Source of the DNA: Ginglymostoma cirratum
Taxonomy: Eukaryota
Length of the DNA: 64,000 nucleotides
Assembly (NCBI GenBank): GCA_024137785.1
Contig: JAHRHZ010000062.1
Coordinates: 40,685,405 to 40,749,404, forward strand
Direction: 5' to 3'
The notes under the pieces were generated by a model, which worked only from the letters and a program-made list of their open reading frames with translations, searched no databases and was not told where the DNA came from. The position numbers were made by a program, and so were the translations under genes. Shown in pieces: positions 1 to 64,000 of this stretch; the first letter of the stretch is position 1, and each line of letters starts with the position of its first letter.

Positions 1-152
1 GTTGCAAAACGAGCAGCAATAAAGCAAAAAGTAAATTTCATGATAGTCTAAAGATACCCATGCACGGCCATTTTCTACAGTGCAAAGATTGAAAAGTATT
101 TCCTAATTAAATGGGACAAAGTGAGATTTTTGAGCATTGTTTTATGTTACAG

Positions 153-230
153 ATATAAGGATGAAAGTGACTATGCTTTGCGATACATGGAGAGTAGCTG
201 GAGAGAACAACAGAAGGAAGAAGCCAAAAG
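153..230 (+). CDS. SPTY2D1: SPT2 homolog, penultimate coding exon (YKDESDYALRYMESSWREQQKEEAK)
   Basis: ttacag acceptor ending at 152 and AG|gtaaaa donor at 231; 78 nt, phase 2/2. Peptide matches the conserved vertebrate SPT2 C-terminal motif YKDESDYALRYMESSWKEQQKEEAKS as recalled. Confidence 0.93.
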
Positions 231-2001
231 GTAAAATTTCAGCATTGGTACACCTCCAGATCTTACCTAGGACCTGTGTTGCTGGCGATTTTAAATGCTT
301 AGCAATAGTCTCTAAGTTTGTAACTCACTGGTTTCTCAGTCTTCCAAGAAGTATATCATTTATACTCGTGTGTTGTTACTGGTGGCTTTAAACTTTTACA
401 AATACAGATGCATTCAGTGCTTAACTGCCAAACGTACACATGTTGTTTAATAGTATAGTTCATGACTGAAATGGGACATGCTTTTGTCTTGGCAATGTCC
501 TTTTTTTTCCTCAAGTTATATATCTTTGTTAGAACAGTCCTCCACTTGGGTACAGGTTGTCCTTTTGTAGCCTGCTAAAGTGACTGTTGTTCAAGTGTAA
601 ATTTCAGCAGTTTTATTAGAAACAAGGACAAAAGCTCCATTCAGGAAGCAAATTACTGGTTAACAGTTCGAACTGTCACCCTAGCTGCTTCAGCACTGAG
701 CTGCAGTGAATTGGTTTAATGCTTTACCAGCTGTTAAATTGATTACTTAGACTTTTGGGAAGTCCTAATATAAAGAATTGAGTAACTGAGATTGTTGGGC
801 TCAAGCTAATACTTCATATTCCAGGATCGTACTTAAAAGCAATTCTTTAATAGAGCACATCTGTTCTGTTACGAGTTCTCTGTTGTACAAGTAAACAATG
901 GGCTACCGGAAAGTGTGTTCTGCTCATGCGTTTCATGCCTGTTAGCAGAAGCATGCAGCAACATCTCTAAGACTGATCCTTTCCGCTTATCTGTGTGTTG
1001 TGAGGTGGGGTGTACATGAAATGGACTGTGGTACAGACCCCCTAGTTTGACAAAAATCAGAACCAAGTAATGTGGGGTGCCAGCTCATCAGCATCATGGT
1101 GATGAGCGTTGTTACTTTTATGAATGCGACAAAGTGGTCATTATGCCTTTTACAAATGATTTTAATCTTTTAAGAACAGGCAAATGTGCATTTGCACAGT
1201 GCCTTAGGCTACTTCAGCAATGAATTAATGTATAATCACTGCTAGGTAGGTGAGTACAGCAACCAGTGTACATTTCAGCAAGGTCTCTCAAACAACAATG
1301 AGATGAACACAACACATGGAATCTTAACCAAAATATGGCACCTCCATCAATGCAGGATTTCCCTCCAATTTTGGAATGTATTATCCTAGAAACACAGGAT
1401 CTTGCATCAGAGCTGGATACCATTTGGTCCATCATGTTTCTGCTACTCTGAGAAGTTTTAATTCACCCTACTTCCTTGCTTTGTCTACAGTTCTAAAACC
1501 TTTGCCTCTTCAAGCATTCTACCCAATTCATTTTTAAAAGTTCCTCTCCTCCCCTTTCAAACAGAGAGCATTCCAGATTTTCAGAACATGTCAAATTATG
1601 TGCAGAGATCCTGGAATGTTACTTTGTTCTTTAGGCATAGATGAGCATTCTATCATTGAACATGGTGAAATTTCATATTTTGAGGCTGTTTGTAATGGCC
1701 TATAATGATAAAGTATGCAACAGAAATGCTTTTGGTGTTTTGTAGTCTAAACGATGTTCCAAGAAGCTTAGTATGAAAATAAGTTTTTGAAGAAATAAAT
1801 TTCTTGGTTAGTAAATTGTTTTAATGTAGTATTTGAAACTTGAGTTACAAACAAATGGCATTAAGCTATCCATTCATAAACTTTGTCCTTAAAAATGGAC
1901 ACGCTGGAGGATTTGAAAATTGGTAGCAGGAGGTGGCAGAGCTTTGAAGAAAAGCCAGATGTTTGCATTTGATAAAGTTTGGTCCTTTTTTCTCTCTGCA
2001 G

Positions 2002-2095
2002 CTTGCAGATGGGTATGATGGAGGACGCAGAAGAGATGCGAAAAGAAGAAGAAGAACTAAGAAGGAAGATGAAAGCTAAGAAACGATGCCTTTAG
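2002..2095 (+). CDS. SPTY2D1: SPT2 homolog, last coding exon (SLQMGMMEDAEEMRKEEEELRRKMKAKKRCL*)
   Basis: Polypyrimidine tract plus ctgcag acceptor ending at 2001; phase matches the previous exon (AG|C = Ser); resembles the human C-terminus SLRLGMQEDLEEMRREEEE; TAG at 2093-2095. Confidence 0.92.
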
Positions 2096-2574
2096 TTAAT
2101 TGAAGAAATCACAAGAAATTTATTTATTATATTTATATACAAAATCTGGTTATTTACAAAAAGTAATATGCACTAAAGAATTTACTTTGAACTGTGGAAC
2201 TCACTAAGCTGATCGACCAATTCAGTAGAAGATATAAGTTAGCACTTGAATAAGTTGTGCTGGTAACTGGAGTAATTTTATATAATTATATGGTGCATCG
2301 CCAATTTTTTTTCAGTTCCTAGATCTGATGCATTGGGTAAGGTCACACAACAGCAGATTTGTTCTTTCATTCTTTGTATTCCATAAATTTTAATTATGGA
2401 GTTAAGGACTTTGGTTGCTGCAAAGTATTGATGTGTATAATGTTAATGTTTTTTGCATTTCAGGCTTAAAGGCAAAACCATTTTGTGTCTTAAAGATTCA
2501 CCACCAATTATCATTCGACTTTGTTCTGGTTGATTTAAAATTTGTTCTTTTTCCCCAGCTTCATTTTTACTGGA

Positions 2575-2693
2575 GGTGGGTGATGTGGTGCATTAGCCAC
2601 AGCCTCGCTGTCTCAACTTTATGAATTCAAATTTGTCCCAGACTCATGGAAGAAATGTCTCCTCTGTCTGCTGGCCAAATGTGAAATGAGTTT
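2575..2693 (+). repeat. Ancient SINE relic (LF-SINE-like) in the SPTY2D1 3'UTR
   Basis: Degenerate tRNA-like head (ttcaaatttgtcccagac) followed by ATGTGAAATGAGTT, a block recalled from the LF-SINE consensus. Confidence 0.4.
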
Positions 2694-3237
2694 ACGTTCT
2701 TCCATTACATGAACTTCCAGTACATAACTGTTTCTGGTTTCATGTTGCAGTCACTGATACCCTACAAGCTTCAAGTGGTCAATGGAAAACTATTTGGCTT
2801 ATTGAAGCAGATTCCTCTGAGTCTCTCATTTATAGCAACAAAATAGACTTTAAATGTTTTGTTTTTTTGTCTCCATTATGCCGTCTCATAGATTATTCCA
2901 AACTGTGACATTTTTGAGCAAGGAAATTTTTCCTAGTAACTATTTTAAATTTAATTTTCACCATTTTAATTTTATGTCCTCTCAACCAATCGCCTAATTT
3001 TGCTGCTCCTCTGTGGTTGAGTCAGAACATTATAGAATGCTTTTCTCTGCACCCAACTGTGCCATACCTCCTTTGGGCATGTTTGATGCTGGCAATAGGT
3101 GCCTGAAATGGAACGGCACTTTCCCATCACTTTGAGCACAATATTTTCTAAAACCAAATAGGTTACTGATCTCTGAAGTGCGATTTGTTTAAACCTATAG
3201 CTAGGTGTGCTAGTGAAAAGGTTAAAGATTACAGTTG

Positions 3238-3327
3238 AATAAAAGTATAATAAAATACATTTTGTAATTTTTTGAGAATAATGCAAGTACAGATGCATTA
3301 AATGTAATTGATACTCTGTACAATAAA
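3238..3327 (+). terminator. Cluster of polyadenylation signals ending the SPTY2D1 3'UTR
   Basis: AATAAA at 3238, 3249 and 3322; the last is preceded by TGTA and followed by T-rich sequence. Confidence 0.6.
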
Positions 3328-4029
3328 TTTTTATCACATAGTTTATCATATTATCTTGTGATATCTCCTCTTTTAGTCATCTTAAAAATAGGTTTGACCA
3401 TTTGTACATGTTTAAGTTGTTAATGCAACAAACTGTTATGTCATCGACCTCATTCACTTGGAGGTTTGTCTTGAGAATGTTTTTCCTGTGTGGAATGACA
3501 TTCGATGGATGTTTTCCAATTGCATCTCGATATTAGCGAATTAGTGCCATTGTATTGGTAAAGTGGAATATAAAATCACATTTTCAGAGTATTTATTTGA
3601 ATGGCAGTGGTCACTGCAAGCTAAACATCTGGGATATTGGTTCAGTTTAACAGCACAAAACCATTGTTTTCATTGCAAGGCTTATTGGCTAGGTGTAAAC
3701 TCCTTCTGCAACATTCTCTCCCTGTACCATTCACCCGCTTTCATCTAAAGGTAGGGTGAAGAATATCAAATTGATGCTTAAAAGATTAATTTGTGTTAAA
3801 TTTCTACAAGTGAGAAAGCTATTTGAGGGCATCTTGTTTAATATACTGATACTTTAAAAGTGCCATGTTGCTACTAGATACCTATCTTTTGATCTACCTA
3901 AAATGACAGTTGCATTGTTGAAGCAACACAGGATCCGATGGATGTTGCTGTCATAGGGCAGATATTAGATATTGGTTATTTTGGAAATTGAGAAGGGACG
4001 TCTATTAATTTATGCTATATATTTGTTAT

Positions 4030-4520
4030 ACAATAGCACCTTTTATTTATATAGCTGTTGAAAGTAAAATGTCCAAAACTGCTTCACACGAGTGTAATCA
4101 GACAACTGACATTGAACCATTGTGAACACCATTACCAAAAACTTGCTCAAAGAGGTATGCTTAAGTTTTAAAGAAGACAGACAGGTGAAGAGGTTTAGAT
4201 AGGGAATGATCACCAGTGGTGCATTACTGAAAATCTGGAATATGAAAAGGCCAAAATTGGAGGAGCTTTGATAACTTGGACAGTTACAGGATCAGAGGAG
4301 CAATGGGGAAAGGGAAGGCCATGGGTAAATCAGAAAATTAGGATAAATTTAAAATTGAATTGTTGGACCAGAAAGCCAGTTAAGTTTATTGAGTATAGAG
4401 CAGTTGGGTAAATAGAACTTGGTGAAAGTTACAATACAAGCATCAGAGGTTTAGATGAGTTCAAGTTTATGGAAGATATAAGGTAGAGACTGATGGGGGG
4501 GAGCATTAGAATAGCGTATT
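4030..4520 (-). mobile_element. Decayed L2-like LINE 3' fragment
   Basis: Visible similarity to the copies at about 54255-55300 and 57885-58430 (e.g. aaaacttgctcaaagaggt vs aagcttggtcaagtgggt); purine-rich + strand. Confidence 0.45.
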
Positions 4521-4749
4521 CTGAGTTTGCATTATCAATCCAACTCTTGTGATACTAGCATTCCTAGTTTGCAAACCAAAGCTGTCGCTTTGGTAATATT
4601 TCTGGTTTATAAACCAATGAAAAGCTATGATTCCATTTCAGGGCACAGCTGTGGTAAAGGTAAAGGTGCCAGCAGCTGTTAATCCCTGCTCTATATGATG
4701 CGTACTAACCCTTTGCCGCTACAATTGTTTTCTCCTTCTGTACTCTAAG

Positions 4750-6060
4750 CTATTCATGATTTGAATATCTGTCAAGTCTCTTAATTTTCTATATTCTAAG
4801 AAGAAAACCTAATGCCTGCATGTAACTGAGATTCTTCTTCCCTGCTACAGTTGAAGCAAAACGCTTGAGCACTCGCGATCTCTATCTTTCTTTGATGTAT
4901 AATGGCCAGAATTGAACACCATACATCAGCTGAGCCTTCCCTTGTGTTTTATCACTACTTACCATGCTTCCTTGTTTTTGTAATCTAGGCCACTATAAAT
5001 AAAGTGAATAATTCCATGTGCCTTTTAAAAATACCATCTCAACTTGGATATCCTTAGTCTGTGTATTTCACTGATATATTTTTATCATCCTGAAGTTGCT
5101 ATTATCATTAAATTTGAGTTTTGTGTCATCCACAAATGCTGAAATTACTCAAGTCTGAGTCAATAATATACATCAGGGAGCAGTGACCTAATAATAAACT
5201 CTTGCAGAATACCCTGTATTTCAATTACATTTATTTGGTACAAGCAGCAACCACTTCAATACCAAAACTGTTTTTCACCTAAAACGTGGGAATCATAAAA
5301 TTAGATGTTTTTACAGCTATTTATTCAGTGCCTTTACCCTTTCCTCAAACCACATAATTTCTCTTGACTTTGCATCTAGGGAGCCAGCATTAACTAGTCT
5401 CTTCCTTTCTTACATTTTTTACTATAGTACTGACTAGTTTACTAATCACTTTTTTCTCTTTATCAACCTTTTGATGGCTCTTTGGTTTCGAAAATGCTCC
5501 CAGTTGTCAGGCTTACTATTGTTCCTTGCAACATTATAAAGCTGTTGTAACCCAGCACTATCTTCAAGCTTGTTATTTTTCGATTGTTGATCATTTTGAT
5601 TGTTTCTTTAAATGCTTGTCACTCTTTACTTTCATATCTATTAGTTTATTTATTTAATGAACCTCACCTGCTTTTCCCTCAGTCTTACTAAATTGTCTTT
5701 ATTTCACTGTTATATTTAAGTTTAAATGTTTTTTAAAAACTTTCACAGAGTCTTTATATTAATGCGTGGACTGCCTCTAGCAGGAACAGTTTTTACAGAA
5801 GTTGAACATGCCATATGGGAATGCATTTCAAGAGTTCTTCGGTATACTTTTTTAAATGTTAAGGCTTCTCCCCTCTGCTACCCTTCCACACAGTGCGTTC
5901 CAGATTCCCACCATCCGCTGGATGAGAAATATTTTCCTGTAATCCCCTCTAAACGTCCTGTCCTTCAGCTTAAAATTATGCCCCATTGTTATTCCATTTG
6001 CCATTTGTCTGACCTTCTGTCCAGTCTATCAATATCTTCCTGTAAGTGGGGACCTACTTC
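4750..6060 (-). mobile_element. Highly decayed CR1 fragments
   Basis: Antisense CR1 ORF2 3' motifs (ccagaattgaacaccatac; gcgttccagattcccaccatccgctggatgagaaa) comparable to the young CR1 at 35884. Confidence 0.45.
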
Positions 6061-6231
6061 CTCACCTGCCACTGTTCTGCTGCAGACTTTCCCACAAGTA
6101 GCTGTTCCCAGTCTACTTTGGCCAAATCCAGTTTTTATTTTAATAAAATCTGCCTCCCTCTAGCCGAAACACATTTTTTGCCAGCCATCGCTTTCATTTT
6201 ACCGTAACAAAGATTAAGTCCTACTATAAAA

Positions 6232-6440
6232 ATGAGATAACAAGGTGTAGAGCTGAATGAACACAGCAGGTCAAGCAGCATCAGAGGAGCAGGAAAGCTG
6301 ACGCGCCTGCTGAATTTCTGAAGAAGGTCTAGGCCCGAAACGCCAGCTTTCCTGCTCCTCTGATGGTGCTTGACCTGCTGTGTTCATCCAGCTCTGCACC
6401 TTGTTATCTCAGATTCTCCAGCATCTGCAGTTCCTACTTT
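6232..6440. mobile_element. Palindromic non-autonomous repeat (probably Penelope-derived) with hammerhead-like centre
   Basis: About 70-bp inverted arms at 6233-6303 and 6341-6411; centre CTGAAGA-aggtctaggccc-GAAAC at 6318-6341. Confidence 0.75.
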
Positions 6441-7121
6441 CTCTTAAGGCCTACTATATTGATGTTGTCAAAGTGCTTTCAAAGTGCAGTCAAGTTTTGT
6501 TTTCCCAGAATTAGGTCCGACAGTGTGCTATCCTTTGATGGACTTCTAAATATTGTGGTGAATAGCACTCTAGAATGCATTTTATTACTATTCACCTCTT
6601 GACCCCTCAAAGCCTCTTTACAAGGGTAATTGAGGAGTGTGATGGATCCACGTGTATGGATCGGGCTGTAGGAAGAGTGAAAACTGCAATATAAAGGGTT
6701 GCTCTGCACTGCAACCACTGGGTGGAGCTCACAGTCCAGTTTGGAGCTGGTCATGAAGGTTTAAAGCATGCGAAACAACCGTTTAGCCTATCAAACCTCA
6801 ATTGTTTTCTTCCTCAAACTGTGTGCACCTTTGTTTCCTTCAGAAAATATACTACTGGATGAAGTCAGTAAATCTGGTGTTTTGTTTAATTGGGCATGCT
6901 TGTGTGGTCAGTATTAGCAGTTGTCTAATCATGGTTTCATCATGTCCAAGCCCCATCATCCCAGCCAAGGGCTTCCTGCAGTAGACACTAGACAGTGACC
7001 AGAAGTAGGAACCCAACTCGGGAACGTGAAAGACAACACAACTCCCATGAAGTCATGGCTGTGATAAACTGACTGAACACACTTTTAGTGTATGGTATGA
7101 GATAATTAGAAAATCAGATAA

Positions 7122-7230
7122 TAGAGTCAACGCAGTTCTAAGGAAGGGTCACCGGACCTGAAACATTGACTCTGATTTGTCTTCACAGATGCTGCCAGAC
7201 CTGCTAAGCTTTTCCAGCAATTTGTTGTTT
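7122..7230 (+). mobile_element. Half copy of the same palindromic repeat class
   Basis: agttCTAAGGA-agggtc-accg-gacct-GAAACattgact followed by gatgctgccagacctgctaagcttttccagca, shared with the 54431 and 62955 copies. Confidence 0.65.
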
Positions 7231-9020
7231 CATCTATTTATTGTTCCCTTTGTGCCTGTGGATTTCATTGGAGGGTGCACATACTGTTAAACTTGTAGCC
7301 CATGAGGTAGCAGGTTATGCACCCCCCAAACATCTTTGTTAGGGAGGAGTTGTGTCTGATGACAATGACACATTTTTGCATTAAAAATGGCAATTGTTGC
7401 TTCACAAAACATCAAATTTGAATCTGAGGCATTTAACTGGTGGCTTTACTGGGGTGCATTGATTATAGTTCTGGATTCATTAAGATTCTGAAATGAATCA
7501 AGTGTTGGGCGTAGGTTTTTTGAATGAGTACTACTGACATAGAGATTCTTATCAAAAGTTCAAGGACCAAAGTCTGCATACCCTGTGTGATTCTCCATTC
7601 TAAAACCTAATGATGGAGAATCATGCAGGGCAAAATGCATTCAGTGCCTAAAACTGCATTGCACTTCAGTACTGAGATGTCAAGTGTAGCCTAGTAGTTT
7701 ATATCAGAATGCAATATAATATTCATAATGAGAATATTATAGATGTCAGTCTCCTGGTGAGGGTTAATAACAGGTAGGAATGCTACATCTGGTCACTCTC
7801 CAGTGATCGGTAATCAGGTTTGACTATGATGTATTTATTCCGTTGATGCTCACTGTCCAGACTGACAAGAAGAGTAGAGAATCAGGGTGTTCCTCTTGAG
7901 CCAGAATACTGTGGGACAGGCCAAGAGGAAGAAGGAAACTGGAGAGATGACAATAAACAATTTTCAGTCCTTTACTTTTCTTGGGGGCAGATTTGCTGAT
8001 CATGCTCCCAGCATGTTCAGTAATCCTGGTTTAATGCATTCCACCTCCATCATTGCTCAGAGGATCAATTTATAAAGATTAAAATTCCACAGTATTTGAG
8101 CTGGCTACCCACTGTTGCAACCTGCTATTCTTTATTTCCAAGCCTGGACATGAGCATCAGCCTTCAAAGCGAAATTGCAACTGTACCTATTCTCATCTGA
8201 TTACCATTCCCTGAACAGTGGTCAGCACTATCTGGTTCTGATTCTTTGAGAGTCAATAAGTGTTCCTGCCACCGGTAAAACTGAGCTAAACTAACTCGGT
8301 AAAGAGCAGAGATTAACCCTGAGGGCCTACTAATCCGTATGAATCAGCATCCCACCGTGTCTCCACCAGAAGCGTGCGTAAGGGTTAGAAAAATTGGCAA
8401 CTGTGGGTGCAAGTCAGCAATTCCATGAAGTAGGTTGAGCCTGAATGTGATGTCGATGGGGAGAGGGAGCTTAAGCTGCTGAGTTGCATTGTGGTAATAT
8501 AACACGTGGGATGAGGGTGGAAGCATCCAGACAGTACCAGTATTGCCCATCTACTACTATCAAAATGATTGCAACATTGCCTCTTCCACTCGTTCTTTAA
8601 TTATGAGTGAGGTGAGTAATTGACTAGTAACACAGCAATTAACACAACAAAAATAAATCAATCTTTTTGAAGTGGGATTGACCAGCCCTTGTCTGCTAAA
8701 GAAATTTGAATCACAAACATCCTATTAATGTCTTGTCCATGTCTATAGTACTGGAATTACTCTGCATGCCTAAAAACTCCTAAAATGGGGAGTGGAAAAG
8801 GAAACGATATCTGCTTTATGTTGGCCAAGAGGTATCCCTTTAATTCCTTTATTATTGCTATTTTTGACATTGAGGCTGTTTGAATTGTTGAAAATATTAA
8901 AATTGGGTTTTATTGTCAATGTAGCTCTTTGCCAGAGCAATAATCAGATTGCAGACCTTCAAAGCCCAGGCATGATGTATTTATTCTTTTCTTCCCTCGG
9001 TTTTTAATCCAATGATAGAA

Positions 9021-9117
9021 CAGCATGGTGGCTCAGTGGTCAGCACTGCAGCCTCACCACACTAGGGACCTGGCTTCGATCCCATCCTCGGGCGACTGTG
9101 TGGAGTTCGCACTTTCT
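9021..9117 (+). mobile_element. 3'-truncated HE1/V-SINE
   Basis: tRNA-derived head with A box (tggctcagtgg) and B-box-like cttcgatcc; matches the 5' part of the copy at 53900. Confidence 0.8.
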
Positions 9118-10899
9118 GGGTCAGGTCAGGTGGTTCTATTTCAGTTGAGCAATTTGGATGTGAAAATGTTGTGATCTATGTATGTACTAAGTTGGCAAAT
9201 AAAAATAAGGAAGCAGGGCAGTGTAAATTGACATCATTGAAGAAGAATTTCCGTTGGACCACGAGAAGAGTGATGTCTGAACATTATCCATCTATTTACA
9301 AAAGGAAACTCCCAAAGCTTGGCTTCCTAAATATTCTAAACAGACACAACATTGCAACCACATATTAATTTCACTGTCGTTTCCTGGAATCAATTTCTAG
9401 ATGATCCATAAGCCAGACCATTATGTACAGCTTATTTCCTGCCACAATGCATCATGCTTAATGTATAAAATGCAGCAAACCTGTAACTTGTGAAACAGTA
9501 ATTGTTATGGGGAGAACTGTATTAATGAATTTACACTGCACCATATTTTATTTTTGGGATATCAGGATTAATAATCAAAAAGTCTGAAATTGTTAGAACT
9601 AAAGTGCTTAGATTTTTAAAGGTCTTTTCTCACTTTCAGAAATGTAGTCAGTTGTCTAAAATGAGCATTTGTTTGATAAGACCCTTAGCAAGAAAGGCAC
9701 TTCTCGGATTCATTGATCCCATTCAAGCTTTACAGGACAGGCTTGGATCTGAAGTGCCTCTGAGTCTTGTGTGGGACACTAGGCTGGTGAGTTCATTTCC
9801 TCTCGGATACTTTAATTCCTTGAGTTGATTTTCCACTCCTCCAGGTTGACACTTAGCAGATCTGACAAACCACCATGCACCAACACCAGCTAAGGGTTGG
9901 GATTGGTTGCCAGGCTATCTCATGATTGGGGAAGGGTTGGTAGGATTCCTTGATAGGGATAACTCAAGTGTGTTCCAGAAAGAAATTGCCTCCTCCAGGC
10001 CTCACTGGAAAGACACTGACCTGATTTAAACCATACTCTCTGCCTTCAGTTTACAGGAAAGCCATTGCAACTTCCTGCTGAGGCCATCCAGTTAAATTTG
10101 CAGTCTGATTCTCACAGCATATTTTACAGACATATGTTTTTAAAAAAAAGCATCTGCAGGATTTGGATGGCTATTCTTACCACCTGCTGTTATAGCTGTT
10201 CAAAAGAGGAATTGGGTAGGATGGCTCCAGAAAAAGTTGACATTTTTAATCAGCATGGGATTGAACCTAAGTCTCCTTAGGTTCAACTACCACTGCACCA
10301 CAAGAGCCATCTTTATGCAAAGTAAATCATGGTGATTTAATTGACCACATGCCCAGTTCAAGGAAATCAACTCTTTTCCCAGCTCTAATCATTTCTTGAG
10401 ATTTTCAGCAAAAGGACCAGACAAACTATTTAAACAAGTGGCCATATTAGCCTGTAGTTTATATTTCCCACCTTCCTGATTGCTACATATCGAGTGGTAC
10501 TAACAAAGAAAAGACAAAGCTCCCCAATTCAAGTGTTTGATTAGATCATTGTGCATGATATGAGCACATTTCACTGTCTCTCCTTTTGAAAAGAGAAATA
10601 CTTTTGTTTCCCTTTAATAAACTATTTCCTGCTCCATTAATTATACAACTTCCAACAGTAAGATGTAAATAAACAAACCTTTACCATTGTACAAGCAGAG
10701 TTTAGTTACAAGAAACTTCTTCTTAACCACACATATAAATCAAATTTAGTGACAAAAGCCTTCCAGACTGCCTTATGGGTTTTGGTGTAGAGTCAGATAT
10801 TACAGTATTCAGTTTCGTATTGGTTCAAACTCAAGCAAGATCTTGTTTCTCAGTGATTGGTACTTCCCATGAAGTACCAATCAATGCAAATTCTTGCTT

Positions 10900-12230
10900 G
10901 TGATCAAATGGATTGTTCTTGTGTTTTGCTTCATTCCTTGTTGGTATCATGCAATCCACGTGAACATTTCTCATTTTTCCATCGATTTCGACTAAATATC
11001 ATTTGGTTCCACACAAGTCTGCTGTGTTTCCCCTACATTTCGCTGATGTGACTTATGATGGGGCATCAGAACACCAAAATGCTCATTTGCCTGCAATTGT
11101 GGTCTCTTTAGTACCATGTTGATGTTCTTGATGGAACTGTTTGTGACAAACTTTGACAATGAAATTTTGTAGAACTAGATGCAAATACATCTCTAACCAC
11201 CTCATCAAAAATTTACCTTGTAGTGGATTATGGGATTGTTCTATACTTCATCAGGAAATTAACAATCGATAATTCATACTAAGTTTTGAATTGCTGATGT
11301 GGCACATGGTTTTTTTGACTGGCCAAAAGCCAACTTGGTAATGTTGGTTTGCAGCTTTTTGAGACACAACTACCTCTACTGACTAAGGGAGTAATGTCAC
11401 CCTGAGGTTATTTGCCGTAATAAATGTCTTGAGAATGGCTTAGAGCTGATTTTAATAGAGCTTTAGAAGTCACACTGCACATAGTTGAGAAGCTTTATTC
11501 ACAAAGGACAAAGACCTTAACTATCATGGTACCAACAAGTTTACACAATTTTTTCTGCTCATTACTCCAAATATCCCCTTAATTCTAACAAGAGCACTGC
11601 ATCTATTTTCATTTTAAAAATTAACTTCTGCCACTCAACAATTGTGTTATTGAACAGAAGAATGGCTAACAAGGTCAGGTAGAGCAAAGTGAAGTTCCCT
11701 CAACTTCACTATATCTTTCAAAAAGCCGACTGTACTCACCACTCTGACCTTGCCCCATCTTCCACATCTGCTTCTCAAAGTGAGAACACCAAAATGCATT
11801 GATTCACACTCCATCTTATCATGTGGATCAATTCTCCCTCTAAAATTCTGTTGTGAACAATCTCGTTCCTTTAGAGGCTTGTTTGCACAACTGCAACAGT
11901 GTGGTATTTTCACAGATGACCACTCCTGCAGTATTTGTTATCTCGAACAGTAGCATTAGATGAGGCTTATCAACTCTCCTATGCCTTTGCCCTGTCTTGG
12001 GCCAATATAGTAATGAGTAATAGAGGATAAACCACTGTCGAATATCTACAGAAGAGGACCTTTACTCAAAATAACTACGAAGTTCATTGCAGGGTGGTAA
12101 TATGTACAGCCACACTTGGTCGTCCATAATTGCTAGGATCTTAGGGAAGCTGGTATGGTTACATTCGCTCCCTCTGAAAACTAAAGTAGAACTCGTTGCC
12201 ATCTGTATGCAACATCAGCAGAATGAATGG
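10900..12230 (-). mobile_element. Possible very old Gypsy-like pol/integrase relic
   Basis: Broken minus-strand peptides GANVTIPASLRS and YLVEIDGKMRNVHVD resemble, in order, the Gypsy RVVIPxxLR and integrase C-terminal YxVxxDGxxRxxHVD motifs; many stops. Confidence 0.3.
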
Positions 12231-12959
12231 GGCCAATGTAACATTATCATTAATCGCCTCAGAACAATTAATTTCTACAGCCATCATTTATCATAGAAGA
12301 AGCCCTGGGCAGGTCCTTGCAGATTTTGAGGAACATTGCTTTGGAGCCACTCTCACTGCCCAAACTTGGCATAATCTAGGGTGGATATCACCTCCTCAAT
12401 CTGAAATAGGCAGGACACCAAGTGCAAGAGGTGACAAGCTGGTATCTACCCCATTACGCAAGACATTCCCGCTCAGAATTATTTTTATGATAAACAATAC
12501 GATTGCTACATTTCAAAAATCTTTTCCCATGCATATTTTAAAATAAAACTTATTCTTTTCCTATTCTTCACAAAAGATTTTTGTTAACAGAACCAAGTTT
12601 TTTATTCTATAAGTGAATGAAAACAATTGTTCTGTTTGCAAAGATCTTCTACATTTGTTAAACATCCATTGGTCTATAAATACCACCAATAATCAAGTCA
12701 CATCCCACAGATTGTGAGAGTAAGTTATTCAACCCATAGAATTAATGCCAATTTTCTAACTGGATGGTTTTATTATGAAGGAATATTTGTAAACATGTGC
12801 TGGCTACCTTATTGTGGCTGGAGGATATTTCTTGTAATTTTCCTCATTATTTTGAACAGCGAAGCTGTGTTTTTGTAGGTAAATAGTGCATTTTGGGGAT
12901 AAATACAGCATAACATGCAGCCTTTTACTTTTCTAGGTCTAAGGAACACCCAACTCATG

Positions 12960-13008
12960 CACAGACACACACACATTCACACAAAGCACACACAGACACA
13001 CACACACA
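12960..13008. repeat. Imperfect (CA)n microsatellite
   Basis: Direct reading. Confidence 0.8.
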
Positions 13009-13579
13009 ACTGACAGATTACGTTGTGAAACAATGATAGGGCTGACGAGACACTCCCCAAGAGGGCTGATAAATTTTAATGTGAGCCATGCATACTGATA
13101 AGTGGCACAAAAGCAGTTTGGAAACTGCTGGCAAACCTAAAAAGGGCAATGATTTGCTATATTTGGGAGTGGGGTAAGAATTAATAGAGACCAACTGCAA
13201 TGGATATTGGTCAGGAGGCATCATCTGAGTGAAAATGAATGAAGGATGAATGGACACAGGTAGAAAGCAGATATCAAACCTCAGCTTTTCTAACAAGCCC
13301 TCACCAATTCATAAATTTTGTTGAAAGGCTGTTTCATGTGATACAAATGAAAGAACTCTACAGTCAATCTTCAGGAACTAAAATAACATCTGGTACCTCT
13401 GACCTCAGCAGAAACCATCCCTTATTATTTAAGGAATACATGGAATTTTACACACCCTACTACACAAGAATAGTCATTGAAGGCCAGTGAGGTAATGCTA
13501 CAGCCCAGTGAAAAGCAATGGTCCTTTCGAAATCCACGGTGGACACCAGGCTGGACATAATAAGCAGTGATTAGAGACA

Positions 13580-14490
13580 CATAGACATAGAGTATTTCAG
13601 CATTGTAAAAGGCCCTTTGGTCCATCATGTCCACACTGTCATCAAACATCTATCTATTCTAATCCCATTTTTTAGCATTTAGTCTGCAGCCTTGTATGCC
13701 ATGCCATTTCAGGTGCTCATCTAAATATGTCTTAAATGTATTGATGGTTCCTGCCTCTACCACCCTTACAGGTAGTGAGTTCCAGATACAAAATACCCTC
13801 TGAGTGAGTTTTTTTCTTCAAAACCCCTCTAAAAATCCTGATCCTTACCTTAAAATTGTGCCTCCTGGTAATTGGCCCCTCTACTAAAGAGAAAAGTGTT
13901 TTACTATTAACCTAGCTGTACCTCTCACAACTTGGTGTACCTCAACGAGGTCCTTCCTCAGCTTTCTCTGCTCTAAGGAAAAGCTCTGCCTATCCACTCT
14001 TTCTTTATAGTTGAATCACTACAGTCCAGGCAACAATCTGGTGAATCTCCTCTTCATCCTCTCTAACGTAATCACATCCTCCCTGTAGTGTGGTGACCAG
14101 AACTGCATACAGCACTCCAGCTGTGACCCAACTAACGTTATATATAGTTCCATCATAACCTTCTTCCTATCATATACCATGCTTTGACTAATAATAACTA
14201 GTATCCCATATGCCTTCTCAACCACCTTATCTACCTATCCTGCCGCCTTCAAGGATCAACAGAAAGACACACAAAACCCCTCTGATCCTCTATACTTCCT
14301 AGGGTCCAAACATTCAATGTGTACTCTTTTCCTTTGTTTGTCCTTCCAAAATGTATTGCCTTAGACTTTTCAGGACTAAATTCCATTTGCTACTGGTCAA
14401 CCCAACTGACCAGCCTGTTTACATTGTAGTCTAAGGTGTTCCTCCTTGCTATTTATCACACCACCAGTTTTCATGTCATCTGCAATCTGA
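13580..14490 (-). mobile_element. Decayed CR1 LINE 3' part
   Basis: ORF 14019-14225 (LECCMQFWSPHY...RRFTRLLPGL) is the CR1 ORF2 C-terminal motif; decayed FADD-region rc (tgtcatctgcaa) near 14475. Confidence 0.85.
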
Positions 14491-15523
14491 TTGTACAGGT
14501 TTTGCTGAAGATTGGGTGTGGAATGGAAACATTGTACAGGTAACGGGGCTGATGTTTTGCCAAGCATTAAATTGGACTTTGGACTTTAAACAAAAACTTC
14601 AAAAGTTGTTGGGTTTATGTAATACAAAGCGGCATTCAAAGTTTATAAACATCCAGTTGTTTAGTAAATAATGGACACAAGGACATTGGAGGGACTTTAA
14701 ATGTATTCAGGATGGCATCAGAGCCAGTTTAAAGGATGGATTTCCATCAGAAAAGGTAGAAGTATTTTTATACTCTGTCTTAAAGAATTCCAGACATATT
14801 TAAAATAATAAGGAAACTAAATGCCTCAACATCATTTAACAGAATTTTATTAACTGTATAACTGAGACATTGTACTATTTACAAACACCAGTTTTCAAAA
14901 TATTATATCTCAGTAGGTTAAATGAAATTCAAATCAAAACAGATAATAGCTGTCTAGATTAAATAAATAATTAACTGTCTTTTACTATTTTGGAACACCT
15001 TCTTTGTTTGATATAATTGGTTTAGGAAACAATTAAGGCCTTGGCTAGGGCTTTGTTTAGTGTTTGTCTATAGTAATGATGCATTTGATGAATGAGGAAA
15101 GCCTGCAAACTGTGACATACTCACGATCGCTCTGGTAAAACTGGCCTCAGTACAGCTAGTTCTAAATAGATGAGCTTGTGAGAGGCGCTTTGTAAATCAA
15201 TATTCTTTCTTCAATGCCAGCGGTGATTTCAAGCCTCCACAAATCGCAGCATTTAAGTCAATCTATGAAGCTTGCAAAAGTTCTTCTTCATACAAGGGTC
15301 AACTGATATGTCATTATGTAATGTGAATATCTGTTATGAATTGTCACCATTTTAAAATGTGATAAAAGCATACTGGTAACTCATATTAATAAATGTGGCA
15401 TGGTTAATTGAATCAATTTATTGAACAAAGATACCTTTAACCACAATCAAAGCATTTTCAAATCAAATCATCCATTGCCCTCCAATGCAAAGAGTTCATC
15501 TAGTTAATTCTAATTGGATTAAA

Positions 15524-16319
15524 ATTTCTGGGCATATCAAAATGCGTGGCCATTTCATTTATGTTGTTGATGTGGTTTAATGCCGTGTTGTATTTTTGAC
15601 GCTGTCTGATGATGAGCCACTGTAAACTGTCATTTTGACGCAGATCTTTTGATAGTCTCTGAACAATTTTGTTTTGTTTTATAAAATGACTACAACGACT
15701 AGTTCATAAGCACAATACTGCAGATGCTGGAGACTTCAAATAAAAATGGGAAATACTGGAGAAATGCAGCAGATCTTATTACATTCACGTTTTAAACTTC
15801 TAAGTTGTTGGTCTGAAATCATTGCTGGACCCACATTAGATCTGGGCCACATAAATGAGCATGTACGCATTGCATTTCTAGCAATGATGTAGCCATTTCA
15901 ACAATTTTCATGAAATTCTGAAACGTTCTTCTTCAGGCTGGATTCCTTCTTCTACCATTTTCACACTAGTCTTCCCCTAGTACCAAATTCCCTTGATGCA
16001 GCAGAGTTATTCAATGACTCAGTAACTATTGCAACTTTTAGCTTGAAAGCAAAGTCACATGGTATTATTTTTGCTGGAAGTTGAACATCTATTCATCGTA
16101 CACCATCTGTGCTTTGCTCTGTGTTGATGTGTATTAAACTCCCATGCATCTTCTCTATACTACAGTGCATATTGCTTGCTTGATCCTATACAGCAATTTA
16201 TAGGATAAGTAGGACATGATTTCTGGGGTAAGTAATTAAGGTTGACTATAATATGAGAATGGCATTTTGCAACTGAATATCACTTTTGTTGCCGGTTGTC
16301 TTATACACTGGATACAATA
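15524..16319 (-). mobile_element. Tc1/mariner-superfamily (Tc2/pogo-type) DNA transposon relic
   Basis: Minus-strand DFAFKLKVAIVTESLNNSAASREFG (Brinker-type HTH) at about 15920-16075; IIRQRQKYNTALNHINNINEMATHFDMPRN (decayed NMDETP..FDMP) at about 15524-15620; TIR-like TATTGTATCCAGTGTATAAGACAACC at 16294-16319. Confidence 0.7.
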
Positions 16320-17689
16320 ATGGTTTAAATTAGTAAGATTCTATCAGTACCTATGACGTAGAGTATATGAATAAATTCCAAGTCCATTGGAGAAATTGAA
16401 ATCAAGATAAATATATATTTTCTTTGTGGTACTGTTTATTGACTTCTCAGTCTTGCCCAATGTTACGGGTGTTCCCTCTGTGTGTGTATGTGTGTGTGCA
16501 CATGCGAGCGTGCTCAGACAATTAATAGCAATTTCCCATTTCTGCTTACCCTTAAATAAAGACATTGACAAATGTAATAATGTGATTACCCAGACTTAAA
16601 CAGTTTATTTTGCTTCAACATGTTCTAAAAGCAAACATTGTTTTTCTGACCCTTAGATTTCTTCACTGTTTGTGTTGTTTTAATTCATACAAGCCTGAAT
16701 TTCATGTAAGTTTAGAATAGGTGGGATTTGTCAATATTTCATCTCCCTGGAATCCATATCACCAAATGTAAGAAACCTGTGTGAAATTTGATACAAAGAG
16801 GCTAGGAAAAGAGAGCAGACATCAGAACACAGGGTAAATTCTCAAGATATGTCACAGGAAACTGGAAAAATATAGCCGCTGAAATAATAGTGTGTGCCAA
16901 GTGGCCTAAGTTTAATGATAAAATACAGGTCGCCTCATGACTATAAGTATTCCACCATAAATCAGTTAACAGGATGGTCAACAACATAACATTTACAGAC
17001 CTCTGCATGTCTTATAAAGTCTGCACTGCTACAGTATGTGAATGCCGCATATTCAGGAAGAGCAAGTTAAAGAGTTTCCGAGACCATGTAGCATACCCCA
17101 CTAACATTCCTCTTCCAAGAGTAAATGTCTGTGCACAATATCATAACCTGTTGCTACTGAGACTCAATTTAAAACTAATCTATTAATTCTGATATGTACT
17201 GCATAGTTCAGAAATCTGTACAGATAAATAAGATTATACATTCATAACAGAACATCAACTATTCTACACCTGGGATCTGACTGTGAAATTGGAATGTAAT
17301 TAAAAATAGTCAATACCCAAAAGTCAGATTGTGTGTTTAATCTGAATCGATAGGATGGTTCGCTAATTATAAACTTGTTAGTGTCATTCTGACAAAACCC
17401 TGCTTGATGAGAAACTATTGATTGATGATTGCTTTAATCATATTAGGTTGTCCCTTGCTTTTTAAACCTGAAGATATGGAAATTATTGCATTTCTTGAAC
17501 AGTCCTTGATTGTATTGTCCCCTCCTATGTCCTTCCAAATCCATACCCACTTCTCCAATCAAGTTTTCACTCATCTTACAATATTGACATGGCCCTAAAC
17601 ACATTCATAATTGCACTCAATGTGACCGTCCGTCTGGTATACTACTCCTCTTTATCCTTCATACCTTTTGTACAGTCTTTGATACAACT

Positions 17690-18580
17690 AGTCACACTAT
17701 CCTCTTGCAATGTCTCTCCTTCATTGTCCATTTAAGACAGCCTTCCTGGCCTGGTTCCACTTTCACCAATCCAGAGACACTTAAAGAATCTACTGCAATG
17801 CGTGTTCTTCCCACCCCAATCTACAATGTCCCACATGCATGTATCCTTATTCTCTTTTATTTTATAACATACTGTTCCTTGGCTACATCATCTGAAGAGA
17901 TGGCACAGGTTCCATCTATACTCTGACCACACCCAATTTTGCTTCACCATAATCTTTCTTAACTCCTCCACTATCTCATATTCAGGCTTGGATGAACTGT
18001 AATTTCCTCCACTGGAAAGGGAAAAAAAAAGTCTTTAGCCCCAGATACAGGCTCCATAACCATCAATTCCATTCCTCTATCCAGTATCTCAGACTGAAAC
18101 AGAATGTTTACAACCTCTGCATCTTATTCGACTCTTACATCTAAGTATCACACGCATGTCAGATAATTTCCCACAAGACCTTTCATCCATGTTGCTTTTA
18201 CTTCCTGATTTGACATTGTCGTGATTCAATCTTCCACCTTTCAGATATCTGAGCTCATCCAAAATCCTGTGGCCAATAGGGTAACTTGCACCATCACACT
18301 CAGCAGTCACCTCTATGCTCATTGTCTCCCAGTATACCAATATCTGGATATATAAATGAAAATTTAAAGTTTTCATTACAATGTCTACATCATTCCATGC
18401 AACTGACCTTTCTTCCCTCTGTAACCTTCTCCAGTCCCACAACTCTTGTGAAATCAAAATTCCTCCAATTCTGGTCTCGAGTGCATCCTCCACTTCCTCT
18501 GTCTCACCATTTGCAAGTGCGCCTTAGGCCTAGACTTTAACTCAAACATTCCCTCTAAGCTTCTCTACCCTTTCCCTCCA
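17690..18580 (+). mobile_element. Decayed L2-like LINE RT/3' region
   Basis: Pyrimidine-rich + strand that is the mirror of the L2-like copies at about 54650 and 57885; no intact ORF. Confidence 0.45.
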
Positions 18581-19129
18581 TTAAAATATAGGATAGTTCA
18601 ATTTTGAAAAAGTTTTCATAATTATGAAGGGGATTGATATAATTGTTGCTGCTAAAAAAACAGGAGTTACAAATTAAACCTTTGAAGTAAGGGATTTGTT
18701 AGATGGAAACTTTCATTCCAAAGGTAATCAACATATTGAGAAGCTACTGACTAAAGTCATTGAAATGAGCAACCCAAAGGGATTTAAGAGAGAATTGTAC
18801 ATGTTTCCAGGTGAGAGAGTTTCATAGTATGGAGGAAAGCAGAGGTGGGGGTTCATCTGTAAAAAAGCAATGGGTCTTTTGATTCTAACCATTCTGATGG
18901 ATAACTTGTTTTAATATTCTGTAAGCACTTAGATACTGTCCTACTGAAACAACCTATTTGAACACACCTCTGGGATGGTGGAACTTGAACCTAGACTTTC
19001 TGGTTTAGATATAGGAACACTACCACGATGCCACAACAGGCCAGCTATCCCTCTGATATTGTCTTGGGGAATGGCCTTATTCCATGCTTCCTATCCCCCA
19101 CATTATGCACAACATAATTTTACTAGTGG

Positions 19130-19318
19130 GAGATACAGATGCTGGAGTCAGAGACAACACAGTATGGAGCTGGTGGAACACAGCAGGCCAGGCAGCATCA
19201 GGGGAGCAGGAAAGTTGATGTTTTGGGTCAGGACTTCTGAAGAAGGGTCCCGAACTGAAACGTCAACTTTCCTGCTCCTCAATGCTGCCTGGCCTGCTGT
19301 GTTCCACCTGCTCCATAA
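19130..19318. mobile_element. Palindromic repeat with hammerhead-like centre
   Basis: Inverted arms from about 19164 to 19317; centre ttCTGAAGA-agggtcccgaact-GAAACGTCaa at 19235-19266. Confidence 0.75.
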
Positions 19319-19351
19319 TTTTACCTGTGCTTTTTCCCCTCTATGTTATCA

Positions 19352-19915
19352 TTGCTAAATTCCCCACTATCAACATCCTGAGGTTTACCATTAGCACAAA
19401 CTGAACCAGACAAGCATACAATTTTGTGCTCACAAGAGCAGGTCAGAGGAATCCCGCAGCAAGAAACTCACCTCCTGGCTCCCCAAAGCTTGTCCACCAT
19501 CTATAAGGCACCAGCCAGGAGAGTGATTAGCGTCGCAACCACAAACATCCACTCCTTCTACCACTGAGGCTCAGTAACAGCAATGTGTACCATCTACAAG
19601 ATGCAATGCAGAAGTTCACCAAGGCTGCTTCGTCAGCACCTTCCAAACCTATGACCAATAACATCTAGAACAAGGGAAGCAGTTACATGGGAACACCACC
19701 ACCTGCAAGTTCCCCTCCAAGCCACTTACCATTCTGATTTGGAAATATATTGGTGTTCCTTCAGTGTCACTGGGTCATCCTGGAGCTTTCTCCCTAAGGG
19801 CATTGTGAGTACTTACACCAGACGGATTTCAGCAGTTCAAGAAGACTGCTCACCTTCTCAAGGGCAGCTAGGGATGGACAACTAGTGCTGGCCCAGGCAG
19901 CGCATCCCATGAATG
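19352..19915 (+). mobile_element. LINE 3' end (CR1/L2-superfamily family recurrent in this window)
   Basis: Shares catccactcct...gtgtaccatctacaagatg...cagtgtcactgg with 61840-62360 and 43620-43890. Confidence 0.7.
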
Positions 19916-20654
19916 ATTGTTTTTAAAAAAAAAAGTTCACCCTGCGCAATCAGTGGATTACGGTTAAATAGATTGGATCACTGCCATAAAGAGTCAGGGA
20001 TCAAACACTGTGGTTTCCTGTCCTACCTCCAGCACTGCAGTGGGATTTTTTAGGTGACTTGTTTATGTGCTAAACCTGTCATAAATCTTACTTTAATGAC
20101 AGGGAAGGTGAAATAGATGTGGCTTATTGGCAGGAAAATTGGAACAGAATGCAAGAAGGATGTAAATGTCTAAAATATGAAAGCAAGTCAGATGGAAGAA
20201 ATTGGTTGAGGCAGAGGCCTATAAAAGACTGAAGAAGCATTTGGTGTGGATGTCAAGGCCTGTATTTGACCAGTTACTTTTTGAGAGATTGATGCCTTGT
20301 TTGGAACCATTCAGCCTCTTCTGGGCCCAAGTAAGTATAATGGGTGGAAATTATCAGCATGGATAGCTTGTAGAGAACCGTCCACCTCTCCTCCATTGAA
20401 ATGTTGGTCATATCAAACTAACATGGAACACCAGTAGATAATCTGCCAATTTTGCACCCATCCATATAAAAATGTGGTTCAAGGTCATAAAACATTGAAG
20501 AAATTTTAGGTGTATGCATATGGATTATAAAAATCATATTACAGCTAACTGCAACATGTTTGAGAATGCTGTCCTGAGATATTACATTGAAGAATCTAAT
20601 TCCTATTCCCCACCAAATATTCTCTCATCCCCTGTCAGGATTATTTTTAATTAT

Positions 20655-21210
20655 TCATTCTGGGAATGTAGTCCTCACTGGCAAAGCCAGCATGTGTTGT
20701 GCATCCCTGGTTGCCCTTGAGAAACGCTTTGCAGTTCTTTGGGTGAAGATACTCTCACAGCACAGTTTGTGTGGTGAAGGTACTCCCTCATCACTGTTAA
20801 GTTAGGAATGTGATCGGCGACAATAAATAGGATGGCATACGGGAATTTGGAGCTGATGGTATACCCACACACTTGTTGCTGTTTTCTTTCCGAATACTGG
20901 TGGTTGTAAGTTTGGAAGATGCTGTTGAAGAAACCTTAGTAATTTACTGAAGCCCATTCAGATGATATTTGTTGCAGCCATGATACACCCAGTAGTTACA
21001 GAAAGTAACATTTATGGCTGTGGATGGGCTGCTGATCAAATAATTGTTTTGCCTCGGATTGTGTCAAATTTCATGTGGTTGGATCGCATATGAACCCATC
21101 CAGGCCAAATGCAGAGTAGTCCAGCATAGAACTAGCTTATGCTGTGTAGGTGCTGGGTAGGCTTTGGGGAAAAAGGAGGTGAGACACTTGCTACATATAT
21201 CCAAGCTTCT
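20655..21210 (-). mobile_element. Antisense decayed copy of the same LINE 3' family
   Basis: gtttggaagatgctgttgaagaaaccttagt is the reverse complement of the accaaggctgcttcgtcagcaccttccaaac block near 19620. Confidence 0.6.
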
Positions 21211-22739
21211 GACCCTCATAATACATGGCTCATTTTGATGGCAGAGACTCAGCAATGACAATGCCATGAGATGTCAAAGGGAATTGGGATGCCTTAGAAT
21301 TGTCCACAATAAAACATTGCATAATGTTTTAGCATGAATTTGTTGTAGTTTCACCATGATGACAGCTTATTTTTAACAGACACAGTGCTGCTTCTGGAGA
21401 TTCAGTAAGGAGTGTAGAAGACTGTTTCTGGGATATAGTTTAGTGCCTGTGTCAGTTCTTCAGTTCCTTGTCCAAATGGCCATAACTTCTCATGAGAGTC
21501 GAAGCTTGATTGTGGGAATCACTATGGTTGGCTCACTTTCTTTTGTCACCAAAACTAAGATGGGCATGGCTCAGGAGAGGATCACTGGACAGCACTGGGT
21601 TGGGACATTCTTTTAAAACATACAAATGAATACCTGCTTTTCGTTTTCCATAATAATCAGGTCACTATTGGAATCATATTCTTGGAAATCAACTTTTTCA
21701 AAGCTTCAAATTCCTAATGTTTCAGTCTTTTCCTCTTCTGAACCTATTTCCTCCGTTGGCTTTAAATCCAGCAAATCGTGCTCTGTGTTAATCCCATAAC
21801 AAAGTTCGGTGTTTATTAGCCTGAACAGGGAGAACTGTCTGTATGTGACAGGGAGGGGGAGTGTTGAAAGAACTCAAAGGACTCACACTTCCACACCCAT
21901 CAGACACAACTATCCCTCTGGATGTCAATCTAGTAATCAGAGACTGAGTCTCTCCTCTCCATGTGCCATGGCCCAGTTCAATAATGCAAAGACATTTGAC
22001 CATTTGACCAAAGTGGTCACTTTGTATCTCAGATTCATTGTTGTCTTTATCTTGTCTGTTGCACTGAGAGCAACTGTGGACTCTTAGTGTAGAGCCTAGC
22101 TTCTATATTGTAAAGCAGAGTGTGTGGGTGTTTATTGTCAAAGCAACTCATGCAGGAGCTGGATTCAGTGTAGTATATACGTACCTCGTAGGATGAGTAA
22201 GTAATGCTGCTGTTAATATTAGTTAAGGAATGCATTCCTTGTTAATAATATTGAACAATGGATGGGGAAGATTAAAAGGAATCAACAATTATTTCAATAC
22301 TGAATTATGCCAGAAACAGGATTAGTCATTTTATTTAAAAAAATTACCGACACCATTGTCCTCCTTGTTACGATAAATTATGGACAGACATGACTGAAAG
22401 AGACTTTTGTCTGTTGGGATAAGAAATCATGTGTAGAGACACATGACAAACACAGAAGTTGGGAACCTAGTGATCATGGTTGCAGAAAGCAGAGAAGGGA
22501 AGGTGTTTAGTGAGAATGTGTCGATGGCGGCTTGAATCTACATTTTCCAAATGTCATACTTCAAACCGGCATAGATTGTTGAAACTCAACCCAGACTGCT
22601 ACAGAACCATTCACTCCTCAGGTCATTTGTAGAAACTTTAATATTTTCTCCTGTAAATGGACTGATAGGGCTTGATTTTATTTCCTTTGTGTATCACCCA
22701 ACGTATGGGTAATATTTTGCTTGCTCCCTGTTTCTGCTG

Positions 22740-22804
22740 GTGTGTGCATGTGTGTTTTGTGTGTATGTTTTTGTGTGTGTGTGTGTGTGCATGTTTGTGT
22801 GTGT

Positions 22805-22836
<32 letters not shown>

Positions 22837-22860
22837 CTGTGTATCTGTGTGTGTTGTGTG
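22740..22860. repeat. (TG)n microsatellite, compound
   Basis: Direct reading; it generates three spurious ORFs. Confidence 0.95.
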
Positions 22861-23399
22861 AGAGTTGGGGTGGGGTGGGTAGGGGGTAGCAATGAGTTAG
22901 GTATTGGACAAGAGGTAGCAGCTGTTTAACCCTCTGTTCCCAAATTATACACTGTTCATGGGCACAGATATCCTTTGCTAACCCACCCAAGGTGTCAGTC
23001 TTGATGATATAATGAATACAAACTCTGTGACTCCAAGGGACATAAAGGAGTGTCTAATCATGTCCTCAACCACCTCGACACAAGGGTATTTGGCAGCAGG
23101 GAAATTTACGGGCATGAGTGAACAATTGTTTCCTTTGATCCAGGTCTATTAAGATTAAACGTGGCACCCTAAATCAGTCTGCAGTTTGGTGTCTGACTGT
23201 GCTACAAACCCCAGTGAAACGTGTGTCAGTACAGATGTACTGACATCATCAGATTGACACTTAGCTGAGATCAGTGCACACTGGGCATATGATCTCCATG
23301 TCATCCTGTTTTGTCAGGCTCTGAATGACAATCGGCAGTGCTGTAAGTGCAGCTGGTAGTCAGACTGGTCACATTCCATCTACCCAGCCTCATCCATAA

Positions 23400-24200
23400 G
23401 GCCATTTTGGAAACAGTACTGTCGCAGCAACCTGCTACTATCTGGAATGTTCACGAAAGAGAAGGAATGCAGATTCTCACCCTCTGCCTGTGACTAAGGT
23501 GTCAGCATTAATATCAACAACATCTTCAAAAGCCAATTTACGGAAACAGTGGCCAGCCAGGGTCAGATGGAAAAGATGAACTGGCATTGTACAATGTACT
23601 TCCTCTTTGACACCTTAGTTTGGCACACTTGGACAAGTTGAACCAATGGGTCTGTTTCCGTGCTCTATGACTCCATGACCTCCTCTAGTAAATGGTCATG
23701 GCTGCAGTGGAGCATGTCAGATGCACATTTAACTGAAGGTTAAATATTCATACAGCTGGTGCAGTAATAACCCCTCGTTCTACTCCACAAAGTACACTAG
23801 AGGTGTCACAACACAACAAACTTCTTGCTTAGTGTCAGTAACCACACTAAATTAAAATAAAATCAAGCCCATTGTCCTACATTTGTCTCATCTAATTAAA
23901 ATGTAGATTGCTATTTAGGCAGTGGATACCTGCCAATGCTTGAACGGGGAAGGGCAGTGGGGCGGAGGGCACAGAACAATTTAATTCAAGGTGTTCTTCA
24001 TCAGCTGTCAATTGAGAATCAAGTCATTTGTCAGGTCATGCAGAAAGCCAGTGGCGGCATCCTCTTATACTGCAGAAAACCACTTGAGATGGATACAGAC
24101 TCAGAGAAACAGGAACTCCAACGCAGAACTGGAATTCAGACAGGGACAGGAAGAGAGAGGAGTGAAGATTCATTGAGTAGCCTCATTTATGGAGGTATGC
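23400..24200 (+). mobile_element. Possible Harbinger transposase relic
   Basis: Fragments HPLPVTKVSAL (about 23478-23510) and GVLHQLSIEN (about 23990-24019) resemble HARBI1-type LPVxVKVxxAL and CxLHNxxI motifs in the right order. Confidence 0.3.
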
Positions 24201-24379
24201 ATCTAACCACAGATCACCAGACTTCTTCAGGGACCTGGGAGGAGAAAGGTGGTACATCAGACAAATCATTGGCACATTTAATTAGAATCAGTTCATTAAA
24301 ATATTAGGGACATGTAAATAGGATCATTTGCTTTTGACTATGTGCTTATGAATAGTTAGCAAATGTGGATCAATATCCA

Positions 24380-24472
24380 GAGATAGTAGGAACTGCAGAT
24401 GCTAGAGAATCTGAGATAACAAGGTCCTCTGATGCTGCTTGGCTTGCTGTGTTCATCCAGCTCTACACCTTG
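24380..24472. mobile_element. Internally deleted copy of the 6232-type palindromic repeat
   Basis: gtaggaactgcagatgctagagaatctgagataacaagg joined directly to tcctctgatgctgcttggcttgctgtgttcatccagctctacaccttg; the centre is missing. Confidence 0.75.
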
Positions 24473-26233
24473 AATCAATATCCAATTTGTTTTGGCATGC
24501 TTCCCTCAGTTAACATAAGATGCACATTGGAATGGATAAGCTGGATACTACTGGCTGAAAATATTATTTATAAAATTCACGAGATTTGGAGGTAGCATCA
24601 TAATTCAGTAATGTTTATGTGTTGCAAGTTTCTAAAGAAACCAAGTAACTAATGTCAAATTGAGAATAGTAAGTGACTAGTCAGAAAAACAAAGTATTGC
24701 TTTTAAAGGGGTTGGCAATATAAAACTAATCTAATAGTGGTCAAGGTAGTAGCAAAATCAATGGATATTCTATACATGGATTTTTAGAAAGTTCCAAAGA
24801 GATTCCAGATAAAATTGAGATTTATAGAACAAGAACGGAAATTGCTGGAAAAGCTCAGCAGGCATTTTTACATCTGTCATAATTATCTAGTTTCATGGTT
24901 GGAGGTTAAATGTGATATAATGGGAAACCTGGTGAGCAAAGTGATAAACATCCCTAATGTAAGGGCAAATGAAACAAGCCTAGGTTAAAGGTAACCCATG
25001 TTAATCTTACAAAAGCAGATTTAACGGTATGGGAGATTAAACTATCAGGGTCTTCTCTCAGCTTAATGGAGCCAGAAGGTCTATGTTTGTTTCAAATAAG
25101 AGTATTAAATTGCTTATGTGCTCTCCAGGTGAAAATAAAGTTGAAAGCCAGTGTAAACACAATAGCTTATTAACTGGGCCAGCATCTTCCAGGAGACAGG
25201 GGGAGGGGGGGCATGATAAAACTCCTTTAGCGATAAATTATTCACACGGGTTACAGAATTGTACAGTTGTGATGAAGGTAAAGCTAATTAGTTTTGTGTT
25301 TCTTTCTGACTCGTCTCGAATATACCACATTGTCATGGAAATAAGCTCAGGGAATTAGATAGTCATGTTGTTTTTCTCACTAGAGGAAGCTGTGGTTTTG
25401 GCTTAGTGTGAACAAGAGCTGACTGACTTGGTAGAATTTAAAGCAGACGACTGTTAGGCAGGCCTATACTTGACGATCCTAACTTTGTTCCTCATTGCAT
25501 GGAATGCAGATGGGGGCTCAAGCTTAGTTTGGAATGTATGACGGGCAAAGAAGCTGGAAGTTTTGCCTAGTTTAAAGATAGAGTAAGTGATCTACATTGG
25601 TCCTCACAGAGCCTTGTGGTAGATATCAACCAGCAAAGTTAGAAAGACTGAGAGAGGACAATCAGTTATCTGGCAGCCAGCAAAGCACCTAAGGTCTTTC
25701 AAGAAATGTTGGAGGGATGCTTAGCTAAATGTTAATAGATTGATCCCCATAAATATTGTACCTTGGAGAAAACTGGAATACCAAGGAGAATGAAAGTAAG
25801 TTTCAAAGACATACCTTTGAGTTGATCCCTAAAGAAGGAAATGAACCTTCAAGATTTTATAAGAAAATAGAACTTTTGAGGGAAGTAACAAATAAAACTG
25901 AGTTTACAGTATAGGATTTTATGAGCTTTAGTGTTAAGTTCTTAGTGTTGTTTCTTTTCTTTTTGCATACATTTTTATTTAAACACATGAAATATTTCGG
26001 TGTTGTTAATTGCTGGATGTTTGGATTTCTCTTAAACATTAATGGTTTCCTGCAGGATTGTGACAATCTACATGAATGATTAATCAACTTCCTTAAGGCT
26101 GTGTCTGACTTCAACTAATTACCCCAGTAGATCATAAGCACACGCTATTTTGAAACAGAATAATTTTCGTATCAGTTTTTAACCCTATTATAGGTAAGGA
26201 ATTGAACATCTTTACTCATGACAACTCTGAGGT

Positions 26234-26272
26234 TGTGTGTATGTGTGTGTGTGTGTGTGTGTNNNNNNNNNN
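26234..26272. other. (TG)n run followed by an assembly gap (10 N at 26263-26272)
   Basis: Direct reading. Confidence 0.98.
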
Positions 26273-29194
26273 AAAAAAAAACACTTGTTTTTTTAAAAAC
26301 AAGGTGGCATATGCTTTAAGGATGTGCAGCTTTGTATAATTCCAAAAATAATCAGTAATTTATTACATTAGAAAATTTCCGTTGACATAGATCACATCAT
26401 GTAACCCAAAACAGAAACATTGTTTATAGAGTGTAACTGTTTGTCTTTAAAATGAAAGGCGACAAAAAAAGAGAATTTATACAGAATGCTAAAATGTAAC
26501 ATTTTTTTAAAATCTCTGCAGTCAAAGCAAGGGGAAGTCAAGCAGTTGATAAATTTGTAATAGAAACGTTACCAATTTCAGTAAAACATTGTGCTGTTTT
26601 ACATTTACTAGCAGATTTGCCTGGTCGAAAAGGTGGAGTTGGAAGTGCTCAGAAGGGTTTAACTCAATGTACACCAGGAGAAACTCAGGCTGCTATCAAC
26701 AAACAGAGCAAAAGACCAAAGAGGGCAGCAAGACCAGCAGCCACCTGGTGAAGTTCCACAGAAAAAGAAGACTCATTAAAACACTTCAGTAATTTTATAC
26801 CACTGGCAGAGAATGACCTGTTGGGTGACAGAAGAATGATTGGAAGGGAACAAAGGTGATTGTAGGCTGAATGGTATTTATTGAGGAATAGAATTATATA
26901 ATTGGTCTACTATTGCACAGGGTGGCACACATCTATTTTCATCCTCCAGCTACCATGTCCCTTAATGAGCAACAAGGTAATGAAGCACAACTAGCAATCG
27001 GTGCATGGGCAAGGTATGTAAGTCTAAGTGGAAGCCTCAGATGCAATAATAGGTAAGCAAGACACTGGAGCTTGGTTCTAAGCAATGTGATACAGACATC
27101 ACGTTCTGGGGGGATGGATACAGAAAAAACTTTGAGCTCGGAATATGCCTTATTTTTGCTTCAGTGATAGTTTTACACAATGCAAAATATGTTTTATCTA
27201 CATAATTCTAGAAAATACTGATGGTAATTCTAGAAAATTAATCTTTTTTTAGCATTTAAGTATTTAAATAACATTTGTCTGTTAGTCAAGCAAGCTGATT
27301 TTTACCATCATAAAAACAGTAGACAAAATACATAATTATGTTGAACATGTGTGCTGATATCACCATCAGTAAAATTCAGACTGTAATTACATTATGAAAT
27401 ACTAATAAAAATAAAACTGAGTATATGCTTGTGTCCTGAGGCTGAGAATTCCTACCCTGCTATTCTGCACCAACAGTTGTTTCTTTTCTCTCACTCTTTC
27501 ATTCACTCCAACTGCCAAACAGTGATCCAACTCTTTCTTCATCTGCTTCTCACTCTCTTCCCTAACTATGAGTTTGATTTAACACAAGTCACTCAAGATA
27601 TATGGCCAGTCTAATCATAGCACCAAATAAACATATTATCATCATAGACATGGGACCAACCCAGGTTGGAGTCAGGAAGGAACATGAGTTTTCAATAATT
27701 TTCAGTTTCAAGGAGCCCTATAAGGTAGCATTTCAGACTCTAATATTCATGTTTTGACAATTTGATATGGTCATGTTACCAATTAAAGTCAGGTTTAAAT
27801 ATGACCTTACACAAAACCATACAAATTTATACTAAAATTGCCTGTCTGAAAGAGAAATTAGGAAGGAATATAGAAATTATAGAAGCACTATGCAATTAAC
27901 TTCATGGACAACTGCATGGTTGGTAAACTCGAGTATAACTCATCCACATAAACTAAGAAGTCCCTGGTGCCAGGTTCATGCCAACATCCCTTAACTGAAA
28001 CACTGTGGCTCAGTTTTAGTCCCCCTAAGTTACTGAGAAGCGTGAGACAAAGTGATCTCGTTCCTGATAACTGTCTAGTCATCATTTCAGAAAATGATCA
28101 TTCACTTTGATTGTGTGACTTCCAGAATTGAATAGACTGACAGTAAGGGAGAAATGCTGAACAGAAGGAAACAGAGGTGCCTTGTAGGAGAATGAAATAA
28201 GGGTTTGACCATTTGGAAAGCAGGAACGAGAGAATCACAGCATTTTTCTTTATTTTAGCAATCACCAGCATCTTGTTAAAGAAAGTAGGAAGGAATGCAA
28301 GAGAACGTTGTCACTTTAAACTCGAAAAGTGACAGTAGTAACTTCAGACCTTAACCACAGCCTCCCTATCTTGCAATGTGAGCAGAATTTTCCCCGATGT
28401 TTAGAGGCATATTGACCCTTTTAAAACACCACACCACAGCAGCATGTGTTTTGTTTATTCGGGCTTTTGATCTATGGTCTGCTACATTTGTCACTTATTA
28501 CTGCTGATTATTCCTCACGCATCGATCTGTATTTTGTTTCCGGTTGGTTGCTCATCCTGACCATTTTGAAGCGTTGCACTATCAAGTCATCCAACCTGTC
28601 AACGCCTTCTACGTATTTGCGTATTTATTGGTTCTCTTCCCCTCCCTTCTCCCAAGTGCGTACTTTCCCTCCCAAAATTACTCAAATGCCCGTCTTTGTT
28701 GAAAGGTTACTCACCTTAAACATCAAAACGTATTTTCTCTCTCTTTTATTTACAGCATTTCATTTTGATATCAAATTCCAACGTTTAACACGTTGCTTTT
28801 CAACTACAAAGCCATGTGGCCGTAAGGCTCCTCTTCTGTCATTAGCTCTGGCGTGGTGATTTCTACTACTCATGCATTTCTGCACTGATACCTGTAAAGC
28901 TGTTGCGGGATCTTACTTTGACAAATTGGCCGGCGCGTCGAATTTACTGTCTGAATCTTTGCCACGGTTCTAGGGAGTATGGAGAGATAAATTGAAGTCA
29001 TCTGCAGAAGTGAATAAGAAACAATTGAGTTGACTTCTCAACATCTATTTTCTAATTTGGGGGGCAGTTGAAGGACGATTACAGCCTTTGCATCTGGATC
29101 GTCCTCAGCAGTCATTGGGCTTCAGTCTCCCAACAACCTGAGCTTCGTTTGATTCTGGGTGTTTGTTTGATGCTGGTTGCCAGCCACAGAGAGT

Positions 29195-29390
29195 AGCCCC
29201 CCTCTCCCCCCCCCCGCTCACGCCCTTGGTGAATCTGCTGTCCGTGCAGTGACCAATGAAAAAACCGCGTGAGGAGAGACCCGCGGCCAGGCGCCAATAG
29301 TATTTGGAATTTGGCGAATTGGCGCCTCTTTTAGCCAATAGAATGTGAGCATAGTTTGGTTCCGCCCAGGATATACACCAATAGCAGCGT
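29195..29390 (+). promoter_or_regulatory. fads1 proximal promoter: CpG-enriched, five NF-Y boxes, GC box
   Basis: CCAAT at 29253, 29294, 29335, 29378; ATTGG at 29318; CCGCCC at 29362; CpG density far above the rest of the window; about 300-430 bp upstream of the ATG. Confidence 0.75.
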
Positions 29391-29687
29391 GGTAACCCGT
29401 AGATTATGATTGACAGATTCATGAGCCAAACACTCTGGAACGTAGTTGTGATTGATGTGGATACTATCTAATGGGTCGCTGAAAGGCGGGTTCCCAACCA
29501 CTGTTGCTGGATGTGGTTCTGAAATTGGGGAGAAAGCCAGGTGCAAAGAGTGGGCTGGAGAGAGATGTAGGTAGGGATTCAGCAAACCGCTCCCGGTCTG
29601 AGATACCAGCCGACTGGGCAGTGAGGAGGGAAAACGGGGAGAGGCTGAGGCACAGAGCGGGTGGAAGGGAACAGGCTTGAGAAAGTG

Positions 29688-29870
29688 ATGGGTTCGAGTG
29701 TGGAGTGTAGTCGAGACAGGTTCTTCACCTGGGAGGAGGTGCAGAAGCACTGTACCCGCAGCGACCGCTGGCTGGTGATCCACAGGAAGGTCTATGATAT
29801 CAGCGAGTTCAGCAAAAGGCACCCGGGAGGCGCCCGAGTGATCGGGCACTACGCGGGGCAGGATGCTACG
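29688..29870 (+). CDS. FADS1: Fatty acid desaturase 1 exon 1 (cytochrome b5 domain, HPGG)
   Basis: [21 protein letters not shown]...[17 protein letters not shown], 61 codons, donor ACG|gtaagc. Confidence 0.95.
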
Positions 29871-30775
29871 GTAAGCATGGAGCTTTAACAGCAATAAGGG
29901 TGAGAGAGAGATTCAATAATCCAAGTAATCACTCACCAATAGGGAAAACGAAATGTGTGAGCGACAACCAGAGACTGACAAAATCCCATATTGTACCATG
30001 TCAGGTTCCCGAGGACCTTTGGTTTAAAGCTGGTGAAGTGAAGTTGCTTTGTTATTGATCAATGGTCAGAGAGAGTGAATAAGGCAGAAAAACATGTCAC
30101 TCACTGACCAGTCATGGCAGAGTGTTCTTCACGCATTAGATTTTTCTGAAGGTTCGCCAAGCAGAAAAGTTGCTTTACAACCGGACCGACTTTGCTGTGA
30201 TCTAAACCATAACGGGTAATATGCGTTGACTAGCGAGTTTAAGCTTAACAATAAATCATCCGTCACTGAAGATCACATGGTATGGCCAGTCCCTTCCACG
30301 TTTCCAGAGGCAGACTTCCCTATCACAAACATGACTGATCAATGATTGAAGTAAGATTCATTTTGACTGACTGTCCCAGGTCGGTAGTGATCATCAGGGA
30401 GTGTGACCATCTGAAATTATTGAACCAAATATGATCAACATTTACTGATAAGAGAATCAAAACAGGATAAAAGATCGATCAATCTTAAAGAGACAGATTG
30501 ATGATCACATATTACAAAACCAACGCCTGGGATAAAAACTGATCTCAGATCAGAAACATCAGGAATGATGATCAACAATTAAAGAATGTTCTTAGTGTTG
30601 GAGAAAAATGGAAATCAATGTACTGGGAGAATTTTTAGAAAAAATGTTGTAAGTACTGACAATTGTGAACATCACTTATCAACAGATAAAAAGTAATTTG
30701 AGAATGCAGGGGTATTACAGTAAGGCTGAGAATAGGATTCAAGGCACAAGTAATACATAAACATTTTGAAAAGTA

Positions 30776-32130
30776 TCAAACTGTTGGGTGGTACATGACT
30801 TGGTCATCCACAGCCTTAGGATCAGCATTGTGGAAGCTGATAAGCCTTTCCTGTAGACCCTCTGAAACTGAGGAGCCATTCAGTAGATGTATGACATCCA
30901 AAACTGCACCATGGCTACTCAGAAGAACTTCTGGAGTTCTCAAGAATGTCCCTTTACCACCCGTCCTATCAGTCCACATCTAAAGCAACTTCCGGAGATT
31001 GGGTAACAGCTTGAAGTCAACCTATCTCTCATCAAACTTGGTAACAAAGAAAAAGTTTCGTATTGAGGGTGTAACTCAACTCCATCCAGATTTGCCTCCA
31101 ATGAGCCAGTAGTGAAAAGTATGGGAAAATTGAAATATGTTGAAAATCAGTAATTGTGGCGTTTGATTTCTCTTGAGAACATATTTGTTGCAATATGACA
31201 CCTCATGTTAAGGATATAGATATTTGACAGGACTATTAACTGTTTGGTGTTGGTATGCTGAATAGCATTATTACTTTCAAGGTTTGATTTAACTTCACTA
31301 GTATTTATGCAAATAATGTAAGTACTCAGGCAGTGCAATATTCTTCCACTAATTAGCAGAGGTAGAAAACAAGTTGTGCATTTTTGCACTTGAGCTCCTC
31401 AAGTTGTACCCTCAAATTTATTTCAAAAGCAATTTCTGCCCTTTTTAAAATTTACTTTGGTAAAATTTTCCTTGTAGACAGGTGTCTGACCTGCAGTTAC
31501 TCTTAAACATATTGGTAGGTCATGTTCCAGCTGCTCCCCATTCGTAAAATTTTGAGTATGGCTTGAGCATTAACATTATTAAGGAGGAGGCATGGTGACA
31601 TAGTCTTTGCAAACATTTTTTCTAACGGTATATGCTTTGATTTCAAGTTGTGTTCATCATTTTTGCAACCTCCATCTCTTGAAGTGAAGCAGATGATATC
31701 TACATACATGAATGGGCTGGAGACTGTTGAAGGTGAATAATTTGTGAAAATGTTATAATCACAGTTATTATGCATCTCTAAGGCAGCCCATTCTTCTACA
31801 CCTTCAACGTCCAGCTTATTGCATAGCATTACCTGGAATTAATTGTCTGTCTCAAACCATATCTCTGTACCTGTAACAACTCATCAAAGTCATGTCTATG
31901 AAACGTCAATACTTTCAAGTCAGGGAACATAGCTGCTGTGTTCTTCTTTTGGAAGCTGTTTTCCACATAGGTTGAAAGAGAAAGAATTTGGTTACAAGTA
32001 CTCCTATGTGATCTGAAACTTGTCTACCCAACTGTAAGCACAATTGTTCCCAGAATTAGATACTTTGCAAGTATGTAGTCACAGTTCAAAAGTGAACCAG
32101 CAGAGTAACTATCTGTAAAGGAGTGTCTCT
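30776..32130 (-). mobile_element. Decayed Vingi/Ingi-like (I superfamily) LINE in fads1 intron 1
   Basis: Minus-strand FRSHRSTCNQILSLSTYVENSFQKK, KNGLP, NIFTNYSPSTVSSPFMYVDIICF (decayed YADD) and C-terminal GAVLDVIHLL...FHNADPKAVD, in RT-to-C-terminus order. Confidence 0.65.
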
Positions 32131-32167
32131 TTTCCTGGTTTGGGGTATAACTACCATCATCATCATC

Positions 32168-32481
32168 AAATCCCTACAGTGTGGAAGCAGGCCATTTGGC
32201 CCATTGACTCTACATCGACCCTTTTGAAGAACATCCCACCCAGACATAACCCCCTGTCCGATCCCTGTAACTCTGCATTTCCCATTGCTAATCCACCTAT
32301 ACTGTACATCAAGGGCAATTTAGCATGGCTAATCCACCTCCCCTGCACTTCTTTGGACTGGGAAGAAGCCCATGCAGACGCAGGGAGAATGTGCAGACTC
32401 CACACAGACAGTTGCCTGAGAGCAGAATTGAATCTGGCACTGTGAGCCAGCAGTGCTAACCACGAAGCCACTGTGCTGCCC
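32168..32481 (-). mobile_element. HE1/V-SINE, near full length
   Basis: Reverse-complement match to the 53900-54200 copy. Confidence 0.9.
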
Positions 32482-33520
32482 TAGATTTTTCTTCTGTTTG
32501 TTTATAGCTCTCTTGGATCATTCAGACCTTAAAAGATTGGCCACCGTTTAATGAATATGAAAGACTAAACTCAGTTCTACTCAAGTTTGTCCTGCTTTCA
32601 TGAAACTCTATATTCTCAGTAGTTTTTCAATGGAGAATGACAGAGGATATCTCCCCCTATTCTGAGGTGGGATCTGCCTGTATCAATGCCACTCCCAGTT
32701 TGCTCATTTTAATTTTTGACAAGTATGGTGTTTGGTGAAGCAGCTTAGAACCCTTTAAAGTACAAGCTGTCTGTTGGTTTATGCGCTACTCCCAAGATTC
32801 CTTATTGAATCATTATGCTTCTATTAGACATTTGAAATTAGCAATTAGAATCCTTTGTACGTACATCTTCAGGAGGACTCCATGTGAGCTTTCTGTTTTT
32901 GTTCCCTAAGGCTAATATGATTTCATGTCCATTTTATCAGCACAAACCAGATGATATTGCTCAAACCAGTGCAAATATCGTGGAAACTCAAGTGTAGATT
33001 ATATCAGGAGTGAATCAAATTTCCATGATTTTTTTTCCTGATTTAAGAATAATTTTATTCAAACTTAGCCTACCCAAAAACCCTGCCACACGCCTAGCTT
33101 GAAATAGTAAAGATGAAAGGTTTCTGTTGATCATGTCTGTGCGTCACTGTTAGCGGAGGATCTTTGAGGAGTTTCACAGGCATTGATAGACAGATTTTAA
33201 AAATCTTGCATATTGAGAAATATATTTTATTACTAAAATCTGAGGTATACTAATACAATTAGTAGCTCAATATTGTTTGTTTTTAAGTAATTTAAAATGT
33301 GGTAACTCTACAGGTGGAGGATTAGACACTTGTATTTAAAGGTTTCTTCTTTGTCACAAACGTATTTCTGACTGCACCAGTAAAACTGGACTGGGTTACC
33401 ATTCAAAATACGTCACTGAATATGTTTTAGTGCAAAGTGAAAAATAATGGTATTCTACCATTATGCCCAATTGTACTGTTTCCTGGAAATTTTCACTTTT
33501 GTGATTTTGCAAATGTGTTT

Positions 33521-33835
33521 TAGAATCTAGAATCCCTACAGTGTGGAAACAGGCCCTTCGGCCCAACAAGTCCACACCAAACCTTGGAGCATCCCACCTA
33601 CACCCATCCCCTTGTAACCCACCTAATCTACATACCCCTGAACACTATGGGCAATTTAGTATGGCCAATCCACCTAACCTGCACATCTTTGGATTGTGGG
33701 AGGAAACCGGAGCAAACCCGCACAGACACAGGGAGAATGTGCAAACTCCACACAGACAGTCACCCGAGGCTGGAATTGAACCTGGGTCCCTGGCACTGGG
33801 AAGGCAGTAGTGCTAACCACTGAGCCACCATGCCA
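33521..33835 (-). mobile_element. HE1/V-SINE, full length
   Basis: Reverse-complement match to 53900-54200, including the CR1-like tail. Confidence 0.92.
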
Positions 33836-34529
33836 CTCTTTAGCAAAAGAGTGAACTGAAAACTTAAACATTTTCAACTTGAAGGGCAATTTGTGTTAAT
33901 TTGCCAACAAACACAGATCTCACCCATGCATTCATGTAACTATGTGGGGTTTTGCTTTTCTGAGTGATTTGTACAAAATTTCTGATTATTTAAAATTGTG
34001 ATATTTGCTTTGGGTATATTTGTACAGTTTCTGTTTATACAGCTCCCCCTGTGCAATTGTACAAATTACCTTTTTATTGAAATGAATAAATCAAAAGTTT
34101 AAATATGCAATTGTCTGAAGTCCCCAGTGTACTGGGATGTCTGAAATAACCATTAGCATTTCACTAAGATCTGACACCAGTTTTTAAGTTGCATATACGT
34201 TCAGCAATTTTTCAGGTCAAATTTATTTTGTCGTCCTTTATAATTAAAAATTGAGTGAAAAACAATTTATTCAAGTTCATAACAACCAATAGTTTAGTTC
34301 CTGTTGAGAGTGTTATCTACAGCACTGTTAGAACAGCCTGCCAATTAGTTAATGATTGTTTAAAAAATGTCTTCAAATTATTTGCTTTCATTGATAAAGC
34401 AGGAGACATTGACATATACTGAAGTTATAAAATATGTCAAACCATTTTAAACAAAGGGCAGATCCTGCATACCTGTCAAGGAGCAATGCTGATGGAGTGT
34501 GACAGGTTGTAATCCTGTCTCCAAACCAT

Positions 34530-35010
34530 AGTTCAGAGAAGGTTTGCTAGATTAGTACGTGGAATAAGCAGATCAGCCTTGCCTGTTAAGGCAGACAGGG
34601 AGGACCTGTATCCTCTGGAGTTTAGAATAGTCAGAAGTGACTTAATTAAAACATATGTGGCCCTAAGGAGATGACTGGTTGAATGTGGAAAGGATGTTTC
34701 CACCAGTGGGAGAATCTGGAACTAGGGGTCATAATTTAAAAATAAGGAAGCACTCCATTTGAGATAGACATGAGGAAAGAAATTGTCTCTGAAGGTTGAG
34801 AGCCTTTGGACTGTCTTCCTTTCTTCATAATGCAGTGGATGCTGAATCTTTAAATATTTTTCAGGCACAGGTAGGTTCTTGGTTACCAAGGGAGTGAAAG
34901 ATTATCAGGGGTGTTCAGGAATGTAGAGTTAAGGTTAAAATCAGATCAGCCAAATCTTATTGAACGGTAGATCAGGCTCGAAGGACAGAGTGCCCACTCT
35001 TATTTCTTGT
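34530..35010 (+). mobile_element. Decayed CR1 3' fragment
   Basis: tatcctctggagtttagaa...gaactaggggtcataatttaaaaataagg parallels the young CR1 at 49661. Confidence 0.75.
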
Positions 35011-35758
35011 TTGTACTTTGAGCAGGACTTGGGACCGTGGGGATATGCCTTTATAACTAACTGAATATCTCACCCAGCTCCTGCCTGTATAGAATGATGC
35101 CTGTGCTATAAATAATATGTTTCCCTGCTTTAGCCATTCAATAATAAAATGCTTTAACTGTAGTATAATGCTTGATGTAAGCAGTATGTCCCTGTCTATT
35201 TTATGTTGTTGACTATACTCTTCACTGGTTATGAGATTTATTTTAACCCCTGCGACAGAGTTAACTTTATCAATAACAGGTTACTAAATTTTTGCCTTCC
35301 TTTGCTTCACTGGATTGGAACAAACAACTGATGGTCTGACCTGAGACCTAATTTGTGTGTGTAGATTTATTGATTAATTTCACTGTTCTTTCTGAAGCTG
35401 CTAGTCTTTTTCCACCTTTCTGTGCTGCCTCGGTGTTCCATTGTCACTTTCATTCCCTGAGTGCAGAGTATGCTGAATTCAGTGAAATTAATTTCTGAGA
35501 TGTGAATGTTGTGACTAGGCCAGAATTTAGCGTCCATCCCTAATTGTCCTTGAGAGGATGGTTGTGAGCCATTTCGTCCTCATGTCCAATCTTATTCTTT
35601 TTAAGCATAGTGATGTCCTGCATGATTGGATTTAAACTTCCATTGTGGGTTTCTCTTTGTTTAAAAAATCCTGAATGTTGGAACATTTTCAAATCTTGCA
35701 CAGATTTTGCCACAAATAAAGTGTGTTACTGTGAATAACTTCTGGTCTCTTCCTTTAG

Positions 35759-35869
35759 GATCCTTTCACTGCCTTCCACATTGATAAGTCACTGGTGAGC
35801 AAGTACCTGAACTCACTGCTGATTGGAGAGCTTGCTCCTGACCAGCCCAGCTTGGAATCTTGGAAAAGT
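35759..35869 (+). CDS. FADS1: FADS1 exon 2
   Basis: tttag|GAT...AGT|gtgagt, 111 nt; [37 protein letters not shown] ([11 protein letters not shown] is FADS1-type). Confidence 0.96.
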
Positions 35870-35883
35870 GTGAGTACCTTCTC

Positions 35884-38062
35884 CATAGAACATAGAACAT
35901 AGAACAATACAGCGCAGAACAGGCCCTTCGGCCCTCGATGTTGCGCCGACCTGTGAACTAATCTAAGCCCACCCCCTACACTTTCCCATCATCATCCATA
36001 TGCTTATCCAAGGATTGTTTAAATGCCCCTAATGTGGCTGAGTTAACTACATTGGCAGGCAGAGCATTCCACGCCCTTACCACTCTCTGAGTAAAGAACC
36101 TGCCTCTGACATCTGTCTTAAATCTATCACCCCTCAATTTGCAGCTATGCCCCCTCGTACTAGCCGACGTCATCAACCTAGGAAAAAGACTCTCACTGTC
36201 CACCCAATCTAATCCTCTGATCATTTTGTATGTCTCTATTAAATCCCCTCTTAGCCTTCTTCTCTCCAATGAGAACAGACCCAAGTCCCTCAGCCTTTCC
36301 TCATAAGACCTTCGCTCCAGACCAGGCCACATCCTGGTAAATCTCCTCTGCACCTTTTCCAATGCTTCCACATCCTTCCTGTAATGGGGCGACCAGAACT
36401 GTACGCAATATTCCAAGTGAGGCCGCACTAGCGTTTTGTACAGTTGCAGCATGACGTCACGGCTCCGGAACTCAATCACTCTACCAATGAAACCTAACAC
36501 ACCGTGTGCCTTCTTAACTATCAACCTGGGTGGCAACTTTCAGGGATCTATGTACCTGGACACCAAGATCCCTCTGCACATCCACACTACCAAGAATCTT
36601 TCCATTGACCCAGTATTCTGCCTTCCTGTTATTCTTCCCAAAGTGAATCACCTCACATTTATCTGCATTGAACTCCATTTGCCACCTTTCAGCCCAATTC
36701 TGCAGTTTATTCAAGTCTCCCTGCAACCTGCAACATTCTTCCACACTGTCCACCACTCCACCGACTTTAGTGTCATCTGCAAACTTATTAACCCATCCAC
36801 CTATGTCTGCGTCCAAGTCATTTATAAAAATGACAAACAGCAGTGGTCCCAAAACAGATCCTTGTGGCACACCACTAGTAACCAGACTCCAGGCTGAATA
36901 TTCTCCATCAACCACCACTCTTTGGCTTCTTTCAGAAAGCCAGTTTCTAATCCAAACTGCTAAATCTCCCTCAATCCCATGCCTCCGCATTTTCTCCAAT
37001 AGCCTACTATGTGGAACCTTATCAAAGGCTTTACTGAAGTCCATGTACACCACGTCAACTGCCCTACCCTCATCCACATGCTTGGTCACCTTCTCAAAAA
37101 ACTCAATGAGGTTTGTGAGACACGACCTGCCCTTGACGAATCCATGTTGACGATCTCCAATCAAATTGTTGCTTGCTAGATGATTATAAATCCTATCTCT
37201 TATAATCCTTTCCAAAACTTTTCCTACAACAGATGTAAGGCTCACTGGTCTGTAATTACCTGGGTCATCTCTACTGCCCTTCTTGAACAAGGGCACAACA
37301 TTTGCAATCCTCCAGTCATCTGGTACTAAACCTGTAGCCAATGACGACTCAAAGATCAAGGCCAAAGGCTCCGCCATCTCCTCCCTAGCTTCCCAGAGAA
37401 TCCTCAGAAAAATCCCATCCGGCCCAGGGGATTATCTACCTTCACACCTTCTAGGATTGATAACACTGCCTCCTTACTGACCTCAATCCTTTCAAGTCTA
37501 ATAGCCCGTATCTCGGTCTTCTCCTCTACAATATTCTCCTTTTCCCGAGTGAAAACAGATGAGAAATATTTGTTTAGCACCTCTCCGATCTCCACAGGGT
37601 CCACACACAACTTCCCACTTCTGTCTTTGACTGGCCCTATTCTTACCCTCGTCATCCTTTTATTCCCCACATACCTATAGAAAGCCTTAGGGTTCTCCTT
37701 AATTCTACCTGCTAATAACTGCTCATGTCCCCTCCTTGCTCCTCTTACCTCTCTCTTTAAATCCTTCCTAGCTAATCTGTAACTCTCCATCACCTCATTT
37801 GAACCATCTTGTCTCAATGTCACATAAGCCTCCCTCTTCCGCTTAACAAGAGATACAATTTCTTTTGTAAACCAAGGTTCCCTTACCTTATCACTTCCTC
37901 CCTGCCTGACAGGGACATACCTATCAAGGACACGCAATATCTGTTCCTTAAACCAGCCCCACATTTCGATTGTCCCCATCCCCTGCATTTTGCTACCCCA
38001 TTCTATCCCTCCTAAGTCTTGCCTAATTGCATTATAATTGCCCTTCCCCCATCTATAACTCC
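35884..38062 (-). mobile_element. Young 5'-truncated CR1 LINE (ORF2 RT, two frameshifts)
   Basis: Three consecutive ORFs (37404-37988, 36514-37377, 35976-36536) with GVPQGSVLGP and KFADDTK; (TTCTATG)n tail at 35884-35905. Confidence 0.96.
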
Positions 38063-38511
38063 AGTCACTGTTCTGCAGAACAATTCAAGACTGTTTTCTC
38101 TAAACAGAATATTGATTATTATTGTATGTAGAATCTTGATATGTGCATTCCTACAATACAAGAGCGACAATATCCCAGAAGTATTTTATTGTCTAGAGTG
38201 CTTTGTATAATTCTGAGGTCATGAAATACACTATATATAAATACAAGTCCTCCTGCCTTTTATGTTGTTCCTATCATTATGAATTTCTAAGACAGACTTA
38301 CAATTGCCATCCTGTTTACACCCAACAGGTAATAGTTACCTACTTTAGACATTATTTACAAGAATACTGCTGGCATTTTTCTTTCTAAACAATTTAAAAA
38401 TGTAAAGCAGCACTAATTTCTCAATGTGCAATGATTCTTCAAAGTGAGATTCCACTCACATTGCTAAGCAGCTTGTTTCTTTTTAAAACTCATGGTCTCT
38501 TTCACTGTCAG

Positions 38512-38709
38512 AAACTGATAACAGAGGATTTCCAGGAGCTACGTGCACTTGTGGAAAAGACAAACCTCCTCAAGCCAAACAAGCTGTTCTTTGCTGGAAT
38601 GCTAGCACACCTACTGCTCCTTGATGCTGCGGCATGGCTCACCCTGTGGTATTTTGGTACCTCCTTTGTCCCCTTTATGATCAGCACAGCTCTTCTGGCC
38701 ATTGTGCAG
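38512..38709 (+). CDS. FADS1: FADS1 exon 3
   Basis: gtcag|AAA...CAG|gtgggt, 198 nt; KLITEDFQELRALVEK...LLLLDAAAWLTLWYFGTSFVPF...IVQ. Confidence 0.96.
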
Positions 38710-39563
38710 GTGGGTTTGCAGTCATCATGTGCATAACTCGATAAATTCCTCCTGTAGGAATCTAACTGTCATGTTAGGTGGGACTATCTAATACATGAAG
38801 TGGGAAATGCATAACTCTGCCTGACTCAACTGTGTGGGTTATATAATCTTAACAAGCTATGGTCACCAGTGAATCAAGTAGACACCAATTACCTTAGAGG
38901 TACTATAAATTATGTTTGATGAGTCACTATGTGATTAGTGATTTCTGTGTGTCCCAGCTGATAACTTACCTCAATATCTTCAGGTACGGTTGTCCTCTGT
39001 CTTAATTCCTTCACAGGATGAGGGCGTCTCTGGCCTGGCCAGCATTTATTACCCATTTCTAATTGTCTGGACGGCAGTTAATGTTGCTGTGCATCTGGAG
39101 TCAAATGTAGGCCAGAACATGTATAGATGGCAGTTTCCTTCCCTAAAAAGCATTAGAGAACCAGTTGGGTTTTTCTGACAAGCAACAATGATTTCACGTC
39201 TTAATTAGACTGCTAATGCCAGATATTTATTGAGTACAAATTCCAACATCTGCCATGGCATGATATGAACCCAGGCCCCCAGAACATCACCAGGGTCTCA
39301 GGATTTATAGTTTAGTGGTAATACCACAGGCCAGCAATTCCCTGATCAACAGATTTCAGATCAGGCTGATCAAAGATCATGATTCCAGCATGGAATGTTC
39401 TGCCCTCCGTAATTAGTGTGAAGACTTTTTTCAATCTTAAGTTGATATGGCTGAGACTGGCCAAGGTAGCATGGATGTCCCAGTTGATGAGAATTGTTGC
39501 AATAACCTATGCAGTGCTCTTGGTATTTGTTTGTAATGTGCACTTTTATGGTTTTGATTGCAG

Positions 39564-39665
39564 GCACAGGGTGGTTGGCTACAGCATGACTTTGGACACC
39601 TCTCCGTGTTTAGCAAGTCCAAGTGGAACCATATTGTTCACAAATTTATCATTGGCCACCTGAAA
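39564..39665 (+). CDS. FADS1: FADS1 exon 4 (His box 1, HDFGH)
   Basis: tgcag|GCA...AAA|gtgagt, 102 nt; [34 protein letters not shown]. Confidence 0.97.
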
Positions 39666-40560
39666 GTGAGTCACACTGTATGTGGAGTTTACTGTACTAC
39701 AATGTTGCTAATCCACCATAACTCCTGTATCAAACAATCTTTTTCCGGTAGTATGTGTCTCTCTAACTTCTCACTTCCTGTCCTATGTTTAGTATCTCTG
39801 TCTAATCATTGCTCTCATGCTTTCTTTTCTTTTCTCTCTCTCTCTCTATCTCTTTCTCCTCACATTTCCACCCGTCTTATGTGCCTTTTTGATCTCCAAG
39901 GCCGGTAAACTGTTTGAAGAAACTTTGCCAGAAAACATCTCACAAAATCATGCAATGAAACCACAATGAAATTCCTGACTTACTTCTGCTCATTCCCCCT
40001 GTTTCCGTATTATTTTCTGTCCCTCATTGTCTCTTTCTGATCAGCTGCTGTTTGTCTTTTTTTATGTTGCCTTCCGTTTCTCTCTTGCTGTCCATGTATT
40101 TGTGTCAGTCTCTCGTGCACCATTTTTCTTGCTGTCTGTCTTTCTCGAACGCTGACCGTGCAAATTCCCTATGAATGCCAGTAATTTTCTATGTAGACAG
40201 ACCTAATGCCAATTTTACCTGTAGTTGTTTGCACTGTATACTTGCCCCATTGCAATTTACCCAATGGAACTTGAAATAATGCCAAAGAACATGCAGTCTC
40301 ATTAACTTGTTTTGGTTGGCTGAGCTTCATGTGGCTGAGAACAGATTTGATCCCTAGTAGGTGGAAATCTCTGGATCTCTGCTGACTTAATAGTAGGGGC
40401 ATTGCAGGTGGCCTCAGTGCCTTTTGGATTAGGGAACAGAGAAGTTACTCTAGTCTGGAGATGTGGAGGCCAATCAGATCATCCCTTGCGCTGATCAAGA
40501 AAAACAAACGTTTGCTTGTCTGGCTTTTCAGTGAAGACAGGTCTTTTAAATTGAATAACT

Positions 40561-40827
40561 ACATTGTGGAGGCAGGCCATTCAGCCCATCAAGCCCACGT
40601 TCCTTCTAAAGAGCAGTCCACTCAGACCCACCCTATCCCTGTACCCTGAATGGCCAATCCACCTAACCTGCACATCTTTGGACTGTGGGAGGAAACTGGA
40701 GCACCCAGAGGAAACATGCGCAGACAAGGGGAGAATGTGCAAACTACACACAAATCTGAGACTGGAATTGATCTCAGGTCCCTGATGCTATGAGGCAACA
40801 GTGCTAACCATTGAGCCATCATGCCGC
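40561..40827 (-). mobile_element. HE1/V-SINE with internal deletion
   Basis: Reverse-complement match to the 53900 copy. Confidence 0.88.
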
Positions 40828-41154
40828 TGTGATGACACTTGTCAATGAGGCTTGGGGATAACTGTTGAAGGGCAGTTGATACCTTTGAACTCATACCCTA
40901 GGAAGAGCCAAAGTCATGAAGGGAAAATTGTTATTCCCTTTTCTTTCTCACTGTTGAGAGAGGCTGATCCCCAGAACACCAATGTTAAGATTTGCAGGGC
41001 TGGTGGGGGGAATCCAAAGGAATTCATGCTAATGGTTGTGTGAGCTCAGTTTGGGGGCTTAAATGATGTGTGCAGTATATTTGAAATTCTGAGGGTGTTT
41101 TCGGCTTTGATCCTCTTAAGTTGATCATTTCTCTTTCTTTTTCTCTGGTGACAG

Positions 41155-41283
41155 GGTGCCCCAGCCAGCTGGTGGAACCACCTCCACTTTCAGCATCATG
41201 CCAAGCCCAATTGCTTCCGCAAAGACCCTGACATCAACATGCATCCCATCTTCTTTGTCTTGGGAAAGAAGCTCCCAATTGAG
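41155..41283 (+). CDS. FADS1: FADS1 exon 5 (His box 2, HFQHH); GC donor
   Basis: gacag|GGT...GAG|gcaagt, 129 nt; [43 protein letters not shown] (GAPASWW and [14 protein letters not shown] are FADS1-diagnostic). Confidence 0.95.
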
Positions 41284-41769
41284 GCAAGTAGATCACAGAT
41301 GCCCAGTCAGCTGCTTGATATCTTCCTGGCAGGACTTATAGAAACTGTTGAGGTTGGTAGGATACAAGCAGAAAGAGTGAGGGAGGTGCTGCAAGAAGTA
41401 TGGAGGAACTTCATGGTTATGAATAGCAGGATGGGGTATCTGGGAATTGAGGCTATGGGGTGTGGCTGCAAATGGTTTTGAGGGAAGTATGTGCCTGTGG
41501 ACGGAAAGAGATGCTCAAGTATTCATGGTGGAATATAAGCGATGTCCAGCAAAGGAAAAGTGTTTGGAATTTGGTCTGGATGGGTGCTTGGGAATAATCA
41601 GTGGTTGGTGAAGTGGTGCTTAGAGTGGGGACAGGTTGAGTTGGCATGAGCAGTGTCCAGGGAGGAGAACGACCCAGAGTGAGGGAAGGGGGAAGGGTAG
41701 CTGATGGGATTGAGACAGGTACAGTAGAGAGAGGAGATGTTCCCAAGAGATCGATAGAGGAAGATGTTT

Positions 41770-43036
41770 TGTGGAGGGGAGATCATGCCTTACTAACTTA
41801 ATAGAGTTCTTTGAGGAAGTGACCAAGTTGATAGCTGAAGGAAGGGCTGTAGATGTCATCTACATGGACTTTAGTAAGGCGTTTGATAAGGTTCCCCATC
41901 GTAAACTAACGGAGAAAGCGAAGTCACATGGTGTGCAGGGTGTTCTAGCTAGGTGGATAAAGAACTGGTTGAGCAACAGGAGACAGAGAGTAGTAGTTGA
42001 AGGGAGTTTCTCGAAATGGAGAAAGGTGACCAGTGGTGTTCCACAGGGATCAGTGCTGGGGCCACTGTTGTTTGTGATATACATAAATGATCTGGAAGAG
42101 GGCATAAGTGGTCTGATCAGTAAGTTTGCAGATGACACGAAGATTGGGGGAGTAGCAGAAAGCATAGGGGATTGTCAAAGAATACAGGAGAATATAGGTA
42201 GACTGGAGAGTTGGGCGGAGAAGTGGCAGATGGAGTTCAATCCGGGCAAGTGTGAGGTGATGCATTTTGGGAGGTCTAATTCTAGAGCGAACTATACTGT
42301 AAACGGAAGAGCCTTGGGAAAAGTTGATGAGCAGAGAGATCTGGGAGTTCAGGTCCATTGTACCCTGAAGGTGGCTGCACAGGTGGATAGAGTGGTCAAG
42401 AAGGCATATGGTATGCTTGCCTTCATCGGACGGGGTATTTAGTATAAGAGCTGGCAGGTCATGTTAAAATTGTACAAGACTTTGGTTCGGCCGCATTTAG
42501 AATACTGTGTACAGTTCTGGTCGCCACATTACCAAAAGGATGTGGAAGCTTTGGAGAGGGTACAGAGAAGGTTTACGAGGATGTTGCCTGGTATGGAAGG
42601 TGCTAGCTATGAAGACAGGTTGAGTAGGTTAGGATTGTTTTCATTAGAAAAAAGGAGATTGAGGGGGGACCTGATTGAGGTCTTCAAAATCATGAAAGGT
42701 GTAGACAGGGTTGATAGAGATAAGCTTTTTCCCAGGGTGAGGGATTCGATAACGAGGGGTCACGCGTTCAAGATGAGAGGAGAAAAGTTTAAGGGGGATA
42801 CACGCGGAAAGTACTTCACACAGAGGGTGGTAGGTGCCTGGAACGCGTTGCCAGCAGAGGTAGTAGAGGCAGGCATGGTAGATTCATTTAAGGTGCGTCT
42901 GGGGAGCAGAGGGATACAGATCCTTAGGAATTAGGCGATAGGTTTAGACAGTGGATTTGGATCGGCACAGGCTTGGAGGGCCGAAGGGCCAGTTCCTGGG
43001 CTGTAAGTTTTCTTTGTTCTTTGTTCTTTGTTCTAT
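41770..43036 (+). mobile_element. Young 5'-truncated CR1 LINE
   Basis: ORFs 41771-42442 and 42461-42934 are one frame broken by a single TAG; KFADDTK; (TTCTTTG)n tail at about 43010-43034. Confidence 0.96.
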
Positions 43037-44328
43037 GAGTGATGGCGACCAGAGAGTGACTCCACATTAAAGTTAATATGTTTAAAAACTAAGCTTCTGG
43101 ATTACAACTTTAGAATTGAATTTTAGACCTGATTTTTCTAACCCTGGGAAAATCAGTCTTGAGATGGGAGCCTTACCTCTTGTACAGTTTTGAGTACAAA
43201 AGAATTGAGGAATATAGAAATAGAGTGGAAAGGTAGAGTTTGAGGTAGAAGATTAGCTATGATTTTGGCTCAGTAGTTGAACAAAGCTTGAAGGGTGAAA
43301 TCATCTACTCCAGCTTGTGTTTGTATGTTTAGTGTGAGACCCATATTTACAGATAGAAAGGCTGGAACCGTGTATGGGAAATTACAGGGATGATTTCTGC
43401 CTCTTGGGTACATGTTGCCATAGTGAGATGCACTATGTAGTTCCTGCAACTGGGACAGGGAATTGATTGGCACATCAAATCATTCCCAGGACTTCAACTA
43501 GGGCAAAACAACTGTACTTGCTTTAAATAATGTGAGTCGAAACAAGTAATTTTGCTGTTCCTCTGTGTATATTTGACACTAGGTGCTATAGGAGCACGAA
43601 CTGACAGTAAAAACTTTTTAAACAGCACCTTCCAAAGCAGTGACCTCCATAATCAAGAAGATCAAGCAAAGTAGGTGCACAGCAACACCAGCAAATGCAT
43701 GTTCCATTCTCATACCATTCTAGGTTGGACATATCTCACGGTACCTTCACTGCTGCCAGACCTCTCTACCTAGTGACACTGAGAGAGTTGTCTCATTACA
43801 TGGCAGCAGTGGTCAAGAAGATTTGCAACCTCTTCCAACTATAAAATGGATAATAATTGCCAGTCTTGCTAGTGATACCTACATACTGAGAGAGATTTTT
43901 AAAAAACTAATGAATTCATTCGGAAGTACTTGGCTGAATAAAACAAAGTATGAAGTATGGCTAGTTACAGTTTTGTTGAGTCAATGACTGTATGTTACTG
44001 AGATTATGAAAGTGCCAGGTTGGAAAACAATTTAAACACAGGCATAGATTTTATGAATTAGTGTTCCCACAGAGTATGTTGCATATCAGCTCCATGTATT
44101 AGGAATTTGGACTTGGAAATCGGTGTAACCCATTGAATTTGAAAACTAATGAATGATAACAGTGACATATACTGATTTCTCAGCCTGGATTGCCAGCATA
44201 CACTCCCAACATATGAAGCTGTACACCTGAAGTACAAAATCATAATATCCAATATTATGCCTTGATTTTTATTATCATGTATGCACAAGATGATCATTCA
44301 AGTCTTTTCTTTCTTTCCTTCAACCCAG

Positions 44329-44389
44329 GTGGGAATGCAGAAAAAGAAGTATATGCCATACCAATACCAACACAAGTATTTTTTCCTGA
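44329..44389 (+). CDS. FADS1: FADS1 exon 6
   Basis: cccag|GTG...CTGA|gtaagt, 61 nt; VGMQKKKYMPYQYQHKYFFL. Confidence 0.96.
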
Positions 44390-47300
44390 GTAAGTCATTT
44401 GCATAGAATTACTTGGAATATGTAGGTACACTGCACGTCCCTGCAAGTCTTCTCAACTACATCTTATAGTAGAGAATTCCACATACAAACAACTCTCTGA
44501 GTAATAAACAAAAAAAAATTTTCCTTAAATATCTGGTAGGTTTATTAGTGGCAATTTATTTTTGCTATTTAGTTCTAGTGTCCCATGTCAGCCTTATTAA
44601 ATCCTTCCATAATCTTAAAGGCCTCTATCAGGTCACTTCCACAGTCACAATTTTTCTAGAGAAAGGAGCTCACCTTGTTCAGCCTTTCCTTTTAAAGTAT
44701 TACCTCTCAGTCTTAGTGTAACATTTGGATTTTTGTTTTCATCTAGTCCAGTAGCTTCATGTTTTCGTAATGTAAAAACAACTATTCACAGTACTGTAAA
44801 CTATGTTTTAATCAAGGTTTTTGTACAGGTTTAACATAACTTCTGTATTTTCCAATTGTAACCCTCTAAAAGTGACCCCTAGATTTTGTTTTTTTTAAAT
44901 GGCTTAAACCACTTTATTACTCACAATATCATATAGACCAGATGAAGTTCACCATCTATCTGGTTTCAAATGGTTGCACTAAATAAAAAGACTGCATAGT
45001 AAAGGGCAGTTAGAAAGGGCTCCCTGTAAAGTACTTATCCTGAACTCTTTCTAAACCCTGCCCCAATGTCCTGGTCATTTGTGCCATTTAGACTTGTTGT
45101 CCATGTTGGAACAGCTAAATTGCAGCCCCTCTCATTTATCTGTAATAAAATATATTTGCTAATTATACACCAATTCTGTAAGTTTATTAACATCTTTCAG
45201 GTTTGAAAATCATGGGACATTTAGAAATAATGGTTAGAAAGCCCCTTCACTGTGTATTTACACTGCTGCTGTGAGTGTACCCAAAGCAGGCCTCTCATAC
45301 ATCATATATCATAAGCTTTGAGTAAGTTTTGAAGCTGTGATAAATGGCAACTTAAAATAAAACTGTTAGCCACTTCCAGAATGAATTCTTTCAAGACTTG
45401 TGTCTGCTCTTTCATTCTAAGCCCTGAGTCTTTTTCCCACATCAGGGACTCATTAATGATGCTTTAACTTGAACTAGATATTCTGACAATGCAGTGTTTT
45501 TTTCACTCGGAGGACAACAATGGACAGCGAGGAAACTGAGCATCCTCTGGTGTGAAATTGTTCAAGTTCAGACTTGCCCTCCTTAAAAGTGGTGTGGAAT
45601 GTGGCATGAAGGACAAAGAATCAGACTGTGGCAACAGGGAGATATTACCATCTTTCTGCCACCTCAGAAATTAAATTCTGGGAAGGAATGTCTGTGGTTG
45701 AGCGTCCTGACCCACTACCAACTGACACCCTTCAGTGGTCAATCACCAACCACTTAGAGGTGCAATCCCATGTTACTTCAGCTCCAGGCAAGAGAAAAAG
45801 AAGCTGGCCTACCAGTCCAGTCAGATAGTGCAGGAAGGATGCCAATTTGTAGGCTAGTGGGTAGATCCTTCACTCTACACTCAATTTTGCAATGTCAAGG
45901 ATCTTGTCCCAGGGCCTGGTGTGCCCTCTGAGGAACATCCCTTTCCCTCGCTTCAGACACCCCTCCACCTCCTCTCCCCACAGCTTCCCAAACCTGGAAC
46001 CTGCCCCAAGCAACACTTGCTTTTCCTTCTGCTGATCCCTACCGAGAGATTCAGGGGGAGCTGTCGTTAGCAGCCGTGGTCTCTGTCGCAGATTCCTGGA
46101 CATCCCTGCCTCTGATTGGTCAGTAGCTCCATGCAGGTGGGGCTTCCTAGGCCAAATTCAAAATTCGGGTAGAAAGCCCCCACAGCCAATCAAATGGCTG
46201 ATTGACACTTGACCCTATGGGCTTTCTCACAAAAGTATACCACGGACTGGGAAATCCCAGCCTCCATAAAAGCATCATTATTTATTCTGGCACTCTATTC
46301 CTATTTATAGCCAACTGTAACTTGCAAGTTTCAGTTCACAACAAGTTTGGGTTATTCTATAGAAACTGTTTTTAATGTTAACTCAAATAGAAGAATTGGA
46401 AAGGGCACAAATTGTAACCATTAAAAGCAGGAATTTCACCACAAAAACACCCTATTATAAAATTGATGAGACCTGGATAAAAAGGCAAAGGGAAATATTA
46501 ATTTAACAGTTGGGGATCTTTCCTTCATTTGGCTGCACAGGAGTTACATCTCACTTCTCTGCTGCTTAGCAGAGACGAATTCCACAGATTAGACAGATAA
46601 ACTTGGCATTTAATGATCAGATTAGAACACTATGCCCCGTTAATGTTAAGGGTAAGGGATTACAAGTAGCCCTTTACTGTGCAGTCTTTTTCTTTAGTGC
46701 AACCATTTGAAACTAGGTAGATGGTGAACTTCATCTGGTCTATGTGATATTGTGAAGAATAAAGTGGTTAATAAAAATTAAAACAGGAGGAATTAGCATC
46801 GAGCGCTTCTGAGAAACCAGACCTGCCAGAGGACGCCATTGCTCTTTAGTGAAAGTATTACTCTCAGCAGCGCTGGTGCCCTTCACTGATCTCCGGATCT
46901 GGCCCCAGACAGTCTCACACTTAGTCTCTGTTATTTCGGATCTCCTGATGTGTCTGGCTGTGGTGAGATTTCTTTCCCTCCCCATTGATTGGCCAGCTTC
47001 CTCTCCTGACTTCCCTGTAAATTAAGCCGGTGTTAAGAGAGTGGATTTCCTATGTTTACCTCACAAAGACGGGAGCCTGTCAACCGTGTGAGATTTGCTC
47101 AGACATGTATTTGTTGTGTATTAATTAATTTCAAGGGTATGTACATGAAACTACAAAATGTGACATGAACTTTTTAGAAGCTATATGCTGGTCTTTGCGC
47201 TTTTTGACACAAAAGTCTGACTTTACAATCTGATGAGTTTATAACTTTCACTGTTGAATAAAGTTCCTTGTGCAAACATTTGATTTGTTTTTTCCTCCAT

Positions 47301-47689
47301 TTCTCTCCTTTTCTCCTCTCTCTGAATGTATTCATGTTTTCTTAGTTTTGATTCTGTGGTATTTGGCTGGCCCAAAGTGATTTTTCACATATGTGAGCCA
47401 AGACTTTGACTGCCAGCATGCTGTTTGGCTATGGAGGGCATTACAATTGAGCATGATCTTGTCTTTACCCAACATTGCAATCTGTACACGTGTTATTAGT
47501 TGCTGAACAGGAGCTGGAAATGTCTGATTCTCCCTTTGTTATAGCAGATGCACTGAGGTGGGTTGTTTCTGCCCTGTGGCTGAGCAAATTCACCACAGAC
47601 TACAGTTTGAACCTGTAATTCTTCTTTTTTTTGGTTCACTGAGGTTATCCCTGTGCTTGGCAATGACTGTAATTGTAATACCTCATTGC

Positions 47690-48420
47690 CATAGAGCTAT
47701 AAAAAGTTGTAGCACAGAAAAAGACCACTTTGCCCATTGTGTTTGCGCTGACTGAGAAAAAAATTAGCAGTCCATTCTAATCCCACCCTCTGACATCTGG
47801 TCCATAGCTTTCCAGGTTCCAGCATATCAGGTGCAGGTCCAGGAATATTTGCATGAGGAGAGGTTTTCTGCCTCCATCACCAAACCAGCCAGTGAATTCC
47901 ACGCATTCATTATCATCTGTGTAAAAAAGCCATTTTCTTTATTCTTCTACAAACCAGCTTATATCTGTGACTTCCTCTAGGGGAAACAGGTCTTCCATGT
48001 TCACTCCTTCCAAGTGCCTCATTATTTTGTACACCTCAATTAAGTCAAACCTCAGACTCCTCTGTTCTAAGGAATCCAACCCTAGCCTATTCAATCTTTC
48101 CTCATACCTGCAATTTTCAAGCCCTGGCATCATTCTTCTAAATCTGTATTCTTATCCAAAGTAATTTTGTCCTTCCTGCAGTGTGGTGACCAGAACTATG
48201 TGCATAACTGTGAACTAACCAGAATTTTACACAGTTCCAGCATCGCATCCCTGCATTTGTATTCTATGCCTCATACAGTAAAGGAAAGATTTAAAGGAAA
48301 AGAATGCTTTCAGTACCATCTTTGTCTACCTGTTCTGCCACCTTTAAGGAACTGTGGCATGCACTCCAGGGTGTCTCATTTCCTCTATCCTCTCTTAATA
48401 TCCCCCCCATTTATTGTGCA
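47690..48420 (-). mobile_element. Decayed CR1 3' part
   Basis: ORF 47939-48133 (YEERLNRLGL..LEQRSLRFDLIEVYKIM). Confidence 0.85.
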
Positions 48421-49039
48421 GTCCAGAGATAGCAGGTTGGGCAGTCAGGGTAATGTTGGGGCATAGGTCAGGAAGGGTGCTTACCTCTTTGAGACAAAGG
48501 AAGTGATTGAGTATAATGGAAGTGGATGTAAGAAGAGTTAGTGGTGATGTATGAGCAGGAGATAGGTCTCCAATTTGTGAGTAGGACATGCAAAGGACAG
48601 TAGGGATGAGCAGTTGGGAGAATGAAGTAGGTGTGAGCCCTTGATTGAACATTGATTCATGGAATACTGACAGTTATTGTCCCTGAGCCTTGGTCAGAAT
48701 CCTGTATAGTGACACAGTTAAATCTAATTCTGGTGTTTGATGAGGTAGCGGAGAGAAGATGGTGGCACTTACCTTTGTGGCATTCAGAAGACTTCATTAA
48801 TTATGTAAATGAGAAGTTGGCTGTATTCTTCAGGGAATCTGTTGCAAGTGAGGCAGAAATAGCCACCATTTGTGAGATCTTCCAGCTTCTATTCTTTTGA
48901 CACCATATTTAAAGGCCAGCTGCATACATTCAAATGTTGCAAGCCAGGAATCACCCTTCATACTGTGGCACTTAATAATGACAATGGAAAGGCAAGCTAT
49001 CTCCCGAGAACAGTGATCTAGAGGTGTGGTGGACAGGGT

Positions 49040-49352
49040 TTTGATTTGATTTAATACTCTCAAATGTACCAAGATACAGTGAAAAGTTGTCTTATGTGCT
49101 TTACAGGCAGATAGGGCAATACAAGTGCATCAGGGTAACAGAACAGAGTGCAGAAGACAGTGTTACAGCTTCTGAGAAGGTGCAGTGAGAGATCAACATT
49201 AACATTTAAGAGGTCCATTCAAAAGTCTGATAACATCAGAATCTTGAATCTGTTCATACGTGTATTCAAACCTTTATATCTTCTGCCCAATGGAAGAAGG
49301 TGGAAGAGAGTATAACCAGGGTGACAGGGGTCTTTGATTTTGTTGGTTGCTT
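49040..49352 (-). mobile_element. Rex1/Babar-type LINE 3' fragment
   Basis: IKDPCHPGYTLFHLLPLGRRYKGLNTRMNRFK matches the Rex-Babar C-terminal DPSHP...LLPSGRRYR...RFK motif. Confidence 0.8.
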
Positions 49353-49410
49353 GGAGAGCAGCCCTGTTCCTTGCTGACCAACAAAAAGGCCACATCAGCA
49401 GTTGTAGCCA

Positions 49411-49512
49411 GCCTGGACAGAAATTGCACTGCAGATCAGTGCTGTGTCCTGCAGCAAAAGGGACGTGCAATAGTGCCACAAGAAGGTCAACAATCTTCTG
49501 ACCTCTGTAAGG
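49411..49512 (+). mobile_element. Harbinger Myb/SANT-like DNA-binding protein relic
   Basis: AWTEIALQISAVSCSKRDVQ*CHKKVNNLLTSVR followed by donor-like gcaagt; fits the AWxEIA...RxxxQCxKKxNDL pattern. Confidence 0.6.
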
Positions 49513-49660
49513 GCAAGTGCCATCACCTTTCTCTGCCACCTCTCACCCAAGGGCCAGCACCCACACTCATACTGCTACTGCAAACACATCTCACCAAGGC
49601 TGATGGACAAAACCCTCCGCGTTGCATACATCATGCGGATGTATGCGGATGCATACATCA

Positions 49661-50145
49661 TTCACACGGATAATCCCTGGAATGGTAGGCCTAACGTACG
49701 ATGAACGGCTGAGGATCCTGGGATTGTATTCATTAGAGTTTAGAAGGTTGAGGGGAGATCTAATAGAAACTTACAAGATAATGCATGGCTTAGAAAGGGT
49801 GGAAGCTGGGAAGTTGTTTCCGTTAGGTGGGGATACTAGGACCCGTGGGCACAGCCTTAGAATTAGAGGGGGTCAATTTAGAACGGAAATGAGGAGACAT
49901 TTCTTCAGCCAGAGAGTGGTGGGCCTGTGGAATTCATTGCCACGGAGCGCAGTGGAGGCCGGGACGTTGAATGTCTTCAAGGCAGAGATTGATAAATTCT
50001 TGATCTCGCAAGGAATCAAGGGCTATGGGGAGAGTGCGGGTAAGTGGAGTTGAAATGCCCATCAGCCATAATTAAATGGCAGAGTGGACTCGATGGGCTG
50101 AATGGCCTTACTTCCACTCCTATGTCTTATGGTCTTATGGTCTTA
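49661..50145 (+). mobile_element. Young short CR1 3' fragment
   Basis: Open ORF2 C-terminus (FTRIIPGM...FFSQRVVGLWNSLP...KGYGESAGKWS*); (GGTCTTAT)n tail. Confidence 0.95.
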
Positions 50146-50890
50146 AGTGTTCACACCCACCTCAATCTCCCAAACTACTCACCCTTCCTGCTCTTTGCTT
50201 TCGAATCACTAAATGAGGACACATCTTCTGTTCATGCATGACCACAAATGGCTCTTCCATCACTTGTATCACAATCAGTCCTTCCCTTTAACTCACTGCA
50301 GTAAAAATTGCAGGACCCTCCTGGACTGATGTCTCAACAAACCCTGACTGACTGATCTGTAATTCCTGGACTAATTGCAGTTGATCTACAAGACTGACTG
50401 ATGCCAATCCCCCAAATTTTCATTGAATGAGCCCCTTGACTAACGGTGGCAATACCTCAACTCCGGGCACTTTTCAGGATTTAGGCCCATTCAAGAGTTT
50501 GTGTGATAATCAATCAGTAAGCATGGCCTGACTGGGATAGCCTTTGTCTTGAGGGTTGGCTTCAATGAGCTCTGTTTCCACATCAAGCTTGCTTGGTGAG
50601 CAAATGGCTCTGGCCCTATTTATGAGGTTGTGAATATAGCCAAATTAATAGCATGTGGAGCTGTAGGAATCCCAGTACATATATCGCCCAGGGAAAGTAG
50701 ACTTGCACTAGACAGTAGTGGAGAATTCATTGGCAGATTTCTCATTTAATGTTGAGAAATAGAAACAAGTGAGACTTGAACAGCTCCACGTCAAAGTTAA
50801 TGAGCTGGGATGGTGTCCATTGAGTTATGTAATGAAACTTCTACACCTTTTGTTTTGTTCTAAACACTTTGCTTTCTCATTTTGTCATAG

Positions 50891-50967
50891 TTGGACCTCC
50901 AGCACTACTCCCCCTTTACTTCCAATGGTACATCTTTTACTTTGCTGTACAGCGAAAGCAGTGGGTG
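50891..50967 (+). CDS. FADS1: FADS1 exon 7
   Basis: catag|TT GGA...GTG|gtgagt, 77 nt; (I)[25 protein letters not shown]. Confidence 0.97.
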
Positions 50968-53899
50968 GTGAGTATCTCTAGCAGTTTCCTTGATCTTGTT
51001 CAATCCCATCTTCACCTTTTCCGATATTTTACTTGAAGTATAGCTTCCCATTGGCTAAGTGCATTACCTAAAGTGTACTGAACCATTCAGACAAAAGACT
51101 CCCATGTTCTAACCTATCTCTATGCTAACTTAGTTTATAGCTAACCACTGACTGCTGACATCATTAATCTATACCTGAGTAATGGGTGTACTCCTGGCAT
51201 ATTTAGAATATTGGATCTTGCTGGCATAACTGTTGTATTCCACAGTGGAAGATTGTATGACTGCTCTATTCAGTAGTACCTCAGGCAAATATGACGGGAA
51301 ATTCAGGAATACCGGGAGATTATATACTGTTCTATTCACTAATACTCAATGAGGTATAACTACTATATTTAGTAATGCAAGACAGGGTAGGGGATGTATA
51401 TTGTTGGCTCAATTGTATACCCAGCTATTTTTTGCTTTAATCTGTATAGTCTATTAGCATACAGGAATAGTTTTCCCGAAGTATGTGACTTTCAGAACAC
51501 TTGGCTGGGAGTGTAAAATCTAGTGATCAGGTAGCTCCTTGAGAGGTGTCACTCACTAGTAAAGGGGAGGCAGTGGTACGTGTGGAAAGTTTCACTCTAA
51601 CTGATGCTGGCCAGCAAAGAGACCTTTCTACAGGAAATGCAGTAACGTTAATGACTCTATTTAGAAGCAGGTAATTTTTCAATAAACGTAAGGTGGCACT
51701 TAAATGGAGGGAGGTTACTGAGTCAATGTAGTCTCTCAAGGACAAGTGATAATGCTACAGAAGTTTACTCCTAACACTTGTGTGGTACAACATCGCATTA
51801 AAGACAGGTTTCCTCTGACGAGTCCAGGTTCGTATGGAGGAGTTGATAAGCAGGCGTATATCTGTAGATCGACCTCCTCGGTGTGATGCACCTGCATTGA
51901 TTGTCCATCCACTCCCCATGAAGACATGGTCTTTACTTAAATCCATGTAGCCCTGTCTGACTTTCGTGTACGTTTCCATCTCCGCTCCCTTTTTTGATCT
52001 CCTTAAATGATAGCAGCAATGAATATTGAATTAAAGTATGAATAAGGCAAAAATGGTAAGCTGTCCAGCAAAATTAACTAATGTGTGGAGCAAACATAGT
52101 AAAATACAATTATAAATGCAAAATGAACATTTTACTAGAATGGAAAACTTGATTTCCCTTTAAGAAGCCAGTGTGATTGGGCCAGACCAGGCCAGTATAT
52201 GCCATCCATGAGGGTATGGTGGACACCTAGATAGAGGCCAATTCCAAAGTCACAAGATTAACTTGGCATGATTTACTGGAATATTCACCCATTCTTGAAA
52301 CATTGCTTCATTGTAGCACTTGGGATTGCATGTGAGCCCAAACTAAGCACCAGAGGGTTCAAGAACATTAACTTGGTCACTAGTAATGGGGGATAAGTAA
52401 TGGGGGATAAAGGCAATTCCTTTTCTACTGAAAGACTTTTAAGATTCTTCCTGGGTCATAGACTGCCATAAGCAATGATCCATGCCTGCAGTATCTATGG
52501 TGTCTCTACCAAATGTCCTACATAAATAGTAAAACATAAAACAAAGGGCATTCAGCCCTTTGTAGCAATGCTGGCTCTTTGAAAAACCTTCCCAATTAGT
52601 TCCATTCCCAGCTTCCTTTTCTCTCGAGTATTAATCTAATTCCCCATTTCAACTAAACATTGAACCTACTTCCATCAGCCCTTTCAGATGGTGCATTGTA
52701 GATCACAGCGACTCACAATTAACTGTCCATCAGCAACTAACTGGCACATTCTCCACAGCAACACCTCATCTATACAGAGTTTACTTGCCAACCAATCAGC
52801 ATGCTCTTTCTATACAGTATAAAAATGTCATTCCCCATTACATTGGTATTTCTGATTCATAGTCCTGATAACTACTAGATGAGAATTTTTTTTAACGGCA
52901 ATCTAATAAAATGTGTCCTCCTGACCCTCTAGTTCTTTTGCCAATTAACTTTAATCTGTGTCCATTTGTTACTGCCTTCAGCCAATGGGAAAAGTAGTCT
53001 CTCCTCATTTACTTAATTGAAATCTTCAGGGTTTTGGAACCTGTATTAAATCTTAACTTTCCCTACTCCAAGGGGAACAACTCAGCTTCTTTACATCACC
53101 GTGAAACTGAAGTTGCTCATTCCAAATGCTATTCTCAAACATGAGTATACTCCAAGATCATGTCACATTACTACATCAGTACTATCTTTCCTGACTATAT
53201 TTGATGAACTGTCACTGTTACCCAAGTAACTAAATAAAAGGCAGCCTATTCTTTGTTGAAGGATAGTCACAGGGTCTCCATTAACTCCTGTTGTTCCCAT
53301 AATCTTTCTACTAACAAACTCTTGTCCCGACTCCAATCAATGGAAAACATTCTAATTCCATTTAGACAACCTTATCACCCCCAAATTCAACTACTCTAGT
53401 TTATGTTTGAATGAGCAGTGCAAAGCACCCGTAAGGAAGTGGCATTGGCTGTTTGCATCTCAAAACTGTACCACTATTCAATGAGACTGTTGTTGATTGG
53501 CAACCGAATGCCATCTATCTGCCTTTTCCCAAATCACTTAATACCTCTGGTTAAGAGCATTTTTCAATCTCAGTTTTAAAATTAACTCTTCATCAAACAT
53601 CAACTGCAGAAGAGAGTTCTATTCTTTGACTGCCTATTTTGTGTAGAAGTAATTTCATTCCTAAAAGGTCTTGCACAACTTTTCAGATAATGTCTCCCGG
53701 TCACAGACTCCTCAGCCAGCGGAAATCATTTCTCTCTATATACTCTATCTGTTACCCAGATTGTGGTGAAAAATTTGATCAAATGAACCCTAATCTGTCT
53801 AAAATACAGACAATTTGGATTGTGTAGTCTCTGCCTGTGCTTCAACACTTCGATTTAGTATTGTGCTGGCAAAGCTATTCACTTCAAGACACATAGAAT

Positions 53900-54200
53900 G
53901 GGCAGCACGGTGGCTCAGTGGTTAGTACTGCTGCCTCACAGTGCCAGGGACCTGGGTTCGATTCCAGCCTCGGGCATCTGTCTGTGTAAAGTTTGCACAT
54001 TCTCCCTGTGTCTGTGTGGGTTTCCTCCAGGTGCTCTGGTTTCCTCCCACAGTCCAAAGATGTGCAGGTTAGGTGGATTGGCTATGCTAAATTGCCTGTA
54101 GTGTTCAGGGAGGTGTGGGTCTGGGTGGGATGCTCTGAGGTTCGGTGTGGACTTGTTGGGCCGAAGGACCTGTTTCCACACTGTAGGGATTCTATTCTAG
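53900..54200 (+). mobile_element. HE1/V-SINE, full length
   Basis: A box tggctcagtgg, B box ggttcgattcc, V-domain core (gggtttcctccaggtgctctggtttcctcccacagtccaaaga), CR1-like 3' tail. Confidence 0.93.
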
Positions 54201-54254
54201 AACATCCACAAAGCCAACACTGTAAACTGTACATAGGCCCAGTGCAAGCCTGCA

Positions 54255-55300
54255 TATAGAAATAGAACAACTTCAAAAACACCTGCTGTACTCTTAATTT
54301 AGCACATTCAGCATTTGAAAATATTCTAAGAAGCTTCATAAAGAATTATTATGTAAAATATGATGCAGAGTCACATACTGAGACAGGAAGTCAGACAAAG
54401 CTTGGTCAAGTGGGTACATTTTAAGGAGTGAAAACAGAAATTGCTGGAAAAGCTCAGTAGGTCTGGCAGCATCAGTGGAGAGAAATCAGAGTTAATGTTT
54501 CGGGTCACGTGACCGAAACGTTAACTCTGATTTCGCTCTAAAGATGCTTCAAGACCCGCTGAGCTTTTCCAGCAATTCCTGTTTTTGTTTCTGATTTACA
54601 GCATCTGCCGTTCTTTTGGTTTTTATTTAGGTTTTAAGAAGTATCTTTATAGGGGAAAGTGAGGTAGAGAGGTGGCGAGGCGTATAGAGAGGGAATTCCA
54701 GAGCTTAGGGCAGACCACCAATAGCACAGCATTTAAAATTGGGCTACTTGTGAGACCAGGAGGACAGGCTACAGCTATCTTGATGGGTTGCAGGGCTGGG
54801 AAAATTATGGAGATAGGGAGATTCAAAAACATAATTAACACTGAGGCATTGCTTCATGATGAGCTAACGCAGGCCAGCAAGCACAGAGTCAGGAGCAGTT
54901 GAACAGGATTTGGTGTGAGCATAGACACAGGCAGCAGATTGTTGGCTGAGCTGTAGTTTATGGAGAGTAGAATGTAGGAGACTGGCTGGGAGTGCGTGGG
55001 GATAGTCAAATCTAGAGGTAGTAGGGATGTGGCTGATGGTTTCAGCAGCACAGAAGCAGACACAGGAGTTAGACACTGTTACAGAGGTGGAAATAGTTGG
55101 CCATAGTGATGGGGCAGGCATCTAGATGGAAGTTTATCTTGGAGTCAAATACAAAACTAAGTTTGCAAACAGTTCGGTTTGGCATCAGACTGTTGTCACT
55201 GAGAGGGATGGTTAGAGAAGGGAGTTTGTGTTAGCAAACAAAGTCGATTGTCTCAGTCTTCCCAGTACTTAATGGGAGGAAATATCAGCTGAAGCAGTAA
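54255..55300 (-). mobile_element. Decayed L2-like LINE interrupted by a palindromic element
   Basis: Minus-strand PKLWNSL and SAANNLL...KSCS motifs typical of the L2 ORF2 3' end. Confidence 0.6.
54431..54625. mobile_element. Palindromic repeat with the CTGANGA box deleted
   Basis: About 75-bp inverted arms centred on ttcgggtcacgtgaccgaaac (54499-54519). Confidence 0.8.
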
Positions 55301-56131
55301 TGAAAGCTGACTGGAGAGGGATGGATTTAAAAATGGGATATAAAGATGGGACTTACATTGGTAAAGAACAACATGATCACGGACTTAAACTTACAGGTAG
55401 ATTCTGCAGAGATTCTACACTAACTCAGACAAGCCCGTACACAGACTAACAGAAACCCAACCAGCCCTTACACACTTGCAATACAAACCTCAACTCGAAT
55501 CCACACAGACTCTGAGATGGACCTGGCACAACTTTCAATCTAGACCCAGCAGAGGGAAGTGCTGGAAGATGCTATTTTTCCCACTGGTCTCATGTTTGCT
55601 CCACTAATCACCTAAATCTCTACATTATCTGACACACCCCCTCTATGATGGACAGCTGAATGCTTCAATAAATGCATTACTTGTTTTGGTTGACAGCAGT
55701 CTGATGGTGTAACAAGCCAATAATTGGAGGAGGCTGGATAAGGAATTGTTGCATTCCTAGGAATCCAGGACACACACAATCTATTCGGGTCATTTTATCC
55801 TGTAGGGACAGAATATGCTACATAGAATTAATTCAGTTCAGGAATAAATTAAATTTAAAATGAATGTTTTCACAGGAGAAGAGTTTAAGTGCCAAACAGT
55901 CAGATTTTGAAAGAGTTGAGCCTTTATGTTCCTAACTCTGAAGAATTCTTCTTTATGTGTGATACAACTTTCAGCTCTGAGTTTGTTCCAGCAATCAGAC
56001 CTGTTTCAGAATTGATCACAGGGGCTGCATTGTTGTTGGGATTTAGTTTAATTTGTATGAAATGTGCATGACTGCAAATCACTCAGTGCTAGCCTAGAAA
56101 AATCCCCAAAACACTCAGCACATCTGGCACA

Positions 56132-56280
56132 TGTCCCAGTGCCGGCTCTCACACACACGTCCCAGCGCCGGCTCTCACACACACGTCCCAGCGCCGGCTC
56201 ACACACACACATTCCAGCTCCAACTTTTGCACACTGCCTGCGCTGGCTCTCACACATGGCCCAGTACCGGCTCTCGCGCA
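56132..56280. repeat. Minisatellite, about 26-bp unit GTCCCAGCGCCGGCTCTCACACACAC
   Basis: Three near-identical units plus two to three degenerate ones. Confidence 0.85.
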
Positions 56281-57176
56281 AAGCCCAACAGAAACCCACA
56301 ATAATCCAAACACATGCCCAATACAAACCTCAGCGCAAATTCTCACACAGGCTCACAGACAGACCTAAATAAGTCAGCAAACTCCCTGATTTGTCTCCAT
56401 TCAAACAGTGCTGAGTACATAGTTTTCACTTGATGCAGACAGTGCACATCATGGTCTGTCGGGCTGGCTCCTCATGAGTTTTGCTCAAACACAATAGGAA
56501 CCCTTCCCCCATCCAGTCACTGGTGTAGTGAACAGCCCAGTCACTCCTGAAAGAGTTCTACAATGGAAAATGATTAATCAGAAGCTATCCATCTTAACTA
56601 CTACTAATTTCAAGATTGTATAATATATAAGCATTAATGCATTATAAGAAGAATCCATCATTGTAATATTGTACCTGTTTCTTTCTCGTGGGATTCTTTT
56701 AATTCAAATTATTCCCATTACCAGCAACAAACCTGTAACCAGTGGCCATTCTACCTGTTGCTGGCATTACACAGATCTGCTGACATAACCTACATCTGGA
56801 ACAACAAAATCTGTAACTGTATTGCTAAGTATTTTCACAATTTAACTTCTTGTTTGAAATTTCCGTGTGATTCATTTGTAGACTGTTGATGTTCAATAGG
56901 AGTTGGCTGGAGTCCATGTGATGCTGTGGCTGCTGATTGGGTACAGGATTGATGAGCATAGGGCTAGCTATGATTTCATTGTCATCCCCCATTCCAGTTT
57001 ATCAAAAGCCTGTTAACGTCCTCTGTCCAGCTCACAAATGGAGACGAGTCAGTGGGGTGAAGTGATAGAAGGACCTGAACCCTGAGACCAGTTACTACTC
57101 TCAGGAGAGGACTAACAAAACTGGAAAGGAAAGGAATGGTTAATTAATATAGTGATGTTTTTCTTTCCTTTTATAG

Positions 57177-57274
57177 GACTTGGCCTGGATGGTGTCTTTC
57201 TACATTCGTATCAGCCTGACTTACATCCCACTGCTTGGCATTCAAGGTTTTCTGTTAATGTTCTTTCTAGTGAG
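57177..57274 (+). CDS. FADS1: FADS1 exon 8
   Basis: tatag|GAC...AG|gtgggc, 98 nt; DLAWMVSFYIRISLTYIPLLGIQGFLLMFFLV(R). Confidence 0.96.
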
Positions 57275-57884
57275 GTGGGCCTCCCAATCAAAATGCTAAC
57301 TACATTATGTATTTGTCTGTTGAACAATTGCAGTAATTGATGCTGTGTGCCTGCGATTCTTTAACCATCCATTAAATGCCTGGCAGAATTGTAGCTATGG
57401 GGAACTAGTTGTGGTGAGTGGTCTTCTTGCTCCCTGTTTGATTTAATACATTTGAATAGGTTTGGGCAGTATTAACCTCTTGTTTATCTTGTTTGTTTAT
57501 TTTGTTTCTTTTCTCTTCTCTTTTTTTCCGCCAGTCTTTTACTTTCTTGATCATTACCTTTGTTTTCTCTCTTGCCATTTTCTCTGCCTGTGCGTTTGTT
57601 CCTCATTCACTGCCACTAATTATTTCTACCTCGCTGCTTATTTGGCACCCCCTCTTGCTCCCGACATTAACAGTCTCTAATAAATGAAAATTTATTCTTG
57701 TACTCAGACAGACTATTTACAGATTTATCTTGATCACTTTGTTCAACACTTCTACTTGCTGAAGCTGTGTCATTGATTTGTATGTTTGTTTATTCAATGC
57801 TGTTAGATGCACAGGACATCAACTTGTTCCTGTCTCACTGCCTGTTTTTCTGCTCTTCCACATTCCCTGTCCTGTACTGGGCTT

Positions 57885-58430
57885 TCAACTAAACTCGGTC
57901 ATGAGGTAGATGTTAAGGGGCATCTTAAAAGAGAAAGAAGATGTACAACAGCAAAGAAGTTTAGGGAGGGAGTTCTGGAGCTTATCGCCGTGGAATCTAA
58001 ATGCGAAGTCACCAATGGTAGAACAGTTGCAATTGTGGATGGCCAAGAGGCAAGAATAAGAGGAGCCCAGAGATCTTGGAGGGTTATACATCTGGAGCAG
58101 GCTACAGATACTGGAGAATGAAAATCATGGAAGGAGTTGCGAACAAGGATGAGAATTTTCCAATTCATGTGCTTCTGAATCGGAGCCACTTGAAGTCAGA
58201 GAGCACAGGTGATGGCTGAATTGGGATTTAGGACATAGGCAGCAGACTTATTTATTAGCTTAGTCCATGGACCATGCAAGATAGGGTGATTGTCAAAATT
58301 TCCCTGGAATAATCAAGTTTAAACGGAACAACGTGTTAAAGATGGTTTAAGCAGATGAGCTGTGGAAGGGGTGGAATTGGGCAATGCTACAAAGGTGAAA
58401 ATAAGTTTGCAGTGATGATCTATATATGTG
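57885..58430 (-). mobile_element. Decayed L2-like LINE 3' fragment
   Basis: ORF 57885-58091 (YNPPRSLGSS...STIGDFAF...KLQNSLPK...SSFSFK) is the L2 C-terminal motif. Confidence 0.7.
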
Positions 58431-61400
58431 GTCCTTCTTGAAGCCAGTTGCACAAGAAATTCACACAAACCTCTTGCAAAATCAACTTCAATGGAGTGGA
58501 TAATGTGTCCTGACAGCTTCACAGGCCAGAACCTATTTTGTCACCCTCAACCGAGCAACATTCCAAGAAGAAAACACTTCAAGATAATATTTGGAAAAGC
58601 GTATTAGTAATCATTCAGAGCCGTGACAACTCAGCAGTCACTGTGCATCATTCACTGAGTCCCATCATCTTAATAATAAGGTAAGATGATGGTGTATGAT
58701 TTAGAGGGAAAATTGGAAACAGTGGTATCCCCAAGCTGCCCTTGCTCTTCCAAGCAATGGAGGTTGCAGGTTTAGGATGTTAATTATCTAGCAATTGCAT
58801 TCAACTAAATTCACATTGCATGCATTAACTGCTAATGAATTTTGTGGCACAGTGGTAGTTTATGTTCTTACCTCTGGGCCAGAAGGTTCAAATTTCAGTT
58901 GCCTGGGAGATGTACCATGAAATGTCAAAACAGATTGATTAAAAATGTATAGATAGGAGGATTGGAGCAGCACTCCACTCAGCTGGTTGTGGTTGTGATG
59001 AGGCACTGGGCCTCCTTGCTCAAATGCCAAGTAATAACCATGGGAATAATCTAAGGGAAGCATTTATTCAATGACGAGTGATTTCACTGTTTTAGATGCT
59101 TTTCCCCTTCAAGAATGCCAAGACAGTCAGTCAGCAGTTACATGTGCTTGAACAAACAGGCAGTCAGCAGAACTTGTGATAGGAATGACAAGCTCTTCAG
59201 CCTAAAACCTTTACTTCAGACCTGGCAAAAAGTGCAATGAGAGCTAGGAAGAGTTTAACAGTTATCCACATTTGACTGACACAGAGTCCTTAGAGAAGAA
59301 GAATCTGTAGGGTAGCCTGGATTCAAGGTTCAGCTGGAAGGTGACTGTTTTGGAGCTCAGTGAGTAAAGTTAAAAATCTCTGTTAGGCAAGGGGGAATAT
59401 CTTTAAATCGACAATAATGAACTAGGTTGGGAAAGATAGAAGTCAAGAAAACAAATACTTATAATTCACAATGAGTGTCACTGCCATAGTGAACACAGCT
59501 ACAATATTGAAGTTGAGGGCCAAGGATTTAATTTATACTGATGCTGCAACACAAGGAATGTCATAGAGCAGATTTAATGTGACAAAATTGTAATTTAAAA
59601 GATAAAGAATATAGAATCTAACAGGAGATGAACAAAACATAGTTATCATCACTAATCAAAATTCAGGTGACAGAAACCAGCAAAGTTTGAGGGAGGATGC
59701 ACATGAGGGGAACCAAAATAAGGACAGTATAGCCCATTTGAGCTCACTGATGGATCTTTCACTGAAGTTGTTTTGACAGCAGAACAGTACACTGGACACA
59801 AGTTCAAGAGCAACATTTCAGTCTTTCAAAGATGAAGTGTCAATCCCAGGGACAGAGACGATGATAAGTAAGCAGCAATCCTCCAATAACTCAGCGATGT
59901 TGGGAAAAATGTCTGGGAAGACATCTACAGAGGATGAATGAAGACGTCCAATGCCCTCCACAAGTTGAAGTAAAGCTCTTGCATACCTCAACACAGATGT
60001 ATTAGCTGATTGAGAATGAAGATATTGTTTCAGAAAATGAAGATGAGCTGTATACAACTCCATGGAAGCCTATCCCATGTCCATAGGTTCAGGATATGGT
60101 TAAAAAGAAATTGCCTGGCTTAGAAATCAAGGATGCTGGGAGAAAATAAATCACTTGTCTCCAGGGAGCAGCGTTCTTCTGTAATTGACATTTGTGAGAG
60201 TGAAATTCCCCCAGGTGATGGGCTAATATCTGTGTTCCTCTGCAAAAAAATTTAGGAGACTAAGATTCCTCCAGATAGGGAAATGCTAAGTAACCGGCTT
60301 AATAGGGTGACATCTTCTATGAAGGATCTCCAAGAGATAAAAATCCTCCAGTGGAGAAATGATTTACAGACCAGTCAGGCTCAAGATCACAAACCAGTTT
60401 AACCCCAGTGCAGAGTTAGATACACCCTTCCCTTCTCAGCCACAAAACTGAAACCAATGCTGCAGTTGACAAGGTCATGCACAGGCCTTCCCACCACTGA
60501 CTCATTCTGAGTGGAGCCAGGAGAATAACAGAATCCTCACCTGCTACCTTCCTGCCTGATTCAATGTCCTCTTCTGAGCATTAAGCTGCCACAGGTGTGA
60601 ATGCTAAATTCTGCACAAAGAGACTACTGCCTCTGGTAGAGGAATGTCGAACAAGGTACAATAACCTTGAAAGTCGTTTGAGATCATTTGGGAGTGACAT
60701 CAGGAAGCATTTTTTCACATAGAGAGGATATCTTGAATTCTCTTCCTAAACGAGGTGTTGAACCAAATAGAGCTTTCAAGATTGATGTTGTTAGACTTTT
60801 ATTAGTTAAAAGGATGAATAAATAAGAACAAAAGATGGATAAATCATAGATTCAAAGAGGCCCTTCGGCCCATCACTTCCCATCAGGTCAAAAACAACCA
60901 ACCAACCTAACTGACTATTTAATTGTCACTCTTTGATCCTCTTCGATATGGCATAGGAATTACTACAACAGGAGAGACATAGACTGACTGTGTTCTATAT
61001 AAAGGAAATGAAACATACTGGCAGAAATTGACAGAAACCCAGAACCTTATGGCAACGACAGAACTCAAGACGGTCATCCACACAAACTACAAAAACCATT
61101 TGTTTCCAAGGCAGTGTCGTGCGATCATTTTTTTGCCCCCAAGGACAATCCATGCTGGAAGAAATTGTCAAAATAAATAGCCACAGCCCAACACCTGACA
61201 ACTCCAACACCTAACATTACATCATTTCCAGTTAAAAGTTTTCTTATCTGGAGTACCATCTCAACACATTGTACCTGGTTTGGTAAAGAAGCTCATGTAA
61301 GTGTTGGCAGAAAACAAATCTTAGTCTGGTCAAACACACCTAAAGCAGGAGCTGAAAGCCTCTTATTGGTTTTGTACTTAGTGACAGCATCAGTAGAAGG

Positions 61401-61516
61401 TTGCTGTACCAATGGGGTCTGTGTTTATTTGCCAAATTAGAGACTTTATTCAATTCGTATTTTATTGGAGCATATTCCTTCAGTCAGATCATTAATTTCA
61501 TGGTTGCTGTTTGCAG

Positions 61517-61613
61517 GTTTATGGAAAGTAATTGGTTTGTGTGGGTGACTCAGATGAATCACATTCCTATGATAATTGACCATGATCAGAAGGAAGACTG
61601 GCTGACCATGCAG
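61517..61613 (+). CDS. FADS1: FADS1 exon 9
   Basis: tgcag|G TTT...CAG|gtaaga, 97 nt; [32 protein letters not shown] (ESNW is FADS1-type; FADS2 has ESHW). Confidence 0.97.
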
Positions 61614-61839
61614 GTAAGAACCTAACTGTCACTGGGACACTGGCCTAAGTTGGCTGCTCCTGTCTGTTCAACACCTTTTCATGCACATTGCACATTGGTG
61701 TAAAAGCCCCAAATGTTGATCACACCAAACGATGAAACAGATGATGTGGTATGTCAGAAATCTAGTTCTGAATTTAAGAACTTAGAGGTTGTGGTGGAAA
61801 GGAATGGCTGAGAAAGGTGAAGAGTTCCACAGTCTTGGA

Positions 61840-62360
61840 AAAGCCTGTCCACCACCTACAGTCAGGAGCGTGAGGGAATACTCTCTGCTTGCCTGGTTGG
61901 GTGCAACTCCAACAGCACTCTAAAGGCTTGACACCGCCTAGAACAAAGCAGCCCGCTTGATTGGCACTACATCCACAAGTATCCACTCCTTCCACCACCA
62001 AAGCTCAGTACTAGTAGTGTGTACCATCTACAAGATGTATTGCGGAAATTCATCAAGGCTGCTTAGATTGCACCTTGAAGTATCATGACCATGAACATCT
62101 AGAAGGACAAGGGCAGAAGATAAATGGGACAACCACATCTACAACTCCACCCTCCCACCACATCCCTGCCCCGTCCCCCGTTCCCCACCCCACAACCTCC
62201 ACCCAAGCCACTCACCATCCTGACTTGTAAATATATCACCATTCCTTCAGTGTCACTGGATCAAAATCCTGGAATTCCCTCACTAACCAAGTTGTGGGTG
62301 TGCCTACACCAAATGGACTGCAGCGATTTAAGAAAGCAGCTCACTGTCACCTTCGCAAGG
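61840..62360 (+). mobile_element. LINE 3' end, same family as 19352-19915
   Basis: Shared blocks aagcctgtccaccacctaca, gtgtaccatctacaagatg, ccttcagtgtcactgg. Confidence 0.7.
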
Positions 62361-62954
62361 GGATCTGGTCATGAGATCATCTGAGGAATTAATATAAAAT
62401 AAGCATTGGAGGTTGTTTTGCCTACAACTGTGTGCCTCAGCTGTTGTCCTTATGGATCAGATGCCATATAAATATGTACCATGGAGTCCATGTGACAGAG
62501 AAATCGAAGATTCCATTACATTGTCTATGTACCTGAAGTTGCTGATACAAGCAAACTATGGTGTTTCGGTCATGTTCTAGCATAGGACTTACATTTGTGT
62601 GACAATTGCGCTAAAATCAGCCTTGTCCAAACTTGAATCACAAATTGTACTAGGTTTCCTGGGATTTGAGAGCTGTCTCAGTTTGGAGGCTGCATGTTGG
62701 ACATTGCTCAATGAGAATGCATGTACAGTGGGATATGAGGAATTTGGGAGAATCAGTGATATCCGTTATTTGGTCATTTGTGAGCTCTCCCCGAAAAACT
62801 GACCATAAAAGCTGCTGAGTTTTCATAAATAGAACTTGTCATCTGAAATCAATCTAACCTAAATGTGACTCCAGTCCACATGGTACTAAGTACAATATGT
62901 CCTGTGGTCATATCCATAACAACCCTGATTATCCCTGGTCCATATTTATTTCCT

Positions 62955-63090
62955 TGATTCTGACGAAGAATCACCGGACTCTAAACGTTAACTCTGCTTA
63001 CTTCCCACACATGCTGCCAGACTTGCTGAGTTTCCCTAGTAATTTCTGTTTCTGTTTCTGATCTCCAGCATCCGCAGTATTTTTTTTTTG
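62955..63090 (+). mobile_element. Half copy of the palindromic repeat class with a decayed hammerhead-like core
   Basis: ttCTGACGA-agaatc-accg-gactc-TAAACGTTaactc followed by atgctgccagacttgctgag...ctccagcatccgcagt. Confidence 0.7.
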
Positions 63091-63400
63091 TTTTATTTTA
63101 TTTATTTCCTTAGTACCTGACAGATAAGAGACTTCCATTTCATTATCCCGAATTAGTTTTGAACCCTCTTCCCACAGACAAATGGCCTGGCTCTGCAGAT
63201 AGCTCTTTGTTGTTTTCTTACCAACATGAATTAATCCATACAGCTGGTGAAACAAGAATTATTAATGTACCAGCGTAGGTATGCCACTACTGAAGGGGCT
63301 CACCACATTAGATGCAAGTTTGCTGTATTTAGGACCTGAGTCCCATAATTTATGACATTTGTAACAGTAATACACCACTAACTGGTTTGTTTTCTTATAG

Positions 63401-63480
63401 TTACATGCCACTTGTAACGTCCATCAGTCTTTCTTCAATGACTGGTTCACAGGCCACCTCAACTTCCAGATTGAACATCA
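63401..63480 (+). CDS. FADS1: FADS1 exon 10 (His box 3, QIEHH); exons 11-12 lie beyond the window
   Basis: tatag|TTA...CA|gtgagt, 80 nt; LHATCNVHQSFFNDWFTGHLNFQIEH(H). Confidence 0.97.
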
Positions 63481-64000
63481 GTGAGTACTGCCATCCTTCA
63501 ACAGGACAAAGGACACATGAGCACATCCTGTGGTGTTGGACTATGAATGGAGTAGAGTTGACTCTGGAACCATATAGTTATGATTAGAATGCAGAGGAGG
63601 ATGGTGCTGCGTTCACAATAACATAGATTTTATCTGTTTAATGTGCATGGTAGAGTCTGGTGATTATACATGGGTCAAACAGTTATGGGAGAATGGTTGT
63701 ATCATAGAAAGAGAGACAGGTGAATTGAATTATTTTTACTGTCCTTCTCTCATGTCTATTACATGGGTTCTGTTTCTCCCCTTTAAACATAGCTGGACAT
63801 GTCCTTCTCCAAACTCTTTTGCGAAGTCCAACTTTAAGATTACCCACAGAAAATTCAGTCGGGCTAAAGTAAAATAGGGTTGATTCAAGCAAGGTAGACT
63901 GCTTTGCAAACTGTAATCACACACATATATCCAAGAAAGAAAAGAGGGAAGTTTCAAATTACTTAAAGCCATTTGGAATTAATTCACATGAATTAAACAG

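Follow-up and report, generated by a model that had tools for sequence, protein, structure and literature searches.

The hairpin at positions 6233-6444 is most probably a two-armed pseudo-LTR insertion of an autonomous Penelope-like element, in which the front of a capped, uncut RNA was likely copied twice, once per nick. It lies in a 64-kb stretch of the Ginglymostoma cirratum genome, analysed over its full 64,000 nucleotides and called the window below. Relatives of the hairpin have a GIY-YIG/reverse transcriptase (RT) open reading frame (ORF) upstream and the start of an ORF downstream. We also observe two fixed ends, a tail on one arm, and a target duplication. The first-pass annotation had proposed a distinct, non-autonomous hairpin retroelement family. 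Instead, the repeat is the pseudo-LTR of autonomous RT and GIY-YIG elements.

The insertion consists of two unequal arms placed head to head. Its inverted repeat (6233-6303 and 6341-6411) has arms of 71 nt each that are 94% complementary, and the RNA fold of the 6233-6444 hairpin has a z-score of -17 relative to 200 shuffles. Counting element positions from ribozyme C3 = 0, the inverted arm (6233-6303, minus strand) covers +24 to +94, is tail-less, and has an intact GTC triplet. A 10-nt filler (6304-6313) separates it from the direct arm (6314-6411, plus strand), which belongs to an older family-A subfamily and continues into the Penelope “tail” of 33-34 nt (6412-6444, plus strand), present on this arm only. 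The target-site duplications (plus strand) are 15 bp long at 6214-6228, with one mismatch to the right copy at 6444-6458; AAAA lies between the left copy and the arm. The element first annotated at 6232-6440 runs four bases further, to 6444.

The direct arm opens with a degenerate minimal type I hammerhead (6314-6348, plus strand), with a predicted cut after 6344. Its boxes sit between the 71-nt arms and overlap them. The core letters read ATTT, CTGAAGA, a bulged A, GGT-CTAG-GCCC, GAAA, CGCC, and AGCT. On the plus strand, these form stem I (6314-6317 with 6345-6348), the CUGAAGA box (6318-6324), stem II with one G lost (6326-6336), and the GAAA box (6337-6340). The CGCC that replaces CGTC at the cleavage triplet, recognized at first pass, is a U16.1>C change at 6343. 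Position 6314 is the homologue of the putative transcription start. Further along the plus strand (6362-6425), a long-range helix is predicted between GAUGCUG (6362-6368, one mismatch here) and CAGCAUC (6419-6425).

The ribozyme of this copy is predicted to be inactive because of U16.1>C, the lost stem II G, and pairing of the cut-site flank. In the modelled fold of the plus-strand transcript, this flank base-pairs with the long arm. By such pairing, the hairpin would hinder the ribozyme fold instead of serving it. Over 132 nt, the direct arm and tail differ from their own consensus by one deletion and six substitutions. Two variants are common to both arms, so both likely derive from one source, and since the GTC of the inverted arm is GCC in the direct arm, U16.1>C likely arose afterwards. 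We also considered CGCC as the mark of a dead-but-spreading subfamily. It is present in 3/54 copies, relative to 0-1 at seven other T sites, and the inverted arm has GTC, so a later mutation is likely and the idea was rejected.

The repeat is continuous with a protein-coding element. Among the 30 genomic sequences that match the direct arm best, 12 share collinear upstream sequence at 100 nt. This shared sequence codes for the C-terminal portion of a protein with RT and GIY-YIG. A protein search of the genome returned 124 scored matches, and open frames of 700-850 aa were found in 10 of 20 loci picked for long frames. The 850-aa frame scores 29.9 bits for Pfam RVT_1 (cut-off 29.6) and 23.7 for GIY-YIG (cut-off 22.6), and stops ~250 nt before the same ribozyme. 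It carries a DKG motif (KPADKGG), YIDD, and a CX2-5CxxC linker motif (CNRRKCYTC). By its motifs, it may be of Neptune type, with a linker motif that is common to Nematis. For the B, C, and D ribozymes, a GIY-YIG match lies 260-620 nt upstream (one locus per family). Relatives of the hairpin continue into an RT, CxxC, and GIY-YIG ORF. Downstream, the tail runs on to an ATG 38-39 nt further in 29 of 30 loci picked with that flank. This ATG is ~170 nt after the ribozyme start, and the ORF begins past the tail. With an ORF upstream and an ORF start downstream, the repeat is the 3' end of the element and, in tandems, its 5' leader: a pseudo-LTR. Within the 64-kb window, tblastn with the element protein gave no match, so no RT/GIY-YIG ORF lies there. 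Elsewhere in the genome, a very young subfamily has near-identical open frames of up to 850 aa, often in head-to-head pairs (e.g., L064:2313-6925), which suggests recent activity.

The hammerhead is a conserved feature of the whole family. We built seven subfamily consensuses (from 45, 10, 62, 12, 10, 30, and 30 copies; one four-copy group was left out). Ten of the 11 core positions (CUGANGA, GAAA, and NUH) are invariant among them, relative to 41 of 107 downstream columns. The sole variable core position is G12 in family D, a CpG site at which single D copies keep G. For families C and D, the search queries lay downstream of the ribozyme, so copies were gathered without regard to its letters. 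Families A, B/D, and C differ by ~40% downstream of the core. In 11 real copies, stem II is 95% paired and stem I 85% paired, while slid controls drop to 24-44%. Each stem has one compensatory change, and each of these is a single evolutionary event. In stem II, one pair is GC in seven copies and AU in four, separating A/B from C/D; in stem I, UA changes to CG in family C. Stem II also has a bulged base and G10.1-C11.1. Stem I is 4 bp long in families B, C, and D and in the youngest A subfamily. The older family-A ribozyme may be weak, because its consensus has just two consecutive stem I pairs. A palindromic ACGU replaces stem III in all seven consensuses. The annotation was right to recognize a Penelope-type minimal type I hammerhead with several subfamilies, and the features it looked for, a core better conserved than its flanks and covariation in stem II, are both present, the latter as one change.

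Motifs of this kind are abundant in the 4.36-Gb host genome. A strict core pattern matches 92,931 times, and its reversed control 0 times. The strict minimal-hammerhead descriptor detects 15 intact motifs in 360,359 non-N bases of untargeted stretches (0-1 in each of 10 shuffles), but 0 in the window, in keeping with the earlier remark that no copy here is perfect. A profile search of 100 stretches, sampled at round coordinates of large contigs and holding 520,971 non-N bases, recovered 132 arms. Extrapolated to the genome, this gives some 1.1 million arms, a rough figure because about half of the sampled bases are N. Outside the core, all seven consensuses keep GAUGCUG and CAGCAUC with hardly any variation. 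The two motifs can pair, and the point at which tail-less arms end falls inside the resulting loop. No double change was seen in this helix among the seven consensuses. The helix is a candidate protein-binding or RT-start structure.

Arms of the family end at two preferred points. Among 86 listed 3' ends (one arm was entered twice), 40 lie at +89..+98 and 34 at +125..+140. The tail is on exactly one arm in 11 of 12 head-to-head pairs. Target duplications of variable length (8-15 bp) flank 12 of 49 unpaired arms, relative to 0.7 in shuffled pairings. The family forms partial tandem pseudo-LTRs, inverted truncated copies, and an optional tail.

These ends suggest how a two-armed insertion might be made. 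A TATA-like box ~30 nt upstream would drive transcription from the first base of ribozyme stem I, and the element protein would nick both target strands. Reverse transcription would then be primed inside the RNA at about +93 and +127, comparable to the two internal start sites of reverse transcription seen in vitro for the green anole element (PMC11167929). Each cDNA would extend toward the RNA 5' end, reaching the presumed cap in one case (6314) and +24 in the other (6303). The two short cDNAs would be joined head to head, making the hairpin a by-product. Where an element forms a full tandem, its two ribozyme copies would dimerise through the ACGU palindrome and cleave. The twin-nick step is borrowed, by analogy, from the in vitro result in a different clade.

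The same element could also produce an inverted arm by fold-back self-priming of one cDNA or of an antisense template. We regard this as the most credible of the alternatives, though still unlikely. At several junctions (5/12 pairs), the turn is at a short palindrome or there is an overlap of 1-4 nt, and self-priming has been proposed for rotifer Penelope palindromes (PMC3846280). However, fold-back predicts that the copy stops at the origin of the first strand, whereas in 11 of 12 pairs the two arms have different fixed end points. The 10-nt filler of 6233-6444 is no fold-back loop, and the anole protein is described as extending both strands (PMC11167929).

Arms also pile up at a common 5' end. 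In untargeted stretches with duplicates removed, 20 of 64 family-A arms start at -8..+2, a hazard 10.6 times that of neighbouring zones; the zone was picked after family A was seen. Starts at -8..+2 recur in 37 of 78 B/D arms, where mismatch to the upstream reference could inflate the count (contexts were checked by eye), and in 10 of 45 C arms from C-selected loci. An incidental C set had no pile-up in this zone (1/9, p = 0.43). For the young subfamilies, whole-genome pattern counts give 1,693 starts at -4 versus 25, 29, and 59 at +24, +28, and +32. Corrected for degeneracy, these become ~7,560 versus 360, 660, and 530.

Bases preceding the pile-up are consistent with a capped RNA end. G precedes the -4 start in 57 of the first 100 among the matches listed (hand-counted; 25% expected), and still in 28/59 after dropping starts that an inverted arm could template. 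A purine followed by G precedes 440 of the 1,693 starts (~16% expected). G lies directly before the start in 0/25 cases at +24 and 10/29 at +28. An extra 5' G has been put down to cap copying in L1/SVA work (PMC3287187). In none of 12 G-preceded loci does a lone G stand cleanly between duplication and element; in one, the G belongs to the target duplication. In each of the four families, the start is a pyrimidine-A with a TATA-like word 29-31 nt upstream, and the spacers differ. It is against the TATA and initiator consensus that we read the start site. The pile-up suggests copies of a capped, uncut RNA 5' end, and the ribozyme's first base likely marks the start of the element RNA. Both readings are drawn from sequence patterns; four contig sets of presumed RNA origin carry no information on starts, ends, splicing, or expression. 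At the cut site, by comparison, the young subfamilies have 29 starts, where two neighbouring positions predict 19.5 (p = 0.03 if base frequencies are as assumed), a weak excess with no peak; one cut-site pattern, confounded by a subfamily with an extra A, was discarded. Such weakness is in line with the anole element, for which uncut RNA was found to be the main substrate (PMC11167929).

Alternatively, the pile-up could reflect RT stalling, whether at an RNA structure or in a C-rich tract, or else processing of the RNA end. Family A does have a 22-nt C-rich tract directly upstream of the start, preceded by a splice-acceptor-like TTTCAG, and the D. virilis intron ends directly at helix I (PMC4209133). 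Against this, the pile-up recurs in B/D and C despite different upstream spacers, TATA-like spacing is kept across four families, and the G excess at the main start is absent at +24 and +28. We therefore consider a stall or processing improbable. Promoters differ among published elements: TATA and initiator motifs have been noted in a rotifer pseudo-LTR (PMC3846280), while the D. virilis Penelope promoter is TATA-less, with an intron before the ribozyme (PMC4209133, PMC2377424).

A capped, uncut template might also imply an LTR-like cycle, which we put forward as a speculative extension that is rather doubtful at present. The ribozyme would form the first 35 nt of the capped transcript. Reverse transcription would start ~100-130 nt inside and run to the cap, yielding a short DNA of the strong-stop type, and would then jump to an RNA 3' end. 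The jump would be guided by a 31-nt terminal redundancy, left when dimer cleavage cuts the downstream ribozyme, and would regenerate the pseudo-LTR with its upstream promoter. Failed jumps would then yield about a million stubs, and jumps onto broken RNAs would yield short direct tandems. Such tandems account for 20 of the 30 ORF-start-flank loci, and consist of a pseudo-LTR, 206-1,259 nt of 5' ORF, and a second pseudo-LTR. The second pseudo-LTR starts at -11..+5 in 16 of 20, consistent with jumping from the 5' end of the RNA onto another RNA end. Each short tandem has its own junction, and its two ribozymes are near enough to dimerise.

It is very unlikely that the hairpin is a self-propagating, non-autonomous, retrozyme-like retroelement with a ribozyme working in the hairpin loop. 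Hairpin stubs are common and have target duplications at their flanks, animal retrozymes are reported to be pseudo-LTR-derived (bioRxiv 10.64898/2026.07.22.740005), and two pseudo-LTRs are present in the short direct tandems. However, arms start and join at many points, and junctions vary between copies, which argues against a fixed hairpin element. This heterogeneity largely refutes the separate hairpin family of the first-pass annotation. Close head-to-head pairs hold just 24 of 87 family-A arms. Stubs are also without the TATA-like box, the cut-site flank is predicted to be paired by the long arm, and the window showed no tandem array of the unit.

A miniature DNA transposon or microRNA hairpin has a negligible probability: the repeat is long and inverted and draws Rfam microRNA matches, but its relatives continue into the RT/GIY-YIG ORF, its arm ends are unequal, its family's duplications vary from 8 to 15 bp, and all 11 Rfam matches of the window (E up to 10) are microRNA or snoRNA models far below the gathering cut-off. 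None of these 11 is a hammerhead model, and so the covariance search suggested earlier, run on the window, did not recover the motif. No tRNA gene and no solved-structure relative were found.

Copies elsewhere in the window show the same range of forms. All those cited at first pass (7138, 19130/19237, 24380, 54431, and 62960) are present. The description of the core as the loop of a ~70-bp inverted repeat holds for the 6232 and 19130 copies, but fails for the other four of the six. The copy at 7122-7232 (plus strand, core at 7136) is a family-B stub comprising a short inverted piece and a direct arm, with G5>A in the core. At 19125-19317 is a family-A' head-to-head stub with its tail on the left (inverted) arm, an 11-bp flanking repeat, and a core (19237) in which the stem II 3' strand is broken. 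The family-A stub at 24379-24472 joins an inverted tail piece to +42 to +89, with an 11-bp flanking repeat and no ribozyme letters. A family-B head-to-head stub (54429-54627) turns inside loop II, and CUGANGA is absent from both of its arms. Family D is represented by a solo arm with a tail and no inverted arm (62957-63094, plus strand), whose core (62960) has TAAA for GAAA (G12>T). Two more minus-strand pseudo-LTR fragments lie at 15717-15776 and 24822-24863.

The window also contains repeats of other kinds. Two broken LINE-type RT remnants in opposite orientations (35976-38084 and 41714-42934) have motifs that we take to be CR1-like, and further LINE-type pieces lie near 13999-14259, 48150, and 49604-50053. 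A dispersed short repeat, likely a tRNA-derived SINE and presumably similar to shark HE1, has copies at 9021-9102, 32169-32480, 33522-33837, 40554-40828, and 53900-54194. A 115-nt inverted repeat (44893-45007 versus 46669-46783, 89%) around 1.66 kb is possibly a DNA transposon remnant, and minisatellite-like 26-nt repeats occur at 56128-56278.

As a ribozyme, this find is ordinary. Its value lies in sample size, with about a million insertion ends in one genome. Judging from these ends, the 5' ribozyme was left uncut in most templates, and they likely started at the first ribozyme base. From this start-site reading, precise predictions follow for cap mapping and for assaying a young open-frame element in vitro. 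Our literature search, with subscription journals and Repbase outside its scope, found no paper that puts the transcript start at the ribozyme's first base, and the accessible text of PMC12602865 has no mention of ribozymes.

The hammerhead motif, host family, and insertion shape are already published (PMC4209133, PMC6155905, PMC6765202). The minimal hammerheads of metazoan Penelope-like pseudo-LTRs (Cervera and De la Pena 2014, PMC4209133) have the same CUGANGA and GAAA boxes, bulged base before stem II, G10.1-C11.1, palindromic 15.2-16.2, and short stem I. They likewise form several consensus families per genome, mostly as single motifs in truncated elements, with some opposite-strand pairs. 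Stem II is shorter here, at 4-5 bp, and the 92,931 strict cores exceed the ~4,000 of coelacanth and ~9,000 of Xenopus, although the patterns differ and the counts are only roughly comparable. The available text of that study does not place the motif at the transcript start, whereas here the putative start is the first base of stem I.

Non-coding, pseudo-LTR-derived repeats with type I hammerheads are also described as animal non-LTR retrozymes (bioRxiv 10.64898/2026.07.22.740005). Those are head-to-tail arrays of one unit, recognized as fixed-unit tandems with at least two complete ribozymes. In contrast, 6233-6444 is a head-to-head stub with a private junction and one degenerate core.

Parallels are also found among endonuclease-positive (EN+) Penelope-like elements of Neptune/Nematis type (Craig et al. 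2021, PMC8557442), two groups that the shared linker motif does not separate. These have the same order of RT, CX2-5CxxC linker, and GIY-YIG. They also have 5' truncation, partial tandems, an adjacent inverted truncated copy, and a one-sided 30-40 bp tail, as here; inverted truncated copies with an optional tail are published (PMC8557442, PMC2377424). Unlike in those elements, the ORF here starts after the tail, not inside the pseudo-LTR. Poseidon_Ac of the green anole (Frangieh et al. 2024, PMC11167929) belongs to another clade, and its ORF begins in ribozyme stem II rather than at an ATG ~170 nt past the ribozyme start. In both systems, two fixed 3' ends bracket the tail, and there are signs that uncut RNA is the main template.
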